Shown one piece after another: positions 1 through 64,000 of a DNA stretch of 64,000 bases. The translations under genes were made by a program, and so were the position numbers. Below the pieces are notes generated by a model, which saw only the letters and a list, made by a program, of their open reading frames with translations, was not told where the DNA came from and made no database searches. This stretch comes from Bacteroidales bacterium (GTDB lineage: Bacteria > Bacteroidota > Bacteroidia > Bacteroidales > P3): positions 14,353 to 78,352 of the forward strand of contig JAFZKV010000019.1 in NCBI GenBank assembly GCA_017551765.1. Direction: 5' to 3'. Position 1 is the stretch's first letter. Each line of letters opens with the position of its first letter.

Positions 1-1
1 A

Positions 2-298
2 GGCTCAGAAATCATGCATGTCTATGTGCGCGCCTCCAAGCAGCTCCCCACCGACCTGAAGGGCAACCCCAAGCCGTTGGGTGACGACCTCGATTTTGCC
101 GAAAAATATGGGTGCGACCTTGAAACGGCACAACGTTGCCGTCTGGTGGAGATACTCAATCAATACATCCTCAAGGACCTGCCTTCCGGCAAGCGCAGCC
201 GTGGGTCTTCGGTGGAGCGTTATGTCCCGTCGCATCCCGATTACATCAACCTCAACATCAATCCCAACGGGAGCGTGGAGATACTTAAAGGAGAATGA
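2..298 (+). CDS. hypothetical protein, 3' fragment (gene starts upstream of window)
   Basis: Frame is open from the window edge to TGA 296-298. ATGA overlap with the next gene suggests the same operon. No family recognised. Confidence 0.45.
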   Translation, partial: GSEIMHVYVRASKQLPTDLKGNPKPLGDDLDFAEKYGCDLETAQRCRLVEILNQYILKDLPSGKRSRGSSVERYVPSHPDYINLNINPNGSVEILKGE

Positions 299-999
299 AA
301 ATAGAGGTATCTCTTACGCCGGCGCTCTATCCCTACCGCACTTTGCAGCATCCCCACGCCACTGTGGCCATCGATGTGTTGCGTGCCACCAGCGCCGTCT
401 GTGCCGCCTTCCAGGCAGGATGCTCCTCGGTGGTGCCGCTCGACAGCCTCGAAGCGTTGCCGCAGTATAGGCAGATGGGTTACCTGTTGGCAGCCGAACG
501 CAACGGAAGCAAGATTGGCGATGCCGAATATGGCAATTCGCCTACGGAATACCTGAGGCACGACTTGTCGGGTGTCAAGTTGGCATACAGCACCACCAAC
601 GGTACCCGTTGCATCCTTCGTGCAGCCGATGCCGACTTGACGTTGGCGGGAGCCTTCGCCAACCTGACGGCACTCACCGACTGTCTGTGTGACCGACAGA
701 TGGACACAGTACTGCTGTGCAGCGGATGGAAAAATGACTTCTGTATCGAGGATACCCTCGTTGCGGGAGCCATCATAGAGCGGCTTGCTGACAAGACCGA
801 GTTGCGGGGCGATGCGGCCCACATGGCGCTGACCCTTTGGCAACAGGCTAAGAGCGACCCCTATGGCTATTGCGAGCAGGCTTCGCATGTGCACCGCCTT
901 CGGGGGCTTGGGGCCGAAGAGGATGTTCGTTTCGCATTTCAGACAGACACCTGTCCTGTGGTGCCGGTACTAAAAGATGAGGCGCTTGTGCTGTTATGA
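295..999 (+). CDS. comB: 2-phosphosulfolactate phosphatase family protein (ComB-like)
   Basis: 234 aa. VAIDVLRATSAVCAAF and AERNGSKIGDAEYGNSP core resemble the ComB family. Start and stop overlap both neighbours (ATGA). Confidence 0.78.
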   Translation: MKIEVSLTPALYPYRTLQHPHATVAIDVLRATSAVCAAFQAGCSSVVPLDSLEALPQYRQMGYLLAAERNGSKIGDAEYGNSPTEYLRHDLSGVKLAYSTTNGTRCILRAADADLTLAGAFANLTALTDCLCDRQMDTVLLCSGWKNDFCIEDTLVAGAIIERLADKTELRGDAAHMALTLWQQAKSDPYGYCEQASHVHRLRGLGAEEDVRFAFQTDTCPVVPVLKDEALVLL

Positions 1000-1616
1000 A
1001 GAGGTTGCTGTTCATAGTGACGATTCTATTGCTGCTGCCCGTGCGGGCGCAGCAAGACAGCGTGTCTACCCCAAGCCTGTGGGCACCAGCGGCAGGAACT
1101 ACCTTGCTGGCCAGCGGAGCCCTTTTTACTTTCACCCCCGAAATGAAAGCTTGGGCAGTGGACCTGCGCGATGCTGTGCAGGCCGACGGTCACCCCAAGT
1201 TGCACTTTGACGACTATCTCGAATATGTGATGCCGGCCACCCCTGTGGCGCTTAACCTTTGCGGCCTCAAGAGCCGTCACGACTTCAAGAAGTTGGCGTT
1301 GCTCGAAGGAGGCTCCTATCTGTTGGGAGTGGCACTGCTTGAAGCTGGTAAGTATGGCTTCGGGGTGGCGCGTCCCGACAACAATGCCCCCACCAGCTTT
1401 CCTTCGGGTCATACCTTCAGCGCTACTGCTGCCGCCGAGATATTGCGCCGAGAGTACGGCGAGGAATACCCCTGGGTGGCGGTGGCGGGCTACTCGGTGG
1501 CAGCCCTTGTGGGCGCCATGCGCATCTACAACAACCGCCATTGGGTTGGCGACGTGCTGGCTGGTGCCGGACTCGGCATACTTAGTGTCAGCGCCGTATA
1601 TTGGATATTTGACTAA
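996..1616 (+). CDS. PAP2 superfamily phosphatase (membrane/secreted)
   Basis: Signal peptide present. PAP2 motifs PSGHT and MRIYNNRHWVGDV (SRxxxxxHxxxD-like). Confidence 0.85.
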   Translation: MKRLLFIVTILLLLPVRAQQDSVSTPSLWAPAAGTTLLASGALFTFTPEMKAWAVDLRDAVQADGHPKLHFDDYLEYVMPATPVALNLCGLKSRHDFKKLALLEGGSYLLGVALLEAGKYGFGVARPDNNAPTSFPSGHTFSATAAAEILRREYGEEYPWVAVAGYSVAALVGAMRIYNNRHWVGDVLAGAGLGILSVSAVYWIFD

Positions 1617-1634
1617 ACAACAACGAAAACAACT

Positions 1635-3332
1635 ATGATAAAATTCAACAACTTGAAAGGCGATCTCTTCGGCGGTGTCACCGCCGGTATCGTCGCTTTG
1701 CCTTTGGCTCTGGCCTTTGGTATACAGGCTTTCAGCGGCATGGGTGCCGAGGGTGCTCCCATCGGTGCCTACGCCGGTTTGGTGGGTGCTACACTGTTGG
1801 GCTTCTTTGCAGCCCTCTTCGGCGGCACGCACAGCCAGATTTCAGGTCCTACGGGACCTATGACGGTCATCACCGCCACCCTCGTCACAGGAGCCTTCAC
1901 GGCCCCCGGAGGCAGCCTCTCCACGGTGCTGGTCTCTATGGCGTTGGCCGCCATCTTCTGTGGCATGTTCCAGATACTCTTCGGCCTCATCAAGATAGGC
2001 AAATATGTGCGCTACATCCCGTATCCCGTTCTTTCGGGTTTTATGAGCGGCATCGGCGTTATCATCATCCTCCAGCAACTCTACCCCTTGCTGGGACAGA
2101 GTAAAGGTGGCTCGATGATTGATTTGCTGGCAGGGTTGCCTGCCGCTGTCGGCGCCACCTCGCTCACCGCGCTCCTTCTGGGCCTGGGTACTGTGGCCAT
2201 CATCTATCTTTTCCCGCTCCTCACCAAGAAGGTGCCGTCTACACTCGTGGCCCTCATTGTGATGACTGTCGTCTCTCTGTTTATCAATATGGAAGGTGTG
2301 CCCACCATCGGCGAGATACCGTCAGGCTTGCCCATGCCGTTCTTTGCCAACGACAAGGTGAGTCTTGCCGGTTTGCCGTGGGGCGACATCGTTGTGGCGG
2401 CTCTTATCCCTGGCCTCACGCTGGCCGGCCTCGGCTCCATCGACACGCTGCTCACCTCGGTGGTGGCCGACAATATCACCAAGACCAAGCACAACAGCAA
2501 CCGTGAATTGATAGGACAGGGTATAGGCAACGCCATTGCGGGCCTCTTCTGCGGCCTTCCGGGTGCCGGCGCCACCATGCGTACCGTCGTCAATGTCAAG
2601 AGTGGCGGCCGCACACAGCTCAGCGGCATGGTGCATGCGCTGCTGCTGCTGGCCATCATGCTCGGCCTCGGTTCGGTGGTGAAATACGTACCCCTGTCAG
2701 TCCTCGCGGGTATCCTGATCACCGTGGGGTGGGGCATCATCGACTTCCGCGGCTTCAAGGACCTGCCCAAGATACCGCGCGCCGACGCCGTGGTGCTCAT
2801 TGTGGTGTTCCTGGTCACCGTCTTTGTCGACCTTCTTACCGCCGTCGGCATCGGCATGGTCATCGCCTGCGTGCTCTTCATGAAGCGTGCCTCCGACCTC
2901 GTCGAGGGTGGCTACAGCAGCCAGGAAATGACCAACTTCGACAAGGAAAGCCCCTGGGCCGACGAGGGTGGCATGCCCGACACCGCCAAGCACAGCATCT
3001 ACATCCAGCGTCTCAACGGCCCCATCTTCTTCGGCACCATCAACAAGTTCAAGGAGGTGATGAACGATGTGCCCGCCGACGCCAAGATTGTCATCATCCG
3101 CATGCGTCTGGTCAGCTTTATGGACCAGAGCGGTCTCTATGCTATGGAGGAGGCCATCAAGGACATACAGTCGCGTGGGGCACAGGTGCTGATGACCATC
3201 ATCCAGCCGCAGCCGATGTATATGCTGAAGACCCACAAGGTCATCCCAGGCGTCGTCCCCGAGAACCACACCTTCAAGACCTTCGAGGACTGCACCAAGT
3301 TTCTCCGAGAGAACCTTGAAACTAAAAAGTAA
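1635..3332 (+). CDS. SulP family inorganic anion (sulfate) permease with C-terminal STAS domain
   Basis: 565 aa. Glycine-rich multi-TM SulP core followed by a soluble STAS-like tail (IYIQRLNGPIFFGT...VIIRMRLVSFMDQSGL). Confidence 0.9.
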   Translation: MIKFNNLKGDLFGGVTAGIVALPLALAFGIQAFSGMGAEGAPIGAYAGLVGATLLGFFAALFGGTHSQISGPTGPMTVITATLVTGAFTAPGGSLSTVLVSMALAAIFCGMFQILFGLIKIGKYVRYIPYPVLSGFMSGIGVIIILQQLYPLLGQSKGGSMIDLLAGLPAAVGATSLTALLLGLGTVAIIYLFPLLTKKVPSTLVALIVMTVVSLFINMEGVPTIGEIPSGLPMPFFANDKVSLAGLPWGDIVVAALIPGLTLAGLGSIDTLLTSVVADNITKTKHNSNRELIGQGIGNAIAGLFCGLPGAGATMRTVVNVKSGGRTQLSGMVHALLLLAIMLGLGSVVKYVPLSVLAGILITVGWGIIDFRGFKDLPKIPRADAVVLIVVFLVTVFVDLLTAVGIGMVIACVLFMKRASDLVEGGYSSQEMTNFDKESPWADEGGMPDTAKHSIYIQRLNGPIFFGTINKFKEVMNDVPADAKIVIIRMRLVSFMDQSGLYAMEEAIKDIQSRGAQVLMTIIQPQPMYMLKTHKVIPGVVPENHTFKTFEDCTKFLRENLETKK

Positions 3333-3347
3333 AAGCTAAAAACTAAA
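3318..3347. repeat. left inverted arm (TAAAAACTAAAA word family) flanking four-helix-bundle gene 1
   Basis: gaaactaaaaagtaaaagctaaaaactaaaa overlaps the last codons and stop of the SulP gene. It is complementary to 3722-3752. Confidence 0.7.
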
Positions 3348-3716
3348 ATGAAGGAGAGCCTTTTATATTCGAAAAGTATGGCTTTTGCTGTGCGGTGTGT
3401 GAAGTTTTACAAGTATCTTACCGACGAAAAAAGAGAATACATCATAAGCAAGCAGTTGATGAGGAGCGGCACGAGTATTGGCGCTAATATTAGGGAAGGA
3501 AGGTTTGCTCAAAGTGAATCTGATTTTATTAACAAGTTAAGCATTGCTTTAAAAGAGGCAGAGGAGACGCAGTATTGGATTGAATTGTTGTTCAATGCGA
3601 ATATTATTTCCGATGACGAATTCAAATCAATCCATGATGATTCCGGAGAGATGATTGCCTTGCTTCTCTCTACAATTAAAACGTATAAATCAAACAAAAA
3701 TAGTAACAACAACTGA
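3348..3716 (+). CDS. four-helix-bundle protein (23S rRNA intervening-sequence protein / Avd-like family)
   Basis: 122 aa. SKQLMRSGTSIGANIREG and LSIALKEAEETQYWIELL are hallmark motifs. The gene is visibly AT-rich against GC-rich neighbours. Confidence 0.85.
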   Translation: MKESLLYSKSMAFAVRCVKFYKYLTDEKREYIISKQLMRSGTSIGANIREGRFAQSESDFINKLSIALKEAEETQYWIELLFNANIISDDEFKSIHDDSGEMIALLLSTIKTYKSNKNSNNN

Positions 3717-3721
3717 AAACC

Positions 3722-3752
3722 TTTTAGTTTTTAGTTTTAACATTTTAGTTTA
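3722..3752. repeat. right inverted arm flanking four-helix-bundle gene 1
   Basis: ttttagtttttagttttaacattttagttt is the complement of the 3318-3347 word family. Confidence 0.7.
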
Positions 3753-3754
3753 AA

Positions 3755-4465
3755 ATGGGTCGCGCATTTGAATATCGCAAAGCAAGAAAACTGAAACGTT
3801 GGGGCCACATGGCCCGCACCTTCACCAAGATTGGCAAGGAAATTGAATTGGCCGTCCTCGCCGGCGGTCCCGATCCCTCGAGCAACCTGCGCCTGCGCCT
3901 GCTGATGCAGACAGCCAAGAGCGAGTCGATGCCCAAGGAGAACGTCGAACGCGCCATCAAGCGCGCCACCGAGAAGGACAAGTCGGCATACAAGGAGGTC
4001 GTCTACGATGGCAAAGGGCCTCACGGCGTCGCCGTCGTGGTGGAGACCGCCACCGACAACCCCACGCGCACCGTCGCCAACCTCCGCGCCGCCTTTGTGC
4101 GCGGCAAGGGTGAGCTCGGCACTATGGGCATGAACGACTTCCTCTTCGAGCGCAAGTGCTCCTTCGTCGTCGCCTGGCGTGACGACATCGACATGGACGA
4201 GCTCGAACTCGAACTCATCGACTGCGACATCGACGAGGTGTTCCGCGACGAGGACGAAATCCTTATCTACGCCGACTTCGCCAACTACGGCCCCATCTCC
4301 AAGTTCTTGGAGGACAAGGGTCTTGAGATAAAAAGCTTCAAGTTTGAGCGTATCCCCCTCACCGTGCGTGAACTCTCCGACGAGGAGCAGGAGGATGTCA
4401 ACGGCTTGTTGGAGCGTCTGGAAAACGACGACGACGTGGTCAACGTTTTCCACAACATGGCCTAA
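3755..4465 (+). CDS. yebC: YebC/PmpR family DNA-binding transcriptional regulator
   Basis: MGRAFEYRKARKLKRW... N-terminus and 236-aa length are typical of YebC. Confidence 0.9.
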   Translation: MGRAFEYRKARKLKRWGHMARTFTKIGKEIELAVLAGGPDPSSNLRLRLLMQTAKSESMPKENVERAIKRATEKDKSAYKEVVYDGKGPHGVAVVVETATDNPTRTVANLRAAFVRGKGELGTMGMNDFLFERKCSFVVAWRDDIDMDELELELIDCDIDEVFRDEDEILIYADFANYGPISKFLEDKGLEIKSFKFERIPLTVRELSDEEQEDVNGLLERLENDDDVVNVFHNMA

Positions 4466-4473
4466 CGCCCCAA

Positions 4474-4998
4474 CTACTCCACCCAGCGGATATAGTCCGC
4501 CTTGCGGGGTGGGGCAGGGGTGGCTTCCTTGGCGGCATAGCCGAGGATGCAATGGCCTACGCCTACGTAGTCGCCCTTGATGCCCAACTCGCGCAGGAGT
4601 GTCTTGCCCTCCTCGCTGTCGAACTCCTCTTTGGCTCGGTGTATCCAACACGAGGCCAAGCCCACGGCTTGGGCGGCATTGACCAGCTGGCACATCACGC
4701 TGCAGCCGTCATACTGCGCCGTCGACGCCGTGCGGTCGGCCAGCACCACCAGCACCACCGGCGCGCCGTAGAAGGGGTCGCCCTCGGTGCCCATGATGGC
4801 GGCGTTCATGCGCGACAGGCGGTCGCGCCACTCTTTGTTGGTGACGGCCAGGATAATGGGGCTTTGCTTTCCGCGGCCTGTGGGGGCGTAGGTACCCGCC
4901 TCGCAGACGGCAGCCACCAGCTCCTTGGGCGGCATCTGCGAAGTAAAAGCGCGGCAACTGCGCCGCGCTTTCATATTGTTCAACGCTTCCTGGTTCAT
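4474..4998 (-). CDS. nitroreductase family protein
   Basis: 174 aa. The RRSCRAF motif near the N-terminus and overall layout fit small FMN nitroreductases. Confidence 0.85.
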   Translation of the reverse strand: MNQEALNNMKARRSCRAFTSQMPPKELVAAVCEAGTYAPTGRGKQSPIILAVTNKEWRDRLSRMNAAIMGTEGDPFYGAPVVLVVLADRTASTAQYDGCSVMCQLVNAAQAVGLASCWIHRAKEEFDSEEGKTLLRELGIKGDYVGVGHCILGYAAKEATPAPPRKADYIRWVE

Positions 4999-5439
4999 CT
5001 ACCTCAATGCATTGAATAGAGTCACAATGGCGGCGGCGGTGGCGGCCGTCTGGGCGATGTTCTGTGAGTTGACGTTTGTCAGGCCTGCCGTGTTGAGCAT
5101 CTGGTCCACAAAGGCGGTGGCGTTGGCGGCGGTGATCAGGCCGGCCGACGAGACGATGAGGCCGTTGGTGAAGGCCTTGCGGTAGTTCTTGTCGTCCTTG
5201 TTGGCCCTGAGGTTGGTGCAGGCGGTGGCCACGATGAGGGCGTTGCTGAGGTTGGTGGCGTTGGTCAGGTCCACTTTGCCGGTGGCCTTATAGGAGCTGT
5301 AGAGCTGCTGGACGGCCATACCGCAACTTTGGCCCGACAATTGGGCGGCCGAATTGCTGCTGCCCGAGCCCGCGAGCGAGCCGCACGAAGTCATCGCCAG
5401 CGTGGCGACGCACATAAGAAGAAGTCCTAAACGTTTCAT
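4999..5439 (-). CDS. hypothetical lipoprotein
   Basis: Signal peptide with lipobox (LAMTSC). Ala/Asn/Thr-rich mature part. Stop abuts the start of the nitroreductase gene. Confidence 0.6.
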   Translation of the reverse strand: MKRLGLLLMCVATLAMTSCGSLAGSGSSNSAAQLSGQSCGMAVQQLYSSYKATGKVDLTNATNLSNALIVATACTNLRANKDDKNYRKAFTNGLIVSSAGLITAANATAFVDQMLNTAGLTNVNSQNIAQTAATAAAIVTLFNALR

Positions 5440-5557
5440 AATGAGTGACTATTTTATTGTTTGCAATAAGATTTATTGGTGCAAATATACGGACATTCTC
5501 CGAAAGATGCAAATATTTTTTATCTCCAGCCTGCCAATAGGAAAGGAGTTTTAGCAA

Positions 5558-6136
5558 CTATTGAGTTAAGATTTGATTTAACTGACTATCCCAATCTGGG
5601 ATAAAGAGATAAACTTCTTCTTCACAAATCTCCACATTCCCAACGTGAACAAAACGAATAATTCCCTCTACTTTACATAATCTATTCTTCAAGGTGTCAT
5701 AACAGTCCTCTGTCATATAAGGGACATCTCTCTTTATTTCCTTTTTATTGTAAGGAGAAACGGAATCTCGTGGAGAAACGATGATACATTTCCGTCCCGA
5801 TAAATAGTCTGAAGCAGGTATGGAGTTCTTGGTGTTCTGCCCACTATCAGGCGGTGTGCCATAAAGGTATAAAAAATAGCCATCTTCGTCATTCCCGTTT
5901 TGACGCAGATACTGTCGCAAATATACCTCCAGACGCAACGTGTCGCCATCCACCAATTGCCAATATTGTTGCGTGAAATCCGAGAGCAACAAGTGTTCCG
6001 TCGAATAGAGTCTTGGAGGCCGACCTAATCTGCCATAGTTGTTGGCTCTTTCTTCCGAGCAGTCATTCCATCGGTTGCATCCGGCAAGTGCCAGACATGC
6101 CAGCACAGTAAACATTAGAATGTATTTTGTCTTCAT
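5558..6136 (-). CDS. hypothetical lipoprotein (AT-rich orphan)
   Basis: MKTKYILMFTVLACLALAGC lipobox. I chose the start at 6136 because a TActTTTG -7 box lies at about 6158-6165 on the minus strand, inside the longer ORF. Confidence 0.55.
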   Translation of the reverse strand: MKTKYILMFTVLACLALAGCNRWNDCSEERANNYGRLGRPPRLYSTEHLLLSDFTQQYWQLVDGDTLRLEVYLRQYLRQNGNDEDGYFLYLYGTPPDSGQNTKNSIPASDYLSGRKCIIVSPRDSVSPYNKKEIKRDVPYMTEDCYDTLKNRLCKVEGIIRFVHVGNVEICEEEVYLFIPDWDSQLNQILTQ

Positions 6137-6367
6137 GTTTTTTCTGTATTTTTTTTGCAAAAGTACACATTTTTTCTATAATATACCCACTTTTTTGAAA
6201 AAAATTAGCCTGCAGGGTAAATTTTTTCAATTTCCCGCCTCTGTTGTAATCTATAAATCATTTGGATTGTTGGGTTACTGCCGCAGACGGGGTTGTAAAA
6301 CCGCGCAGCGGGGAGGCAAAAGAAGATTTACAGATTACCGCCGCAGGCGGGAGAACGAAAAAATAAC

Positions 6368-6509
6368 GCCGTATCTACTCCGCTGATACTCCGACTGATG
6401 TTCGCATGTTGTCCGTTTGTTGTCCGTTTGTTGTCCGTTTTATAATCGAACAACAAACGGACAACAAGCGGACAATAATGGGACAACAGTGGGCGTTAGG
6501 GCGGCGTTA
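6368..6509. repeat. about 145-bp dispersed element with internal TTGTCCGTTTG hairpin (copy 1)
   Basis: Hairpin arms are 6408-6440 and 6449-6475. 6441-6509 matches the reverse complement of 28768-28838 with about 4 differences, and the homology extends into the flanks. Confidence 0.75.
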
Positions 6510-6510
6510 A

Positions 6511-6640
6511 AGCGAAAGTGGAAAGGGAAAAGTGGAAGGTGGAAAGTGGAAAGGGAAAAATGAAAAGTGAAAAGAGGAAAGTGAAAAGTGAAATGTGAAA
6601 AGTGAAAAATGAAAAATGAAAAGTGAAAAGCGAAAAGCAA
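6511..6640. repeat. degenerate GAAAAGTGAAA-type purine tract
   Basis: Runs of gaaagtg/gaaaagt/gaaaaat units. Same word family as 17571-17668, 29545-29580, 41172-41222 and 41606-41644. Confidence 0.8.
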
Positions 6641-6660
6641 CTGACAACTACCAACTGACA

Positions 6661-6712
6661 ACCGGCTCCCGACTACCGGCCACCGACTACCGGCTACCGA
6701 CTACCGGCTCCC
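6661..6712. repeat. CCGACTACCGG-type tract
   Basis: ccggctcccgactaccggccaccgactaccggctaccgactaccggctcccgac. The same family recurs at 7801-7830, 13419-13452, 28701-28735, 29027-29062, 32930-33100 and 33715-33762. Confidence 0.8.
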
Positions 6713-6735
6713 GACAACTTTTTTCCACGTTTGTT

Positions 6736-6765
6736 TTTGTATTTCGATTATTTTATGTATATTTG
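6736..6765 (+). promoter_or_regulatory. Bacteroidota sigma-A type promoter (TTTG -33 / TAtaTTTG -7) for corA
   Basis: TTTG at 6736-6739 and tatatttg at 6758-6765, spaced about 18 nt. About 75 nt upstream of the corA ATG. Confidence 0.5.
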
Positions 6766-6841
6766 CATCTGTACAATGTAATTCGTACTCCAATGTAGAC
6801 CACTGAAATACTGAATGTTCTCTAAAGAAAGGAGGTGATTT

Positions 6842-7771
6842 ATGATAGAAAAAATCCAATACCGGACGCTGCAATGGCTCGACATCACCAATCCCAGCGA
6901 GGATGACTACCGCGTGTTGCTGGACGACTATCAGTTCCACCCCTTGGACATTGAGGACTGCCGCGGCACCAACCAGCGGCCCAAGATCGACGAGTACGAC
7001 GACTATTATTTCCTTATCCTCCACTTCCCCTATTTCGACAAGGACAACAAGAACATCCGCATCCGCGAGGTGAAGCTCTTCTGGGGGCGCGACTATATCA
7101 TCACCGTGGGCAAGGCCCATTGGGTGGTGAAGAAGTTCTTCGACGAGATACAGGAGGACCTGGCCGAGGGCGACGAGATGACGCAGGAGATGATGGCCTC
7201 GAGCGACCAGCTGCTGTATCACATACTGAACCGCCTGATGCTGGAGACCAACACGCTGGTGCAGCGCATCGGCGCTGAGGTGGACCTGATCAACTATGAC
7301 ATCTTCGCCCGCCGCGCACGCTCGATTATCGAGCAGATTTCCATCACGCGGCGCAACATCATCCTGCTGAACACCACCTTCCGTCCGCAGCTGCGCGTGC
7401 TGCACATGTTCGAGAGCGGCGGCATCAAGGGCTTTGTGGACCCCGAGGTGGTGGAGATGGACGACTACTGGGGCAATATCCTGGACCAATACCAGAAGAT
7501 GTTCGACTCGATCGAGGACTACGGCGAGTTGATCGAGGGCCTGTCGCAGACGTTCGACTCGTTGCTGACCAACCGCACCAACGAGATTATGCGCGTGCTG
7601 ACCTACTTCTCGACCATCATGCTGCCGCTGACGGTGGTGACGGGCTTCTTCGGCATGAATGTGGACTTCCCCTTCACGCCCAACCGCACGGCCTTCTGGA
7701 TTATCCTGGGGTCGATGCTGCTGCTGATGGTGCTGCTGATACTCTTCTTCCGCCACAGGACGAAGAACTGA
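6842..7771 (+). CDS. corA: magnesium/cobalt transporter CorA
   Basis: 309 aa. C-terminal two TM helices with the GMN signature (VTGFFGMNVDFPF). Confidence 0.9.
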   Translation: MIEKIQYRTLQWLDITNPSEDDYRVLLDDYQFHPLDIEDCRGTNQRPKIDEYDDYYFLILHFPYFDKDNKNIRIREVKLFWGRDYIITVGKAHWVVKKFFDEIQEDLAEGDEMTQEMMASSDQLLYHILNRLMLETNTLVQRIGAEVDLINYDIFARRARSIIEQISITRRNIILLNTTFRPQLRVLHMFESGGIKGFVDPEVVEMDDYWGNILDQYQKMFDSIEDYGELIEGLSQTFDSLLTNRTNEIMRVLTYFSTIMLPLTVVTGFFGMNVDFPFTPNRTAFWIILGSMLLLMVLLILFFRHRTKN

Positions 7772-7841
7772 GGTTTAAGGTTTAACGTTTAAGGTTTAAA
7801 GAAAACCGACTACCGACCACCGACTACCAAAATAAAGAAAT

Positions 7842-8707
<866 letters not shown>

Positions 8708-8711
<4 letters not shown>

Positions 8712-9742
8712 CCCCTAAAGAACAAGGATATTATATGCCCGCCGAATGGGTGCGGCATGAGGCCACCTGGCTCAGCTACCCCAAGAACCCCGACTCGTGG
8801 CCCGGCAAGATAGAGACCATCTATCCCTCCTACCACCTCTTCGTCAAGACCCTCGCCGAGGGCGAGCAGGTGCACATCAATGTGGACGACGAGGCGATGC
8901 TTCTGCATGTGAAGGCAGAGCTTGAAGCAATAGATTGCAATATGCAGAATGTCATACTGCATATCATACCTACAAACGATGCCTGGTGCCGTGATCACGG
9001 CCCCGCCTTCCTGCTCAACAGGAAGGATGCCGCCAAGCGCGCCCTGGTGAATTGGAACCACAATGCCTGGGGCGGCAAGTATCCCTATGAGCTGGATACC
9101 GAGGTGCCTGTGCATATCGCTGAGGCTCTCGGAATGGAAATGTTCTCCCCGAATATCGTCATGGAGGGCGGCTCCATAGAGGTCAACGGCTGTGGCGACC
9201 TGATTACCACCACCTCCTGCCTGCTCAACAAGAACCGCAATCCTCACCTGAACCAAGACCAGATAGAAGGCTACTTGAGAGATTACTACGGTGTGGAGAA
9301 TATCATCTGGTTGGGCGACGGAATTGTGGGCGACGACACCGACGGACACGTTGACGACCTGTCGCGCTTCGTCTCGGAAGACACCATCATTACCGCCGTC
9401 GAGGAGGAGTTGTGGGACGAGAACTACGAGCCCCTGCAGAAGAACCTCAAGATGCTCAACCGTTGCCGCCTGGCCAACGGCAAGCAGCCCACCGTGGTGG
9501 AGCTGCCGATGCCCGACGTGGTGTTCTACGACAACCAGCGTCTGCCGGCCTCCTATGCCAACTTCTACCTGGCCAACGGCAAGGTCATCTTCCCCACCTA
9601 CCGCTGCCTGACCGACAACGAGGCGGCCTATATCCTCGAGGCCTGCTTCCCCGACCGCGAGGTGGTGGGCATCGACAGCACCGACATCATCTGGGGCCTC
9701 GGCTCCTTCCACTGCCTCAGTCAGCAAATGCCAGCACTATGA
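8708..9742 (+). CDS. aguA: agmatine deiminase
   Basis: MTPKEQGYYMPAEWVRHEATWLSYP start and C-terminal GLGSFHCLSQQ (catalytic Cys). I chose ATG 8708 rather than the upstream ORF extension. Confidence 0.9.
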
Positions 9743-11352
9743 AGAAGTTGTTATTAGCTGGCCTGCTGCTGACGGCCCTCGTGGCCAATGCCCAGAAACC
9801 TTTTATACCCGACACCGCCACCGCCGGACAGTTGCGAGTGGACGAGGTGATGCGCCTGATTGACGGCAACTACACCGAGGCGCCCGACATGGACAAGATG
9901 AGCGAGGTGGCCATCAATGCCATGTTCAAGGCCCTGGACCCCCACAGCGTCTACATCGCCGCCAAGGACGTGCAGCGTGCCAACGAGCAGTTGCAGGGCA
10001 ACTTCGAGGGCGTGGGCATCTCGTTCCAGATTGTGGAAAAGACCATCGTGGTGCAGACGGTCATCGAGGGCGGCCCCAGCGAGAAGGTGGGCATCATGAT
10101 TGGTGACAAGATTGTCCGTATCGACGGCATCGACGCCACGGGCGACAGCGCCACCAACGACTTTGTGTTCCGTCACCTGCGTGGCAAGAAAGGCACTTCG
10201 GTGGAGGTGGACATCGACCGCCAGGGGACGGTGTACTCCTTCCATATCGTGCGCGACAAGATACCCATCTACAGCATCGACTCCTACTTCATGGCCGACG
10301 AAAGCATCGGCTATATCCGTCTGATACGCTTCGCCCGCAGTTCGGCCGACGAATTCCGCAAGGCCCTGAAAGCGCTGAAGAAGCAGGGGATGCAGTCCCT
10401 GATTCTCGACCTGCGTGGCAACTCGGGTGGCTATCTGGACATTGCCTGCCAGCTGGGCAACGAGTTGCTCGACCGTGGACAGCTGATTGTCTATCAGGAG
10501 GGCCGCCGCACTCCGCGACAGAACTATTTTGCCAACGGTCGCGGCAATTGGCGCGCCGAGCGCGATGCCAAGGGTGACATCACTGCCGGTCGGCTGGTGG
10601 TGCTCATCGACGAAGGGTCGGCCTCGGCCAGCGAGATTGTGTCGGGTGCCGTGCAGGATTGGGACCGTGGCACCATCGTGGGCCGCCGCTCCTATGGCAA
10701 AGGATTGGTGCAGCGCATGTTCCAGCTGAAAGACGGCGGGCAGGTGCGCCTCACCACGGCACGCTACTACACCCCCTCGGGCCGCTGCATCCAGCGTTCC
10801 TATGAGGAGGGCTCCGACGCCTACCGTCAGGATGTCAACAACCGCTACAAGAATGGCGAGTTGGTCAGCGCCGACTCCATCCACTTCGCCGACTCGCTGA
10901 AGTACAAGACCGCCCACGGCCGCACCGTCTACGGCGGTGGCGGCATCATGCCCGATGTCTTTGTGCCGATGGACACCATGCGCCTGACCGACTACTTCAT
11001 CTCGTTGCGCGGCAAGGGCCTGTTCAACAGCCTGCCGCTGCAGTGGGCCGATGCGCACCGCAAGAGTCCCGAGGTGAAGACATTCGAGCTCTATCTGCAG
11101 AACTACGACTCCTTCGGCCTCGACAGCCTGCTGGCCGCCGAGGGTATCGAGAAGGGCGTGGTGCGCGACCTGGAGAAGGAGGCCGCCGAGCCCGAACGCA
11201 CCGCCCACACCGAGAATTATATGCGCCTGCTGCTCAAGGCCCAGGTGGCCAAGGACCTCTTCGGCTCCGAGTACTACTACAAGGTGATGAAAGAGGTGGA
11301 CGACGGCTACCAGGAGGCCCTCAGGCAGTTGCATACAGTAAGTGAAAATTGA
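9739..11352 (+). CDS. S41 family C-terminal processing peptidase (PDZ-containing)
   Basis: Signal peptide, PDZ segment (GVGISF...GGPSEKVGIMIGDKIV), LDLRGNSGG and GSASASEIV...SYGKGLVQ catalytic Ser/Lys motifs. Confidence 0.9.
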   Translation: MKKLLLAGLLLTALVANAQKPFIPDTATAGQLRVDEVMRLIDGNYTEAPDMDKMSEVAINAMFKALDPHSVYIAAKDVQRANEQLQGNFEGVGISFQIVEKTIVVQTVIEGGPSEKVGIMIGDKIVRIDGIDATGDSATNDFVFRHLRGKKGTSVEVDIDRQGTVYSFHIVRDKIPIYSIDSYFMADESIGYIRLIRFARSSADEFRKALKALKKQGMQSLILDLRGNSGGYLDIACQLGNELLDRGQLIVYQEGRRTPRQNYFANGRGNWRAERDAKGDITAGRLVVLIDEGSASASEIVSGAVQDWDRGTIVGRRSYGKGLVQRMFQLKDGGQVRLTTARYYTPSGRCIQRSYEEGSDAYRQDVNNRYKNGELVSADSIHFADSLKYKTAHGRTVYGGGGIMPDVFVPMDTMRLTDYFISLRGKGLFNSLPLQWADAHRKSPEVKTFELYLQNYDSFGLDSLLAAEGIEKGVVRDLEKEAAEPERTAHTENYMRLLLKAQVAKDLFGSEYYYKVMKEVDDGYQEALRQLHTVSEN

Positions 11353-11374
11353 TAACTTTTTAAACAATAACATC

Positions 11375-13009
<1,635 letters not shown>

Positions 13010-13028
13010 AAAGGATGTAACCTTCCAA

Positions 13029-13057
13029 GCCTCCGCAACCCTGCGGAGGCTTTTTTT
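13029..13057 (+). terminator. rho-independent terminator after pruA
   Basis: gcctccgca-accc-tgcggaggc followed by T7. Confidence 0.85.
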
Positions 13058-13158
13058 ATACCCCTCACCGACCACCGCCCCTCTTGATTGCGTTATTGTG
13101 GGATTGTGTCATTGTGTTACTAACGCAATCACGCAATGACGCATTAACGCAATCTTAT

Positions 13159-13469
13159 GTCGTGCACGACCTATCCGTACCACCCCCGCACAAGCACCGT
13201 ATCAACATCGCCCTTTCTCCGACCGCGGTCGGACATCAGTCGGAGTTGACTCGGACTTGAGTCGGACCACAGTCGGAGGGGGTGCGATGGCAATATGACG
13301 TCTAAATGTGCTATTGCGCTCTGATACAGTGGTTGTTAGTGCGTTAAAATTACGCCATTGCCTGTTTTTGTCCGAGAAAAGAGCGTTTTTGGCCCTTCGG
13401 AGGTCTGTCGTCGGCCAATACCGACTACCGCCCACCAGCTACCGACTACCGATTTACATCGTGCACGAC
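13159..13469. repeat. non-coding segment bounded by the 12-bp palindrome GTCGTGCACGAC / ATCGTGCACGAC
   Basis: Palindrome at 13159-13170 and 13458-13469. The interior shares gacatcagtcggag and CCGACTACCG words with 28683-29086. Confidence 0.6.
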
Positions 13470-13580
13470 CTAATTTTTATCACCACTTTTTTACCTCCCC
13501 GCCTTCGGCGGTAATCCTGTAAATCTTGTAAATTATTTTATTCGGATTTATGGATTACGCGCAGCGGGATAAATAAAAAT

Positions 13581-13611
13581 TTTGCCGTATGAAATAATCT
13601 TCGTATCTTTG
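13581..13611 (+). promoter_or_regulatory. promoter (TTTG -33 / TAtcTTTG -7) heading the AT-rich island
   Basis: tttg 13581-13584 and tatctttg 13604-13611, spacing about 19 nt. The next ATG-initiated gene is 300 nt downstream. Confidence 0.5.
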
Positions 13612-13919
13612 CAGTCGCTTTCGAGAGCGAAAGTTGTAAGCAAGAAAAGCATTGCGAATATCCTATCTTTGAAAATTCGCCAAATCAACGAGGGAGGATT
13701 GAGCATTATTTGCTTTCGCTTGGTTGTGTATGCTATCCCATAGCATAGCGTCAGGCGTGAGAAAGTGTTCAGTACCCCGTTCCCTCAAAGGTGTTTGGCG
13801 ATACCTCAAAGATAACGATGAGCACATACCCTCATGCCTTTTCTATTTATGTTTGATAAACATTCCGTTGGAGGGCCGGAACAAAAAGGTTGTGCCCGAC
13901 ACGTATAAGGGATTATTAA

Positions 13920-14501
13920 ATGGCAAAAAGCAAAAAAGTATTGGTGCTGTTGATGTTGGTTGCATCCTTATTTGTTGTATCTTGCGACCTTGGCATCAGG
14001 AGAGCAGAATCTCCGAAAGATTATCAAACGGAAATCGAAGATTGTGTCAAATTTGAGATATCTGTCTGTAATGTGATGATAAAGCAATATGCTGGTTTGT
14101 TTGATGATAATATGTTTGTTGCTTTGACAGCAAATGACTTTGGTGGGCTATATTCGTATGCGTGGGATGAATATTGTAAAAGAATTGACGAATTTGAAGA
14201 AACTATGGATGAATTATGGTATGCTGAGGAAAGCCAAGAAGGTTATTTGTCCGTTCTTCAAAAAGTGGCTGGTGTCTCCGGAGAGTTTCAGTATTTAGCA
14301 GAAAAAGTTCTCGAAGAATACAATACAACATCAGTAATCATATCGGAATATACGCAACTCGCTACGTCGTCAGACATTATTGTATGGAGATTTCAAGAAC
14401 TCAACACAGGAATATTCTTTAGGTTTTATTTGGATGATTCATGGACATGTGAGTCGGAAGAGGCGTCTATAACTCGTTATTTGAAGAAATATATAAAATA
14501 G
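13920..14501 (+). CDS. hypothetical lipoprotein (AT-rich island)
   Basis: 193 aa. Signal peptide with lipobox LFVVSC. Acidic helical mature part. No family recognised. Confidence 0.55.
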   Translation: MAKSKKVLVLLMLVASLFVVSCDLGIRRAESPKDYQTEIEDCVKFEISVCNVMIKQYAGLFDDNMFVALTANDFGGLYSYAWDEYCKRIDEFEETMDELWYAEESQEGYLSVLQKVAGVSGEFQYLAEKVLEEYNTTSVIISEYTQLATSSDIIVWRFQELNTGIFFRFYLDDSWTCESEEASITRYLKKYIK

Positions 14502-14507
14502 ATAAAT

Positions 14508-15569
14508 ATGGCAAAGAAAGAAGAGTGTGCTAATTGCACAAAGTTCAAACAAGGCGTATACGGCCCAAAATGTTCTTATATTGGAAGGCAACCGTTTTTT
14601 GACGGCACGCCATGTAAACATTGTGATGGTGAAATGGTCTCTTTTGATAGGGAGCATCAAACTGTCAGCAAGGGAATAGATAATGACCGAGAGAAACAGG
14701 ATAGCACAGAGAAACACATTATTCCACAGGTAGATCTGAATTTCTTTGACCTTTCAGGGTGGATGTGGACTGTTCTTGTTATCATTCCACTTTTTGCTTT
14801 GATGAGAATGATTAGACGAACACACGGATATTTGGATACCTCGGTAGTGATTACATTTTTGGCTATAGCTTGTATTGTTGCATCAATAGCTCTATTAGTT
14901 TCCTTGTGGAAGCTATACACCGGCACAAAAATGCACAAGCAATTGTTTCCTTTGATTCATTCGTCCAAATATAATGTTATAAGTATTTTATTTTGGAGTC
15001 AACTTGGCTTAATCGTTTCTGGGTTTATTGGTTTTTTGTTCGAAATATTTGGTTATAAGTGGCCTTTGATAGAGGTTTTGGGCTATTTGTTTTGGCTTAT
15101 GGTAATAGCCTGTATTACTGTTGCGGGATTACGTTTCAATAAGTTTGAAAAAGATAACTTCAAAATTAATGATGACTTTGGATTATGGTTAATTGGATAT
15201 GGTGCCTTCTCGGTGCTCATGTTTGTTTTTGACCTCATCACGGGAGATAATGCTTCTGATGTTGTAATAATAATTTATCTTAGCATTACATATTTTGTTG
15301 ATGGTTTATACGCATATAATATTATAAAATATTCCGCTGACAATCTCCCAAAACTATTAAAAGGATGGGATGAGAAAAACCCTGAATTTTCAAGTAGACG
15401 AGAAGTGTCTATTACATATAGGGACAGCAAAAAAGATAATCAAACAAAGAGCCCAATGGATTATTCGTTAAAGATGGAAGGAATGAAAAAATGTCCATTT
15501 TGTGGTGAGAATATCCAAGCTGGTGCAAAAAAATGCCGTTATTGTCATGAATGGATAATAGAAAAATAA
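14508..15569 (+). CDS. hypothetical multi-pass membrane protein with N- and C-terminal zinc-ribbon motifs
   Basis: CANC...C..CKHC at the N-terminus, about 6 hydrophobic helices, and CPFCGENIQAGAKKCRYC at the C-terminus. AT-rich. Confidence 0.6.
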   Translation: MAKKEECANCTKFKQGVYGPKCSYIGRQPFFDGTPCKHCDGEMVSFDREHQTVSKGIDNDREKQDSTEKHIIPQVDLNFFDLSGWMWTVLVIIPLFALMRMIRRTHGYLDTSVVITFLAIACIVASIALLVSLWKLYTGTKMHKQLFPLIHSSKYNVISILFWSQLGLIVSGFIGFLFEIFGYKWPLIEVLGYLFWLMVIACITVAGLRFNKFEKDNFKINDDFGLWLIGYGAFSVLMFVFDLITGDNASDVVIIIYLSITYFVDGLYAYNIIKYSADNLPKLLKGWDEKNPEFSSRREVSITYRDSKKDNQTKSPMDYSLKMEGMKKCPFCGENIQAGAKKCRYCHEWIIEK

Positions 15570-15618
15570 TACATATTATTTGTCTTTTATGTAGAGTGTG
15601 GAAATAAGCAGATAAAAA

Positions 15619-15657
15619 AGGAGCATGTCCCAGCATCGGAAATATGCTCCTATTTTT
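15619..15657 (+). terminator. rho-independent terminator after the zinc-ribbon membrane protein gene
   Basis: aggagcat...atgctcct stem followed by a T-run. Confidence 0.7.
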
Positions 15658-15712
15658 GTTGTTATTAATATCTTGCGGAGAAATAGTTGGATGTATTACC
15701 GCAAGGTGGTGA

Positions 15713-15832
15713 TTAGCTGATTAGCTCGTCGAGTTCGAGCCAGCGGAGTTCTTTCTCATCCAGGAGGGCCAGCAGTTCGCCGATGCAGGTGCTGGCCTTC
15801 GGCCACTCTATGTATGAGGTTTCCTTGTACAT
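15713..15832 (-). pseudogene. duplicated 3' end of the ABC-F ATPase gene (39-codon remnant ORF)
   Basis: Encodes ...GELLALLDEKELRWLELDELIS*. 15723-15801 equals 17360-17438 (79 bp, 2 mismatches). Confidence 0.65.
15723..15801. repeat. 79-bp direct repeat, copy A
   Basis: Base-by-base comparison with 17360-17438 shows only A/G differences at two positions. Confidence 0.9.
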
Positions 15833-15845
15833 TTTGAAGATTTAT

Positions 15846-15876
15846 TTTGGTATATTCAAGAAAAGTTGTATTTTTG
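15846..15876 (+). promoter_or_regulatory. promoter (TTTG / TAttTTTG) for abiEi-abiEii
   Basis: tttg 15846-15849 and tatttttg 15869-15876. 22 nt upstream of the ATG at 15899. Confidence 0.5.
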
Positions 15877-15898
15877 CATCGTTTTTTGATTAGAATAA

Positions 15899-16519
15899 AT
15901 GAATTATCTACAGTTCAGAGAGCAATGGCGCGGTTTGGGGTGCTTCAACATTTACCAGGTTCGTGCATGGCGAGCCGATTTTGACCACACCAACATCTCC
16001 CGCTGGGTGAAGCGTGGATATCTGTCGCGGCTTCGCCAAGACTGGTACGCCTTCAGCGACATGGTCTCCCAGCCAGACGCGGCAAGGTATGTGGCTAGTA
16101 CAATTTATAGCCCTTCCTACATTAGTCTTCATGCCGCATTGGCCTATTATGGCATCATACCCGAGGCTGTGACAAAGATTACCAGCATCACAACCAAGCG
16201 TACCACTTCATACAGCAATGTATTCGGTGAATTCAGCTACCAAACCGTCAAGCCCGAGCTGTTTTTTGGATACACACAAATGTCCATGCCTGCGGGAGGA
16301 AGCTATCTTATGGCACTACCAGAGAAGGCAATGGTTGACCTACTGTATCTTTATCCTCAATATGATACCGAAGAAGCTCTGCTTGACCTTCGATTTGATG
16401 AAGATTGGATGCAAGAAGAGCTTAATGTGGAACGACTGTTGGATTTTGTCTCACGGTGCGATTCCAAAAGCCTTCAGAAAAGAGTAGATTTACTTATCAA
16501 TACCTATCGTCATGATTGA
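15899..16519 (+). CDS. abiEi: type IV toxin-antitoxin system AbiEi family antitoxin
   Basis: 206 aa. N-terminal winged-helix-like segment (ISRWVKRGYLSRLRQDWYAF) and layout typical of AbiEi. 8-nt overlap with the AbiEii gene. Confidence 0.78.
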   Translation: MNYLQFREQWRGLGCFNIYQVRAWRADFDHTNISRWVKRGYLSRLRQDWYAFSDMVSQPDAARYVASTIYSPSYISLHAALAYYGIIPEAVTKITSITTKRTTSYSNVFGEFSYQTVKPELFFGYTQMSMPAGGSYLMALPEKAMVDLLYLYPQYDTEEALLDLRFDEDWMQEELNVERLLDFVSRCDSKSLQKRVDLLINTYRHD

Positions 16520-17300
16520 TATAAATTCGTTGTTAGGCTATTATCCACAAGCGATTTCGACAAATAAGGCATTTCACAAACATATCTTGAAAGAGTATGT
16601 CGAACTGTTGGCGTTGGAGCATCTGTCACGGTCTCCATTGGCGACTAAAATTGTTTTTATAGGAGGAACCAATCTCAGGCTTGTTCATGGAATTGACCGC
16701 TTCTCCGAGGATTTGGATTTCGACTGCAAAGGACTGACCGAGGCTGAATTTGTAGAATTATCGGACGAAGTGGCAAAGTGTTTGAGAAATAACGGCCTGC
16801 GGGTGGAATTGCGTGATAAGGACACCTCACACCTTACAGCGTTTCGCCGTAACCTCTATTTTCCTGAGTTGCTGTTCGAGATGGGACTATCCGGCCATCG
16901 TGAGGAACGCTTCCTGATGAAAATAGAGGCTCAGGACCAAGGTGTCGGCTATCAGTCACAGACGACGTTGATTAATCGCTGTGGGTTCTTGTTTCCCATG
17001 CCTGCGGCTCCCAAAGATGTGCTTCTGTCCATGAAATTGTCGGCATTACTGACGAGAGCAAAAGGACGGGATTTCTACGATACAATCTTTTTGTGGCAGC
17101 AGACAAGTCCTGAATACGACTTCCTTAGAGACAGATGCGGTATTGGTACGCCAAAGACACTGAAAGAGGCATTGGAAAATAAACTGTCGTCCACTGACTT
17201 GAAATTGAAACAGCGAGACTTTGAGCATCTGCTTTTCAACACGGCTCGTAGCACACAGATTCTTTATTTCAAGGAATTTATAGAGGAAAAGCTATCCTGA
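16512..17300 (+). CDS. abiEii: nucleotidyltransferase AbiEii/AbiGii toxin family protein
   Basis: 262 aa. FIGGTNLRLVHGIDRFSEDLDFDC matches the GG..L....G..R.S.DLDF signature of AbiEii (DUF1814). Confidence 0.85.
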   Translation: MIDINSLLGYYPQAISTNKAFHKHILKEYVELLALEHLSRSPLATKIVFIGGTNLRLVHGIDRFSEDLDFDCKGLTEAEFVELSDEVAKCLRNNGLRVELRDKDTSHLTAFRRNLYFPELLFEMGLSGHREERFLMKIEAQDQGVGYQSQTTLINRCGFLFPMPAAPKDVLLSMKLSALLTRAKGRDFYDTIFLWQQTSPEYDFLRDRCGIGTPKTLKEALENKLSSTDLKLKQRDFEHLLFNTARSTQILYFKEFIEEKLS

Positions 17301-17340
17301 TTATTTAACGACCCTGTGAGCACAAGGTAACTGTTGCCGA

Positions 17341-19156
<1,816 letters not shown>

Positions 19157-19164
<8 letters not shown>

Positions 19165-19525
19165 TCTTTGTGTTCAGCAGTTTGTTGGTCTGTTCCTTGG
19201 CCTTGTGGTTGATTTCCGGCGTGAGGTGCTTGCTGACGGTGCGCAGGGCCAGGAAGATGGCCGTCAGGTCGTCGGTGAAGCCCATAGCGGGGATGAAGTC
19301 GGGGATGAGGTCGGCCGGCAGGATGAGGTAGCCCAGCGCACCGATGATGAGGGTCTTGGCCTTTACTGGCACATCCTTCGACTGCAGCAGGTAATAAAGC
19401 TGCAGGGCAGGGTAGAGCACCTTGGCGCCCACCTGTGACGCCACATGCCTCACTTTGCGCCAGAAGCCATCCTCGTTGTAGTGCCGCTCATATTGCGGCG
19501 CTGTTTCAATAGTGAACTTATCCAT
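19157..19525 (-). CDS. YkvA/DUF1232 family membrane protein
   Basis: GALGYLILPADLIPDFIPAMGFTDDL is the DUF1232 signature. Confidence 0.8.
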
Positions 19526-19527
19526 TG

Positions 19528-21780
19528 TTATCCGAGCACTTCCATGATGGCTTTGGCGGCTTTGCGGCCGGCACCCATGGCGAGGATGACTGTAGCGGCA
19601 CCGCTGACGGCGTCGCCGCCGGCGAAGATGTATTTACGGCTGGTCTGTCCGTTCTCGTCGGCCTTGATGCCGCCCCAGGTCTCGCAGTCCAGACCAGGCG
19701 TGCTGGTGCGGATGAGCGGGTTGGGGCTGGTGCCGAGGGCGGCGACCACGGTGTCGGCCTCCACGTCCACCTCGCTGCCTTCGATGGCTTTAAACGAGCG
19801 GCGCCCCTTGGCGTCGGGTTCGCCCATCTCCATCTTCACGCAGCGCAGGGCGCGCACATAGCCGTCCTCGGTGCCGAGCACCTCGACGGGGGCCGTCTGG
19901 AACATGAACTGCACACCCTCTTCCATAGCGTGATGCACCTCCTCGCGGCGGGCGGGCATGTCCTGTTCGCCGCGACGGTAGACTACTGTCACCTCGCTGC
20001 CCAATCGCAGGGCGGTGCGGGCGGCATCCATAGCCACATTGCCGCCACCCACCACGATGACCTTCTTGCCAAGGTAGATGGGGGTGTCGTACTGTTCGTC
20101 GTAACCGTGCATGAGGTTGGTGCGCGTGAGCAGTTCGTTGGCGCTGATAACGCCGATGAGGGTTTCGCCGTTGATGCCCATAAACTTTGGCAGGCCGGCA
20201 CCCGAGGCAATATAGACGGCATCGTATTCCATATCGTTCATCAGCTGGTCGATGGTGATACTCTTGCCGATGATGACGTTGGTGCGTATCTCGACACCCA
20301 GACGGCGCAGGTTGTCAATCTCGGGCTCCACTACTTTCTGCTTGGGCAGGCGGAATTCGGGGATGCCGTAGACCAGCACACCGCCGGCATGGTGCAGCGC
20401 CTCGAAGACGGTTACCTGGTAACCGTGCTTGGCGAGGTCGCCGGCGCAGGTCAGGCCGCTGGGACCGCTGCCCACCACTGCCACCTTGCGGCCTGCAGGG
20501 TAGCATTGGCTCTGCGGCTTGCTGACGGCGCGGTGGTTGTCGGCCACGAAGCGCTCGAGGGCACCGATGGCGATTGGCTCACCCTTGACGCCCATCACGC
20601 AGCTGCCCTCGCACTGCGTCTCCTGCGGGCAGACGCGGCCGCAGACAGCGGGCAACGCCGAGTCGTGACTGATGGTGATATAGGCTTGGTTAAGGTTTTC
20701 CTCCTTGATGTCCTGGATGAAGCGCGGGATGTTGATGCCCACGGGACAAGCCTCCACGCAGCGCGGTTTCTTGCACTGCAGACAGCGGTTGGCTTCCACC
20801 AGCGCCTGGTGCTCGGTGAAGCCAAAACTCACCTCGTCGAAGTTCTTGGCACGTACCTTGGGGTCCTGCTCACGAGGTTTCTGTCGTTTCTTTGTTTCTG
20901 CTATAGCGGCATCCACAGCAGGAGCAAGATTGCAGTTGTGTCCACTCTCGGCGGTGGCGATACGGTAGCGGCGTGCATCGGGGGTCTTCAGCTTGCGGGC
21001 GGCTTCGTCGAAGTCCACAAGATGGCCGTCGAATTCGGGACCGTCGACGCAGCAGAACTTCACCTCGTCGCCCACACGCACGCGGCAGGCACCGCACATG
21101 CCGGTGCCGTCGACCATCATGCAGTTGAGGCTCACGATGGTGGGTAGGTTGTACTTCTTGGTGGTAAGGCTGACGAACTTCATCATCGGCAGCGGTCCGA
21201 TGGCCACGCAGTGGCTGTACTCCACACCCTTGGTGCAGAGTTCATCCACTTTGGCGGTTACCAAGCCCTGTTCGCCATAGGTGCCGTCGTCGGTCATGAT
21301 GTGCAGGTTGTGGCACACGGCACGCAGCTCGTCTTCATAGAAGAGCAGGTCCTTCGAGCGGGCACCGATGATGACGTCGGTGGGGATACCGTTGCGGAAG
21401 GCCCACTTTACCTGCGGAAACACCGGCGCGATGCCCACGCCGCCAGCCACGAACAGCAGACGCTTCAACTCACCCTTGGCGTGTTTTTCTATCAGTTCGC
21501 TTGGCCGTCCCAGAGGTCCCACGATGGTGTAGAGGTCGTCGCCGACGTTCATCTCTGCCAGCTGGCGTGTGGTGTCTCCCACCACTTGGAACACCAGCAC
21601 TATAGACTGCCGCTGGTACACAATATCGCTAATCGTCAATGGGATGCGCTCACCGTTGGGGTGGGGTATAACGATGACGAATTGGCCTGGTTTGCCGCTG
21701 AGCGAAATCCACGGCGCGTGGACTTCCATCTGGTAAATCTCGTGGCTGTTAAGCAGCCGCTTGCTGATGATCTCGTACAT
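19528..21780 (-). CDS. bifunctional PyrK-like FAD/NAD-binding subunit / NADPH-dependent glutamate synthase small-chain-like oxidoreductase
   Basis: 750 aa. N-terminal ferredoxin-reductase-like module. Central Cys clusters (CLQCKKPRCVEACP; CGRVCPQETQCEGSC). Two Rossmann GxGxxG sites (VVGSGPSGL, VVGGGNVAMD). Confidence 0.88.
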   Translation of the reverse strand: MYEIISKRLLNSHEIYQMEVHAPWISLSGKPGQFVIVIPHPNGERIPLTISDIVYQRQSIVLVFQVVGDTTRQLAEMNVGDDLYTIVGPLGRPSELIEKHAKGELKRLLFVAGGVGIAPVFPQVKWAFRNGIPTDVIIGARSKDLLFYEDELRAVCHNLHIMTDDGTYGEQGLVTAKVDELCTKGVEYSHCVAIGPLPMMKFVSLTTKKYNLPTIVSLNCMMVDGTGMCGACRVRVGDEVKFCCVDGPEFDGHLVDFDEAARKLKTPDARRYRIATAESGHNCNLAPAVDAAIAETKKRQKPREQDPKVRAKNFDEVSFGFTEHQALVEANRCLQCKKPRCVEACPVGINIPRFIQDIKEENLNQAYITISHDSALPAVCGRVCPQETQCEGSCVMGVKGEPIAIGALERFVADNHRAVSKPQSQCYPAGRKVAVVGSGPSGLTCAGDLAKHGYQVTVFEALHHAGGVLVYGIPEFRLPKQKVVEPEIDNLRRLGVEIRTNVIIGKSITIDQLMNDMEYDAVYIASGAGLPKFMGINGETLIGVISANELLTRTNLMHGYDEQYDTPIYLGKKVIVVGGGNVAMDAARTALRLGSEVTVVYRRGEQDMPARREEVHHAMEEGVQFMFQTAPVEVLGTEDGYVRALRCVKMEMGEPDAKGRRSFKAIEGSEVDVEADTVVAALGTSPNPLIRTSTPGLDCETWGGIKADENGQTSRKYIFAGGDAVSGAATVILAMGAGRKAAKAIMEVLG

Positions 21781-21783
21781 ATT

Positions 21784-23136
21784 TTATTCTGCGAAATATT
21801 TATAGAACAGGGGGATGGTCTCGATGCCTTTGAAGAACTGTTGCAGGGGGTAGTTCTCGTTGGGGGCGTGGATGTCGTCGCTGGCGAGGCCGAAGCCCAT
21901 CAGGATGCTCTTAAGGCCGAGAATTTTCTCAAAGCCAGCCACGATGGGGATGCTGCCGCCGCTACGGGTGGGGATGGGGCGCTTGCCGAAGGTGTCGGTC
22001 ATGGCCTTCTCGGCGGCCTTGTAGGCTTTGAGCTCCAGCGGGCTGACATAGGCGGCACCGCCGTGGCAGGGAGTCACTTTGACGGTGACATAGTCGGGTG
22101 CCACACTCTCGAAGTATTCCTGGAACAGTTTGCTGATTTTCTCGAAGTCCTGGTTGGCGACCAGACGAGTGCTGATTTTGGCGTAGGCTTTGCTGGGCAG
22201 CACGGTCTTGGTGCCCTCGCCGGTGTGGCCACCCCAGATGCCGCATACATCAAGGCAGGGACGTATGCCCGTGCGCTCTTTGGTGCTGTAGCCCTTCTCG
22301 CCCTTCAGTGCACGTACGCCGAGGTCTTTTTTGTACTGCTCTTCGTCGAAGGGGGCCTGTGCCATGAGGGCGCGCTCCTCGTCGCTGAGCACCAGCACGT
22401 CGTCGTAGAAGCCGGGGATGGTGATGTGACCGTCGGCATCGTGCAGGTCGGCAATCATCTTGCAGAGCACGTTGATGGGGTTGGCTACGGCGCCGCCGAA
22501 GATGCCGCTGTGCAGGTCATGGTTGGCACCGGTCACCTCCACCTCCCAGTAGCAAAGGCCGCGCAGGCCGCTGGTGATGCTGGGCACGTCAGGGGCAATC
22601 ATGGAGGTGTCGGAAACCAGGATGATGTCGGCTTTCAGCAGCTCCTTGTTCTTCTCGCAGAAGCCGTAGAGGCTGCCGCTGCCAATCTCCTCCTCGCCTT
22701 CGAGCATAAACTTGACGTTGCAGGGCAGGTTGCCGGTCTTCACCATGTATTCAAAAGCTTTGGCGTGCATGAAGCTCTGGCCCTTGTCGTCGTCGGCGCC
22801 GCGTGCCCAGATGTATCCGTCCTTGACCACGGGCTCGAAGGGCTGAGTGCGCCACAGTTCCAGCGGAGCCACGGGCATCACGTCGTAGTGGCCATAAACA
22901 AGTACGGTAGGCTTCTTGGGGTCGATGGTTTTCTCACCATAGACGACAGGATTGCCGTCGGTGGGCATCACCTCGGCGCGGTCGGCACCTGCTGCCAGCA
23001 GCAGCTCTTTCCAACGCTCGGCGCAGCGCACCATGTCGGGCTTATGCTCCTGCTCGGAGCTGATGGAGGGAATACGGATTAACGAAAAAAGCTCCTCTAA
23101 GAAGCGGTCCTTGTTTTGTTCGATATACTGTTTCAT
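21784..23136 (-). CDS. M20 family dipeptidase
   Basis: 450 aa. YGHYDVMP, ARGADDDKGQ and EGEEEIGS metal-binding motifs. Confidence 0.85.
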   Translation of the reverse strand: MKQYIEQNKDRFLEELFSLIRIPSISSEQEHKPDMVRCAERWKELLLAAGADRAEVMPTDGNPVVYGEKTIDPKKPTVLVYGHYDVMPVAPLELWRTQPFEPVVKDGYIWARGADDDKGQSFMHAKAFEYMVKTGNLPCNVKFMLEGEEEIGSGSLYGFCEKNKELLKADIILVSDTSMIAPDVPSITSGLRGLCYWEVEVTGANHDLHSGIFGGAVANPINVLCKMIADLHDADGHITIPGFYDDVLVLSDEERALMAQAPFDEEQYKKDLGVRALKGEKGYSTKERTGIRPCLDVCGIWGGHTGEGTKTVLPSKAYAKISTRLVANQDFEKISKLFQEYFESVAPDYVTVKVTPCHGGAAYVSPLELKAYKAAEKAMTDTFGKRPIPTRSGGSIPIVAGFEKILGLKSILMGFGLASDDIHAPNENYPLQQFFKGIETIPLFYKYFAE

Positions 23137-23167
23137 AATAAGAATATATTTGTTTCAAATTAAAATG

Positions 23168-23198
23168 CAAAGATACGACTTTTTCGGGAATTGGCAAA
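23168..23198 (-). promoter_or_regulatory. promoter (TTTG / TAtcTTTG on minus strand) for the dipeptidase gene
   Basis: Plus-strand caaagata at 23168-23175 and caaa at 23195-23198, spacing 19 nt. About 30-nt leader. Confidence 0.5.
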
Positions 23199-23235
23199 AT
23201 AAAAAAAGAGGACACCGTAAAAGCGTCCTCTTTTT
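23199..23235. terminator. bidirectional hairpin terminator (end of mmd operon)
   Basis: agaggac-loop-gtcctct stem flanked by an A-run and a T-run. Confidence 0.8.
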
Positions 23236-23253
23236 GATGTGCAACCAACCCGT

Positions 23254-24423
23254 TTAGTGCAGGAAGGCGAGCAGGATACCGGCAGCCACTGCCGAGCCGA
23301 CCACGCCGGCCACGTTGGGGCCCATAGCGTGTTGCAGTAGGTAGTTGGTCTTGTCGTACTCGAGGCCCACGTTGTTCGACACACGGGCAGCGTCGGGCAC
23401 GGCGCTGACGCCGCTGTTGCCAATGAGGGGGTTGATTTTGTTGCCCTCTTTGAGGAAGAGGTTCATAATCTTGACGAAGAGCACACCGCAGAAGGTGGCC
23501 ACGATGAAGGAGCCGGCGCCGAGGCCGAAAATCATCACCGACTTGCCGGTGAGGAAGACCGAGGCCTGGGTGGAGGCACCCACGGTGATGCCGATGAGCA
23601 GGGTGCAGATGTTGACCACGGCATTGGAGGCCACTTCGCTGAGGCGCTTGGTGACACCGCACTCTTTCAGCAGGTTGCCGAAGAAGAGCATACCCAGCAG
23701 GGGCAGACCGCTCGGCACGATGAAGGCGCAGAAGAGGAGGCCGATGATGGGGAAGGTGATCTTCTCAAGTTTGGAGACCTGGCGCGGCGGCTTCATGCGG
23801 ATGGTGCGCTCTTTGGGCGTGGTCATCAGTCGCATGATGGGCGGCTGGATGACGGGCACGAGGGCCATGTAGGAGTAGGCCGACACAGCGATGGCACCCA
23901 TCAGGTCAGGTGCTAACTGAGAGGAAATGAAGATGGCCGTGGGACCGTCGGCACCGCCGATGATGCCGATGGCACCAGCCTCATTGGGCATGAAGCCCAG
24001 CTGCAGGGCACCCATGTAGGCGGCGAAGATGCCAACCTGGGCAGCGGCGCCGATGAGCATCAGCTTGGGGTTGGAGAGCAGGGCCGAAAAGTCGGTCATG
24101 GCTCCTATCCCGAGGAATATCAAGGGTGGGTACCAGCCGTTCTGCACGCCGTGGTAGAGGATGTTGAGCACCGATCCGTGCTCATAGATGCCTATCTTCA
24201 GACCCGGGTAGAAGGGGATGTTGCCGATGAGCATACCGAATCCGATAGGCACGAGCAGCAACGGTTCAAACTCGAACTTGATGCCAAGAAAGATGAACAC
24301 CAAGCCTATAAAAATCATGGCTATGTGGCCCCATGTCACGTTGGCGAAGCCGGTGTATTCGAGGAATTGCACCAGCTGGGTCGACATGAATTCCATGAAG
24401 CCGCCTGTTGCTAAACTAATCAT
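23254..24423 (-). CDS. mmdB: sodium ion-translocating decarboxylase subunit beta (methylmalonyl-CoA/oxaloacetate decarboxylase)
   Basis: 389 aa polytopic membrane protein with the OadB/MmdB-like layout. Last gene of the mce-mmdA operon. Confidence 0.9.
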   Translation of the reverse strand: MISLATGGFMEFMSTQLVQFLEYTGFANVTWGHIAMIFIGLVFIFLGIKFEFEPLLLVPIGFGMLIGNIPFYPGLKIGIYEHGSVLNILYHGVQNGWYPPLIFLGIGAMTDFSALLSNPKLMLIGAAAQVGIFAAYMGALQLGFMPNEAGAIGIIGGADGPTAIFISSQLAPDLMGAIAVSAYSYMALVPVIQPPIMRLMTTPKERTIRMKPPRQVSKLEKITFPIIGLLFCAFIVPSGLPLLGMLFFGNLLKECGVTKRLSEVASNAVVNICTLLIGITVGASTQASVFLTGKSVMIFGLGAGSFIVATFCGVLFVKIMNLFLKEGNKINPLIGNSGVSAVPDAARVSNNVGLEYDKTNYLLQHAMGPNVAGVVGSAVAAGILLAFLH

Positions 24424-24430
24424 TGTTCTC

Positions 24431-24511
24431 TAAGGTTTAAGGTTTATGGTTTAAGGTTTAAGGGGTTCTTAGCTGCGTCAGCTTTAAACGTTAAACTTTA
24501 AACATTAAACG
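24431..24511. repeat. long imperfect intercistronic hairpin (GGTTTAA word family)
   Basis: Arms are 24431-24463 and 24482-24511. The loop contains gcgtcagc. Confidence 0.7.
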
Positions 24512-24515
24512 AACA

Positions 24516-24941
24516 TTATCCGATTACAACCAATACATCGCCCTCGAGGACGCTGTCGCCCTTGCGGACTTTAACTTCCTTTACGGTGCCGGCGGTGTCG
24601 GCCTCGATGTTGTTCTCCATCTTCATGGCTTCAAGGAGCACGACGGTCTGGCCGGCCTTGACGGTGTCGCCCACATTGACGAACACGTCGAGGATGGTGC
24701 CGGGCAGGGGAGTGGTCACCTTGGCGCCTGCTGCTGCGGTGGCGGCGGCCTTCGGTGCGGCGGCGGGGGCGGCCTGCGGGCGCGGGCTGCTCACGACGGT
24801 CTTCTTCTGCTGTTTGATTTCCTGATCCACAGTGACGACATAGGGGGTGCCGTTCACGCTGAGTTTTACATCCTGGCCTTCTACCTCGTTGATGTCAACG
24901 GTGTAGTCGTTGCCGTTTATCTTGAGCTTATAGTTTTTCAT
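24516..24941 (-). CDS. biotin carboxyl carrier subunit (biotin/lipoyl attachment domain)
   Basis: C-terminal EAMKMEN biotinyl-lysine motif and an Ala/Pro linker. Confidence 0.88.
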   Translation of the reverse strand: MKNYKLKINGNDYTVDINEVEGQDVKLSVNGTPYVVTVDQEIKQQKKTVVSSPRPQAAPAAAPKAAATAAAGAKVTTPLPGTILDVFVNVGDTVKAGQTVVLLEAMKMENNIEADTAGTVKEVKVRKGDSVLEGDVLVVIG

Positions 24942-24944
24942 GGC

Positions 24945-25898
24945 TTATCTTCTGTTGTTAAAATAATGATTCATATTGTAGTACTTGGCGTTCCAGGGGG
25001 TCCACTCGCGCTCCACCTTCTGGATGGTGATGACGGTGTTCTCCTCGTCGTGCAGTTCGTCGTTGTACAGGTGGATGGCGGCGGCAATGGCGGCATAGAC
25101 CTCCATGTTCTGTGTGCTGCTGCCTTCCGACACGGGCTTGATGGCCTTGTCCTTCTTGCTGCCCTTGTTCTTGCGCTTCTCCTCGGTACTCATAATCAGC
25201 TTGCCTGAGCCACTGATGAGGAGGAAGATGCAGACGAGTGCCAAGAATACCACCGCCACAGCAACGGCGGCAAGGCCGATGCCGATGGGGTCACTCTGTT
25301 TGATTTTCTCAGCCTGCTTGGCCACGCGGTAGTGGTGGGTCATCATCTCGCCCTCGGCGAAAGCTTTTACAGGGCAGCCTTCGAGGGAAAGGATGTTGAT
25401 GTCGTAGCCGTAGGGATTTCGTCCTACAATGAACATTTTGCCGGGGGCAATGTGCATGGCGTACATGGGGCTGGAGAAGGAGCGGCGGGCCAACTCGTTC
25501 ATGCCGTTGTCGAGGATGGCAATATAGGCCGTGTCGTTCACTGCCGAAGCCAGCACAATGATGTAATCGCCCATAGCGCTGACGCTCACGGGGCGCAGGA
25601 TGTTCTTCAGGTCGTGGCGCTTGCGCGTGTTGTCGGTCTTGAAGCAGCCAACGGTGTCGAGCTTGTTGCCGTCGACCAGGGCCACCAAGTGCACACAACA
25701 TTCCACGCTGTCCACCGCCACAAACGCACCCAATTGGGGCACGTAGCAGGTCTTCACGCTTGCGAAGTCGACCGTCGGCGCCATCTGGGGCATCGGGCAG
25801 CCCTCGGGACGGGGCTCTGCCGGCTGCTCCTGCGCCACGGCCGTCAGCATCGTGACGCTGAGCAGGCCTGCCAATAGCATTTTATTAATGGTCTTCAT
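24945..25898 (-). CDS. OadG-like decarboxylase small subunit fused to an N-terminal secreted domain
   Basis: Signal peptide and one TM helix. C-terminal EVYAAIAAAIHLY...ITIQKV segment typical of OadG/MmdD-like subunits. Confidence 0.6.
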   Translation of the reverse strand: MKTINKMLLAGLLSVTMLTAVAQEQPAEPRPEGCPMPQMAPTVDFASVKTCYVPQLGAFVAVDSVECCVHLVALVDGNKLDTVGCFKTDNTRKRHDLKNILRPVSVSAMGDYIIVLASAVNDTAYIAILDNGMNELARRSFSSPMYAMHIAPGKMFIVGRNPYGYDINILSLEGCPVKAFAEGEMMTHHYRVAKQAEKIKQSDPIGIGLAAVAVAVVFLALVCIFLLISGSGKLIMSTEEKRKNKGSKKDKAIKPVSEGSSTQNMEVYAAIAAAIHLYNDELHDEENTVITIQKVEREWTPWNAKYYNMNHYFNNRR

Positions 25899-25934
25899 TC
25901 TTCTTTAGTTAATTGTAACATCAAAACATGGTTA

Positions 25935-26024
25935 GCTTTAAGTTTTAAGCTTTAAGTTTTAAGTTGCTTGCGCAGGCGGCGTCAGCCCACTTAAAACTTA
26001 AAACTTAAAACTCACAGCTTAAAC
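25935..26024. repeat. long intercistronic hairpin (AAGTTTTAAG word family)
   Basis: Arms are 25935-25964 and 25989-26024. The loop again contains gcgtcagc. Confidence 0.7.
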
Positions 26025-26025
26025 T

Positions 26026-26412
26026 TTACTGAGCCTTCTCGCACTTTTTCTCGCAGGGCTTGTCGCATTTCTTCTCGCAAGCCTTCTCACATTTCTTTTC
26101 GCAGGCTTTCTCACCAGCTTTGTCGCACTTGTGCTCGCAAGCTTTCTCGCAGGCCTGGCCTTCAACAGCGGCTTTGGCTTTGCAGCAGTTCTCGGTGCCG
26201 TGGTTGGGGCAAGCCTCGCAGTTGGCGGCTTTGCACTCCTCGCTGCACATGCACTGGTCGGCGCAGCAGGTGGAATCCATAGCGCAGTGGTGCTCACATG
26301 CCTCAACGGCGGCGCACTCTTCGGTGACGGGCTCTTCAGCTTTCTTGTTGTTGCAGGCAACCAGGGCGAATACGGCCACGGCAGCCATAGCGGTAAACAG
26401 AACTTTCTTCAT
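26026..26412 (-). CDS. cysteine-rich lipoprotein (22 Cys in 128 aa, CEKxC repeats)
   Basis: Lipobox ALVAC. The mature part has 21 Cys, and 9 of them lie at i+4 spacing between residues 88 and 124 (CEKACEHKCDKAGEKACEKKCEKACEKKCDKPCEKKCEKA). Confidence 0.6.
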   Translation of the reverse strand: MKKVLFTAMAAVAVFALVACNNKKAEEPVTEECAAVEACEHHCAMDSTCCADQCMCSEECKAANCEACPNHGTENCCKAKAAVEGQACEKACEHKCDKAGEKACEKKCEKACEKKCDKPCEKKCEKAQ

Positions 26413-26460
26413 TGTTTTGATGTTTTTGATTGGTTAATAATTATTGATTGAATGAATTGT

Positions 26461-28020
26461 TTACAGAGGCAAGTTGCAGTGCTTCTTCATCGGCAGGGTG
26501 TCCTTCTTGGTTTGCAGGGCCTGCAGGGCGCGGATGACGCGGAAGCGCGTGTTGCGCGGCTCGATGACATCGTCGATGTAGCCATACTTGGCGGCGTTGT
26601 AGGGGTTGGCGAACAGGTCGTTGTACTCCTTCTCCTTCTCGGCGATAAACTTGGCCTTCTCCTCGGGGTCGGTGATTTCCTTCAGGGCGCGGCCGTGCAG
26701 CACCTCGGTGGCGCCGCTGGCACCCATGACGGCAATCTGGGCCGTGGGCCAGGCGTAGTTGATGTCCGAACGCAGCTGCTTGCAGCTCATCACGATGTGG
26801 GCGCCGCCGTAGCTCTTGCGCAGGGTGACGGTCACCTTGGGCACCGTGGCCTCGCCGTAGGCGTAGAGCATCTTGGCGCCGTGGTTGATCACACCGTTGT
26901 ACTCCTGGCCGGTGCCGGGCAGGAAGCCGGGCACGTCGACCAGCGTCACCAGCGGAATGTTGAAGGCGTCGCAGAAGCGCACGAAACGGGCGCCCTTGCG
27001 CGAAGCGTTGCAGTCGAGCACGCCGGCCATAGCCTTGGGCTGGTTGGCCACCACGCCCACGCTGACGCCGCCCATGCGGGCGAAGCCGACCACGAGGTTC
27101 TTGGCAAAGTTCTCGTGCACCTCGAGGAAGCGGCCCTCGTCCACGATGGCGTGGATGACGTCCTTCACGTCGTAGGCCTCGTTGGGGTTCTCGGGGATGA
27201 TGGTGTTGAGGCTGTCCTCCAGACGGTCGATGGGGTCTTCGGTAGCCACGAAGGGGGCCTCCTCGAAGTTGTTGCTGGGGATATAGCCCACCAGCTCGCG
27301 GATGGTCTCAATGGTGCTCTCCTCGGTCTCACCCACGAAGTGGGCCACACCGCTCTTGGTGGCGTGCACCATGGCGCCGCCGAGCTTGTCGACGGTCACA
27401 TCCTCGCCCGTGACGGTCTTCACCACCTTCGGGCCGGTGAGGAACATATAGCTGTTCTCCTTGCTCATGAAAATGAAGTCGGTCAGCGCGGGGCTGTAGA
27501 CCGAACCGCCGGCGCAGGGGCCGAAGATGGCGCTGATCTGCGGCACCACACCGCTGGCCAGGATATTGCGCTCGAAAATCTCGGCATAGCCGGCCAGGGC
27601 GTTGATGCCCTCCTGGATGCGGGCGCCGCCCGAGTCGTTCAAGCCGATGACGGGAGCGCCGACCTTCATGGCCTGGTCCATCACCTTGCAGATCTTCAGG
27701 GCCATCGTCTCGCTCAGCGAGCCGCCCAGCACGGTGAAGTCCTGTGCGAAGACGTACACCTGGCGGCCGTTGATGGTGCCGTAGCCGGTCACCACGCCGT
27801 CGCCCAGATAGCTCTTCTTCTGCATGTCGAAGTTGGTGCAGCGATGGGTGACGAACATGTCGAATTCCTCAAACGAACCCTCGTCGAGCAGCAGCGCAAT
27901 GCGCTCGCGGGCCGTCAGTTTGCCTGACTCGTGCTGCTTGTCAATGCCTTTCTGGCCTCCGCCCATGCGGGCCTCGTCGCGCTTGTCGAGCAGCTCTTTT
28001 ATCTTTTGTTCAAAAGCCAT
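26461..28020 (-). CDS. mmdA: methylmalonyl-CoA decarboxylase alpha subunit / acyl-CoA carboxyltransferase
   Basis: 519 aa with strong carboxyltransferase-family character ([21 protein letters not shown]). Confidence 0.92.
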
Positions 28021-28136
28021 TTTATGATTGTTTTATTGTTTAATTGCTTGATTGTTTGATTGCGTTTCTCCCGCTTCGCGAAATCTTGTAAATCTTTTTT
28101 GATCTATTTCCAGGATTACCGCCGCAGGCGGGGAGG

Positions 28137-28544
28137 CTACTTGCAGCAAAATTCAGTAAGCACGCCGAGGGTCGACTTGGGGTGCAGGAAGCCGATGTGG
28201 AGGCCTTCGGCGCCGCCGCGGCTCTGCTGGTCGATCAGGCGCACGCCCTTCTCCTTGGCCTCGTTGAGGGCCTGGTCGGTGTTCTCCATCGCAAAGGCAA
28301 TGTGGTGCATGCCGCCCTTGCCGCCGTTCTTCTCGATGAAGGCTGCAATGGTGCTCTCGGGGCAGGTGGGCTCCAGAAGTTCAATTTTCACGTCGCCGCA
28401 GCGGAAGAAGGCGGTCTTGACCTTCTGGTCGGTCACTTCCTCGATGGCGTAGCATTTCAGCCCCATCACGTCTTCCCAATAGCGGATGGCCTCGTCGAGG
28501 TTCGTCACGGCGATGCCGATGTGTTCAATGTGTGAAGGTGTCAT
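28137..28544 (-). CDS. mce: methylmalonyl-CoA epimerase (VOC family)
   Basis: 135 aa. IEHIGIAV start, GGMHHIAF and glyoxalase-fold layout. Confidence 0.9.
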   Translation of the reverse strand: MTPSHIEHIGIAVTNLDEAIRYWEDVMGLKCYAIEEVTDQKVKTAFFRCGDVKIELLEPTCPESTIAAFIEKNGGKGGMHHIAFAMENTDQALNEAKEKGVRLIDQQSRGGAEGLHIGFLHPKSTLGVLTEFCCK

Positions 28545-28682
28545 GTTTTTATATGTTTTATTAATTGCTACCGTTTTCTGTTCCAGCGTAATATATATTT
28601 GTACGCTGGTATTTTAAAATGCAAATGTACGAATTATTTTGCAAACGTGCCGAAAATATTATCAACAACCCCTCAAAAAATT

Positions 28683-29086
28683 AGGTCGTGCACGATGTAA
28701 ATGGTGGTCGGTAGCCGGTAATCGGTGGTCGGTTTTCGGCCCCGATGCCTACCTATTGACTTCGCTCTAACACCGCCCTAACGCCCACTGTTGTCCCATT
28801 GTTGTCCGCTTGTTGTCCGTTTGTTGTTCGATTGTATAACGGACAACAAACGGACAACAAGCGGACAACAAACGGACATCAGTCGGAGTCATATCGGAGT
28901 TATCTGTGCCTTATACGGCACTTACAACCAACCCATTGTGCGCCAACCACCGCCTTTCCGGTTCGGATATCAGCGCCGTTATAGGTTGCACCGGCGAGGT
29001 TTTCATAGTCGTCTTCGGTTTCGCCCCCGATCACCGGCCCCCGACCACCGGTTACCGACCACCCAAAAATACATCGTGCACGACAT
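28683..29086. mobile_element. MITE-like non-coding element with about 50-bp imperfect terminal inverted repeats
   Basis: The left end aggtcgtgcacgatgtaaatggtggtcggtagccggtaatcggtggtcgg matches the reverse complement of the right end 29027-29086. No ORF inside. It contains copy 2 of the 145-bp hairpin element. Confidence 0.4.
28768..28920. repeat. about 145-bp dispersed element with internal TTGTCCGTTTG hairpin (copy 2, inverted relative to 6368-6509)
   Basis: See 6368-6509. Confidence 0.75.
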
Positions 29087-29315
29087 AAATCCTGTTTTTT
29101 AACACACTCCTCCACCACATGACACACGCCCCCGTCCGAGCTACGCTCGTCCACCCCCTCTAACTTATAGGGGGAGCCAGATAGTACTACCTCTCCCAGC
29201 TGCTCCCCTAAGTTAGGGGAGCTGTCACGTAGTGACTGAGGAGTGTGTCCTGTGACTGAGGAGTGTGTCCTGGCCTCCCCGCTGCGCGGTAATCCAACAA
29301 TCCCAAAAAAAAATT

Positions 29316-29377
29316 ACAGGATTTATGGATTACGCCGCAGGCGGGAGATATAAAACAGGCGGGAGAACAAAAACGGA
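29316..29377. repeat. 62-bp direct repeat upstream of the T9SS cargo gene
   Basis: Identical to 31599-31659 except for one A in an A-run. A second exact 28-mer (29406-29433) recurs at 31561-31588. Confidence 0.9.
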
Positions 29378-29457
29378 TTACGCCGCAGACGGGAGAAAAG
29401 AAAAAGATTTACAGGATTTCCGCGCAGCGGGGATAAAAATGCGGAGATAAAAAAATA

Positions 29458-29489
29458 TTTGCGTATGTCGGATAATCTTCGTAGTTTTG
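29458..29489 (+). promoter_or_regulatory. promoter (TTTG / TAgtTTTG) for the T9SS cargo gene
   Basis: tttg 29458-29461 and tagttttg 29482-29489. 16 nt before ATG 29506. Confidence 0.5.
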
Positions 29490-29505
29490 CAAAAAATTTA
29501 TTGCC

Positions 29506-31551
29506 ATGAAACAAAACGTTTTGACAAAATCCTGCTGGGTTTTCTTTTTCATCTTTCACTTTTCGCTTTTCACTTCATCTTTGCAGGCGCAGCATTTCGA
29601 GTGGGCCAAAGGCTATGCCTCCAGCCAGGAGGGCAACCAAATTGTAGGTTCGGTGACCGACAGCGAAGGAAATCTGTATATACTTGGTAGTTTTCGTAAC
29701 GATGCCAGCTGGGACGGCGGTTCGCACCTGCTGCCGATGGCCCCCTACGGTCCTTACACGAATGTATATAATTTGTTGATTGCCAAAATTACCCCCGATG
29801 GCACGATGGCCTGGAAGAAGATAATACACGCCAACAACGGAAAGAGTGCAGCGCCATATGACATTAAGTTGGTAGGTGACTCGGCGTTTACCTGTCTATT
29901 GGATTTTGTTTTACCCTATGAAGGCTATAATTACTGTTATTACCTTGACACATTGCTAACCACGACGAGTGATTACCCGGTACCCAATGGCAACATGTCG
30001 TATGCCTCACGGACAGCATTTATTACTTTTGATTTCGAGGGGCATGTGCTGGAGCAGCATTTCTTGACAATCACCTACCTTGATAATGACGGTAATGATC
30101 TGATGCGGCACCATGCCCCGCCGATAACCCCTTCCGATTGGTATATCAATTCTACAAGCAGTTATCAATCAACATTCGATGTTGATGCCGATGGCAATGT
30201 TTATTTTTGCCGTATAGCCAATGATTTTATAGATCAGACTTATGCTACTTGGCTTGGCACCATCGGAGGAATCAAGTATTGGGTCGACGGCCGTATGGTG
30301 GGACAGATCGAGGTGAGTAACAGACCATTGGGGTGGTACCCGCAACTGCTGAAGTTCTCACCCCACATGGACACACTATTGGCCAGCCGCTATTTAGTGC
30401 AGAGGTGTGATACTAATATTGATTACGAAATAAGGAATCTTTTTTTAAAGTTAGATCGAGAGGGTAATCCGTATTTGATTGGCACATTGAATCAATCTTA
30501 TGGGATTGGAAATAAGATTATTATTGATTCCGTCAAAAGTATTTTTTTTTGTATTTCTTCAGCAAATCCTACCAAAGGTTTTATGGGGATATTTCATGAT
30601 AACTTAGAGGCTATTCAAGGAATCTCATTAGAAGATAGTGTGATTAACCCAAGTAGACAGAATTCATTTTTAACATTTCATGACATCGCTTTTGACAGCA
30701 ATCTGGTTTTTTTAAGCGCCACATCTACTCGAGGCTTTTTACAAGACACTTCTATCTTTTACTCCATTTTACTATGTCAAGGTGTGCCTCTTCTTCAACT
30801 TCGAAACGATGGGTTTATTATGGCTTTTCAAAAGGAGCAAGATACCCTGAATTATATTACATACTTTCATCCTTCTGGGAAATGGGGTTCTTGTTTGAAC
30901 TCTAGTGTACTACCTCATGGAAATCTTGCATGCGGTAATAACCGTGTTATGGTTCAATCTTTTTATACGGGAGGTATCAATTCTCAAAATATTCTATTCT
31001 CAAATTGGTCTAATGTTGGTTTAGGACTCTCTATGTTTGACTACCAAGGACATATTATCCAAGAGATGTCCTATTCGGCTTTTTCGGCTAACAATAACAT
31101 TGGTCCTATTGTATTAATTGATAGCGTCTTGTACATAACAAATAGTTTAGTATCTGATGCCACCTTCGGTGATATACATGTGCCAGCATGGACATCCAAC
31201 GCCTGCGTCGCCAAGTACGTGGATACGGCGTTTATGACGCCCTACGTCTATACGGGCGACACGGGGAATGTGCGCATCGTGGTGGCTGAGGCGGGCACCT
31301 GGGTGAGCTACCCCAACCCCTTCCGCCAGCGCGTGACCATCGAAAGCGACGGGCAGGAGGTGCGCACGGCGTGGCTGACCGACCTCACGGGGCGCCGCGA
31401 GGAGGTGCGTCTACAGGCCGCCGGCCTGGGGCGCTATGTGCTCGACCTCACGGGCCGCCCACAGGCCACCTACCTGCTGACCCTCGTCACCGCCGACGGC
31501 CAGGAGCGCACCCTCCGCCTGCTGAAGCAGCAGGACATGTTCGGCGAGTAG
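29506..31551 (+). CDS. T9SS type A sorting domain-containing secreted protein (function unknown)
   Basis: Signal peptide. C-terminal about 80 aa (YPNPFRQRVTIE...YLLTLVTADGQERTLRLLK) matches the Por/T9SS C-terminal domain pattern. Confidence 0.75.
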   Translation: MKQNVLTKSCWVFFFIFHFSLFTSSLQAQHFEWAKGYASSQEGNQIVGSVTDSEGNLYILGSFRNDASWDGGSHLLPMAPYGPYTNVYNLLIAKITPDGTMAWKKIIHANNGKSAAPYDIKLVGDSAFTCLLDFVLPYEGYNYCYYLDTLLTTTSDYPVPNGNMSYASRTAFITFDFEGHVLEQHFLTITYLDNDGNDLMRHHAPPITPSDWYINSTSSYQSTFDVDADGNVYFCRIANDFIDQTYATWLGTIGGIKYWVDGRMVGQIEVSNRPLGWYPQLLKFSPHMDTLLASRYLVQRCDTNIDYEIRNLFLKLDREGNPYLIGTLNQSYGIGNKIIIDSVKSIFFCISSANPTKGFMGIFHDNLEAIQGISLEDSVINPSRQNSFLTFHDIAFDSNLVFLSATSTRGFLQDTSIFYSILLCQGVPLLQLRNDGFIMAFQKEQDTLNYITYFHPSGKWGSCLNSSVLPHGNLACGNNRVMVQSFYTGGINSQNILFSNWSNVGLGLSMFDYQGHIIQEMSYSAFSANNNIGPIVLIDSVLYITNSLVSDATFGDIHVPAWTSNACVAKYVDTAFMTPYVYTGDTGNVRIVVAEAGTWVSYPNPFRQRVTIESDGQEVRTAWLTDLTGRREEVRLQAAGLGRYVLDLTGRPQATYLLTLVTADGQERTLRLLKQQDMFGE

Positions 31552-31598
31552 GATTTACAAGATTTACAGGATTTCCGCGCAGCGGGGAGCATAAAAAA

Positions 31599-31659
31599 AC
31601 AGGATTTATGGATTACGCCGCAGGCGGGAGATATAAAACAGGCGGGAGAACAAAACGGA
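31599..31659. repeat. 61-bp direct repeat downstream of the T9SS cargo gene
   Basis: See 29316-29377. Confidence 0.9.
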
Positions 31660-31703
31660 ATACCGCCGCAGGCGGGGCGAACACACTCGGGAGTAAAAAT
31701 AAA

Positions 31704-31735
31704 TTTGTGCACCTCGGATATTCTTTGTATATTTG
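31704..31735 (+). promoter_or_regulatory. promoter (TTTG / TAtaTTTG) for dnaX
   Basis: tttg 31704-31707 and tatatttg 31728-31735. Confidence 0.5.
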
Positions 31736-31786
31736 CAAGGTTGATTTTGTGAGGGTGAGGATGATTAACATTTGAAAACTAAACAG

Positions 31787-32890
31787 ATGGATAATTTTGT
31801 AGTATCGGCCAGAAAATACCGTCCCGCCACATTCGCCACCGTGGTGGGTCAGGAGCACATCACGCGCACGTTGAAGAACGCCATCCTGACGGGTCAGCTG
31901 CCCCAGGCCTTCCTCTTCTGCGGCAGCCGCGGGGTGGGCAAGACCACCTGCGCCCGCATCCTGGCCAAGACCATCAACTGTGAGCACCGCACGGCCGACG
32001 GCGAGGCCTGCAACGAGTGCGAGAGTTGCCGCTCGTTCAACGAGGGCGCCTCGATGAACATCTTCGAACTCGACGCCGCCAGCAACAACGGCGTGGACAA
32101 CATGCGCGAGCTGACGCAACAGGTCTATATACCGCCGCAGACGGGCAAGTATAAGGTCTACATCATCGACGAGGTGCACATGCTGAGCACCGGCGCTTTC
32201 AACGCTTTCCTCAAGACGCTGGAGGAGCCGCCCGCCTACGCCAAGTTCATCCTCGCCACGACGGAGAAGAACAAGGTGATACCCACCATCCTGAGCCGCT
32301 GCCAGGTGTTTGACTTCAAGCGCATCGAGGTGCCCGATATTGTGCACCATCTCGAGTATGTGGCCGGCAACGAGGGGGTGAAGTACGAGCCCGAGGCGCT
32401 GGAGCTCATAGCCACCAAGGCCGAGGGCGGTATGCGCGACGCCCTGAGCACCTTCGACCAGCTGGTCAACTTCACGCAGGGTAACCTGACCTATCAGGGC
32501 TGTCTGGAGAACCTCAATGTGCTCGACACCGACTACTACTTCCGTCTGGTGGATCAGCTGCGTGCCGGCGACCTCAGCGGCGCGCTGCTGCTCTATCAGG
32601 AGATTACTACGCGTGGCTTCGGCGGCCAGCATTTTCTCACCGGCCTCTGCGAGCACCTGCGCAACCTGATGGTCAGCCTCGACCCGCAGACGCTCACGCT
32701 GGTGGAGGGCGGCGAGAAGCTGCGCGCCCGCTATGGCCAGCAGGCCCAGCAATGCGGGCTGCCGCTGCTGCTCAACTACCTGGGTACCGCGGGCGATTAC
32801 GAGTACCGCTTCCGCGAGGCCAACAACAAGCGCCTCTTTGTGGAGATAGGCCTGATGAAAATGGCCTCCGCCACGATGCAGGTGGGTTAG
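31787..32890 (+). CDS. dnaX: DNA polymerase III subunit gamma/tau, N-terminal (gamma-like) reading frame ending at an in-frame TAG
   Basis: Walker A GSRGVGKTT, Zn module CNECESC, DEVHML and the SRC motif (ILSRCQVF). Stop TAG at 32888-32890. Confidence 0.88.
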   Translation: MDNFVVSARKYRPATFATVVGQEHITRTLKNAILTGQLPQAFLFCGSRGVGKTTCARILAKTINCEHRTADGEACNECESCRSFNEGASMNIFELDAASNNGVDNMRELTQQVYIPPQTGKYKVYIIDEVHMLSTGAFNAFLKTLEEPPAYAKFILATTEKNKVIPTILSRCQVFDFKRIEVPDIVHHLEYVAGNEGVKYEPEALELIATKAEGGMRDALSTFDQLVNFTQGNLTYQGCLENLNVLDTDYYFRLVDQLRAGDLSGALLLYQEITTRGFGGQHFLTGLCEHLRNLMVSLDPQTLTLVEGGEKLRARYGQQAQQCGLPLLLNYLGTAGDYEYRFREANNKRLFVEIGLMKMASATMQVG

Positions 32891-32929
32891 ATAGCAAGAC
32901 GCCCCGCAAGGGCAGGCACGGATAAAGAG

Positions 32930-33025
32930 TCGCCGGTAGCCGGTAGTCAGTCGCCGGTAGCCGGTAGTCAGTTGCCGGTAGCCGGTAGTCAGTTGCCGGT
33001 AGCTGGTAGTCAGTCGCCGGTAGTG
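32930..33025. repeat. 21-bp tandem repeat, 4.5 copies, in the dnaX frame
   Basis: The unit tcgccggtagccggtagtcag is read as (S/L)PVAGSQ. It is followed at 33026-33100 by the complementary CCGACTACCG word family. Confidence 0.85.
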
Positions 33026-33525
33026 CCACCGACTACCGACCACCAACCCCCGACCCCCGACCACCGACTACTGACTACCGACCCCCGACCCCCGACCACC
33101 TTCCTCTCAGGTTCGCTGAGCATCGGCTCGGTCAAGCCGGTGCAGGTGGAAACACCGAAGGTGCAGGCCGAGGTGAAGCCCTTGACGCAGGAGGACCTGG
33201 AGCGCTATTGGCGCGAAGTGGGCGAGGAGTTGAACCTGGCGGCGTTGCTGTCCAAGGCCACCGTGCGCCTCGGAGAACAGCCCGGTCGCATCGAGATTGA
33301 CGCGCAGACGACCTACTTCCACGACGACTTCAAGCCCCACAAGATCGATGTCGTCGAGCGGCTGCGCAAGAAGAGTTCCATGCCGATGCTCGACGCCAAG
33401 GTGAACCCCAAGTTTGTGGAGAGCGAAGAGGTGATTTATTCGCCCAATGACAAATACAATGCGATGCTGAAAATCAACCCCAAGTTGATTGAACTGCGCA
33501 AACTGTTCCCTTCAATTGATTACTG

Positions 33526-33526
<1 letters not shown>
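32972..33526 (+). CDS. dnaX: DnaX (tau) C-terminal domain ORF, same frame as 31787-32890
   Basis: The frame is open from 32891. The first start-like codon is TTG 32972, inside the repeat. The C-terminal ...YFHDDFKPHKIDVVERLRKK...KINPKLIELRKLF is consistent with a DnaX tail. An independent start is doubtful. Confidence 0.55.
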
Positions 33527-37414
<3,888 letters not shown>

Positions 37415-37431
37415 AAAAGAGAGGCTGACGT

Positions 37432-40080
37432 TCAATCGCCAGCCTCTTTCAGTACTTGGTCCACGATAGCCTGTTTCCACGGACTGCTGGTGTCGAACAG
37501 TTCGTTGAACGGACGGCTAAGCATTTCAATCAGCAGGTGCGTGTTGTCTTGATGCTCGATGGCTTCCAGGTGGGTGGTTATCAACTTCCAATCGTGTGTG
37601 GAACGCAGCAAGGGAATGAAGTTGGTGAGGTCGAAATTGCGCAGCACCATATTGTCTATGCCGTCGGTCTCGATGCGCGAGTGCGCGCGTGCCAACTTGA
37701 TTTCACCCACTTCCTGCAACACCTGTATGTATTTCTCGTAGAGCACATATTCGTTGAGCAGGAACGCCACCATAGCGTCGGAGATGCTGTTCCACATGGC
37801 CACAGGGAGGGGCCGTGCAATGAAGCGGCCAATCATAAAGCTGCCTGCCGTGAGTCCTGAGATGCCGCGATGGATGCAGGTGGCGTGGATGCGTCTGAAG
37901 AACTCCACCTTGTTGGAGGTGCGCAGCAGGTTGAACAGGCGGCTCTGGTCATTGTGGTCACCCATACGGCTTTGCAGCACGCCGTCGACATAGTCGTCGG
38001 GGTGCGACTCAAACCAATTGTTCACTATGCTGGCGGCTTTCTTGGGCTCGTCTTTCATGTCGCAACGAATGAGGCGCGCCAACTTGTTGATGTCGGTGAT
38101 GTAGGTGGCCTGCTGCTCGCTGACGATGCTCTGGTACTGCTGATAGGCCGTTTTCATCTCCTCGAAGAAGGTCTTTTCCTCATCGGTAAGCTCCACGTTG
38201 AGTCCTTGCAGGTACTTGGTGAAGCGTGCCGGACGGAAAGCGGCCTGCCCTTTGTAGAGGCTTTGACGGCGCGAACTGACGGTAATCATCTCGTCCTCAT
38301 TGATGCGCACGCCGTCAGCGTTGACGATGCTGTGGTCTTCCAACTGCACACCGTAGGACTTGAGGTCCATAAAGGCCGGTATGCCGTAGCCGCGACAGGC
38401 AGTAACCACATGGATGGCGGCAGGCATGATAGAGAGGATGGCATCCACCTCGTTGAGGGTGATGGTGTCTTCGGGCACGAAATGCTGTTGGCAGAGGCAC
38501 ACATTCTGCCCTTTCGACTTCCATTCTCGCGCTTTGGCCACCGAGAAGCACAGACGGGCCGAGATGGCGGTGCGTGGCAGCACGCTGAGGCCGTGGGCAA
38601 AGAACTGCAGTTTGGGAATGGAGCGGTCGTCGATTGAGGAGGAGACTATCTGGCGCAGGTGGTAGGGTTTGATTAGGTCCATCACCTGCTCGTCCTCTAT
38701 CAATCCTTCGTTGCGCAGAGCGGTGGCCGACACCAAGGCGGCGCGGCCTGTCATCTCCGATGCATTGAGTTGTAGCACCGAGAAAAGACTTACCTCGTGT
38801 GGACGGGTCTCCACCGCAAACTCGATGGTGACAGGTGTCTTGTAGCGTCCTTCAAGCTTCTTCAGCAGGGGGTCGAAGTGATAGACGGCGGGGAACTGAC
38901 GGCGTATCTCGTTGCGGTCGCGGTAGGCCAGGTCTTCAGTGGTCACGTCGCCGGTCATAATCTCCTCGCCGAAGATGTTGCGGTAACTCTCCACCTGCTT
39001 GCCCACGCCGGTACGCGAGTGGCGGCTGTAGAGCACGCCTGGGTAGCTCTCGTTGTTGCCGATGGTCCATACCATGCGTTGCAGGATGAAGCTGGGATAG
39101 GCCTGCTTGCCCTGCATGAAGGTGAGTATCAGGTCGGAGTTGTCTTCGTAGAAACGGCGCACATGCAATATCAACTGTAGCGCCTGGTAGTGGGCATCTT
39201 CCAGCAGGCGTGCATCCACGTTCCCAATACGCTGCTCCAGGTCGTGTATGCGTTCACTCTGTGCTTCGGTGGTCAGGCTGACGTCCGAGCGCTGATAGCG
39301 GTGCTCGATGCCCAGCATCTCGGCAATGGAGTGCAGGGTGCTGAGGTAGACACGGTTGGCCATGCTGGCAGCATACATCTGCCGCAGGGCTTCGTAGGCG
39401 GTGCGCGTGACGCCGATGTTCAGCAGTGTAGGCATCAGGCCGGGAATGTACTGCGGCATGGCGCAACGGATGGCAAAGACCAGCGGGTTGTGGCTGTCGC
39501 CCAGACGGCAGTTGGTCATGGTCTCCAGGTTGCTGATGGCCGCCTCCACCACCTTGGGCATCATCTCGGGATGGTTGAACAACTTCGAGGTAAGGATGCA
39601 GAAGTCGGGAACAGGGTAGCAGTTTTTGGTCAGGTCCAGCAGCATGCGCCCTTTATAGCTGATGCTTTCGTCGGTGAAGTCCCCCTCGGAGAGGGTGGTG
39701 ATGAGGTGTTCGTTCTCCACCAGCGGATGCGCCGCGATGTATTGACGGCACTCCTCGCGGAACGCCTCGCGAATGGCAATCAACTCGGCGATGGCCTCGC
39801 CCTCGTGCTCGCGCAGCAGCATCTCAATGTAATGCTGGCGTTCACGCACCGTTGAGCGCAACAGGCAGTACATATCGTACCAACGTGGCGGGAACTCGCG
39901 CACGGTCTCCTTGCTGTCGCCTTCCAGGCGATAGATGACGGTGCCGGGCTTGTTGCCCTCCAGCCGGTTCTCGGGGTCCTCGCTGTCGTGGTTGAACACC
40001 TCCTCACCCTCGCGGGCAAAGAGGTTCACCATGAAGAAGTTCGGATAGCTGGCGCGTATGCGGAAACTGCTTACCTTCAT
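37432..40080 (-). CDS. PPDK-like protein (degenerate nucleotide-binding and phospho-His swivel domains, novel C-terminal domain)
   Basis: PLVFAIRCAMPQYIPGLMPTLLNIG aligns to the PPDK motif PLLVSVRSGA..SMPGMMDT.LNLG. AAIHVVTACRGYGIPAF aligns to TSHAAVVARGMGKPCV. No GLCRTEH-type TIM-barrel motifs are present. Confidence 0.65.
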   Translation of the reverse strand: MKVSSFRIRASYPNFFMVNLFAREGEEVFNHDSEDPENRLEGNKPGTVIYRLEGDSKETVREFPPRWYDMYCLLRSTVRERQHYIEMLLREHEGEAIAELIAIREAFREECRQYIAAHPLVENEHLITTLSEGDFTDESISYKGRMLLDLTKNCYPVPDFCILTSKLFNHPEMMPKVVEAAISNLETMTNCRLGDSHNPLVFAIRCAMPQYIPGLMPTLLNIGVTRTAYEALRQMYAASMANRVYLSTLHSIAEMLGIEHRYQRSDVSLTTEAQSERIHDLEQRIGNVDARLLEDAHYQALQLILHVRRFYEDNSDLILTFMQGKQAYPSFILQRMVWTIGNNESYPGVLYSRHSRTGVGKQVESYRNIFGEEIMTGDVTTEDLAYRDRNEIRRQFPAVYHFDPLLKKLEGRYKTPVTIEFAVETRPHEVSLFSVLQLNASEMTGRAALVSATALRNEGLIEDEQVMDLIKPYHLRQIVSSSIDDRSIPKLQFFAHGLSVLPRTAISARLCFSVAKAREWKSKGQNVCLCQQHFVPEDTITLNEVDAILSIMPAAIHVVTACRGYGIPAFMDLKSYGVQLEDHSIVNADGVRINEDEMITVSSRRQSLYKGQAAFRPARFTKYLQGLNVELTDEEKTFFEEMKTAYQQYQSIVSEQQATYITDINKLARLIRCDMKDEPKKAASIVNNWFESHPDDYVDGVLQSRMGDHNDQSRLFNLLRTSNKVEFFRRIHATCIHRGISGLTAGSFMIGRFIARPLPVAMWNSISDAMVAFLLNEYVLYEKYIQVLQEVGEIKLARAHSRIETDGIDNMVLRNFDLTNFIPLLRSTHDWKLITTHLEAIEHQDNTHLLIEMLSRPFNELFDTSSPWKQAIVDQVLKEAGD

Positions 40081-40593
40081 TTACTGCTCTTGGGCGGCGT
40101 TGTTCATGATGGCCTCAAACATCTCCTCGGCGGTCATGCCGATGTAGGGCAGGGTCTTGCGCGTGTCGGGGGCCAGGTAGTGCTCGGGGTAGTTGTCCAC
40201 GAAGTAGGTGTAGGCCTCGCGCGCCTGGTCGAACTGTTCAGCCGTCTCGTAGGCATAGCCCTTCAGGAACCAGCAACCACCCATATCCTCGAAGCCAGGG
40301 TAGAGCGTGATGACGCTGTCCAGCAGCTGCACAGCCTGCTCGGGCAGGCCGACGCTGATGCTGGCATCGGCGGCACGCATCAAGTACACGGGTGCCAGGC
40401 TGTCATTGGGAAAGTCGTGGGCGAAGGTGCGGTAGAGGTCTATCATCTCGTGAAACTCGCTGTCCTCGGTGCTCATCTCCAGCATCGAGAGCTGCTGCTC
40501 GTGTTCGGCGATGGCTTTCAGTTGTTTCTCGCGGTTGGGGCCGCAGGAGGCCAAAAGGCCGATGCCCAGAAGGCAAATCAATATGCGTTTCAT
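40081..40593 (-). CDS. TPR-like lipoprotein
   Basis: MKRILICLLGIGLLASC lipobox and helical repeat sequence. I chose the start at 40593 instead of the Arg-rich 40791 extension. Confidence 0.65.
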   Translation of the reverse strand: MKRILICLLGIGLLASCGPNREKQLKAIAEHEQQLSMLEMSTEDSEFHEMIDLYRTFAHDFPNDSLAPVYLMRAADASISVGLPEQAVQLLDSVITLYPGFEDMGGCWFLKGYAYETAEQFDQAREAYTYFVDNYPEHYLAPDTRKTLPYIGMTAEEMFEAIMNNAAQEQ

Positions 40594-40601
40594 GTTCTGC
40601 G

Positions 40602-41162
40602 TTATTTGTTTCGTTTCATTTTGTATTTTGTCTGTATGCGGCCGGCGGCAATGTCGTTCAGGCGGCGCTTGAGCATCGTGCGGCGCAGGTTGCTCAAGCG
40701 GTCGGTGAACACCTTGCCGTCCAGGTGGTCCACCTCGTGCTGCACCACGCGCGCATAGAGCCCATTGGCCTCGTCGGTGTGCTCCACCCAATCCTCGTCG
40801 TAGTAGCGCACCACCACGCTCTCGGGACGCAGCACGTCCTCGTGGATGTCGGGCACGCTCAGGCAGCCTTCGTTGAAGAACTTCTTCTCGCCCTTGAACT
40901 CCAGTATCTCGGGGTTGATGAGCGTGTGCTGCTCGGTCACCTCGCCATAGGTGTCGGTCTTCTCGTCGTAGGGGCGGAAGCCAATCACCACCACACGTAT
41001 CGGCAGGTCCACCTGCGGCGCCGCCAGGCCCACGCCGTCGGCGGCATACATTGTTTCGTACATGTTGGCCACCAGCTCCTTCAGGTTGGGGTAGCTCTTG
41101 TCTATCGGTTGCGATGTTTTTCTCAGGGTCGGGTGTCCATAACCCACAATTGGAAGTATCAT
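40602..41162 (-). CDS. def: peptide deformylase
   Basis: GVGLAAPQV, EGCLSVP and HEVDHL motifs. Confidence 0.93.
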   Translation of the reverse strand: MILPIVGYGHPTLRKTSQPIDKSYPNLKELVANMYETMYAADGVGLAAPQVDLPIRVVVIGFRPYDEKTDTYGEVTEQHTLINPEILEFKGEKKFFNEGCLSVPDIHEDVLRPESVVVRYYDEDWVEHTDEANGLYARVVQHEVDHLDGKVFTDRLSNLRRTMLKRRLNDIAAGRIQTKYKMKRNK

Positions 41163-41171
41163 AATCTTATA

Positions 41172-41199
41172 AGTGAAAAATGAAAAGTGAAAAGCGAAA
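41172..41199. repeat. inverted arm (GAAAAGTGAAA family) flanking four-helix-bundle gene 2
   Basis: agtgaaaaatgaaaagtgaaaagcgaaa is complementary to 41606-41644. Confidence 0.7.
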
Positions 41200-41227
41200 C
41201 ATCTGTTTATCTTTCACTTTTGTTCTG

Positions 41228-41590
41228 TTATTGTTGATTTATTTTTGTTTTGTGTTTCTTGACTAAAGTTGTCAGCATTGCAATCAGTTCTTTTACATCG
41301 TTATCAAGGGATACATATTCTTGTTGGTTAATGTAGGATGTTCTTTGTAGCAGGTCAAGCCAATAGTGGGTCTCGTCGGCCTCTTTAAGAGCAATGGATA
41401 ACTTGTTCACATAGTCGGGAGTGCTTTGTGCATTGTTGCTTTCGCTGATATTTGCACCTATACTTGTTCCGCTTCTCAGCAATTGTTTGCTTATTACATA
41501 TTCGCCTCTTTCGCTGGATAGAGTCTTGTATAGTGACACACATCGAACTGCAAAACATATTCCCTTTTCATATAAGAGCTCGTTAGCCAT
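41228..41590 (-). CDS. four-helix-bundle protein (23S rRNA intervening-sequence protein / Avd-like family), paralog 2
   Basis: 120 aa. SKQLLRSGTSIGANISES and LSIALKEADETHYWLDLL motifs. AT-rich. Roughly half the residues are identical to the 3348-3716 product by eye. Confidence 0.85.
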   Translation of the reverse strand: MANELLYEKGICFAVRCVSLYKTLSSERGEYVISKQLLRSGTSIGANISESNNAQSTPDYVNKLSIALKEADETHYWLDLLQRTSYINQQEYVSLDNDVKELIAMLTTLVKKHKTKINQQ

Positions 41591-41605
41591 GATAATAATT
41601 TATAG

Positions 41606-41644
41606 TTTCACTTTTCACTTTTCCCTTTTCACTTTTCCCTTTTC
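41606..41644. repeat. inverted arm flanking four-helix-bundle gene 2
   Basis: tttcacttttcacttttcccttttcacttttcccttttc also encodes the last residues (KREK) and the stop codon of ruvX. Confidence 0.7.
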
Positions 41645-42042
41645 AAGAAGTCTTGCAGCATGATCGTGGCCGCTATCTGGTCCACCATGCCCTTGTTGCG
41701 GCGGTCTTTCTTCTTCAGGCCGCTGTCGATCATCGTCTGGAAGGCCATTTTCGACGTGAAGCGCTCGTCGATGCGCGCCACCTCCTTGTCGGGGAACGTC
41801 TTGCGCAGTTCGGCCACAAAGGGCTCGATATACTGCATCGACTCGCTGGGGCTGCCGTCCATCCGCTTGGCCTCGCCCACCACGAAGAGGTCCACCTCCT
41901 CGCGCGCGCAATAGTCTTTAAGATAGGGCAGCAGGGCAGGGGTCTCCACCGTCGTCAGGGCGGTGGCAATAATGCGCACGGGGTCGGTCACCGCCAACCC
42001 CGTGCGCACTTTTCCGTAGTCTATGGCCATTATTCGTCCCAT
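41629..42042 (-). CDS. ruvX: Holliday junction resolvase RuvX (YqgF family)
   Basis: MGRIMAIDYGKVRTGLAVTD start. The longer ORF would overlap the tRNA. Confidence 0.88.
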   Translation of the reverse strand: MGRIMAIDYGKVRTGLAVTDPVRIIATALTTVETPALLPYLKDYCAREEVDLFVVGEAKRMDGSPSESMQYIEPFVAELRKTFPDKEVARIDERFTSKMAFQTMIDSGLKKKDRRNKGMVDQIAATIMLQDFLKREK

Positions 42043-42060
42043 GACCTTTTTCCATTTTTG

Positions 42061-42134
42061 TGGCCCCTCTCGGGTTCGAACCAAGGACCCGCTGATTATG
42101 AGTCAGCTGCTCTAACCAACTGAGCTAAGGGGCC
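42061..42134 (-). tRNA. tRNA with CAT anticodon (elongator Met or lysidine-dependent Ile2)
   Basis: A manual cloverleaf fits: acceptor GGCCCCT/AGGGGCC, D arm GCTC..GAGC, anticodon stem GCTGA/TCAGC with loop CTCATAA, T arm CTTGG-TTCGAAC-CCGAG. CCA is not encoded. Confidence 0.88.
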
Positions 42135-42246
42135 ATAGCCGTCTTTGGCGGCTATTTTGATGCCATAAAATCGGATGCAAAGATACGGCTTTTTTTTCAA
42201 TTGGTAAAAAAAAGTTGCAAACAGCATCGCAATGAGTCCTGTGTTT

Positions 42247-42382
42247 CGACGGTATTTCAACGGCAGTTCAACGGAAAAAAGCGTTGAAATACCGTTGAAC
42301 TGCTGCTGAACGACCAATGAACGATGGGTGTTTAACTGCTGTTTAACTACGGTTTGTAGTTAAACAGCAGTTAAACAACAGT
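42247..42382. repeat. CAACGG/GTTGAA and GTTTAACTGC word hairpins
   Basis: Includes a perfect 21-bp stem (42330-42350 with 42356-42376, 5-nt loop). Family members at 44340-44505 and 55575-55800. Confidence 0.8.
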
Positions 42383-42438
42383 AGAATGGCAGTTGATGAG
42401 ACGGAGTTGGTGCATTTTATATGTTTTTATCTAAATAT

Positions 42439-42470
42439 TTTGTCTGGTTTAGTTTTTTTGTGTATCTTTG
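42439..42470 (+). promoter_or_regulatory. promoter (TTTG / TAtcTTTG) for ilvE
   Basis: tttg 42439-42442 and tatctttg 42463-42470. Confidence 0.5.
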
Positions 42471-42515
42471 CCTTGTTTGAAGTATATTAATTTATTACAT
42501 AATAAACTAACACAC

Positions 42516-43529
42516 ATGAACATAGATTGGCAAAACCTTCCGTTTGGTTACGTAAAAACGGACTACAATGTACGCTGCTACTTCCGCAACGGTCAGTGGG
42601 GTGAAATCGAGGTCTCTTCCTCCGAGAACATCGAAATCCACATGGCTGCCTCCAGCCTCCACTACGGCCAGGAAGCCTTCGAGGGCCTGAAAGCCTACCG
42701 CTGCAAAGACGGCAAGATCCGCATCTTCCGCCCCGAAGCCAACGCCGAGCGTCTGCAGAGCACCTGCCGCGGCATCATGATGCCCGAGCTGCCCACCGAG
42801 AAATTCGTCGAGATGTGCAAGCGCGTCATCAAGATGAACGAGCGCTTCATCCCGCCTTACGGCACCGGCGCCAGCCTCTACCTGCGTCCCCTGCTCATCG
42901 GCACCGGCATCACCGTGGGTGTGAAGCCCGCCGACGAGTATCTCTTCCTCATCTTTGTCACCCCCGTGGGACCCTACTTCAAGGGCGGCTTCAAGGCCAA
43001 CCCCTACGTCATCACCCGCAAGTACGACCGCTCCGCCCCCCTCGGCACCGGCATCTACAAGGTCGGTGGTAACTACGCCGCTTCCCTGAAGGCCCACACC
43101 GAGGCCTGCCACGGTGGCCAGTATGCCTGCGAGTTCTACCTCGACGCCAAGGAGAAGAAATATGTCGACGAAGCCGGCGCTGCCAACTTCTTCGGCATCA
43201 AGGACGGTGCCTACATCACCCCGAAGAGCACCAGCATCCTGCCCTCTATCACCAACAAGAGCCTCATGCAGTTGGCCGAGGATATGGGCATGAAGGTCGA
43301 GCGTCGTCCCATCGACGTCGAAGAGCTCAGCACCTTCCAGGAGGCCGGCGCCTGCGGCACTGCCGCCGTCATCAGCCCCATCGAGCGCCTCGACGACCCC
43401 GAGACCGGCAAGAGTTACGTCTTTGGCAAGGAGCCCGGCCCCTACAGCACCAAGCTCTACAACGCCCTCCGCGCCATCCAGCTCGGCGAGGCCGAAGACA
43501 AGCACAATTGGAACACCATCATGGATTAA
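42516..43529 (+). CDS. ilvE: branched-chain amino acid aminotransferase (class IV)
   Basis: 337 aa. HYGQEAFEGLKAY and a conserved class IV fold pattern. Confidence 0.9.
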   Translation: MNIDWQNLPFGYVKTDYNVRCYFRNGQWGEIEVSSSENIEIHMAASSLHYGQEAFEGLKAYRCKDGKIRIFRPEANAERLQSTCRGIMMPELPTEKFVEMCKRVIKMNERFIPPYGTGASLYLRPLLIGTGITVGVKPADEYLFLIFVTPVGPYFKGGFKANPYVITRKYDRSAPLGTGIYKVGGNYAASLKAHTEACHGGQYACEFYLDAKEKKYVDEAGAANFFGIKDGAYITPKSTSILPSITNKSLMQLAEDMGMKVERRPIDVEELSTFQEAGACGTAAVISPIERLDDPETGKSYVFGKEPGPYSTKLYNALRAIQLGEAEDKHNWNTIMD

Positions 43530-43548
43530 GTTATCCAAATTAATCAAA

Positions 43549-43583
43549 GAGAGCCGCACATTCGGGCGGCTCTCTATTTTTAC
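43549..43583 (+). terminator. rho-independent terminator after ilvE
   Basis: agagagccgc-loop-gcggctctct followed by a T-run. Confidence 0.85.
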
Positions 43584-43598
43584 AATATATAAGAACAT

Positions 43599-44279
43599 AT
43601 GAAAAATAAAGGATTGTTTCTTGTGGTCATTATTACCATGTTGTGCGCAGGGCTATGCTCTTGTCAGGATGATGATGGTTCAGGTGGTGGCAGGGGAGAT
43701 ATGTCGAATTGGGTGGATTTAGGTCTGCCAAGTGGTCGACTATGGGCTAAGTGTAATGTGGGGGCCTCTTCTCCTGAGGATTATGGGAGTTATTATGCAT
43801 GGGGAGAAACGCAACCCAAAGACTATTATGATTGGGAAACATACGTTCACTTCGCCGAATACTGGGCTTTCACCAAGTACTGCAATGACCCAAGTAATGG
43901 TTATAATGGATTTACAGATAACCTAACAACACTACAATCTGTTGACGATGCTGCCACAGAGGCCCTTGGTGGTAGTGCTCGTACCCCGACAAAAGAAGAA
44001 TGGCAGGAATTGTTGGATAATACCACATGTGAGAAGACAACAATGGAAGGTATCAGTGGCCGGAGGTTTACTGCTGCTAATGGCAATAGTATATTTCTGC
44101 CTGATGCAGGTGCACGTGATCGTTATGATCTCGTTTTTTCAGGAAGTGAAGGATTTTATTGGTCTGCATCGCTCAATATGAATAATGTATTTTGTGCATG
44201 GTTTTTTAATGGTTCAGACGAATATGGTATGGATAATGTTTACCGTTACTATGGTTTTTCTATACGTGCAGTGCGTTAG
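43599..44279 (+). CDS. FISUMP/DUF1566-like lipoprotein
   Basis: Lipobox LCSC. YYAWGE, PTKEEWQEL, FYWSAS and a terminal YGFSIRAV resemble the Fibrobacter major paralogous domain family. AT-richer than neighbours. Confidence 0.6.
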   Translation: MKNKGLFLVVIITMLCAGLCSCQDDDGSGGGRGDMSNWVDLGLPSGRLWAKCNVGASSPEDYGSYYAWGETQPKDYYDWETYVHFAEYWAFTKYCNDPSNGYNGFTDNLTTLQSVDDAATEALGGSARTPTKEEWQELLDNTTCEKTTMEGISGRRFTAANGNSIFLPDAGARDRYDLVFSGSEGFYWSASLNMNNVFCAWFFNGSDEYGMDNVYRYYGFSIRAVR

Positions 44280-44339
44280 AAAACGACATCATTATACAGA
44301 TAAAACCGCCTCCAACCGGGCGGCTTTTTTTGTGAGATG

Positions 44340-44505
44340 ACTTCGTCGTGACTCCGACATTTCTTTTAGTGTTCTTTTGTATTTCTTCAACAGTTCTTCA
44401 ACTTTTTTTTGAAAAACTGTTGAAGAACTGCCGTTGAACGGTCGTTGAAAAGCCGTTCTTTGGTCGTTCTTTGCTTTTTTCCAAAAAACGACCAAAGAAC
44501 GGATG
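44340..44505. repeat. composite hairpin repeat (GTTGAAGAACTG and GACCAAAGAACGG words)
   Basis: 44452-44502 equals 55673-55723 (51 bp, 1 mismatch). Each module is a hairpin with a T-rich loop. Confidence 0.85.
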
Positions 44506-44557
44506 TCCTTGGGTTTAACATCGGGATGACTTCGGGTTAACCTCGGAAAAATACTCG

Positions 44558-44597
44558 AAAAAAAAATACCCCCACGGGAATTGTCCTGTGGGGGTAT
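44558..44597 (-). terminator. rho-independent terminator after gcvH
   Basis: On the minus strand: atacccccac...gtgggggtat followed by a T-run. Confidence 0.8.
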
Positions 44598-44622
44598 TGG
44601 GTTGAAGCTTTCGCGTCAGTGA

Positions 44623-45000
44623 TTAGGCACCGATTTTGGCTTTGTAGGCTTCGGCGTCCATCAGGGCGTCGATGTCGGCCATGTTCTCGGGTTTAATCTT
44701 GATAATCCAGCCGGCGCCGTAAGGATCGGCGTTGATGGCGCTGGCGTCATCAAGAGCGGTGTTGAACTCGACCACCTCGCCTTTGACGGGCATCAGCAGG
44801 TCGGCCACGGTCTTGACGGCCTCGACGCTACCGAAGGCCTCGCCGGCCTCGACGGTGTCGCCCTTGCAGGTGACGTCGACAAAGACGATGTCGCCCAGCT
44901 CATGCTGTGCATAGTCGGTGATACCAACGAAAGCAAATTCGCCTTCTACACGCACCCATTCGTCGTCCTGGGTGTACTTCAGATTTGCAGGAATGTTCAT
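44623..45000 (-). CDS. gcvH: glycine cleavage system protein H
   Basis: 125 aa with the lipoyl-lysine motif SVEAVKTVADL. Confidence 0.93.
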   Translation of the reverse strand: MNIPANLKYTQDDEWVRVEGEFAFVGITDYAQHELGDIVFVDVTCKGDTVEAGEAFGSVEAVKTVADLLMPVKGEVVEFNTALDDASAINADPYGAGWIIKIKPENMADIDALMDAEAYKAKIGA

Positions 45001-45045
45001 ATTCTTATGTTATTATGTGATTAAATTTTGCCTTTTTTGACGATG

Positions 45046-45078
45046 CAAAGATACATCTTTTTTTTGTACTGAGAAAAA
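45046..45078 (-). promoter_or_regulatory. promoter (-7 TAtcTTTG on minus strand) for gcvH
   Basis: Plus-strand caaagata at 45046-45053. It forms a 17-nt inverted repeat with the rho promoter box (ttttgacgatgcaaa / tttgcatcgtcaaaa). Confidence 0.45.
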
Positions 45079-45081
45079 AAA

Positions 45082-45113
45082 GTTTTCCAATTCAAAGAAA
45101 ATTAGTATTTTTG
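45082..45113 (+). promoter_or_regulatory. promoter (-7 TAttTTTG) for rho
   Basis: tatttttg at 45106-45113. About 110-nt leader containing a hairpin (aagacc...gggtctt). Confidence 0.45.
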
Positions 45114-45222
45114 CATCGTCAAAAGTTAAGACCACGGACGGTGAATGTGCGGGTGAGGGTCTTGAAATCCAGAAGTTTATTATTAAAATCCAACCACAAC
45201 AGCTTTATTGCTATAAAACTAT

Positions 45223-47106
<1,884 letters not shown>

Positions 47107-47117
47107 ATGAAAATAAT

Positions 47118-47148
47118 TTTGTATAATCAATTTTAAAGAGTATCTTTG
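47118..47148 (+). promoter_or_regulatory. promoter (TTTG / TAtcTTTG) for serC-serA
   Basis: tttg 47118-47121 and tatctttg 47141-47148. Confidence 0.5.
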
Positions 47149-47218
47149 CAGATAGTTATTGGGTAATGTAAATAAGTGTAATTAATTAAATATAAACCCT
47201 TTAAAACAAACAAAAACA

Positions 47219-48334
47219 ATGAAGACCGCTTATAATTTCAATGCAGGTCCCTGTGTCCTGCCTAAAGAGGCCATCGAGTCCACCATCGCCGCCATCCGCG
47301 ACTTTGACAACACCGGTATCGGCCTGCTCGAAATCTCTCACCGTACTCCCGGTTGGGAGCGCACCATGGAAGAAACCCGCCAGCTTTGGCGCGACCTGCT
47401 GAACATCCCCGCTGAGTACGAAATCCTCTTCCTCGGTGGTGGTGCCAGCACCGGCTTCATGGATGTCCCCGCCAACCTGCTCAACAAGAAGGCTGCCTAC
47501 CTGCAGACCGGTGTGTGGGCCAAGAAGGCTGCCAAAGAGGCTAAGAACTTCGGCGAGACCGTAATCGTGGCCAGCAGCGAGGACAAGACCTACAGCTACA
47601 TCCCGAAGGGTTGGACCGTCCCCGCCGACGCCGACTACTTCCACATCACCACCAACAACACCATCTATGGTACCGAGATCCGCAAGGACTTCGCCGCCAA
47701 CGAAATTAACAACGTGATGCTGGTTGCCGACATGAGCTCTGACATTATGAGCCGTCCCGTCGACGTGAAGAAGTATGGCCTCATCTATGGTGGTGCCCAG
47801 AAGAACGTCGGCCCTGCCGGTGTTACCTTCTACATCGTCCGCAAAGACATCCTCGGCAAGATCACCGACCGTCAGTATATGAACCCGCTGCCCACCATGG
47901 TGGACTTCCGCACCCACGCTGCTGAAGAGGCCAAGAACATCAGCATGTTCAACACGCCTCCCGTGAGCGCCATCTTCGTGATGCACGAGACCCTGAAGTG
48001 GGTTAAGAACACCATCGGCGGTGTTGAGAACATGAATAAGATCAACGTCAAGAAGAGCGCCCTGCTCTATGAGGAGATTGACCGCAACACCATGTTCCGT
48101 GGTACCGTTGAGAAGGAAGACCGTTCCATCATGAACCACTGCTGGATTATGGCCGAGGGTCGCGAGAACCTCGAGGCCGACTTCATGGCCTTCGCCAAGG
48201 AGCGCGGCATGGTCGGCATCAAGGGTCACCGCAGCGTCGGTGGCTTCCGCGCCAGCCTCTACAATGCCTGCCCCATCGAGGCCGTCGAGGCCCTCGTGCA
48301 GTGCATGCAGGACTTTGAAAAAGCTCACAAATAA
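47219..48334 (+). CDS. serC: 3-phosphoserine/phosphohydroxythreonine aminotransferase
   Basis: YNFNAGPCVLP start and GGAQKNVGPAGVT (PLP-lysine region). Confidence 0.92.
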   Translation: MKTAYNFNAGPCVLPKEAIESTIAAIRDFDNTGIGLLEISHRTPGWERTMEETRQLWRDLLNIPAEYEILFLGGGASTGFMDVPANLLNKKAAYLQTGVWAKKAAKEAKNFGETVIVASSEDKTYSYIPKGWTVPADADYFHITTNNTIYGTEIRKDFAANEINNVMLVADMSSDIMSRPVDVKKYGLIYGGAQKNVGPAGVTFYIVRKDILGKITDRQYMNPLPTMVDFRTHAAEEAKNISMFNTPPVSAIFVMHETLKWVKNTIGGVENMNKINVKKSALLYEEIDRNTMFRGTVEKEDRSIMNHCWIMAEGRENLEADFMAFAKERGMVGIKGHRSVGGFRASLYNACPIEAVEALVQCMQDFEKAHK

Positions 48335-48433
48335 GAAGAAATGGAAATAAGAGATTGCAGAGAGGGTTTTGAGAAGAGAATTCGCAAGGAGTCTCTCTGC
48401 AATCTTGTTGACCAAATAAAGATTTATCCAAAG

Positions 48434-49354
48434 ATGAAAGTTTTAGTTGCTACAGAGAAACCCTTTGCCAAAGTGGCCGTTGACGGCATCCGCGAAGTGG
48501 TGGAGAAGAACGGCTACCAGCTGGCTCTTCTGGAGAAATATACCGACGTGAACGACTTGTACAAGGCCGTTGAGGACGCTGACGCCCTTATCGTGCGCAG
48601 CGACAAGGTGACCAAAGAGGTTATCGACCACGCCAAGAACCTGAAGATTGTCGTCCGTGCCGGCGCCGGTTTCGACAACCTCGACCTCGAGGCTTGCACC
48701 GCCCGCAAGATTGTCGCCATGAATACTCCTGGCCAGAACAGCAACGCTGTTGCCGAGCTCGTCATGGGTATGCTCGTCTATGCCGTCCGTAACTTCTACA
48801 ACGGCAAGAGTGGCAGCGAGCTCATGGGCAAGAAGCTGGGTATCCTCGCCTTCGGTAACGTGGGACGCAACGTGGCCCGCATCGCCAAGGGCTTCGGCAT
48901 GGATGTCTACGCTTACGACGCCTTCATGACCGCCGACCAAATCAACGCCACCGGCATGGCCACCGCAGTCGCCAACCAGGAAGCTCTCTTCGAGACCTGC
49001 GACATCGTCAGCTTGCACATCCCCGCTACCGCTGAGACCAAGCAGAGCATCAACTACAACCTCGTTGGCAAGATGCACAAGGGCGGTATCCTCGTGAACA
49101 GTGCCCGTAAGGAGGTCATCGACGAGGCTGGTCTGCTGAAACTGATGGCTGAGCGTACCGACCTGAAGTACATCACCGACATCATGCCTGATGCCGATGC
49201 CGACTTCAAGGCTTTTGAAGGCCGTTACTTCGCCACCCCCAAGAAGATGGGTGCTCAGACCGAAGAGGCCAACATCAACGCCGGTATCGCCGCCGCCAAC
49301 CAGATTGCCGACTTCTTCAAGACCGGTAACAAGAAGTTCCAGGTCAACAAGTAA
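48434..49354 (+). CDS. serA: D-3-phosphoglycerate dehydrogenase (D-2-hydroxyacid dehydrogenase family)
   Basis: 306 aa from ATG 48434. NAD-binding GILAFGNVGRNVA. Adjacent to serC. Confidence 0.85.
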   Translation: MKVLVATEKPFAKVAVDGIREVVEKNGYQLALLEKYTDVNDLYKAVEDADALIVRSDKVTKEVIDHAKNLKIVVRAGAGFDNLDLEACTARKIVAMNTPGQNSNAVAELVMGMLVYAVRNFYNGKSGSELMGKKLGILAFGNVGRNVARIAKGFGMDVYAYDAFMTADQINATGMATAVANQEALFETCDIVSLHIPATAETKQSINYNLVGKMHKGGILVNSARKEVIDEAGLLKLMAERTDLKYITDIMPDADADFKAFEGRYFATPKKMGAQTEEANINAGIAAANQIADFFKTGNKKFQVNK

Positions 49355-49357
49355 ACA

Positions 49358-49437
49358 AAAAAGTAAAATCTAAAAACTAAAAAGGCTGTCTCTATTTTTG
49401 CGGCAGCCTTTTAGTTTTTAGCTTTTAGTTTTTACTT
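49358..49437 (+). terminator. 80-nt long hairpin (TAAAAACTAAAA word family) after serA
   Basis: Arms 49358-49388 and 49404-49437 with an inner GC stem aaggctg/cagcctt and T-rich 3' side. Confidence 0.65.
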
Positions 49438-49438
49438 C

Positions 49439-50296
49439 ATGAGGCTTTGCATCTTCAATCCTGAGCATGACTTGTGCCTTGCGAAAGGTCGGTGTAACTA
49501 TGTGCCGCCACGGTCGGCTGTCGACTTCGCCCGCCGTGATGCCGCCATCATGCAGGTGCTCTATCCAGACGCACATTGCTGCTCGGTGTATGATATTAAT
49601 TCATCACTCATCATTCATCACACATCACTCCACGAAGTGGTCGCCTGGGGCTGGGATGCGGTAGTCAAGCACGAACTCCTCAAGCGTGGCGTTGCGGCCG
49701 AGCTGTTGCCTACGGATGAGGAGGTTAATACCATCCGCGAGTTGCAGCACCGATCCACAGTGTTGCCTTTGCAACCCGACTGCCACGAGGTGCACTCGAT
49801 TGAGGAGATGGAAGGGTTGCTTCGTGAACGGGAGCATTGGGTGATGAAGGCTCCCTGGTCAGGGGCGGGTAGGGGCCTGCGCTGGGTACACGGCGCGCTG
49901 ACCGCCATCGATCGTGATTGGCTGCTGAAGACCGTCGACAAGCAGCGTTGCGTTATTGCTGAGCCTCGTCGCGACGTTGTCGCCGATTTGGCGTTGGAGT
50001 ATATGAACGGCTCTTTTATGGGCTATTCCTATTTCAAGACCGGTAGCGGCGTGTACAAGGAGAACATCGCGTGGACCGACGACCAGATTGAGGCTACGTT
50101 CTCATTGCTGCCTGTCCGTGAGCATGTGGAGCGGTGGTTGGAGAAGAACGTGTGGCCACGCTATCGTGGTCCTTTGGGTGTCGACCTAATGGCCTGCACC
50201 GACGGCAGCATGCATGTTGCCGAAATGAATTTCCGCCACACGATGGGGATGGTGGCGCATGAACAGTTAAGAGTTAAGGGTTATGAATTTTGTTGA
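49439..50296 (+). CDS. hypothetical protein, possible ATP-grasp fold
   Basis: WVMKAPWSGAGRGL and VAEMNFR resemble ATP-grasp nucleotide-binding motifs. Tentative. Confidence 0.5.
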   Translation: MRLCIFNPEHDLCLAKGRCNYVPPRSAVDFARRDAAIMQVLYPDAHCCSVYDINSSLIIHHTSLHEVVAWGWDAVVKHELLKRGVAAELLPTDEEVNTIRELQHRSTVLPLQPDCHEVHSIEEMEGLLREREHWVMKAPWSGAGRGLRWVHGALTAIDRDWLLKTVDKQRCVIAEPRRDVVADLALEYMNGSFMGYSYFKTGSGVYKENIAWTDDQIEATFSLLPVREHVERWLEKNVWPRYRGPLGVDLMACTDGSMHVAEMNFRHTMGMVAHEQLRVKGYEFC

Positions 50297-50849
50297 AGCA
50301 TTTGTATTGGCCTTGGCGCTTTGTGTCGACTCTTTGGTGGTGTCGACAACTACCTCTTTCCGTGAGAAGATGCCCTGGCGTCAGGGAGTGTTGATGGCTG
50401 TGGTCTTTGGCCTTTGCCAGGGAGGTTTCCCTTTGATGGGTGCCTTGATTGGCGACGTGGCCCGCTCCTTCATTGAGTCTGTCGACCATTGGGTAGCCTT
50501 TGCCCTGCTGGCCTTCGTCGGTGGCAAGATGATAGTGGAATCAATAGGGAAAAAGGAAGATGCCGATGTATCAACGTATCAACGTATCAATCTGTCGACG
50601 TTCTTCCTTCTTGGTGTGGCCACCAGCATTGATGCTTTCGCTGTAGGTATTGGGTTAGGATTGGACAATCCAATTAGTACTGTTTTAGGGGTGGTCGCTA
50701 TTATTGCCGCAGTTACTATTGTGGTATCTATGGTGGGCGTCTACCTCGGCAAACGAAACATCCCCGTCCCCGAACGCACCGCCAACATCATTGCCGGCAT
50801 AGTGCTCATCGGCTTGGGCGTGAAGATACTTCTGGAACATCTGTTATAA
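50283..50849 (+). CDS. mntP: manganese efflux pump MntP
   Basis: 188 aa, 6 TM. LALCVDSL and ATSIDAFAVG motifs of the MntP family. Confidence 0.88.
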   Translation: MNFVEAFVLALALCVDSLVVSTTTSFREKMPWRQGVLMAVVFGLCQGGFPLMGALIGDVARSFIESVDHWVAFALLAFVGGKMIVESIGKKEDADVSTYQRINLSTFFLLGVATSIDAFAVGIGLGLDNPISTVLGVVAIIAAVTIVVSMVGVYLGKRNIPVPERTANIIAGIVLIGLGVKILLEHLL

Positions 50850-50887
50850 AAAGAAAGCCGCACCCAACAGAGTGCGGCTTTCTTTTT
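50848..50887. terminator. bidirectional terminator between mntP and exbD
   Basis: aaagaaagccgcac-loop-gtgcggctttcttt with flanking A and T runs. Confidence 0.85.
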
Positions 50888-50911
50888 GTAGAGTGATGCG
50901 CTGGAGGAGGG

Positions 50912-51385
50912 TTATTTCCTCTTGGCGCCTTTGCTGGCGTTGTAGAAAATCTTGAGGGCACCGGCTTTACGGAGCTCCTGCTTGATGTCGCTTATCATAC
51001 CCATGCGCACCTGCTTGTCGGCTTTGATGGCCGTGGTGATGTAGGGGCGGTCGGCTTCGATGCGCTGGTTGCGCTCGAGTTCGACAAAGGTAACGATGTC
51101 GCTGACTTCAGAAATCATGTCGTTGAGCTGTATACGGGGCTCGGTGCCGTATTTCTTCTGCTGATCGGGCAGTGGGACACCGACGTTGATGTAGCTAACG
51201 AGGCTTTTCTTTTCCAGCTTGACCACTTCGGAACCCTGGGGAGGGATAATCTTCACGTAGAGCGAGCTCTCGCGCATGGTGGTAATCACCATGAAGAAGA
51301 ACAGCAACATGAAGATAATATCGCTCATGGAGCCCATGTTGAGGGCGGGCGTCTCTTTTGCTTTTTTACCTGTGAAACGTGCCAT
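50912..51385 (-). CDS. exbD: biopolymer transporter ExbD
   Basis: 157 aa. N-terminal TM helix (DIIFMLLFFFMVITT) plus a periplasmic domain. Confidence 0.85.
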   Translation of the reverse strand: MARFTGKKAKETPALNMGSMSDIIFMLLFFFMVITTMRESSLYVKIIPPQGSEVVKLEKKSLVSYINVGVPLPDQQKKYGTEPRIQLNDMISEVSDIVTFVELERNQRIEADRPYITTAIKADKQVRMGMISDIKQELRKAGALKIFYNASKGAKRK

Positions 51386-51388
51386 AGC

Positions 51389-51958
51389 TTATTTTCCTCC
51401 TATCTTTGTGGGTTCGGCCTCCGAGATAGCCACGGGGATGGCAGTGTCGACGGCTTTGCGTTGTTCTTCGTTCAGATCGGTATATCTCTTACCGAAGCGG
51501 GTGGTGGATAGTTCGTCACGCATCTCATTGATGGCGGCGGTCAACTCGTTCTGCACCTGCAGGTACATGTCGTAGGATGTACCGCGGTCGTTGCGCAGGG
51601 AGATAACACCCTTCGACACATCGTAGGTGCCGAGCAGCGGTATCTCGGTGGGGATTTTTTCGGGCAGGTTGGGACGGTTCTCAGGGTTGCCGAGGAATTC
51701 CTTGGCACGGTCCTTCAAATCATCTATGCGGCCGTACTCGCGGTTGAAAAGCAACCGGTCGTCCTTGTTGACCATCACGACAAAGATGTTGCGCTCACGA
51801 ACCTCTGGCGGCTCGACGTCTTCCGGCAGGGGAGGCGGAAGGCGGCGGGCAATGCCCATGTCCGAGTTGATGTTGGAGACCATCAGGAAGAAGGCCAGCA
51901 ACAGGAACGAGATGTCGGACATCGAGCTTGTGTTCAGTCCGGGAGTTTTTCTTGCCAT
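51389..51958 (-). CDS. exbD: biopolymer transporter ExbD (second paralog)
   Basis: 189 aa. SMSDISFLLLAFFLMV TM helix with ExbD/TolR layout. Confidence 0.85.
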   Translation of the reverse strand: MARKTPGLNTSSMSDISFLLLAFFLMVSNINSDMGIARRLPPPLPEDVEPPEVRERNIFVVMVNKDDRLLFNREYGRIDDLKDRAKEFLGNPENRPNLPEKIPTEIPLLGTYDVSKGVISLRNDRGTSYDMYLQVQNELTAAINEMRDELSTTRFGKRYTDLNEEQRKAVDTAIPVAISEAEPTKIGGK

Positions 51959-51963
51959 AGTTA

Positions 51964-52437
51964 TTATTTCTTTTTAATAAGTTTGGCAACCTCGGTGTAG
52001 ATAATGGCCACAGCGCTGCCGATGACAAGGATGTAGACCATCCAGCAGGCGGCGCCGATGAGCTTCGAGGTGCCCAGCGAAATATTGTTCTTCTCTCTCA
52101 GAGCCAGGGTGACGTCGTCGCCTTTCGACAGCAGGTAGCTGACAATCAGCACAACGATGACAATGCCCACCAGCATGAGGAACTTCTTCAGGTAGCCCGG
52201 GTCCTCTTTGAAGCGGTTGGCAAGTTTGACGACGAGGAAGAAGATGATGGCGGCGATGGAGACGACCACAAAGCAGACTAGGATCCAATAGGTTGCATCG
52301 AACAGCCCGTTGGCCTTCACTGCCGAGAGCTCCTTCACGCCACCGTTGTTCACGGCAAAGAGGATGGTCAGCAGGGTGCAGACCACGGCGATGCCAAGAC
52401 CCAACAGGGTGATGAGTTTATCGGTTTTCTCTTTCAT
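51964..52437 (-). CDS. hypothetical 4-TM membrane protein in the exbB-exbD cluster
   Basis: Four hydrophobic helices. Tightly packed between exbB and exbD. Confidence 0.6.
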   Translation of the reverse strand: MKEKTDKLITLLGLGIAVVCTLLTILFAVNNGGVKELSAVKANGLFDATYWILVCFVVVSIAAIIFFLVVKLANRFKEDPGYLKKFLMLVGIVIVVLIVSYLLSKGDDVTLALREKNNISLGTSKLIGAACWMVYILVIGSAVAIIYTEVAKLIKKK

Positions 52438-52501
52438 GATTGTTTTCTCTTTAATAATTATTGTTTAACGTTCAACGTTTCCCGTTCAAAAGAGAAAGCA
52501 A

Positions 52502-53323
52502 TTATTTGTGGTATTTCACGAGGATGTCCATGAGGGAGATTGAACCGTCTTCCATCTGGTCAACCAGGCTCTCAATCTTGGTGAGGATGTAGTTGTAGAA
52601 AATCTGCAGGATGATAGCGGTGATAAGACCGAAGATGGTCGTCAACAGAGCCACTTTCATACCGCCAGCCACAACGGTCGGGCTGATGTCACCGGCAGTC
52701 TCGATGTCGTCGAAGGCCTGGACCATACCGACCACAGTGCCGAGGAATCCGAACGAGGGGGCCAGGGCGATGAACAGGCCAATCCAAGTCAGGTTGTTCT
52801 CCAGGCGGGCCATCTGCACACCACCGTAGCTGGTGACGGCTTTCTCAACGTTCTCCAGACCCTGGTCGACGCGGTCGAGACCCTGGTAGAAGATGCTGGC
52901 CACGGGGCCACGGGTGTTGCGGCAGAGTTCCTTGGCGCCTTCATAGTTGCCACCCTTCACGTTGTCTTCGATGCCCTCGAGGAGCTTCTTGACGTTGGTG
53001 GAAGCCATGTTCAGGTAGAGGATGCGCTCGATGATGAGGGCCATGCCGAAAATCAAGCAGAGGAGCACGGGGGTCATCCAACCGGCACCGCCCTGGATGT
53101 ACTTCTCTTTCAGCATCTGGTGGAACGACTTGGTGTCGTCGGCAGCAGCGGCAACGGTCTCGGCCTCTTCGGTGGCAACAACGGCCTCCTCGGCAACGGC
53201 CTCGTCGGTGGCCTCAATCTGTTCAGTGCCTTCAGCGTTGGGGGCATCCTGTGCCTTCACGTCGTTGAAATTGGCAAATGTCAACAGTCCTACTATTGAC
53301 ATCAAAGCAAATACTTTTTTCAT
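52502..53323 (-). CDS. exbB: MotA/TolQ/ExbB proton channel family protein
   Basis: 273 aa with a signal peptide. C-terminal IALAPSFGFLGTVVGMV...ALLTTIFGL is characteristic of ExbB. Confidence 0.88.
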   Translation of the reverse strand: MKKVFALMSIVGLLTFANFNDVKAQDAPNAEGTEQIEATDEAVAEEAVVATEEAETVAAAADDTKSFHQMLKEKYIQGGAGWMTPVLLCLIFGMALIIERILYLNMASTNVKKLLEGIEDNVKGGNYEGAKELCRNTRGPVASIFYQGLDRVDQGLENVEKAVTSYGGVQMARLENNLTWIGLFIALAPSFGFLGTVVGMVQAFDDIETAGDISPTVVAGGMKVALLTTIFGLITAIILQIFYNYILTKIESLVDQMEDGSISLMDILVKYHK

Positions 53324-53423
53324 GGTGTTGTTAGTGTGTTGATTATTAATTTATTGTTTATTGTTTGCCTATTTTGATTTGTACTGCAAATATACACTTT
53401 TTTTCTTATTCCAACAAAAAATA

Positions 53424-54407
53424 TCATTTTTTTCTTCCCGCAAGGGTCTCCATCAGTTCGCGCAGGGGCAGTTTCAGGGCCTCGTCGGCAGGGATGGTGT
53501 CGAGGCATTGCACGGCCGTCCTGAACTCCTTTTCGATGGCCTCTTCTACGGCGCTCTTGAGGTTCATCCTCTCGTAGAGGGCCATCACGCGGCGCACTTT
53601 CTCCTCCTCATCCATGTTGTCTTTGGCGGCAAAAAGAGTCAATAGCTCGTTCCGCTGACTGTCGTTGCCAATCTGCATGGCCAGCAGGGGCAGGTAGCTC
53701 TTCTTGTTGTCGCGAATGTCCTGTCCGGTCTTCTTGCCGAAGACGGCGGTGTCGCCATAGCCGTCCAGCAGGTCGTCCTGTAGCTGGAAGGCCAGACCTA
53801 GATGCAGGCCGAATTCGTATAGTCTCTCGATATCGTCGTCAGGGGCATTGGCATAGAGGGCGCCAATCTTCAATGCACCGGCCAGCAGCACGGCGGTCTT
53901 TTGGCGTATCATGTCCCTGTAGTCTTCGAGGCTCACCTCCTCCAGCGTCATGCGCTCGAAGTTCATGTCCTTCTGCTGCCCTTCGCACACCTCGATGCCG
54001 GTCTCGCAGAAGCATTGCAGTATCGCCTGCAGGCGCGGCGACGGCTGCCGCAGGAAGTAGCGCCAGGCCAGGGCGTACATGGTGTCGCCGCTCAGCACGG
54101 CGGTGTTCTCGTCCCATTTCTGGTAGACGGTGGGCTGGCCGCGCCGCAGGGGCGAGCGGTCCATCAGGTCGTCGTGCAGCAGGGTGAAGTTGTGGAAGGT
54201 CTCGATGCCGAGGGCGGCGCCGCGGACCTCGTCCGTGTTGCCACCGAAGAGGGCGTTGGCCGCCAGCAGCAGGGTGGGGCGGATGCGCTTGCCGCCCAGG
54301 CGCAGCGTGTAGTCGATGGGCTCGTACAGCTCGCGCGGCTCGGCCACGAAGCTCTCCTCCTCGAAAATGCGCTCCACCAGCGACAGATAGTATTTAAGGT
54401 TATTCAT
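53424..54407 (-). CDS. polyprenyl diphosphate synthase
   Basis: First and second Asp-rich motifs LLHDDLMD and QLQDDLLD. Confidence 0.9.
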   Translation of the reverse strand: MNNLKYYLSLVERIFEEESFVAEPRELYEPIDYTLRLGGKRIRPTLLLAANALFGGNTDEVRGAALGIETFHNFTLLHDDLMDRSPLRRGQPTVYQKWDENTAVLSGDTMYALAWRYFLRQPSPRLQAILQCFCETGIEVCEGQQKDMNFERMTLEEVSLEDYRDMIRQKTAVLLAGALKIGALYANAPDDDIERLYEFGLHLGLAFQLQDDLLDGYGDTAVFGKKTGQDIRDNKKSYLPLLAMQIGNDSQRNELLTLFAAKDNMDEEEKVRRVMALYERMNLKSAVEEAIEKEFRTAVQCLDTIPADEALKLPLRELMETLAGRKK

Positions 54408-54469
54408 TTTTTTAATAAGATTTTGCTCTACTCATTGTTCTATTGCCGTTCGCACGCAGTTGGCGGTGT

Positions 54470-54661
54470 CTATGCCATCATAGGCATGATGTCATCAAGT
54501 GTGTACTCCACACCTGCGGTATGCAGGGCATCGTAATGGTCAATAATATACCGCTCGGCACCGGAACGCTCAAACAGATCGTATGTGGCACGGCCGGTGG
54601 TGCCGTTACGGCGCTTGTATTCTTCGATACAATAAATGAGAAATTCCAATTTTCTACTCAT
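54470..54661 (-). CDS. DUF3791-like small protein (second copy)
   Basis: 63 aa from ATG 54661 (TCAT overlap with the upstream stop). LEFLIYCIEEYKRRNG...TYDLF pattern resembles the DUF3791 family. Confidence 0.65.
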   Translation of the reverse strand: MSRKLEFLIYCIEEYKRRNGTTGRATYDLFERSGAERYIIDHYDALHTAGVEYTLDDIMPMMA

Positions 54662-54906
54662 GCCTCTTCGGGATATTGAATCTGTCCTGTTGTAACTTCG
54701 TTGTGCCATAACTCGGCCAAAGCCAAAGGGCTTAGGTGCCAAAGTTTGCTGCTTTCGCGTTCAAGATCAGCATATAGTTGCGAACGGTACAGCATACCGA
54801 CAGCCTCAGATGCTTCAAGGCCATACTCCTTGACCATTCTGTCTACCACCTGCGGTATAATCAGCTGCAGAGTGGCGGTGAATTGAATTTGTTCTTGCTG
54901 GCTCAT
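54658..54906 (-). CDS. DUF3791-like small protein (first copy)
   Basis: 82 aa. 4-nt overlaps with both neighbours. Confidence 0.65.
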   Translation of the reverse strand: MSQQEQIQFTATLQLIIPQVVDRMVKEYGLEASEAVGMLYRSQLYADLERESSKLWHLSPLALAELWHNEVTTGQIQYPEEA

Positions 54907-55391
54907 AGGGTGTATGCTGTTACGAAACGTAAATATGTTAGCGACTTTTCAGTTTTAAACGTTAACTGATTGTATAGTTGCTTCACTTTGAGTCGCGCGA
55001 TGGTTTCCTCTTTGTTAAGGACTCCAGCCTGATAGGCAGCAAAGGTGCGGAAGACATCGTCATTAGCCACAGGGCCAAACGCAAAATCGCAGACCTCTGT
55101 GGCGATGCCATTGCGGTTATTGCTCACATAGTCAAGCCAAGCCTCATCGGGAGAGTCAAACCAAACGTTTTGAAGTTCGGCTTTCATCTTCTCTAAATCC
55201 GCTTCGTAGACATTGACGATTGCTATAGTTGAATGGAGCCGGTCCATTACCTTGCGGGCAAAACCTTCTGCCTGTGTCTCGTTGAGCGTAGTATAGAAAC
55301 CTCTCCCGAAATCCAAAGCCCGATTGGGCTCCATTATTTGTGGAGTCTCAATTCGTTTATCGCTACCGTGGTATACAATCATACTTTCCAT
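54903..55391 (-). CDS. DUF3990 domain protein (predicted ADP-ribosyltransferase-like fold)
   Basis: 162 aa. VYHGS, GRGFYTT and LYNQLTF motifs. Confidence 0.7.
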   Translation of the reverse strand: MESMIVYHGSDKRIETPQIMEPNRALDFGRGFYTTLNETQAEGFARKVMDRLHSTIAIVNVYEADLEKMKAELQNVWFDSPDEAWLDYVSNNRNGIATEVCDFAFGPVANDDVFRTFAAYQAGVLNKEETIARLKVKQLYNQLTFKTEKSLTYLRFVTAYTL

Positions 55392-55574
55392 AACGATAAT
55401 ATCTTTGATTTTATTGTATAAAAGTAGTCTTTGTTTACATTATTTTTAGATAAACGCAATTCTAAGGTAACTTAGAGGGGGAATTTAGGGTTCCCACATA
55501 TGGCGTCTACCTGGTCAAGGTGGGCACACTGCCCGCCCGCAAGGTGGTAGTGGTTAGGTAAACACCCTTTTTGC

Positions 55575-55800
55575 TCCGACATTTCAACGGTTGTTGAACG
55601 GTAGTTTAACGGTATTTCAACGGAAAAAAGCGTTGAACTACCGTTGAACTGCCATTCTTCGCCCGTTGTTCGGCCGTTCTTTGGTCGTTCTTTGCTTTTT
55701 TCCAAAGAACGACCAAAGAACGGCCTTTCAACAACCGTACAACGGCAGTTCTTCAACAGTTCTTCAAGAAAATGTTGAAGAACTGTTGAAGAACTGCTGA
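55575..55800. repeat. composite hairpin repeat (same family as 42247-42382 and 44340-44505)
   Basis: The modules tatttcaacggaaaaaagcgttgaa, gccgttctttggtcgttctttgc...gaacgaccaaagaacgg and cagttcttcaa...ttgaagaactg appear in permuted order. Confidence 0.85.
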
Positions 55801-55908
55801 AGATTTGTTGTCGAACAGGCGGACTCAGGGCGGCAGTGACGAAATGTTGGGGCGGCTGTGCAATAAACGGGCCGTTGAGACGTTATTGGTGTATTAATAA
55901 GGTATAAT

Positions 55909-57231
55909 ATGAGAAAAAAGATACTTTTTGCCGGCATAGGCCTGCTGTTGTCCGCCTCGTTCTGTTCGCTTTCGGCTGTGGCCCAAGGAGTGTTGAAGCC
56001 GCGTCCCGACGCTTTTCCGCCGGTGGACGAGCCGGCTCCCAAGGTGCTCAATATGGCCTCCTCGCTGGAGCAGATGGCCTCGTGGGACCGCTATCCGACC
56101 TACGAGACCTACCTGGCCATGATGAGCCGTTGGGCCCAGGAGTTCCCCACGTTGTGCCATGTGGACACCATAGGCACCAGCCTGGAGGGGCGCCTGATAC
56201 TGAGCATGTACATCGAGCCGCAGACCGACGACGACCTCTACCGCCCCGAGTTTTTCTACAGCTCGACCATCCACGGCGACGAGGTGACGGGCTACGTCAT
56301 GATGCTGCGCCTCATCGACACGCTGCTGCACGGCTACGGCTCCAACCCGCAGTACACCGACCTCATCAACCGCACGCGCATCAGCATCAACCCGCTGGCC
56401 AATCCCGACGGCACCTACCACCGTGGCAACCACACGGTGCAGGGCTCGCAGCGCTACAATGCCAACGGTGTGGACCTCAACCGCAACTATCCCGACCCGT
56501 TCGGTACGGCCAAGGAGGCCCTGCAGCAAGAGAACCAGCTGATGATTGCCTATGTCAGTGCTCATCATTTCAAGCTCAGCGCCAACCTGCACGGCGGCGC
56601 CGAGGTGATGAACTATCCCTGGGACTGCTTCACCACCGCCACCAATCCGCACCCCGCCGCCGACTGGTGGAAGGAGGTGTGCCACCGCTTTGTGGACACT
56701 TCGCGCACCTACAGCAGCAGCCACTTCCGCGATGTCTACCAGGCCGACAACGGTGTCATTGCCGGAGGCGATTGGTACGTCATCCACGGCGGCCGTCAGG
56801 ACTACATCAACTACTACCACAACTGCCTCGAAGTGACGATGGAAATCTCTTCCACCAAGACGCTCTCCACCGACAAGCTGCCGGAGTATTGGCGCTTCCT
56901 ACAGCACTCGCTGGTCAACTACATTGCCGAGATACATTCGCTGCCCGAGGGCTATAACGGCATCTCTGACCTCCACTCCCAGACCTCCGGCTTCTCCGTC
57001 TATCCCAACCCCGCGAGCGACCGAGTGACCCTCGACGGTCTCAACGCTGGCGAGCGCGTCGAGGTGCTCGACCTCAGTGGGCGCGTGGTCACTCAAGCAA
57101 TCAAGCAATCAAGCAATCAAGCAATAACACAATCAAGCACTCACGCAATCACCCTCGACATCAGTTATTTGCCTGCCGGCACCTATCTTGTCGGACCTGC
57201 CGGCAGCAAAAAAATTATCATCAAGTTGTAA
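55909..57231 (+). CDS. M14 family zinc carboxypeptidase with T9SS C-terminal sorting domain
   Basis: STIHGDEVTG zinc motif, NLHGGAEV, and a C-terminal VYPNPASDRVTLDGL...LPAGTYLV domain. Confidence 0.87.
   Translation: MRKKILFAGIGLLLSASFCSLSAVAQGVLKPRPDAFPPVDEPAPKVLNMASSLEQMASWDRYPTYETYLAMMSRWAQEFPTLCHVDTIGTSLEGRLILSMYIEPQTDDDLYRPEFFYSSTIHGDEVTGYVMMLRLIDTLLHGYGSNPQYTDLINRTRISINPLANPDGTYHRGNHTVQGSQRYNANGVDLNRNYPDPFGTAKEALQQENQLMIAYVSAHHFKLSANLHGGAEVMNYPWDCFTTATNPHPAADWWKEVCHRFVDTSRTYSSSHFRDVYQADNGVIAGGDWYVIHGGRQDYINYYHNCLEVTMEISSTKTLSTDKLPEYWRFLQHSLVNYIAEIHSLPEGYNGISDLHSQTSGFSVYPNPASDRVTLDGLNAGERVEVLDLSGRVVTQAIKQSSNQAITQSSTHAITLDISYLPAGTYLVGPAGSKKIIIKL
57093..57150. repeat. 8-nt tandem TCAAGCAA x4 plus degenerate copies inside the M14 sorting domain
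   Basis: Read as QAIKQSSNQAITQSSTHAI. Related CAAT-type words at 13085-13145, 28025-28066 and 63440-63480. Confidence 0.8.
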
Positions 57232-57263
57232 GATTTTGCCGTCTTCGCGCAACTATTAGGTAG

Positions 57264-57764
57264 ATGACGGCAAAAGAATATAACGACGAAGTGCGCCTGT
57301 GGGCCGACGACGCGATGCGCTTTGCGGTGCGTTGCGGAGGCTCGCACGCCGACAGCCAGGACGCTGTACAGGAGGCGCTGGTCTCGTTGTGGCACCGACA
57401 CGAGGCGGTGGACCTCGCCAACGGCAAACGCTACCTGATGGGCGCCGTCTACCGCAGTCTGATGAGTCTTTTCCGCCATCGCCGCGTGGTGCGCATGCAC
57501 GCCGAGGCGACACAGGCCACCGCCGACACAGCGGTGCAACCCGACGAGCGCTTCGACCTGCACGAGGCTGTCGACCGCTGCTTGGCGTTGCTGCCCGAGG
57601 TGCAACGCGCCATCCTGCAGCTGCGCGACGTGGAGGGCTACAGCTACGCCGAGATAGGGAAGACGCTGGGCCTCGATGCCGACCGTGTGCAGGTCTACCT
57701 TTTCCGCGCCCGTGTGGCCATGCGTAAACAATTAAACAATTTAGGCTATGGAAACGATCAATGA
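57264..57764 (+). CDS. RNA polymerase ECF-type sigma factor
   Basis: Region 2 (DAVQEALVSLW) and region 4 HTH (EGYSYAEIGKTLGLDADRVQVYLFRAR). Confidence 0.85.
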   Translation: MTAKEYNDEVRLWADDAMRFAVRCGGSHADSQDAVQEALVSLWHRHEAVDLANGKRYLMGAVYRSLMSLFRHRRVVRMHAEATQATADTAVQPDERFDLHEAVDRCLALLPEVQRAILQLRDVEGYSYAEIGKTLGLDADRVQVYLFRARVAMRKQLNNLGYGNDQ

Positions 57765-58524
57765 TAAAAACTATGAGCTGTGGCTTGTGCGCTATGCCGA
57801 GGGCGACCTGACCGCCGCCGAGCGTCAGGCGGTGGAGGCATGGCTGGTTGCCCATCCCGAGGCTGCCGAGGAGTTGCGGCTCTACGGCGAGGCACCGCAT
57901 CTGCAGCGCGACGAGAGTGTGCGCTATGCCGCCGCCATGCCGCCACAAGCAAAGCCGCTGTGGAGCACCGGCTGGCGCTGGGTGGCCGCCGCCGCGGTGC
58001 TGCTGCTCCTGCTGTCGCCTGTGGTGCTGCCGCTTTTCCGCAGCACCGAACAGCCTGTGCAGGTGGCTCAAACCACACCGCCGGAGGTGGTACCTACGAT
58101 GACCGACAATGCCGTCATAGCCCCTCAGCCGAGGGTCGCGGACCGAAGTATTGTGGACGAGGTGGTGGCCCCGCAGCAGCAGATTGAATATGCCGAGAAC
58201 TATGCTTCGCCGCTGCCGCTTCCGTTGCCCGAGCCAGCCGAACCGGAAGCGCTCTTGGCTACAGTCCCCGAGGAGCCGCAGATGGTTTATGTGGACAACC
58301 TCTTTGTCGAGGACACCACTACCGACCTGGAACAGCAGGTGCTCGCCGTGGCCGAAAGTGCCCGCGAGGGGTTGCAAGGCACCTGGCTGGGCCGCCGCTT
58401 GGCCCGTCGCCTGCCCGATAATGACCAGCTGCTGGCCATGACCGACAACCTGCGCGAGCGCACGCCGCAAGGCATCATTATGGTGGCCGACGCCATTAGA
58501 GTATATAGGAAATCAACAAAATAA
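57748..58524 (+). CDS. putative anti-sigma factor (single-pass membrane protein)
   Basis: Overlaps the sigma gene. N-terminal YAEGDLTAAERQAVEAWL is typical of anti-sigma N-domains. One TM helix. Confidence 0.5.
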   Translation: METINDKNYELWLVRYAEGDLTAAERQAVEAWLVAHPEAAEELRLYGEAPHLQRDESVRYAAAMPPQAKPLWSTGWRWVAAAAVLLLLLSPVVLPLFRSTEQPVQVAQTTPPEVVPTMTDNAVIAPQPRVADRSIVDEVVAPQQQIEYAENYASPLPLPLPEPAEPEALLATVPEEPQMVYVDNLFVEDTTTDLEQQVLAVAESAREGLQGTWLGRRLARRLPDNDQLLAMTDNLRERTPQGIIMVADAIRVYRKSTK

Positions 58525-58533
58525 ACATACATT

Positions 58534-59883
58534 ATGAAACAGACAATCAAAACAGTGGCCCTGTTGGCCACACTGACGCTCCCCGTGATGGGGTGGGCAC
58601 AGTCGTCGCAACTGCTGCCCGACAACATTACCGAGATACGACTCGAGGACTATGCCGCCCTGCGCGTGATGCAAGGCGATGAGAACCGCCTGACGGTCAA
58701 CGGCAGCGCCCGTCAGTTGGGCACCTACAAAGGGGCGCGTCTAACGCTCAAGGAAACCGACAACGAGGCAACGCTCTATCTGAAGCCTGGCCGCAGCATG
58801 AGCTTCAATACACAGGACTTCAGTTTGCTGAACCTGGTAGGTGATTTTTCCCCCTTCGACAGCCTCAGCCTCCACGCAGAAGACTATTCGCGCATTAACT
58901 ACTCAGGCAATGATGGCGACACCCTCCGTATACACAATTTGACGCTGAAGTGCGAGGATTATTCGCGCATCGTCTCCTCGCGTCCGGTGCAGTTCGGAAT
59001 CGGGCGTCATAGTGCAGGCGATTACAGCCTTATCACCCTCGACGCGGTCGACCTCAACAGCCGGCTGGCGCCCGATGGAGTCACGGAAGACCTCTACACA
59101 AACAGCGACTTTGGACGTATTAATACCGGTCGCTACACCGTCGACGGAGAGTTGAAACATCCGCGAGAGGAATATGATAGTGACAAAGCATTGGAGGTGA
59201 TGGACCATGTCACCACCGCTGTGGGCGACCTGGCGCGTCATGCCAAGAAGAAGGTCAACCGCCACCCTTGGGACACGGAGATTGACTTCGCTTGGGGCTG
59301 GAACAATTGGGGCGACCAGATTGGCAGCGGCTTTAACGGTGTCGACGGGGCGGCAGGAGTCAACACCACCTTCCACAACATCCAGCTGGCCGTCAATGTC
59401 CCTGTCATCAATGTGTCGGGCTTTGCCCTCAAGGCAGGTTTGGGCTTGGAGTGGAACCGTTATGTGTTCAATACGCCCGAGGTGCTTTTCGACCCCACCG
59501 CCGACCCGATGGCTTTTGTCTCCGGCACTTGGGGTGCCGGCGTGGCCAGCTCGTACCTCAAGACCTGCCATGTTACGGTACCCGTCAAGTTGGAATTTGG
59601 CAACCCCGACCGTTGGCACGTCAGCCTCACGGCCCTGCCAGGCCTGAATTGGACCGGCAAGAACAGCGGTCTGCGACGCCATTACAATGAGGTGGAGGCT
59701 GTGATGAACGAGCACACGGACAAGGACCGTGGCGTCAACCGCTACCTCAATCCCTATATGTTCGATGTGCGGGTTGCGGTGCAGTACAGCTGCATGGGTG
59801 TCTACCTGCAGCTGTCTACCCTCAGCGCCTTCAAGAATGGCTGCCAGGAGCTGTACCCCATCAAGTTCGGCATCATCTTATAA
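58534..59883 (+). CDS. hypothetical outer-membrane protein (C-terminal beta-barrel)
   Basis: Signal peptide. Repetitive N-terminal half. C-terminal alternating-hydrophobic strands ending ...YPIKFGIIL. Confidence 0.5.
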   Translation: MKQTIKTVALLATLTLPVMGWAQSSQLLPDNITEIRLEDYAALRVMQGDENRLTVNGSARQLGTYKGARLTLKETDNEATLYLKPGRSMSFNTQDFSLLNLVGDFSPFDSLSLHAEDYSRINYSGNDGDTLRIHNLTLKCEDYSRIVSSRPVQFGIGRHSAGDYSLITLDAVDLNSRLAPDGVTEDLYTNSDFGRINTGRYTVDGELKHPREEYDSDKALEVMDHVTTAVGDLARHAKKKVNRHPWDTEIDFAWGWNNWGDQIGSGFNGVDGAAGVNTTFHNIQLAVNVPVINVSGFALKAGLGLEWNRYVFNTPEVLFDPTADPMAFVSGTWGAGVASSYLKTCHVTVPVKLEFGNPDRWHVSLTALPGLNWTGKNSGLRRHYNEVEAVMNEHTDKDRGVNRYLNPYMFDVRVAVQYSCMGVYLQLSTLSAFKNGCQELYPIKFGIIL

Positions 59884-59896
59884 AACTATACCATAG

Positions 59897-59930
59897 AAAA
59901 AAAACAGGACAACAAGTCCTGCTTTTTTTT
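59897..59930. terminator. bidirectional terminator between convergent genes
   Basis: caggac-aacaa-gtcctg stem flanked by A8 and T8. Confidence 0.8.
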
Positions 59931-60477
59931 ATGGGGTGTTCTTGCGGTAGGCGGTGCAGTTGTACACCCCCGTTTTCTTGTCGTAGTCGATGGTTACCGC
60001 ATAGCCGCGGCGTACCATGTTGCTCACCCAATAGGTTACCTCCACTCTGCTGGTCGAGGAGAAGGTGATAAGCGTGTTCTTCACCAGGGTGTCGCTCTCT
60101 GAGGTGCATCCTACAGCCACGTGCTGGCCGCTCTCGGCATAGTCCATCAGGGTGTTGCACAGGGTCATGGCCTCTTCGTCAGAGTATACGGTGGCGGTGA
60201 ATGGGTCGCCATTGACGATATAGCCCACCGTCGAGGCTTTCTGCTCCTTTGCGCTTGTGGCGTTTTCTTGTGGATTGTTGCTGGTTTGGGGAGTGTATTG
60301 GGGTGAGGTGGGGTAGAGCCCCGAGGAAATGGGATTTGTGGACTGTCCAGGTTGCACGGTGGTGTAGTCCTTTTTCAAATCGGCACGCGAGTTGCCCGTG
60401 TTGTATAGTGAGGAGCACCCTGTGGCCATCAGGCATGCGGCAACGAGGGCGGCGGTTTTAAGTCGATGTTTGTTCAT
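59929..60477 (-). CDS. hypothetical lipoprotein
   Basis: Lipobox LMATGC. 182 aa. Confidence 0.55.
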   Translation of the reverse strand: MNKHRLKTAALVAACLMATGCSSLYNTGNSRADLKKDYTTVQPGQSTNPISSGLYPTSPQYTPQTSNNPQENATSAKEQKASTVGYIVNGDPFTATVYSDEEAMTLCNTLMDYAESGQHVAVGCTSESDTLVKNTLITFSSTSRVEVTYWVSNMVRRGYAVTIDYDKKTGVYNCTAYRKNTP

Positions 60478-60920
60478 TGTTCCAATTGTTTGAGTTGGTA
60501 GTTAATCACGCTGTTCAGTTGCTGTTCGTCGTCGACCTGCACAATGCAGAGCGAGCGGTGGCCATAGGAGAGGAATACGAAATGGTGGCCGGTGGCAGGT
60601 TCCAGCTGCCAGGTCTGCAACACATCTTCTCCGTCGTCAATCAGTTGGCGTTGCCGGTCCGTGAGAGGCGGGTGGTCAAACTCCTCCTGCATCCAGGCCC
60701 AGCCGGCACTGTCGAGCGCCTCGATGGTGGTCACGTCGACTTCTGTGCTGTCGTCGAAAGGAAAGTGGTGTATGAACCCCACACGCACCCCTACCTGGTG
60801 CTCGTAGCGGCTGTAGTACTCGCTCACCTTGGGCTTTCCCTGGCAGAGGAAATGGCAGGCTGTGACAACGCCCAAGGCCAGCACCAGCAGCGCTCCTGTG
60901 ATAATCCAGATGCGTTTCAT
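60474..60920 (-). CDS. hypothetical membrane-anchored protein
   Basis: MKRIWIITGALLVLALGVV anchor. ATGA-type overlaps with neighbours. Confidence 0.5.
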   Translation of the reverse strand: MKRIWIITGALLVLALGVVTACHFLCQGKPKVSEYYSRYEHQVGVRVGFIHHFPFDDSTEVDVTTIEALDSAGWAWMQEEFDHPPLTDRQRQLIDDGEDVLQTWQLEPATGHHFVFLSYGHRSLCIVQVDDEQQLNSVINYQLKQLEQ

Positions 60921-61207
60921 ATCTTGGTCAGTATTTGTTCTGCACAACTAAGCACTGCCTCGATGCCACCGGCCTCGTTGCACACCACCTGTGCGGTGGC
61001 GGCCGTAGGCAACAACAGGCCGTAGAATGTGGGCACGGCAACAAGGATGCCGACGGCAAGCAGGGTGTGCATCCTGCGCCGACGGGCGCACCACGGCTGC
61101 AGGCCGGCGGTCATCTCCGACATCAGGCCCTCCAGGTGCCTGTTGTCCTCGCTGCGCCGCATCAGGGCCTCTCTGTCAATCATTCGGTTTATTTCTTCTT
61201 CAGTCAT
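60917..61207 (-). CDS. hypothetical small single-TM protein (possible anti-sigma)
   Basis: 96 aa with one TM helix, directly downstream of the sigma factor gene. Confidence 0.45.
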   Translation of the reverse strand: MTEEEINRMIDREALMRRSEDNRHLEGLMSEMTAGLQPWCARRRRMHTLLAVGILVAVPTFYGLLLPTAATAQVVCNEAGGIEAVLSCAEQILTKI

Positions 61208-61216
61208 AGTCGGTTT

Positions 61217-61720
61217 TTATTTTGTTTTGGTCTGTTTCTCGTATGCTTCGCGCATTTTGATGACGATGCGTTGCCGCAGTTGGCTCACGCTGGCCGCCTT
61301 GATGTGCATCCGCTCGGCTATCTCGGCCACGCTGTAACCATTAAGAAGCATCTCCAGCAGCTCGTGCTCATGCGGGGTGAGGCAGGTGGCCAGGTCTTCG
61401 AGGGTCTCGCGGTGGCTGTCCACCGGCTCGGCGGTGTCGTGCTGTTCGTCGAGCGGCTCGGTCTCAATGGTGCGGCGTCGGCGCCGATGCGAGAAGACAC
61501 TGCGGCAGTGATACTTCACCCACAGGCGCTCCTGCTGTGCTGTAGCGTTGGGACGCAGCGTGTGGCGATAGTGCCACAAGGCTGTCGCTACCTCCTGCAT
61601 CAGGTCGGCACACAGTGCATCCTCACCGCCCGAGTGCCACCAGCACAGCCGCCGTATCAGGGTCTTGTGTCGTAGCATCAGGTTGTCGAAGTCATCGTAT
61701 CGCTCGCGAGTCTCTGCCAT
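61217..61720 (-). CDS. sigma-70 family RNA polymerase sigma factor
   Basis: Region 4 HTH: LLNGYSVAEIAERMHIKAASVSQLRQR. Confidence 0.8.
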   Translation of the reverse strand: MAETRERYDDFDNLMLRHKTLIRRLCWWHSGGEDALCADLMQEVATALWHYRHTLRPNATAQQERLWVKYHCRSVFSHRRRRRTIETEPLDEQHDTAEPVDSHRETLEDLATCLTPHEHELLEMLLNGYSVAEIAERMHIKAASVSQLRQRIVIKMREAYEKQTKTK

Positions 61721-61797
61721 ATAGGGTGCTTCTCTACAATAATAATAACCACCTTTCGTGGCAAATCTCTACAAGGGTGATGCGTATTTAGGATTAT

Positions 61798-63369
61798 TTA
61801 ACACTTCTCCTCCCAGAAATCGGCATGGGGAATATTCAGTTTCTTGGGGTCAAACTTGGGTTCCATGCCCAGTTTCTTCTGTCGCTCATAGTCGCGCAGG
61901 GCCCGCAGGGCCTTGGGCGAAAGCAGCAGGATGGCTATGATGTTGATCCAAGCCATAGCGCCCACGCCGATGTCGCCCAGCGTCCACACAAGGCCGCTGC
62001 CGATCAGCGAACCGATGAAGACGGCACTGATGGTGCCGATGCGCAGCAGCCAGACGACCACCTTCTCGCCGCGGTCGTCGCCGAACACTTCGTCCTCCTT
62101 CTCCAATTGTTCCAGCCGCTCGGGGTGCTTTTTGTAGATGCGGCGGCGCCAGCGGTTGAAGAGGTAGACGAGGTTGGTTTCGGCATAGTAGTAGTAGGCC
62201 ATGATGGTGGTGAAGGCAAAGAAGAAGAGGGCTATGGAGATGACCATGTCGCCGGCACGGGGGCCGACGACGGTGCCCAAGGCGCCGGTGGTGTAGAAGA
62301 CCCCTGGCTCGCCTTCGGGTGCCAAGGGGTTCTGCTGCAGGTAGGTGACCACCGCGCCGCCGGTGGTTTGCTGCACGGTGTCGATGATGTTGTAGGTTTT
62401 GCAGGCCAAAATCATCATGGCGGTGGCGGTACACACCAGCAGGGTGTCGATATAGACCGAGAAAGCCTGCACAAGGCCCTGCTTGACGGGGTGGCTCACC
62501 TTGGCGGCGGCCGCCACAATGGGGCCTGTGCCCTGGCCGGCTTCGTTGCTGTAGATGCCGCGCTTCACGCCCCAGGCAATGGTGCTGCCCAGCAGGGCGC
62601 CACCCACCTCGTTGATGCCTACGGCTCCGCGCAGCATCTGCATGAAGACGTCGGGGACAATCTGGTAGTGGACGGCAAGCACCACGAGGGAAAGGATGAT
62701 ATAGATGAGCGCCATCACGGGAGCCACCACCTGCGCCACGTTGGCTATGCGCTTCACGCCGCCGATGATGACCAGCGCGATGAGCAAGGCCACCACTGCA
62801 CCGATGACCCATACCGGCACGCCGAAGCTGCGCGAACAGCTCAGCGCGATGCCGTTGCACTGCACCGGAGGCAGGAAGATGCCGCAGGCCACCGCCGCCA
62901 ACACGGCGAACAGTCCACCAAAGAAGGGCGAGCGCAGACCCTGCTCGATGTAGTAGGCCGGGCCGCCACGGAACTGCCCGTTGTGGTTCTCCTTGTATAT
63001 CTGTGCCAGCGTGGCCTCCACAAAGGCGCTGCCGGCTCCGAAGAAGGCAATGATCCACATCCACACGATGGCTCCCGGGCCGCCGAAGCCGATGGCGGTG
63101 GCCACACCCACGATGTTACCCGTGCCCACACGGCCCGACAAGGCCATTGCAAACGCCTGGAACGAGGAGATGCCCGTAGCCTTCTTGTCCTTTCCCGCGC
63201 TGCCGAAAAGCAGCCGGAACATCTCGCCGAAACGCCTCACCTGCACGAACCTTGTCCGCAAGGAAAAATAGAGTCCCGCCAGCAGGCACAAAGCCACCAA
63301 TGCAGGGCTCCACACCCAGCTGTTCAATGTCAAGATAGCATCAGTAAGCCAACTCCCGATAGTATCCAT
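61798..63369 (-). CDS. alanine/glycine:cation symporter (AGCS) family transporter
   Basis: 523 aa from ATG 63369. FQAFAMALSGRVGTGNIVGVATAI is the AGCS signature. Confidence 0.9.
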   Translation of the reverse strand: MDTIGSWLTDAILTLNSWVWSPALVALCLLAGLYFSLRTRFVQVRRFGEMFRLLFGSAGKDKKATGISSFQAFAMALSGRVGTGNIVGVATAIGFGGPGAIVWMWIIAFFGAGSAFVEATLAQIYKENHNGQFRGGPAYYIEQGLRSPFFGGLFAVLAAVACGIFLPPVQCNGIALSCSRSFGVPVWVIGAVVALLIALVIIGGVKRIANVAQVVAPVMALIYIILSLVVLAVHYQIVPDVFMQMLRGAVGINEVGGALLGSTIAWGVKRGIYSNEAGQGTGPIVAAAAKVSHPVKQGLVQAFSVYIDTLLVCTATAMMILACKTYNIIDTVQQTTGGAVVTYLQQNPLAPEGEPGVFYTTGALGTVVGPRAGDMVISIALFFFAFTTIMAYYYYAETNLVYLFNRWRRRIYKKHPERLEQLEKEDEVFGDDRGEKVVVWLLRIGTISAVFIGSLIGSGLVWTLGDIGVGAMAWINIIAILLLSPKALRALRDYERQKKLGMEPKFDPKKLNIPHADFWEEKC

Positions 63370-63388
63370 GATAGTCAGTTTTGAAATG

Positions 63389-63420
63389 CAAAAATACAAA
63401 TATTTGGCGAGGTGACAAAA
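63389..63420 (-). promoter_or_regulatory. promoter (-7 TAttTTTG on minus strand) for the AGCS gene
   Basis: Plus-strand caaaaata at 63389-63396. Confidence 0.45.
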
Positions 63421-63434
63421 TATTTGTATCTTTG
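63403..63434 (+). promoter_or_regulatory. promoter (TTTG / TAtcTTTG) for bcp
   Basis: tttg 63403-63406 and tatctttg 63427-63434. Confidence 0.5.
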
Positions 63435-63488
63435 CACCCGAAAAAATAACGCAATAACGCAATACCACAATCACACAATACATAGGAT

Positions 63489-63932
63489 ATGTTACAGAAA
63501 GGGACCAAAGCCCCTTGGTTCGAGGGGACGATTGAGACGGGTGAGACGGTGAGCCTCGCCGACTATAAGGGCAAGAAACTTGTTTTGTATTTCTACCCCA
63601 AGGACAGCACGCCTGGCTGCACCGCCGAGGCCTGCGACCTGAGGGACAATTACGAGCGCTTTCTCGCGCTGGACTACAATGTCCTGGGCGTCAGCAAGGA
63701 CAGCGCCGCCAGCCATCAGAAGTTTATCGAGAAATACCAGCTGCCGTTCCACCTCATTGCCGACACCGACCTTACCATCCTGAAGGCCTACGAGGCTTGG
63801 GGCGAGAAGAAGAACTACGGAAAGGTGAGCATGGGCACCTTGCGTACCACCTACGTCATTGACGAGCAGGGCATCATCATCGATGCCATCGGCAAGGTGG
63901 ACACCAAGAATCACACGGCGCAGATAATTTGA
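63489..63932 (+). CDS. bcp: thioredoxin-dependent thiol peroxidase (peroxiredoxin Bcp)
   Basis: YFYPKDSTPGCTAEAC active-site motif. 147 aa. Confidence 0.9.
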   Translation: MLQKGTKAPWFEGTIETGETVSLADYKGKKLVLYFYPKDSTPGCTAEACDLRDNYERFLALDYNVLGVSKDSAASHQKFIEKYQLPFHLIADTDLTILKAYEAWGEKKNYGKVSMGTLRTTYVIDEQGIIIDAIGKVDTKNHTAQII

Positions 63933-63933
63933 G

Positions 63934-64000
63934 ATGGAGCGCGAGAAAGAAATATTCAAGGTGACGCTGGTGGGCAGCGCGGCCAATGTGCTGCTCACAG
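63934..64000 (+). CDS. 5' fragment, possibly a cation diffusion facilitator family transporter
   Basis: MEREKEIFKVTLVGSAANVLLT resembles CDF N-termini. Only 22 codons fall in the window. Confidence 0.4.
   Translation, partial: MEREKEIFKVTLVGSAANVLLT

Follow-up and report, generated by a model that had tools for sequence, protein, structure and literature searches.

A conserved in-frame TAG and a short 3' element at the gamma/tau boundary of dnaX in a Bacteroidales clade: probable programmed stop-codon readthrough

The dnaX gene is a textbook example of recoding that yields two proteins from a single gene, and the routes described for it in the literature that we searched are -1 frameshifting, transcriptional slippage and proteolysis. 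In the Bacteroidales DNA analysed here (the window, a stretch of 64 kb), dnaX is interrupted by an in-frame TAG, which raises the question whether this codon is an artefact, a true gene end or a further way to two products. The clamp-loader ORF runs from ATG 31787 to TAG 32888-32890 and has 367 codons (+ strand, as for all features below), and its translation contains Walker A (GSRGVGKTT), a four-Cys module and the SRC motif (LSRCQ). This N-part (31787-32887) covers clamp-loader domains I-III, with Pfam matches to DNA_pol3_delta2, DNAX_ATPase_lid and DNA_pol3_gamma3 and an NCBIfam match to positions 1-363 of the 614 in NF011531 (E=1e-193). Past the TAG, frame 0 is open for 211 codons and closes at TGA 33524-33526, which is the end of the proposed readthrough (tau) frame and overlaps the ATG of dapF at 33526. 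An earlier note on this DNA had described the 367-codon core ORF, the continuation in the same frame until 33526, TTG 32972 as the first start-like codon and the lack of an early ATG, and all of this was recovered when we derived it again from the sequence: the first ATG, GTG or TTG past the TAG is TTG 32972 (codon 27), and the first ATG is codon 163.

The same note had considered the continuation a plausible tau C-terminal domain, and profile searches agree with this. The last approximately 140 of the 211 residues match positions 458-609 of 614 in NF011531 (E=1.2e-8), and N-part and C-part are thus collinear halves of a single NCBIfam DnaX model. A second profile, an HMM of the C-terminal 150 residues taken from full-length Bacteroidota DnaX proteins, likewise matches in the window and finds the domain in frame 0 across the clade to which the window belongs. 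A Pfam search of the C-part gave no match. Its AF2 model has a pLDDT of 70 overall and 85-90 in the core; Foldseek with this model gave no match at E<=0.001, and the best matches, all weak, were to DciA (8a3v_C, E=0.034), to DnaA domain I (4tps_D) and to E. coli tau (5fku_E, E=0.14, TM 0.35-0.42). The dN/dS of the C-domain is 0.17-0.26, with dS near or above 1, and by this measure the domain is under purifying selection. Judged from the two profiles, the dN/dS and the AF2 core, the continuation encodes a tau-specific C-terminal domain of the Bacteroidota type, located at 33101-33523.

Whether the TAG itself is real was addressed by comparison with relatives, a check that the earlier note had proposed for deciding between a sense codon and a conserved TAG. 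DNA was available for 16 related loci with 71-94% N-part protein identity to the window, and in all 16 the boundary between domain III and the linker is marked by TAG and never by TAA or TGA; these loci belong to related lineages, and the count overstates their independence. The three closest species, sampled as one genome per species, are L001 (83% N-part identity), L002 (75%) and L003 (71%), and in each the TAG stands at codon 367/368, with a C-domain that shares the frame of the N-part. Twelve further cluster representatives (L161, L163, L166-L175) each have the TAG as well. The codon preceding it is variable (GGT, CAG, GGA, GTT, TAT, ACA, CCA, CAA, CAT, AGT, TTA), and pairwise dS in the N-part ranges from 0.55 to about 2 in the ten pairs that we computed. 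At the protein level, 86 of the best 120 N-part clusters, all with 78-94% identity, have called lengths of 353-404 residues and lack a terminal poly-Lys tail; the remaining 34 are full-length and more distant. A profile search with the C-part found 80 clusters, all of them stand-alone ORF calls of 98-241 residues that are unnamed or labelled hypothetical protein. Among these 86 N-part and 80 C-part clusters of close relatives, no fused version of N- and C-part was present. The gene order dnaX N-part, C-part, dapF, ligA is kept in the loci that are long enough to show it. Among the matches listed by a metagenome scan with the N-part, identity was at most 64%. Two frame-0 matches outside the clade (L129, L146) were set aside, as they carry extra stops or frameshifts and look like poor assemblies. 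The clade consists of gut or rumen Bacteroidales.

A lone in-frame stop in one window is compatible with a sequencing error or with a recent pseudogene of which only the gamma part functions, and the earlier note had listed base-call error and decay among its options. Base-call error is rejected because the TAG is present in 16/16 related loci, from independent assemblies of different studies, and is implied by the 86 protein clusters. Gene decay is rejected because the C-domain has a dN/dS of 0.17-0.26 and the linkers, with a combined length of 2484 nt, are without frame-0 stops; stops or frameshifts do not build up downstream of the TAG. We consider the chance that either explanation holds to be negligible.

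The frame test used 12 loci, the window and the 11 relatives whose sequence was long enough and unbroken. From the TAG to the tau C-terminus, frame 0 is open in all of them for 179-254 codons. Over the 2484 nt of linker there are 0 stops in frame 0 versus 25 and 15 in the other two frames, and the absence of frame-0 stops extends to the stretch of linker upstream of the first ATG, GTG or TTG, which lies 18-65 codons downstream of the TAG across loci. These patterns indicate frame-0 translation of the sequence beyond the TAG.

Conservation is also found directly 3' of the stop, in a short element (32891-32921) on which the earlier note was silent. The element starts with a 9-nt spacer (32891-32899), which in the window reads ATA GCA AGA, encoding the peptide I-A-R, and has the consensus ATW GCW AGR. 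This motif directly follows the TAG in the window and in 16/16 relatives, and variation in the 9 nt past the TAG is confined to the three codon third positions, which points to frame-0 translation of these nucleotides. The codons used are rare in this genome: AGA and AGG each make up 4% of Arg codons and GCA makes up 11% of those for Ala. Of the Ile codons, 59% are ATC, yet it is never used in the spacer. That the spacer is locked to rare codons suggests a constraint at the nucleotide level beyond coding, as expected of a cis-acting RNA signal. Each clade locus has a single copy of the 12-mer TAGATWGCWAGR, located at the junction, and the 157 other loci searched have none; elsewhere in the window the 12-mer has one hit with one mismatch, which is at chance level. 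We therefore rejected the idea that the spacer motif is a general cassette, as it is present in a single copy per clade locus and nowhere else. Two other readings of the element were also dismissed. A Bacteroides-type promoter (TAnnTTTG) at TAGATTGC is a poor match by eye, and the ATA variant matches worse; base pairing to the anti-Shine-Dalgarno sequence would not be expected from an element without GGAGG.

One or two bases past the spacer, the clade has a short hairpin with a GCC(C)/(G)GGC stem of 3-5 bp and a variable loop of 3-5 nt. In the window it lies at 32901-32913, with stem GCCC/GGGC and loop CGCAA. In the alignment of 13 sequences, 100% of stem cells are paired, and two stem pairs show compensatory changes (G-C to C-G, and C-G to G-C or U-A) that trace to two lineages, one being L002 with L003 and the other L001. 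The covariation score of the stem was reached by 0/500 shuffles and collapsed in slid controls, and RNAalifold recovered the same stem independently. The hairpin is weak, with -4 to -8 kcal/mol and fold z-scores near 0. Its length variants differ by exactly 3 nt, which means that the frame is preserved. Covariation thus backs an RNA structure downstream of the stop, and its role as a stimulator is putative. The hairpin is followed by the semi-conserved sequence AGGCACGG (32914-32921; alignment A1, columns 39-46), which is partly invariant. Searching the window with Rfam at the gathering score returned a single tRNA-Met and neither a recoding element nor a SECIS.

The earlier note had pointed to a palindromic repeat tract further downstream (32928-33100), with the implied role of the stimulatory structure. 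Tandem Repeats Finder reports a 21-bp unit, 4.6 copies at 32928-33023 with 96% matches, and 3' of these repeats lies a 7-mer family, a CCACCGA-type tract (33026-33100) that is partly their reverse complement. The long stem-loop 3' of the stop that had been described does exist, as the 240-nt fold has an MFE of -91.5 kcal/mol versus -80.2 for shuffles (z = -2.4), but it is imperfect: the arms 32934-32996 and 33025-33087 are 71% complementary over 63 nt. At permissive E-values, Rfam gave only generic miRNA-hairpin matches to the tract. A stimulatory role of this hairpin was rejected, since the tract is missing from every relative, begins 38 nt after the stop, which is too distant, and belongs to a dispersed repeat family. 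The linkers of the relatives are rich in P, A and Q. In the tract, frame 0 is the only frame free of stops. The earlier note did not mention that this tandem-repeat palindrome has many counterparts in the window, where tandem units of 7, 8 or 11 nt, followed by their reverse complements, form at least a dozen long and imperfect hairpins, most of them outside long ORFs. The repeat tract is a passenger in a tolerant linker, separate from the conserved recoding signal. Heptamers of the same family as the tract (GGTAGTC/CGGTAGC/GACTACC) are found in dapF too, where they make up an in-frame insert of 25 residues within a variable loop of the protein (33679-33761).

The context in the phylum was obtained from 160 Bacteroidota loci outside the clade. 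Among the single-ORF dnaX genes, 70/119 contain a run of A9-A11 at codons 350-386, and in most of the two-ORF dnaX genes A8-A10 directly precedes the stop of frame 0 and the C-domain is read in the -1 or +1 frame. This two-ORF poly-A type of dnaX was described earlier (Antonov et al., 2013, PMC3711429) and discussed by Atkins et al. (2016, PMC5009743). Neither an A-run nor an X XXY YYZ motif precedes the TAG in the window and in the relatives whose sequence is complete, and their C-part lies in frame 0. The features of dnaX frameshifting or slippage are therefore absent from the clade of the window and present in relatives outside it. A gamma/tau recoding device is the norm at the dnaX boundary in Bacteroidota, and the clade has a different device at this place. 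The clade has replaced the A8-A11 slippage run of most other Bacteroidota with the UAG cassette, and since a device for both short and long DnaX is usual at the boundary in this phylum, there is strong circumstantial support for the cassette having the same function.

Taken together, we propose that the UAG in dnaX of this clade is probably a site of programmed readthrough, with readthrough giving tau and termination giving gamma. Readthrough is favoured because conservation extends to the TAG, the 3' element, the reading frame and the constraint on coding. The earlier note had offered programmed readthrough as one option; its comparative side, the conservation of stop, 3' element and frame, is now established, while we infer the occurrence of readthrough itself, its efficiency, the inserted residue and the mode in which the element acts. 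Most ribosomes would end at UAG 32888-32890 through RF1 and release a gamma-like clamp-loader subunit of 367 residues. Some would decode the UAG as sense, with a near-cognate tRNA, for example that for Gln, Tyr, Lys or Trp, as the probable decoder, and proceed in frame through I-A-R, the low-complexity linker and the C-terminal domain. The product would be a tau-like subunit of approximately 579 residues that could tether the polymerase to the clamp loader. The presumed signal 3' of the stop consists of A at +4, the spacer AUW GCW AGR and the small G+C hairpin 10-11 nt on, and the hairpin may hold the spacer in single-stranded form or serve as the binding site of a factor. For E. coli, an A in the +4 position has been reported as a context that promotes amber suppression and weak termination. 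A at +4/+5 contacts the 16S rRNA (Rodnina, 2019, PMC7026636). That bacterial ribosomes as a rule read through UAG inefficiently, and that an essential role is expected of tau, counts against this proposal, as does the hairpin, which is short and weak and starts about 10 nt past the stop, a little farther away than mechanical stimulators usually lie. Modest readthrough could still suffice, because cells presumably need few replisomes.

The main alternative is a split gene, in which ribosomes stop at the UAG and reinitiate at the adjacent AUU/AUA or at an internal start, so that the C-terminal part is made as a free protein. The codon after the stop is indeed always ATT or ATA, which are near-cognate, weak non-canonical starts, the coding constraint begins right at this codon, and gene callers divide the locus into two ORFs. 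However, ATG, GTG or TTG is found at this codon in 0/16 lineages, though it is one mutation away, and reinitiation does not explain a strict TAG rather than any stop. In all other sampled Bacteroidota, moreover, the C-domain is part of a fusion, either directly or through slippage. The established role of tau is tethering, and a free polymerase-binding domain would compete with this function. Reinitiation with a free C-terminal protein therefore seems unlikely. A further alternative is a hop over the stop, or a pair of compensating frameshifts across it, and a stop beside a small hairpin recalls the take-off site of T4 gene 60. For this, the codon before the stop should not vary as it does, and inspection revealed no consistently matching landing codon. 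The codons right after the stop also show a coding-type substitution pattern, and there is neither a slippery sequence nor an A-run, which makes bypassing very improbable.

Readthrough could also depend on a dedicated factor, such as an amber-reading tRNA encoded elsewhere in the genome and possibly recruited by the 3' element, comparable to SECIS for Sec or to the decoding of UAG by Pyl. The strict UAG, the positioned hairpin and the conserved flanks 3' of the stop would fit with this, as would the need for tau in useful amounts. However, TAG serves as an ordinary stop in the window, where it ends 6/35 long ORFs, including dapF right downstream, and TAA and TGA terminate the other 29/35. With 5 long ORFs other than dnaX ending in TAG, genome-wide reassignment of TAG was rejected and a general suppressor would be costly. 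Further TAG-interrupted genes were not recognized either, as the same-frame pairs inspected (e.g. 19516-23079) are antisense to called genes or are adjacent genes. In the 64-kb window we saw no tRNA-CUA, the only tRNA being tRNA-Met, no Rfam recoding element and no Pyl or Sec machinery, and the motif is nowhere else in the window or in the loci searched. The usual marks of selenocysteine or pyrrolysine insertion are also missing, as the stop is UAG and not UGA and the window has neither a SECIS nor a CUA tRNA. A dedicated decoding factor is for these reasons improbable. There is a slim chance that the element of approximately 35 nt is SECIS/PYLIS-like, recruiting a tRNA or factor or blocking RF1, with efficient UAG decoding only in dnaX. 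If true, uncultured gut and rumen Bacteroidales would have extended the genetic code for a single gene, as a means of setting the stoichiometry of the replisome.

Programmed readthrough of the dnaX UAG, our preferred reading, would add stop-codon readthrough to the described dnaX routes, and our full-text literature searches found no report of it for this gene. The gene, the two-product outcome and the class of recoding are known; their combination and a conserved bacterial signal are new. If true, it would be one of the rare cases of a bacterial chromosomal gene that is essential and undergoes programmed readthrough, and its cis element would be defined and compact (approximately 35 nt). There are also consequences for annotation. 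At least 86 N-part clusters are called as truncated DnaX, some of them named 'DNA polymerase III subunit gamma/tau', and frameshift searches of the GeneTack type are blind to the in-frame-stop arrangement of the clade.

Among known systems, dnaX of E. coli combines an A AAA AAG -1 frameshift site with an SD-like element and a 3' stem-loop (PMC5009743). The clade shares with it the gene, the boundary between domains III and IV, products with a common N-terminus, and a cis signal with a downstream stem-loop, but it is without a slippery heptamer and no change of frame is involved. In E. coli, tau results from standard decoding and gamma from the shift, whereas in the clade the short product is the standard one and tau needs recoding. 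A second system is the transcriptional slippage of Thermus thermophilus dnaX, together with the two-ORF poly-A dnaX genes (PMC3711429); in the two-ORF type tau needs recoding too, as in the clade. The slippage arrangement of the Thermus kind is that of most other Bacteroidota sampled (A8-A11 runs); the clade differs from it in having no homopolymer run and a C-part in frame 0 behind a UAG. Caulobacter crescentus also arrives at two DnaX forms without a frameshift, as it obtains gamma through proteolysis of tau (PMC5009743). This route is post-translational and the gene is uninterrupted, in contrast to the interrupted gene of the clade. Outside dnaX, there is an architectural likeness to viral readthrough signals, where a UAG, a conserved 3' spacer and a downstream RNA structure also occur together. 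In MuLV gag-pol the UAG is followed by an 8-nt spacer and a pseudoknot, and the TMV signal is UAG-CAR-YYA. The likeness is architectural only and extends to the long product, an enzyme or tether fusion made in a set ratio; the viral signals act on eukaryotic ribosomes with eRF1 and the clade would use the bacterial ribosome with RF1, and the structure in the clade is a 3-5 bp hairpin approximately 10 nt downstream versus a retroviral pseudoknot. For bacterial ribosomes, readthrough that yields an essential, minor extended protein is known from coat/A1 of phage Qbeta. There, the stop is a UGA read by tRNA-Trp in a phage gene, and we know of no conserved structured 3' element for it; the clade has a UAG in a chromosomal gene, followed by the conserved spacer and hairpin.

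The frame that would be read through the TAG of dnaX ends in a stop codon that overlaps the start of dapF within the pentamer TGATG (33524-33528), and dapF (33526-34374) in turn overlaps ligA at 34353-34374. The gene order dnaX-dapF-ligA was found again in those relatives with sequence long enough to show the order. The window dapF itself encodes a 25-residue in-frame insert in a variable loop of DapF (33679-33761), which is composed of arrays of the heptamers AGTTGTC and CTACCGG. Among the close relatives that carry a TAG at the same boundary of dnaX, DapF of L163 carries an insert of different sequence at this loop position and DapF of L161 and L168 has no insert there. The heptamer family of the dapF insert is also clustered at 6669-6711, 7806-7834 and 13421-13456 of the window.

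At least 12 long imperfect hairpins are present in the window, in which tandem units of 7, 8 or 11 nt are directly followed by reverse-complement units (among others at 6377-6507, 13086-13154, 25931-26028, 28759-28902, 49358-49433 and 55580-55832). The majority of these tandem-unit hairpins lie outside long ORFs. A tandem heptamer palindrome of AGGTGAA/TTTCACT (17572-17662) is located inside a long predicted ORF on the minus strand (17341-19164). The tandem-repeat palindromes of the window look like members of a genome-wide class.

In two Bacteroidales dnaX genes outside the clade of the window (L006 and L085), the tau C-domain is encoded in the +1 frame and there is no A-run. Both genes share the motif 'N AGG CAA TC' a few codons upstream of the frame-0 stop (L006, 5129-5152; L085, 1246-1260), and this shared sequence may point to +1 frameshifting at the rare AGG codon. 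Of the 119 single-ORF dnaX genes among the Bacteroidota loci L004-L160, 70 contain an A9-A11 run at the boundary between gamma and tau. In most two-ORF dnaX genes of the same set, a run of A8-A10 precedes the stop and tau is encoded in the -1 or +1 frame. Slippage-type recoding of dnaX seems to be the norm in the phylum. The single-ORF A-run type was not found in the literature searched, and the type described there is the two-ORF one (PMC3711429).
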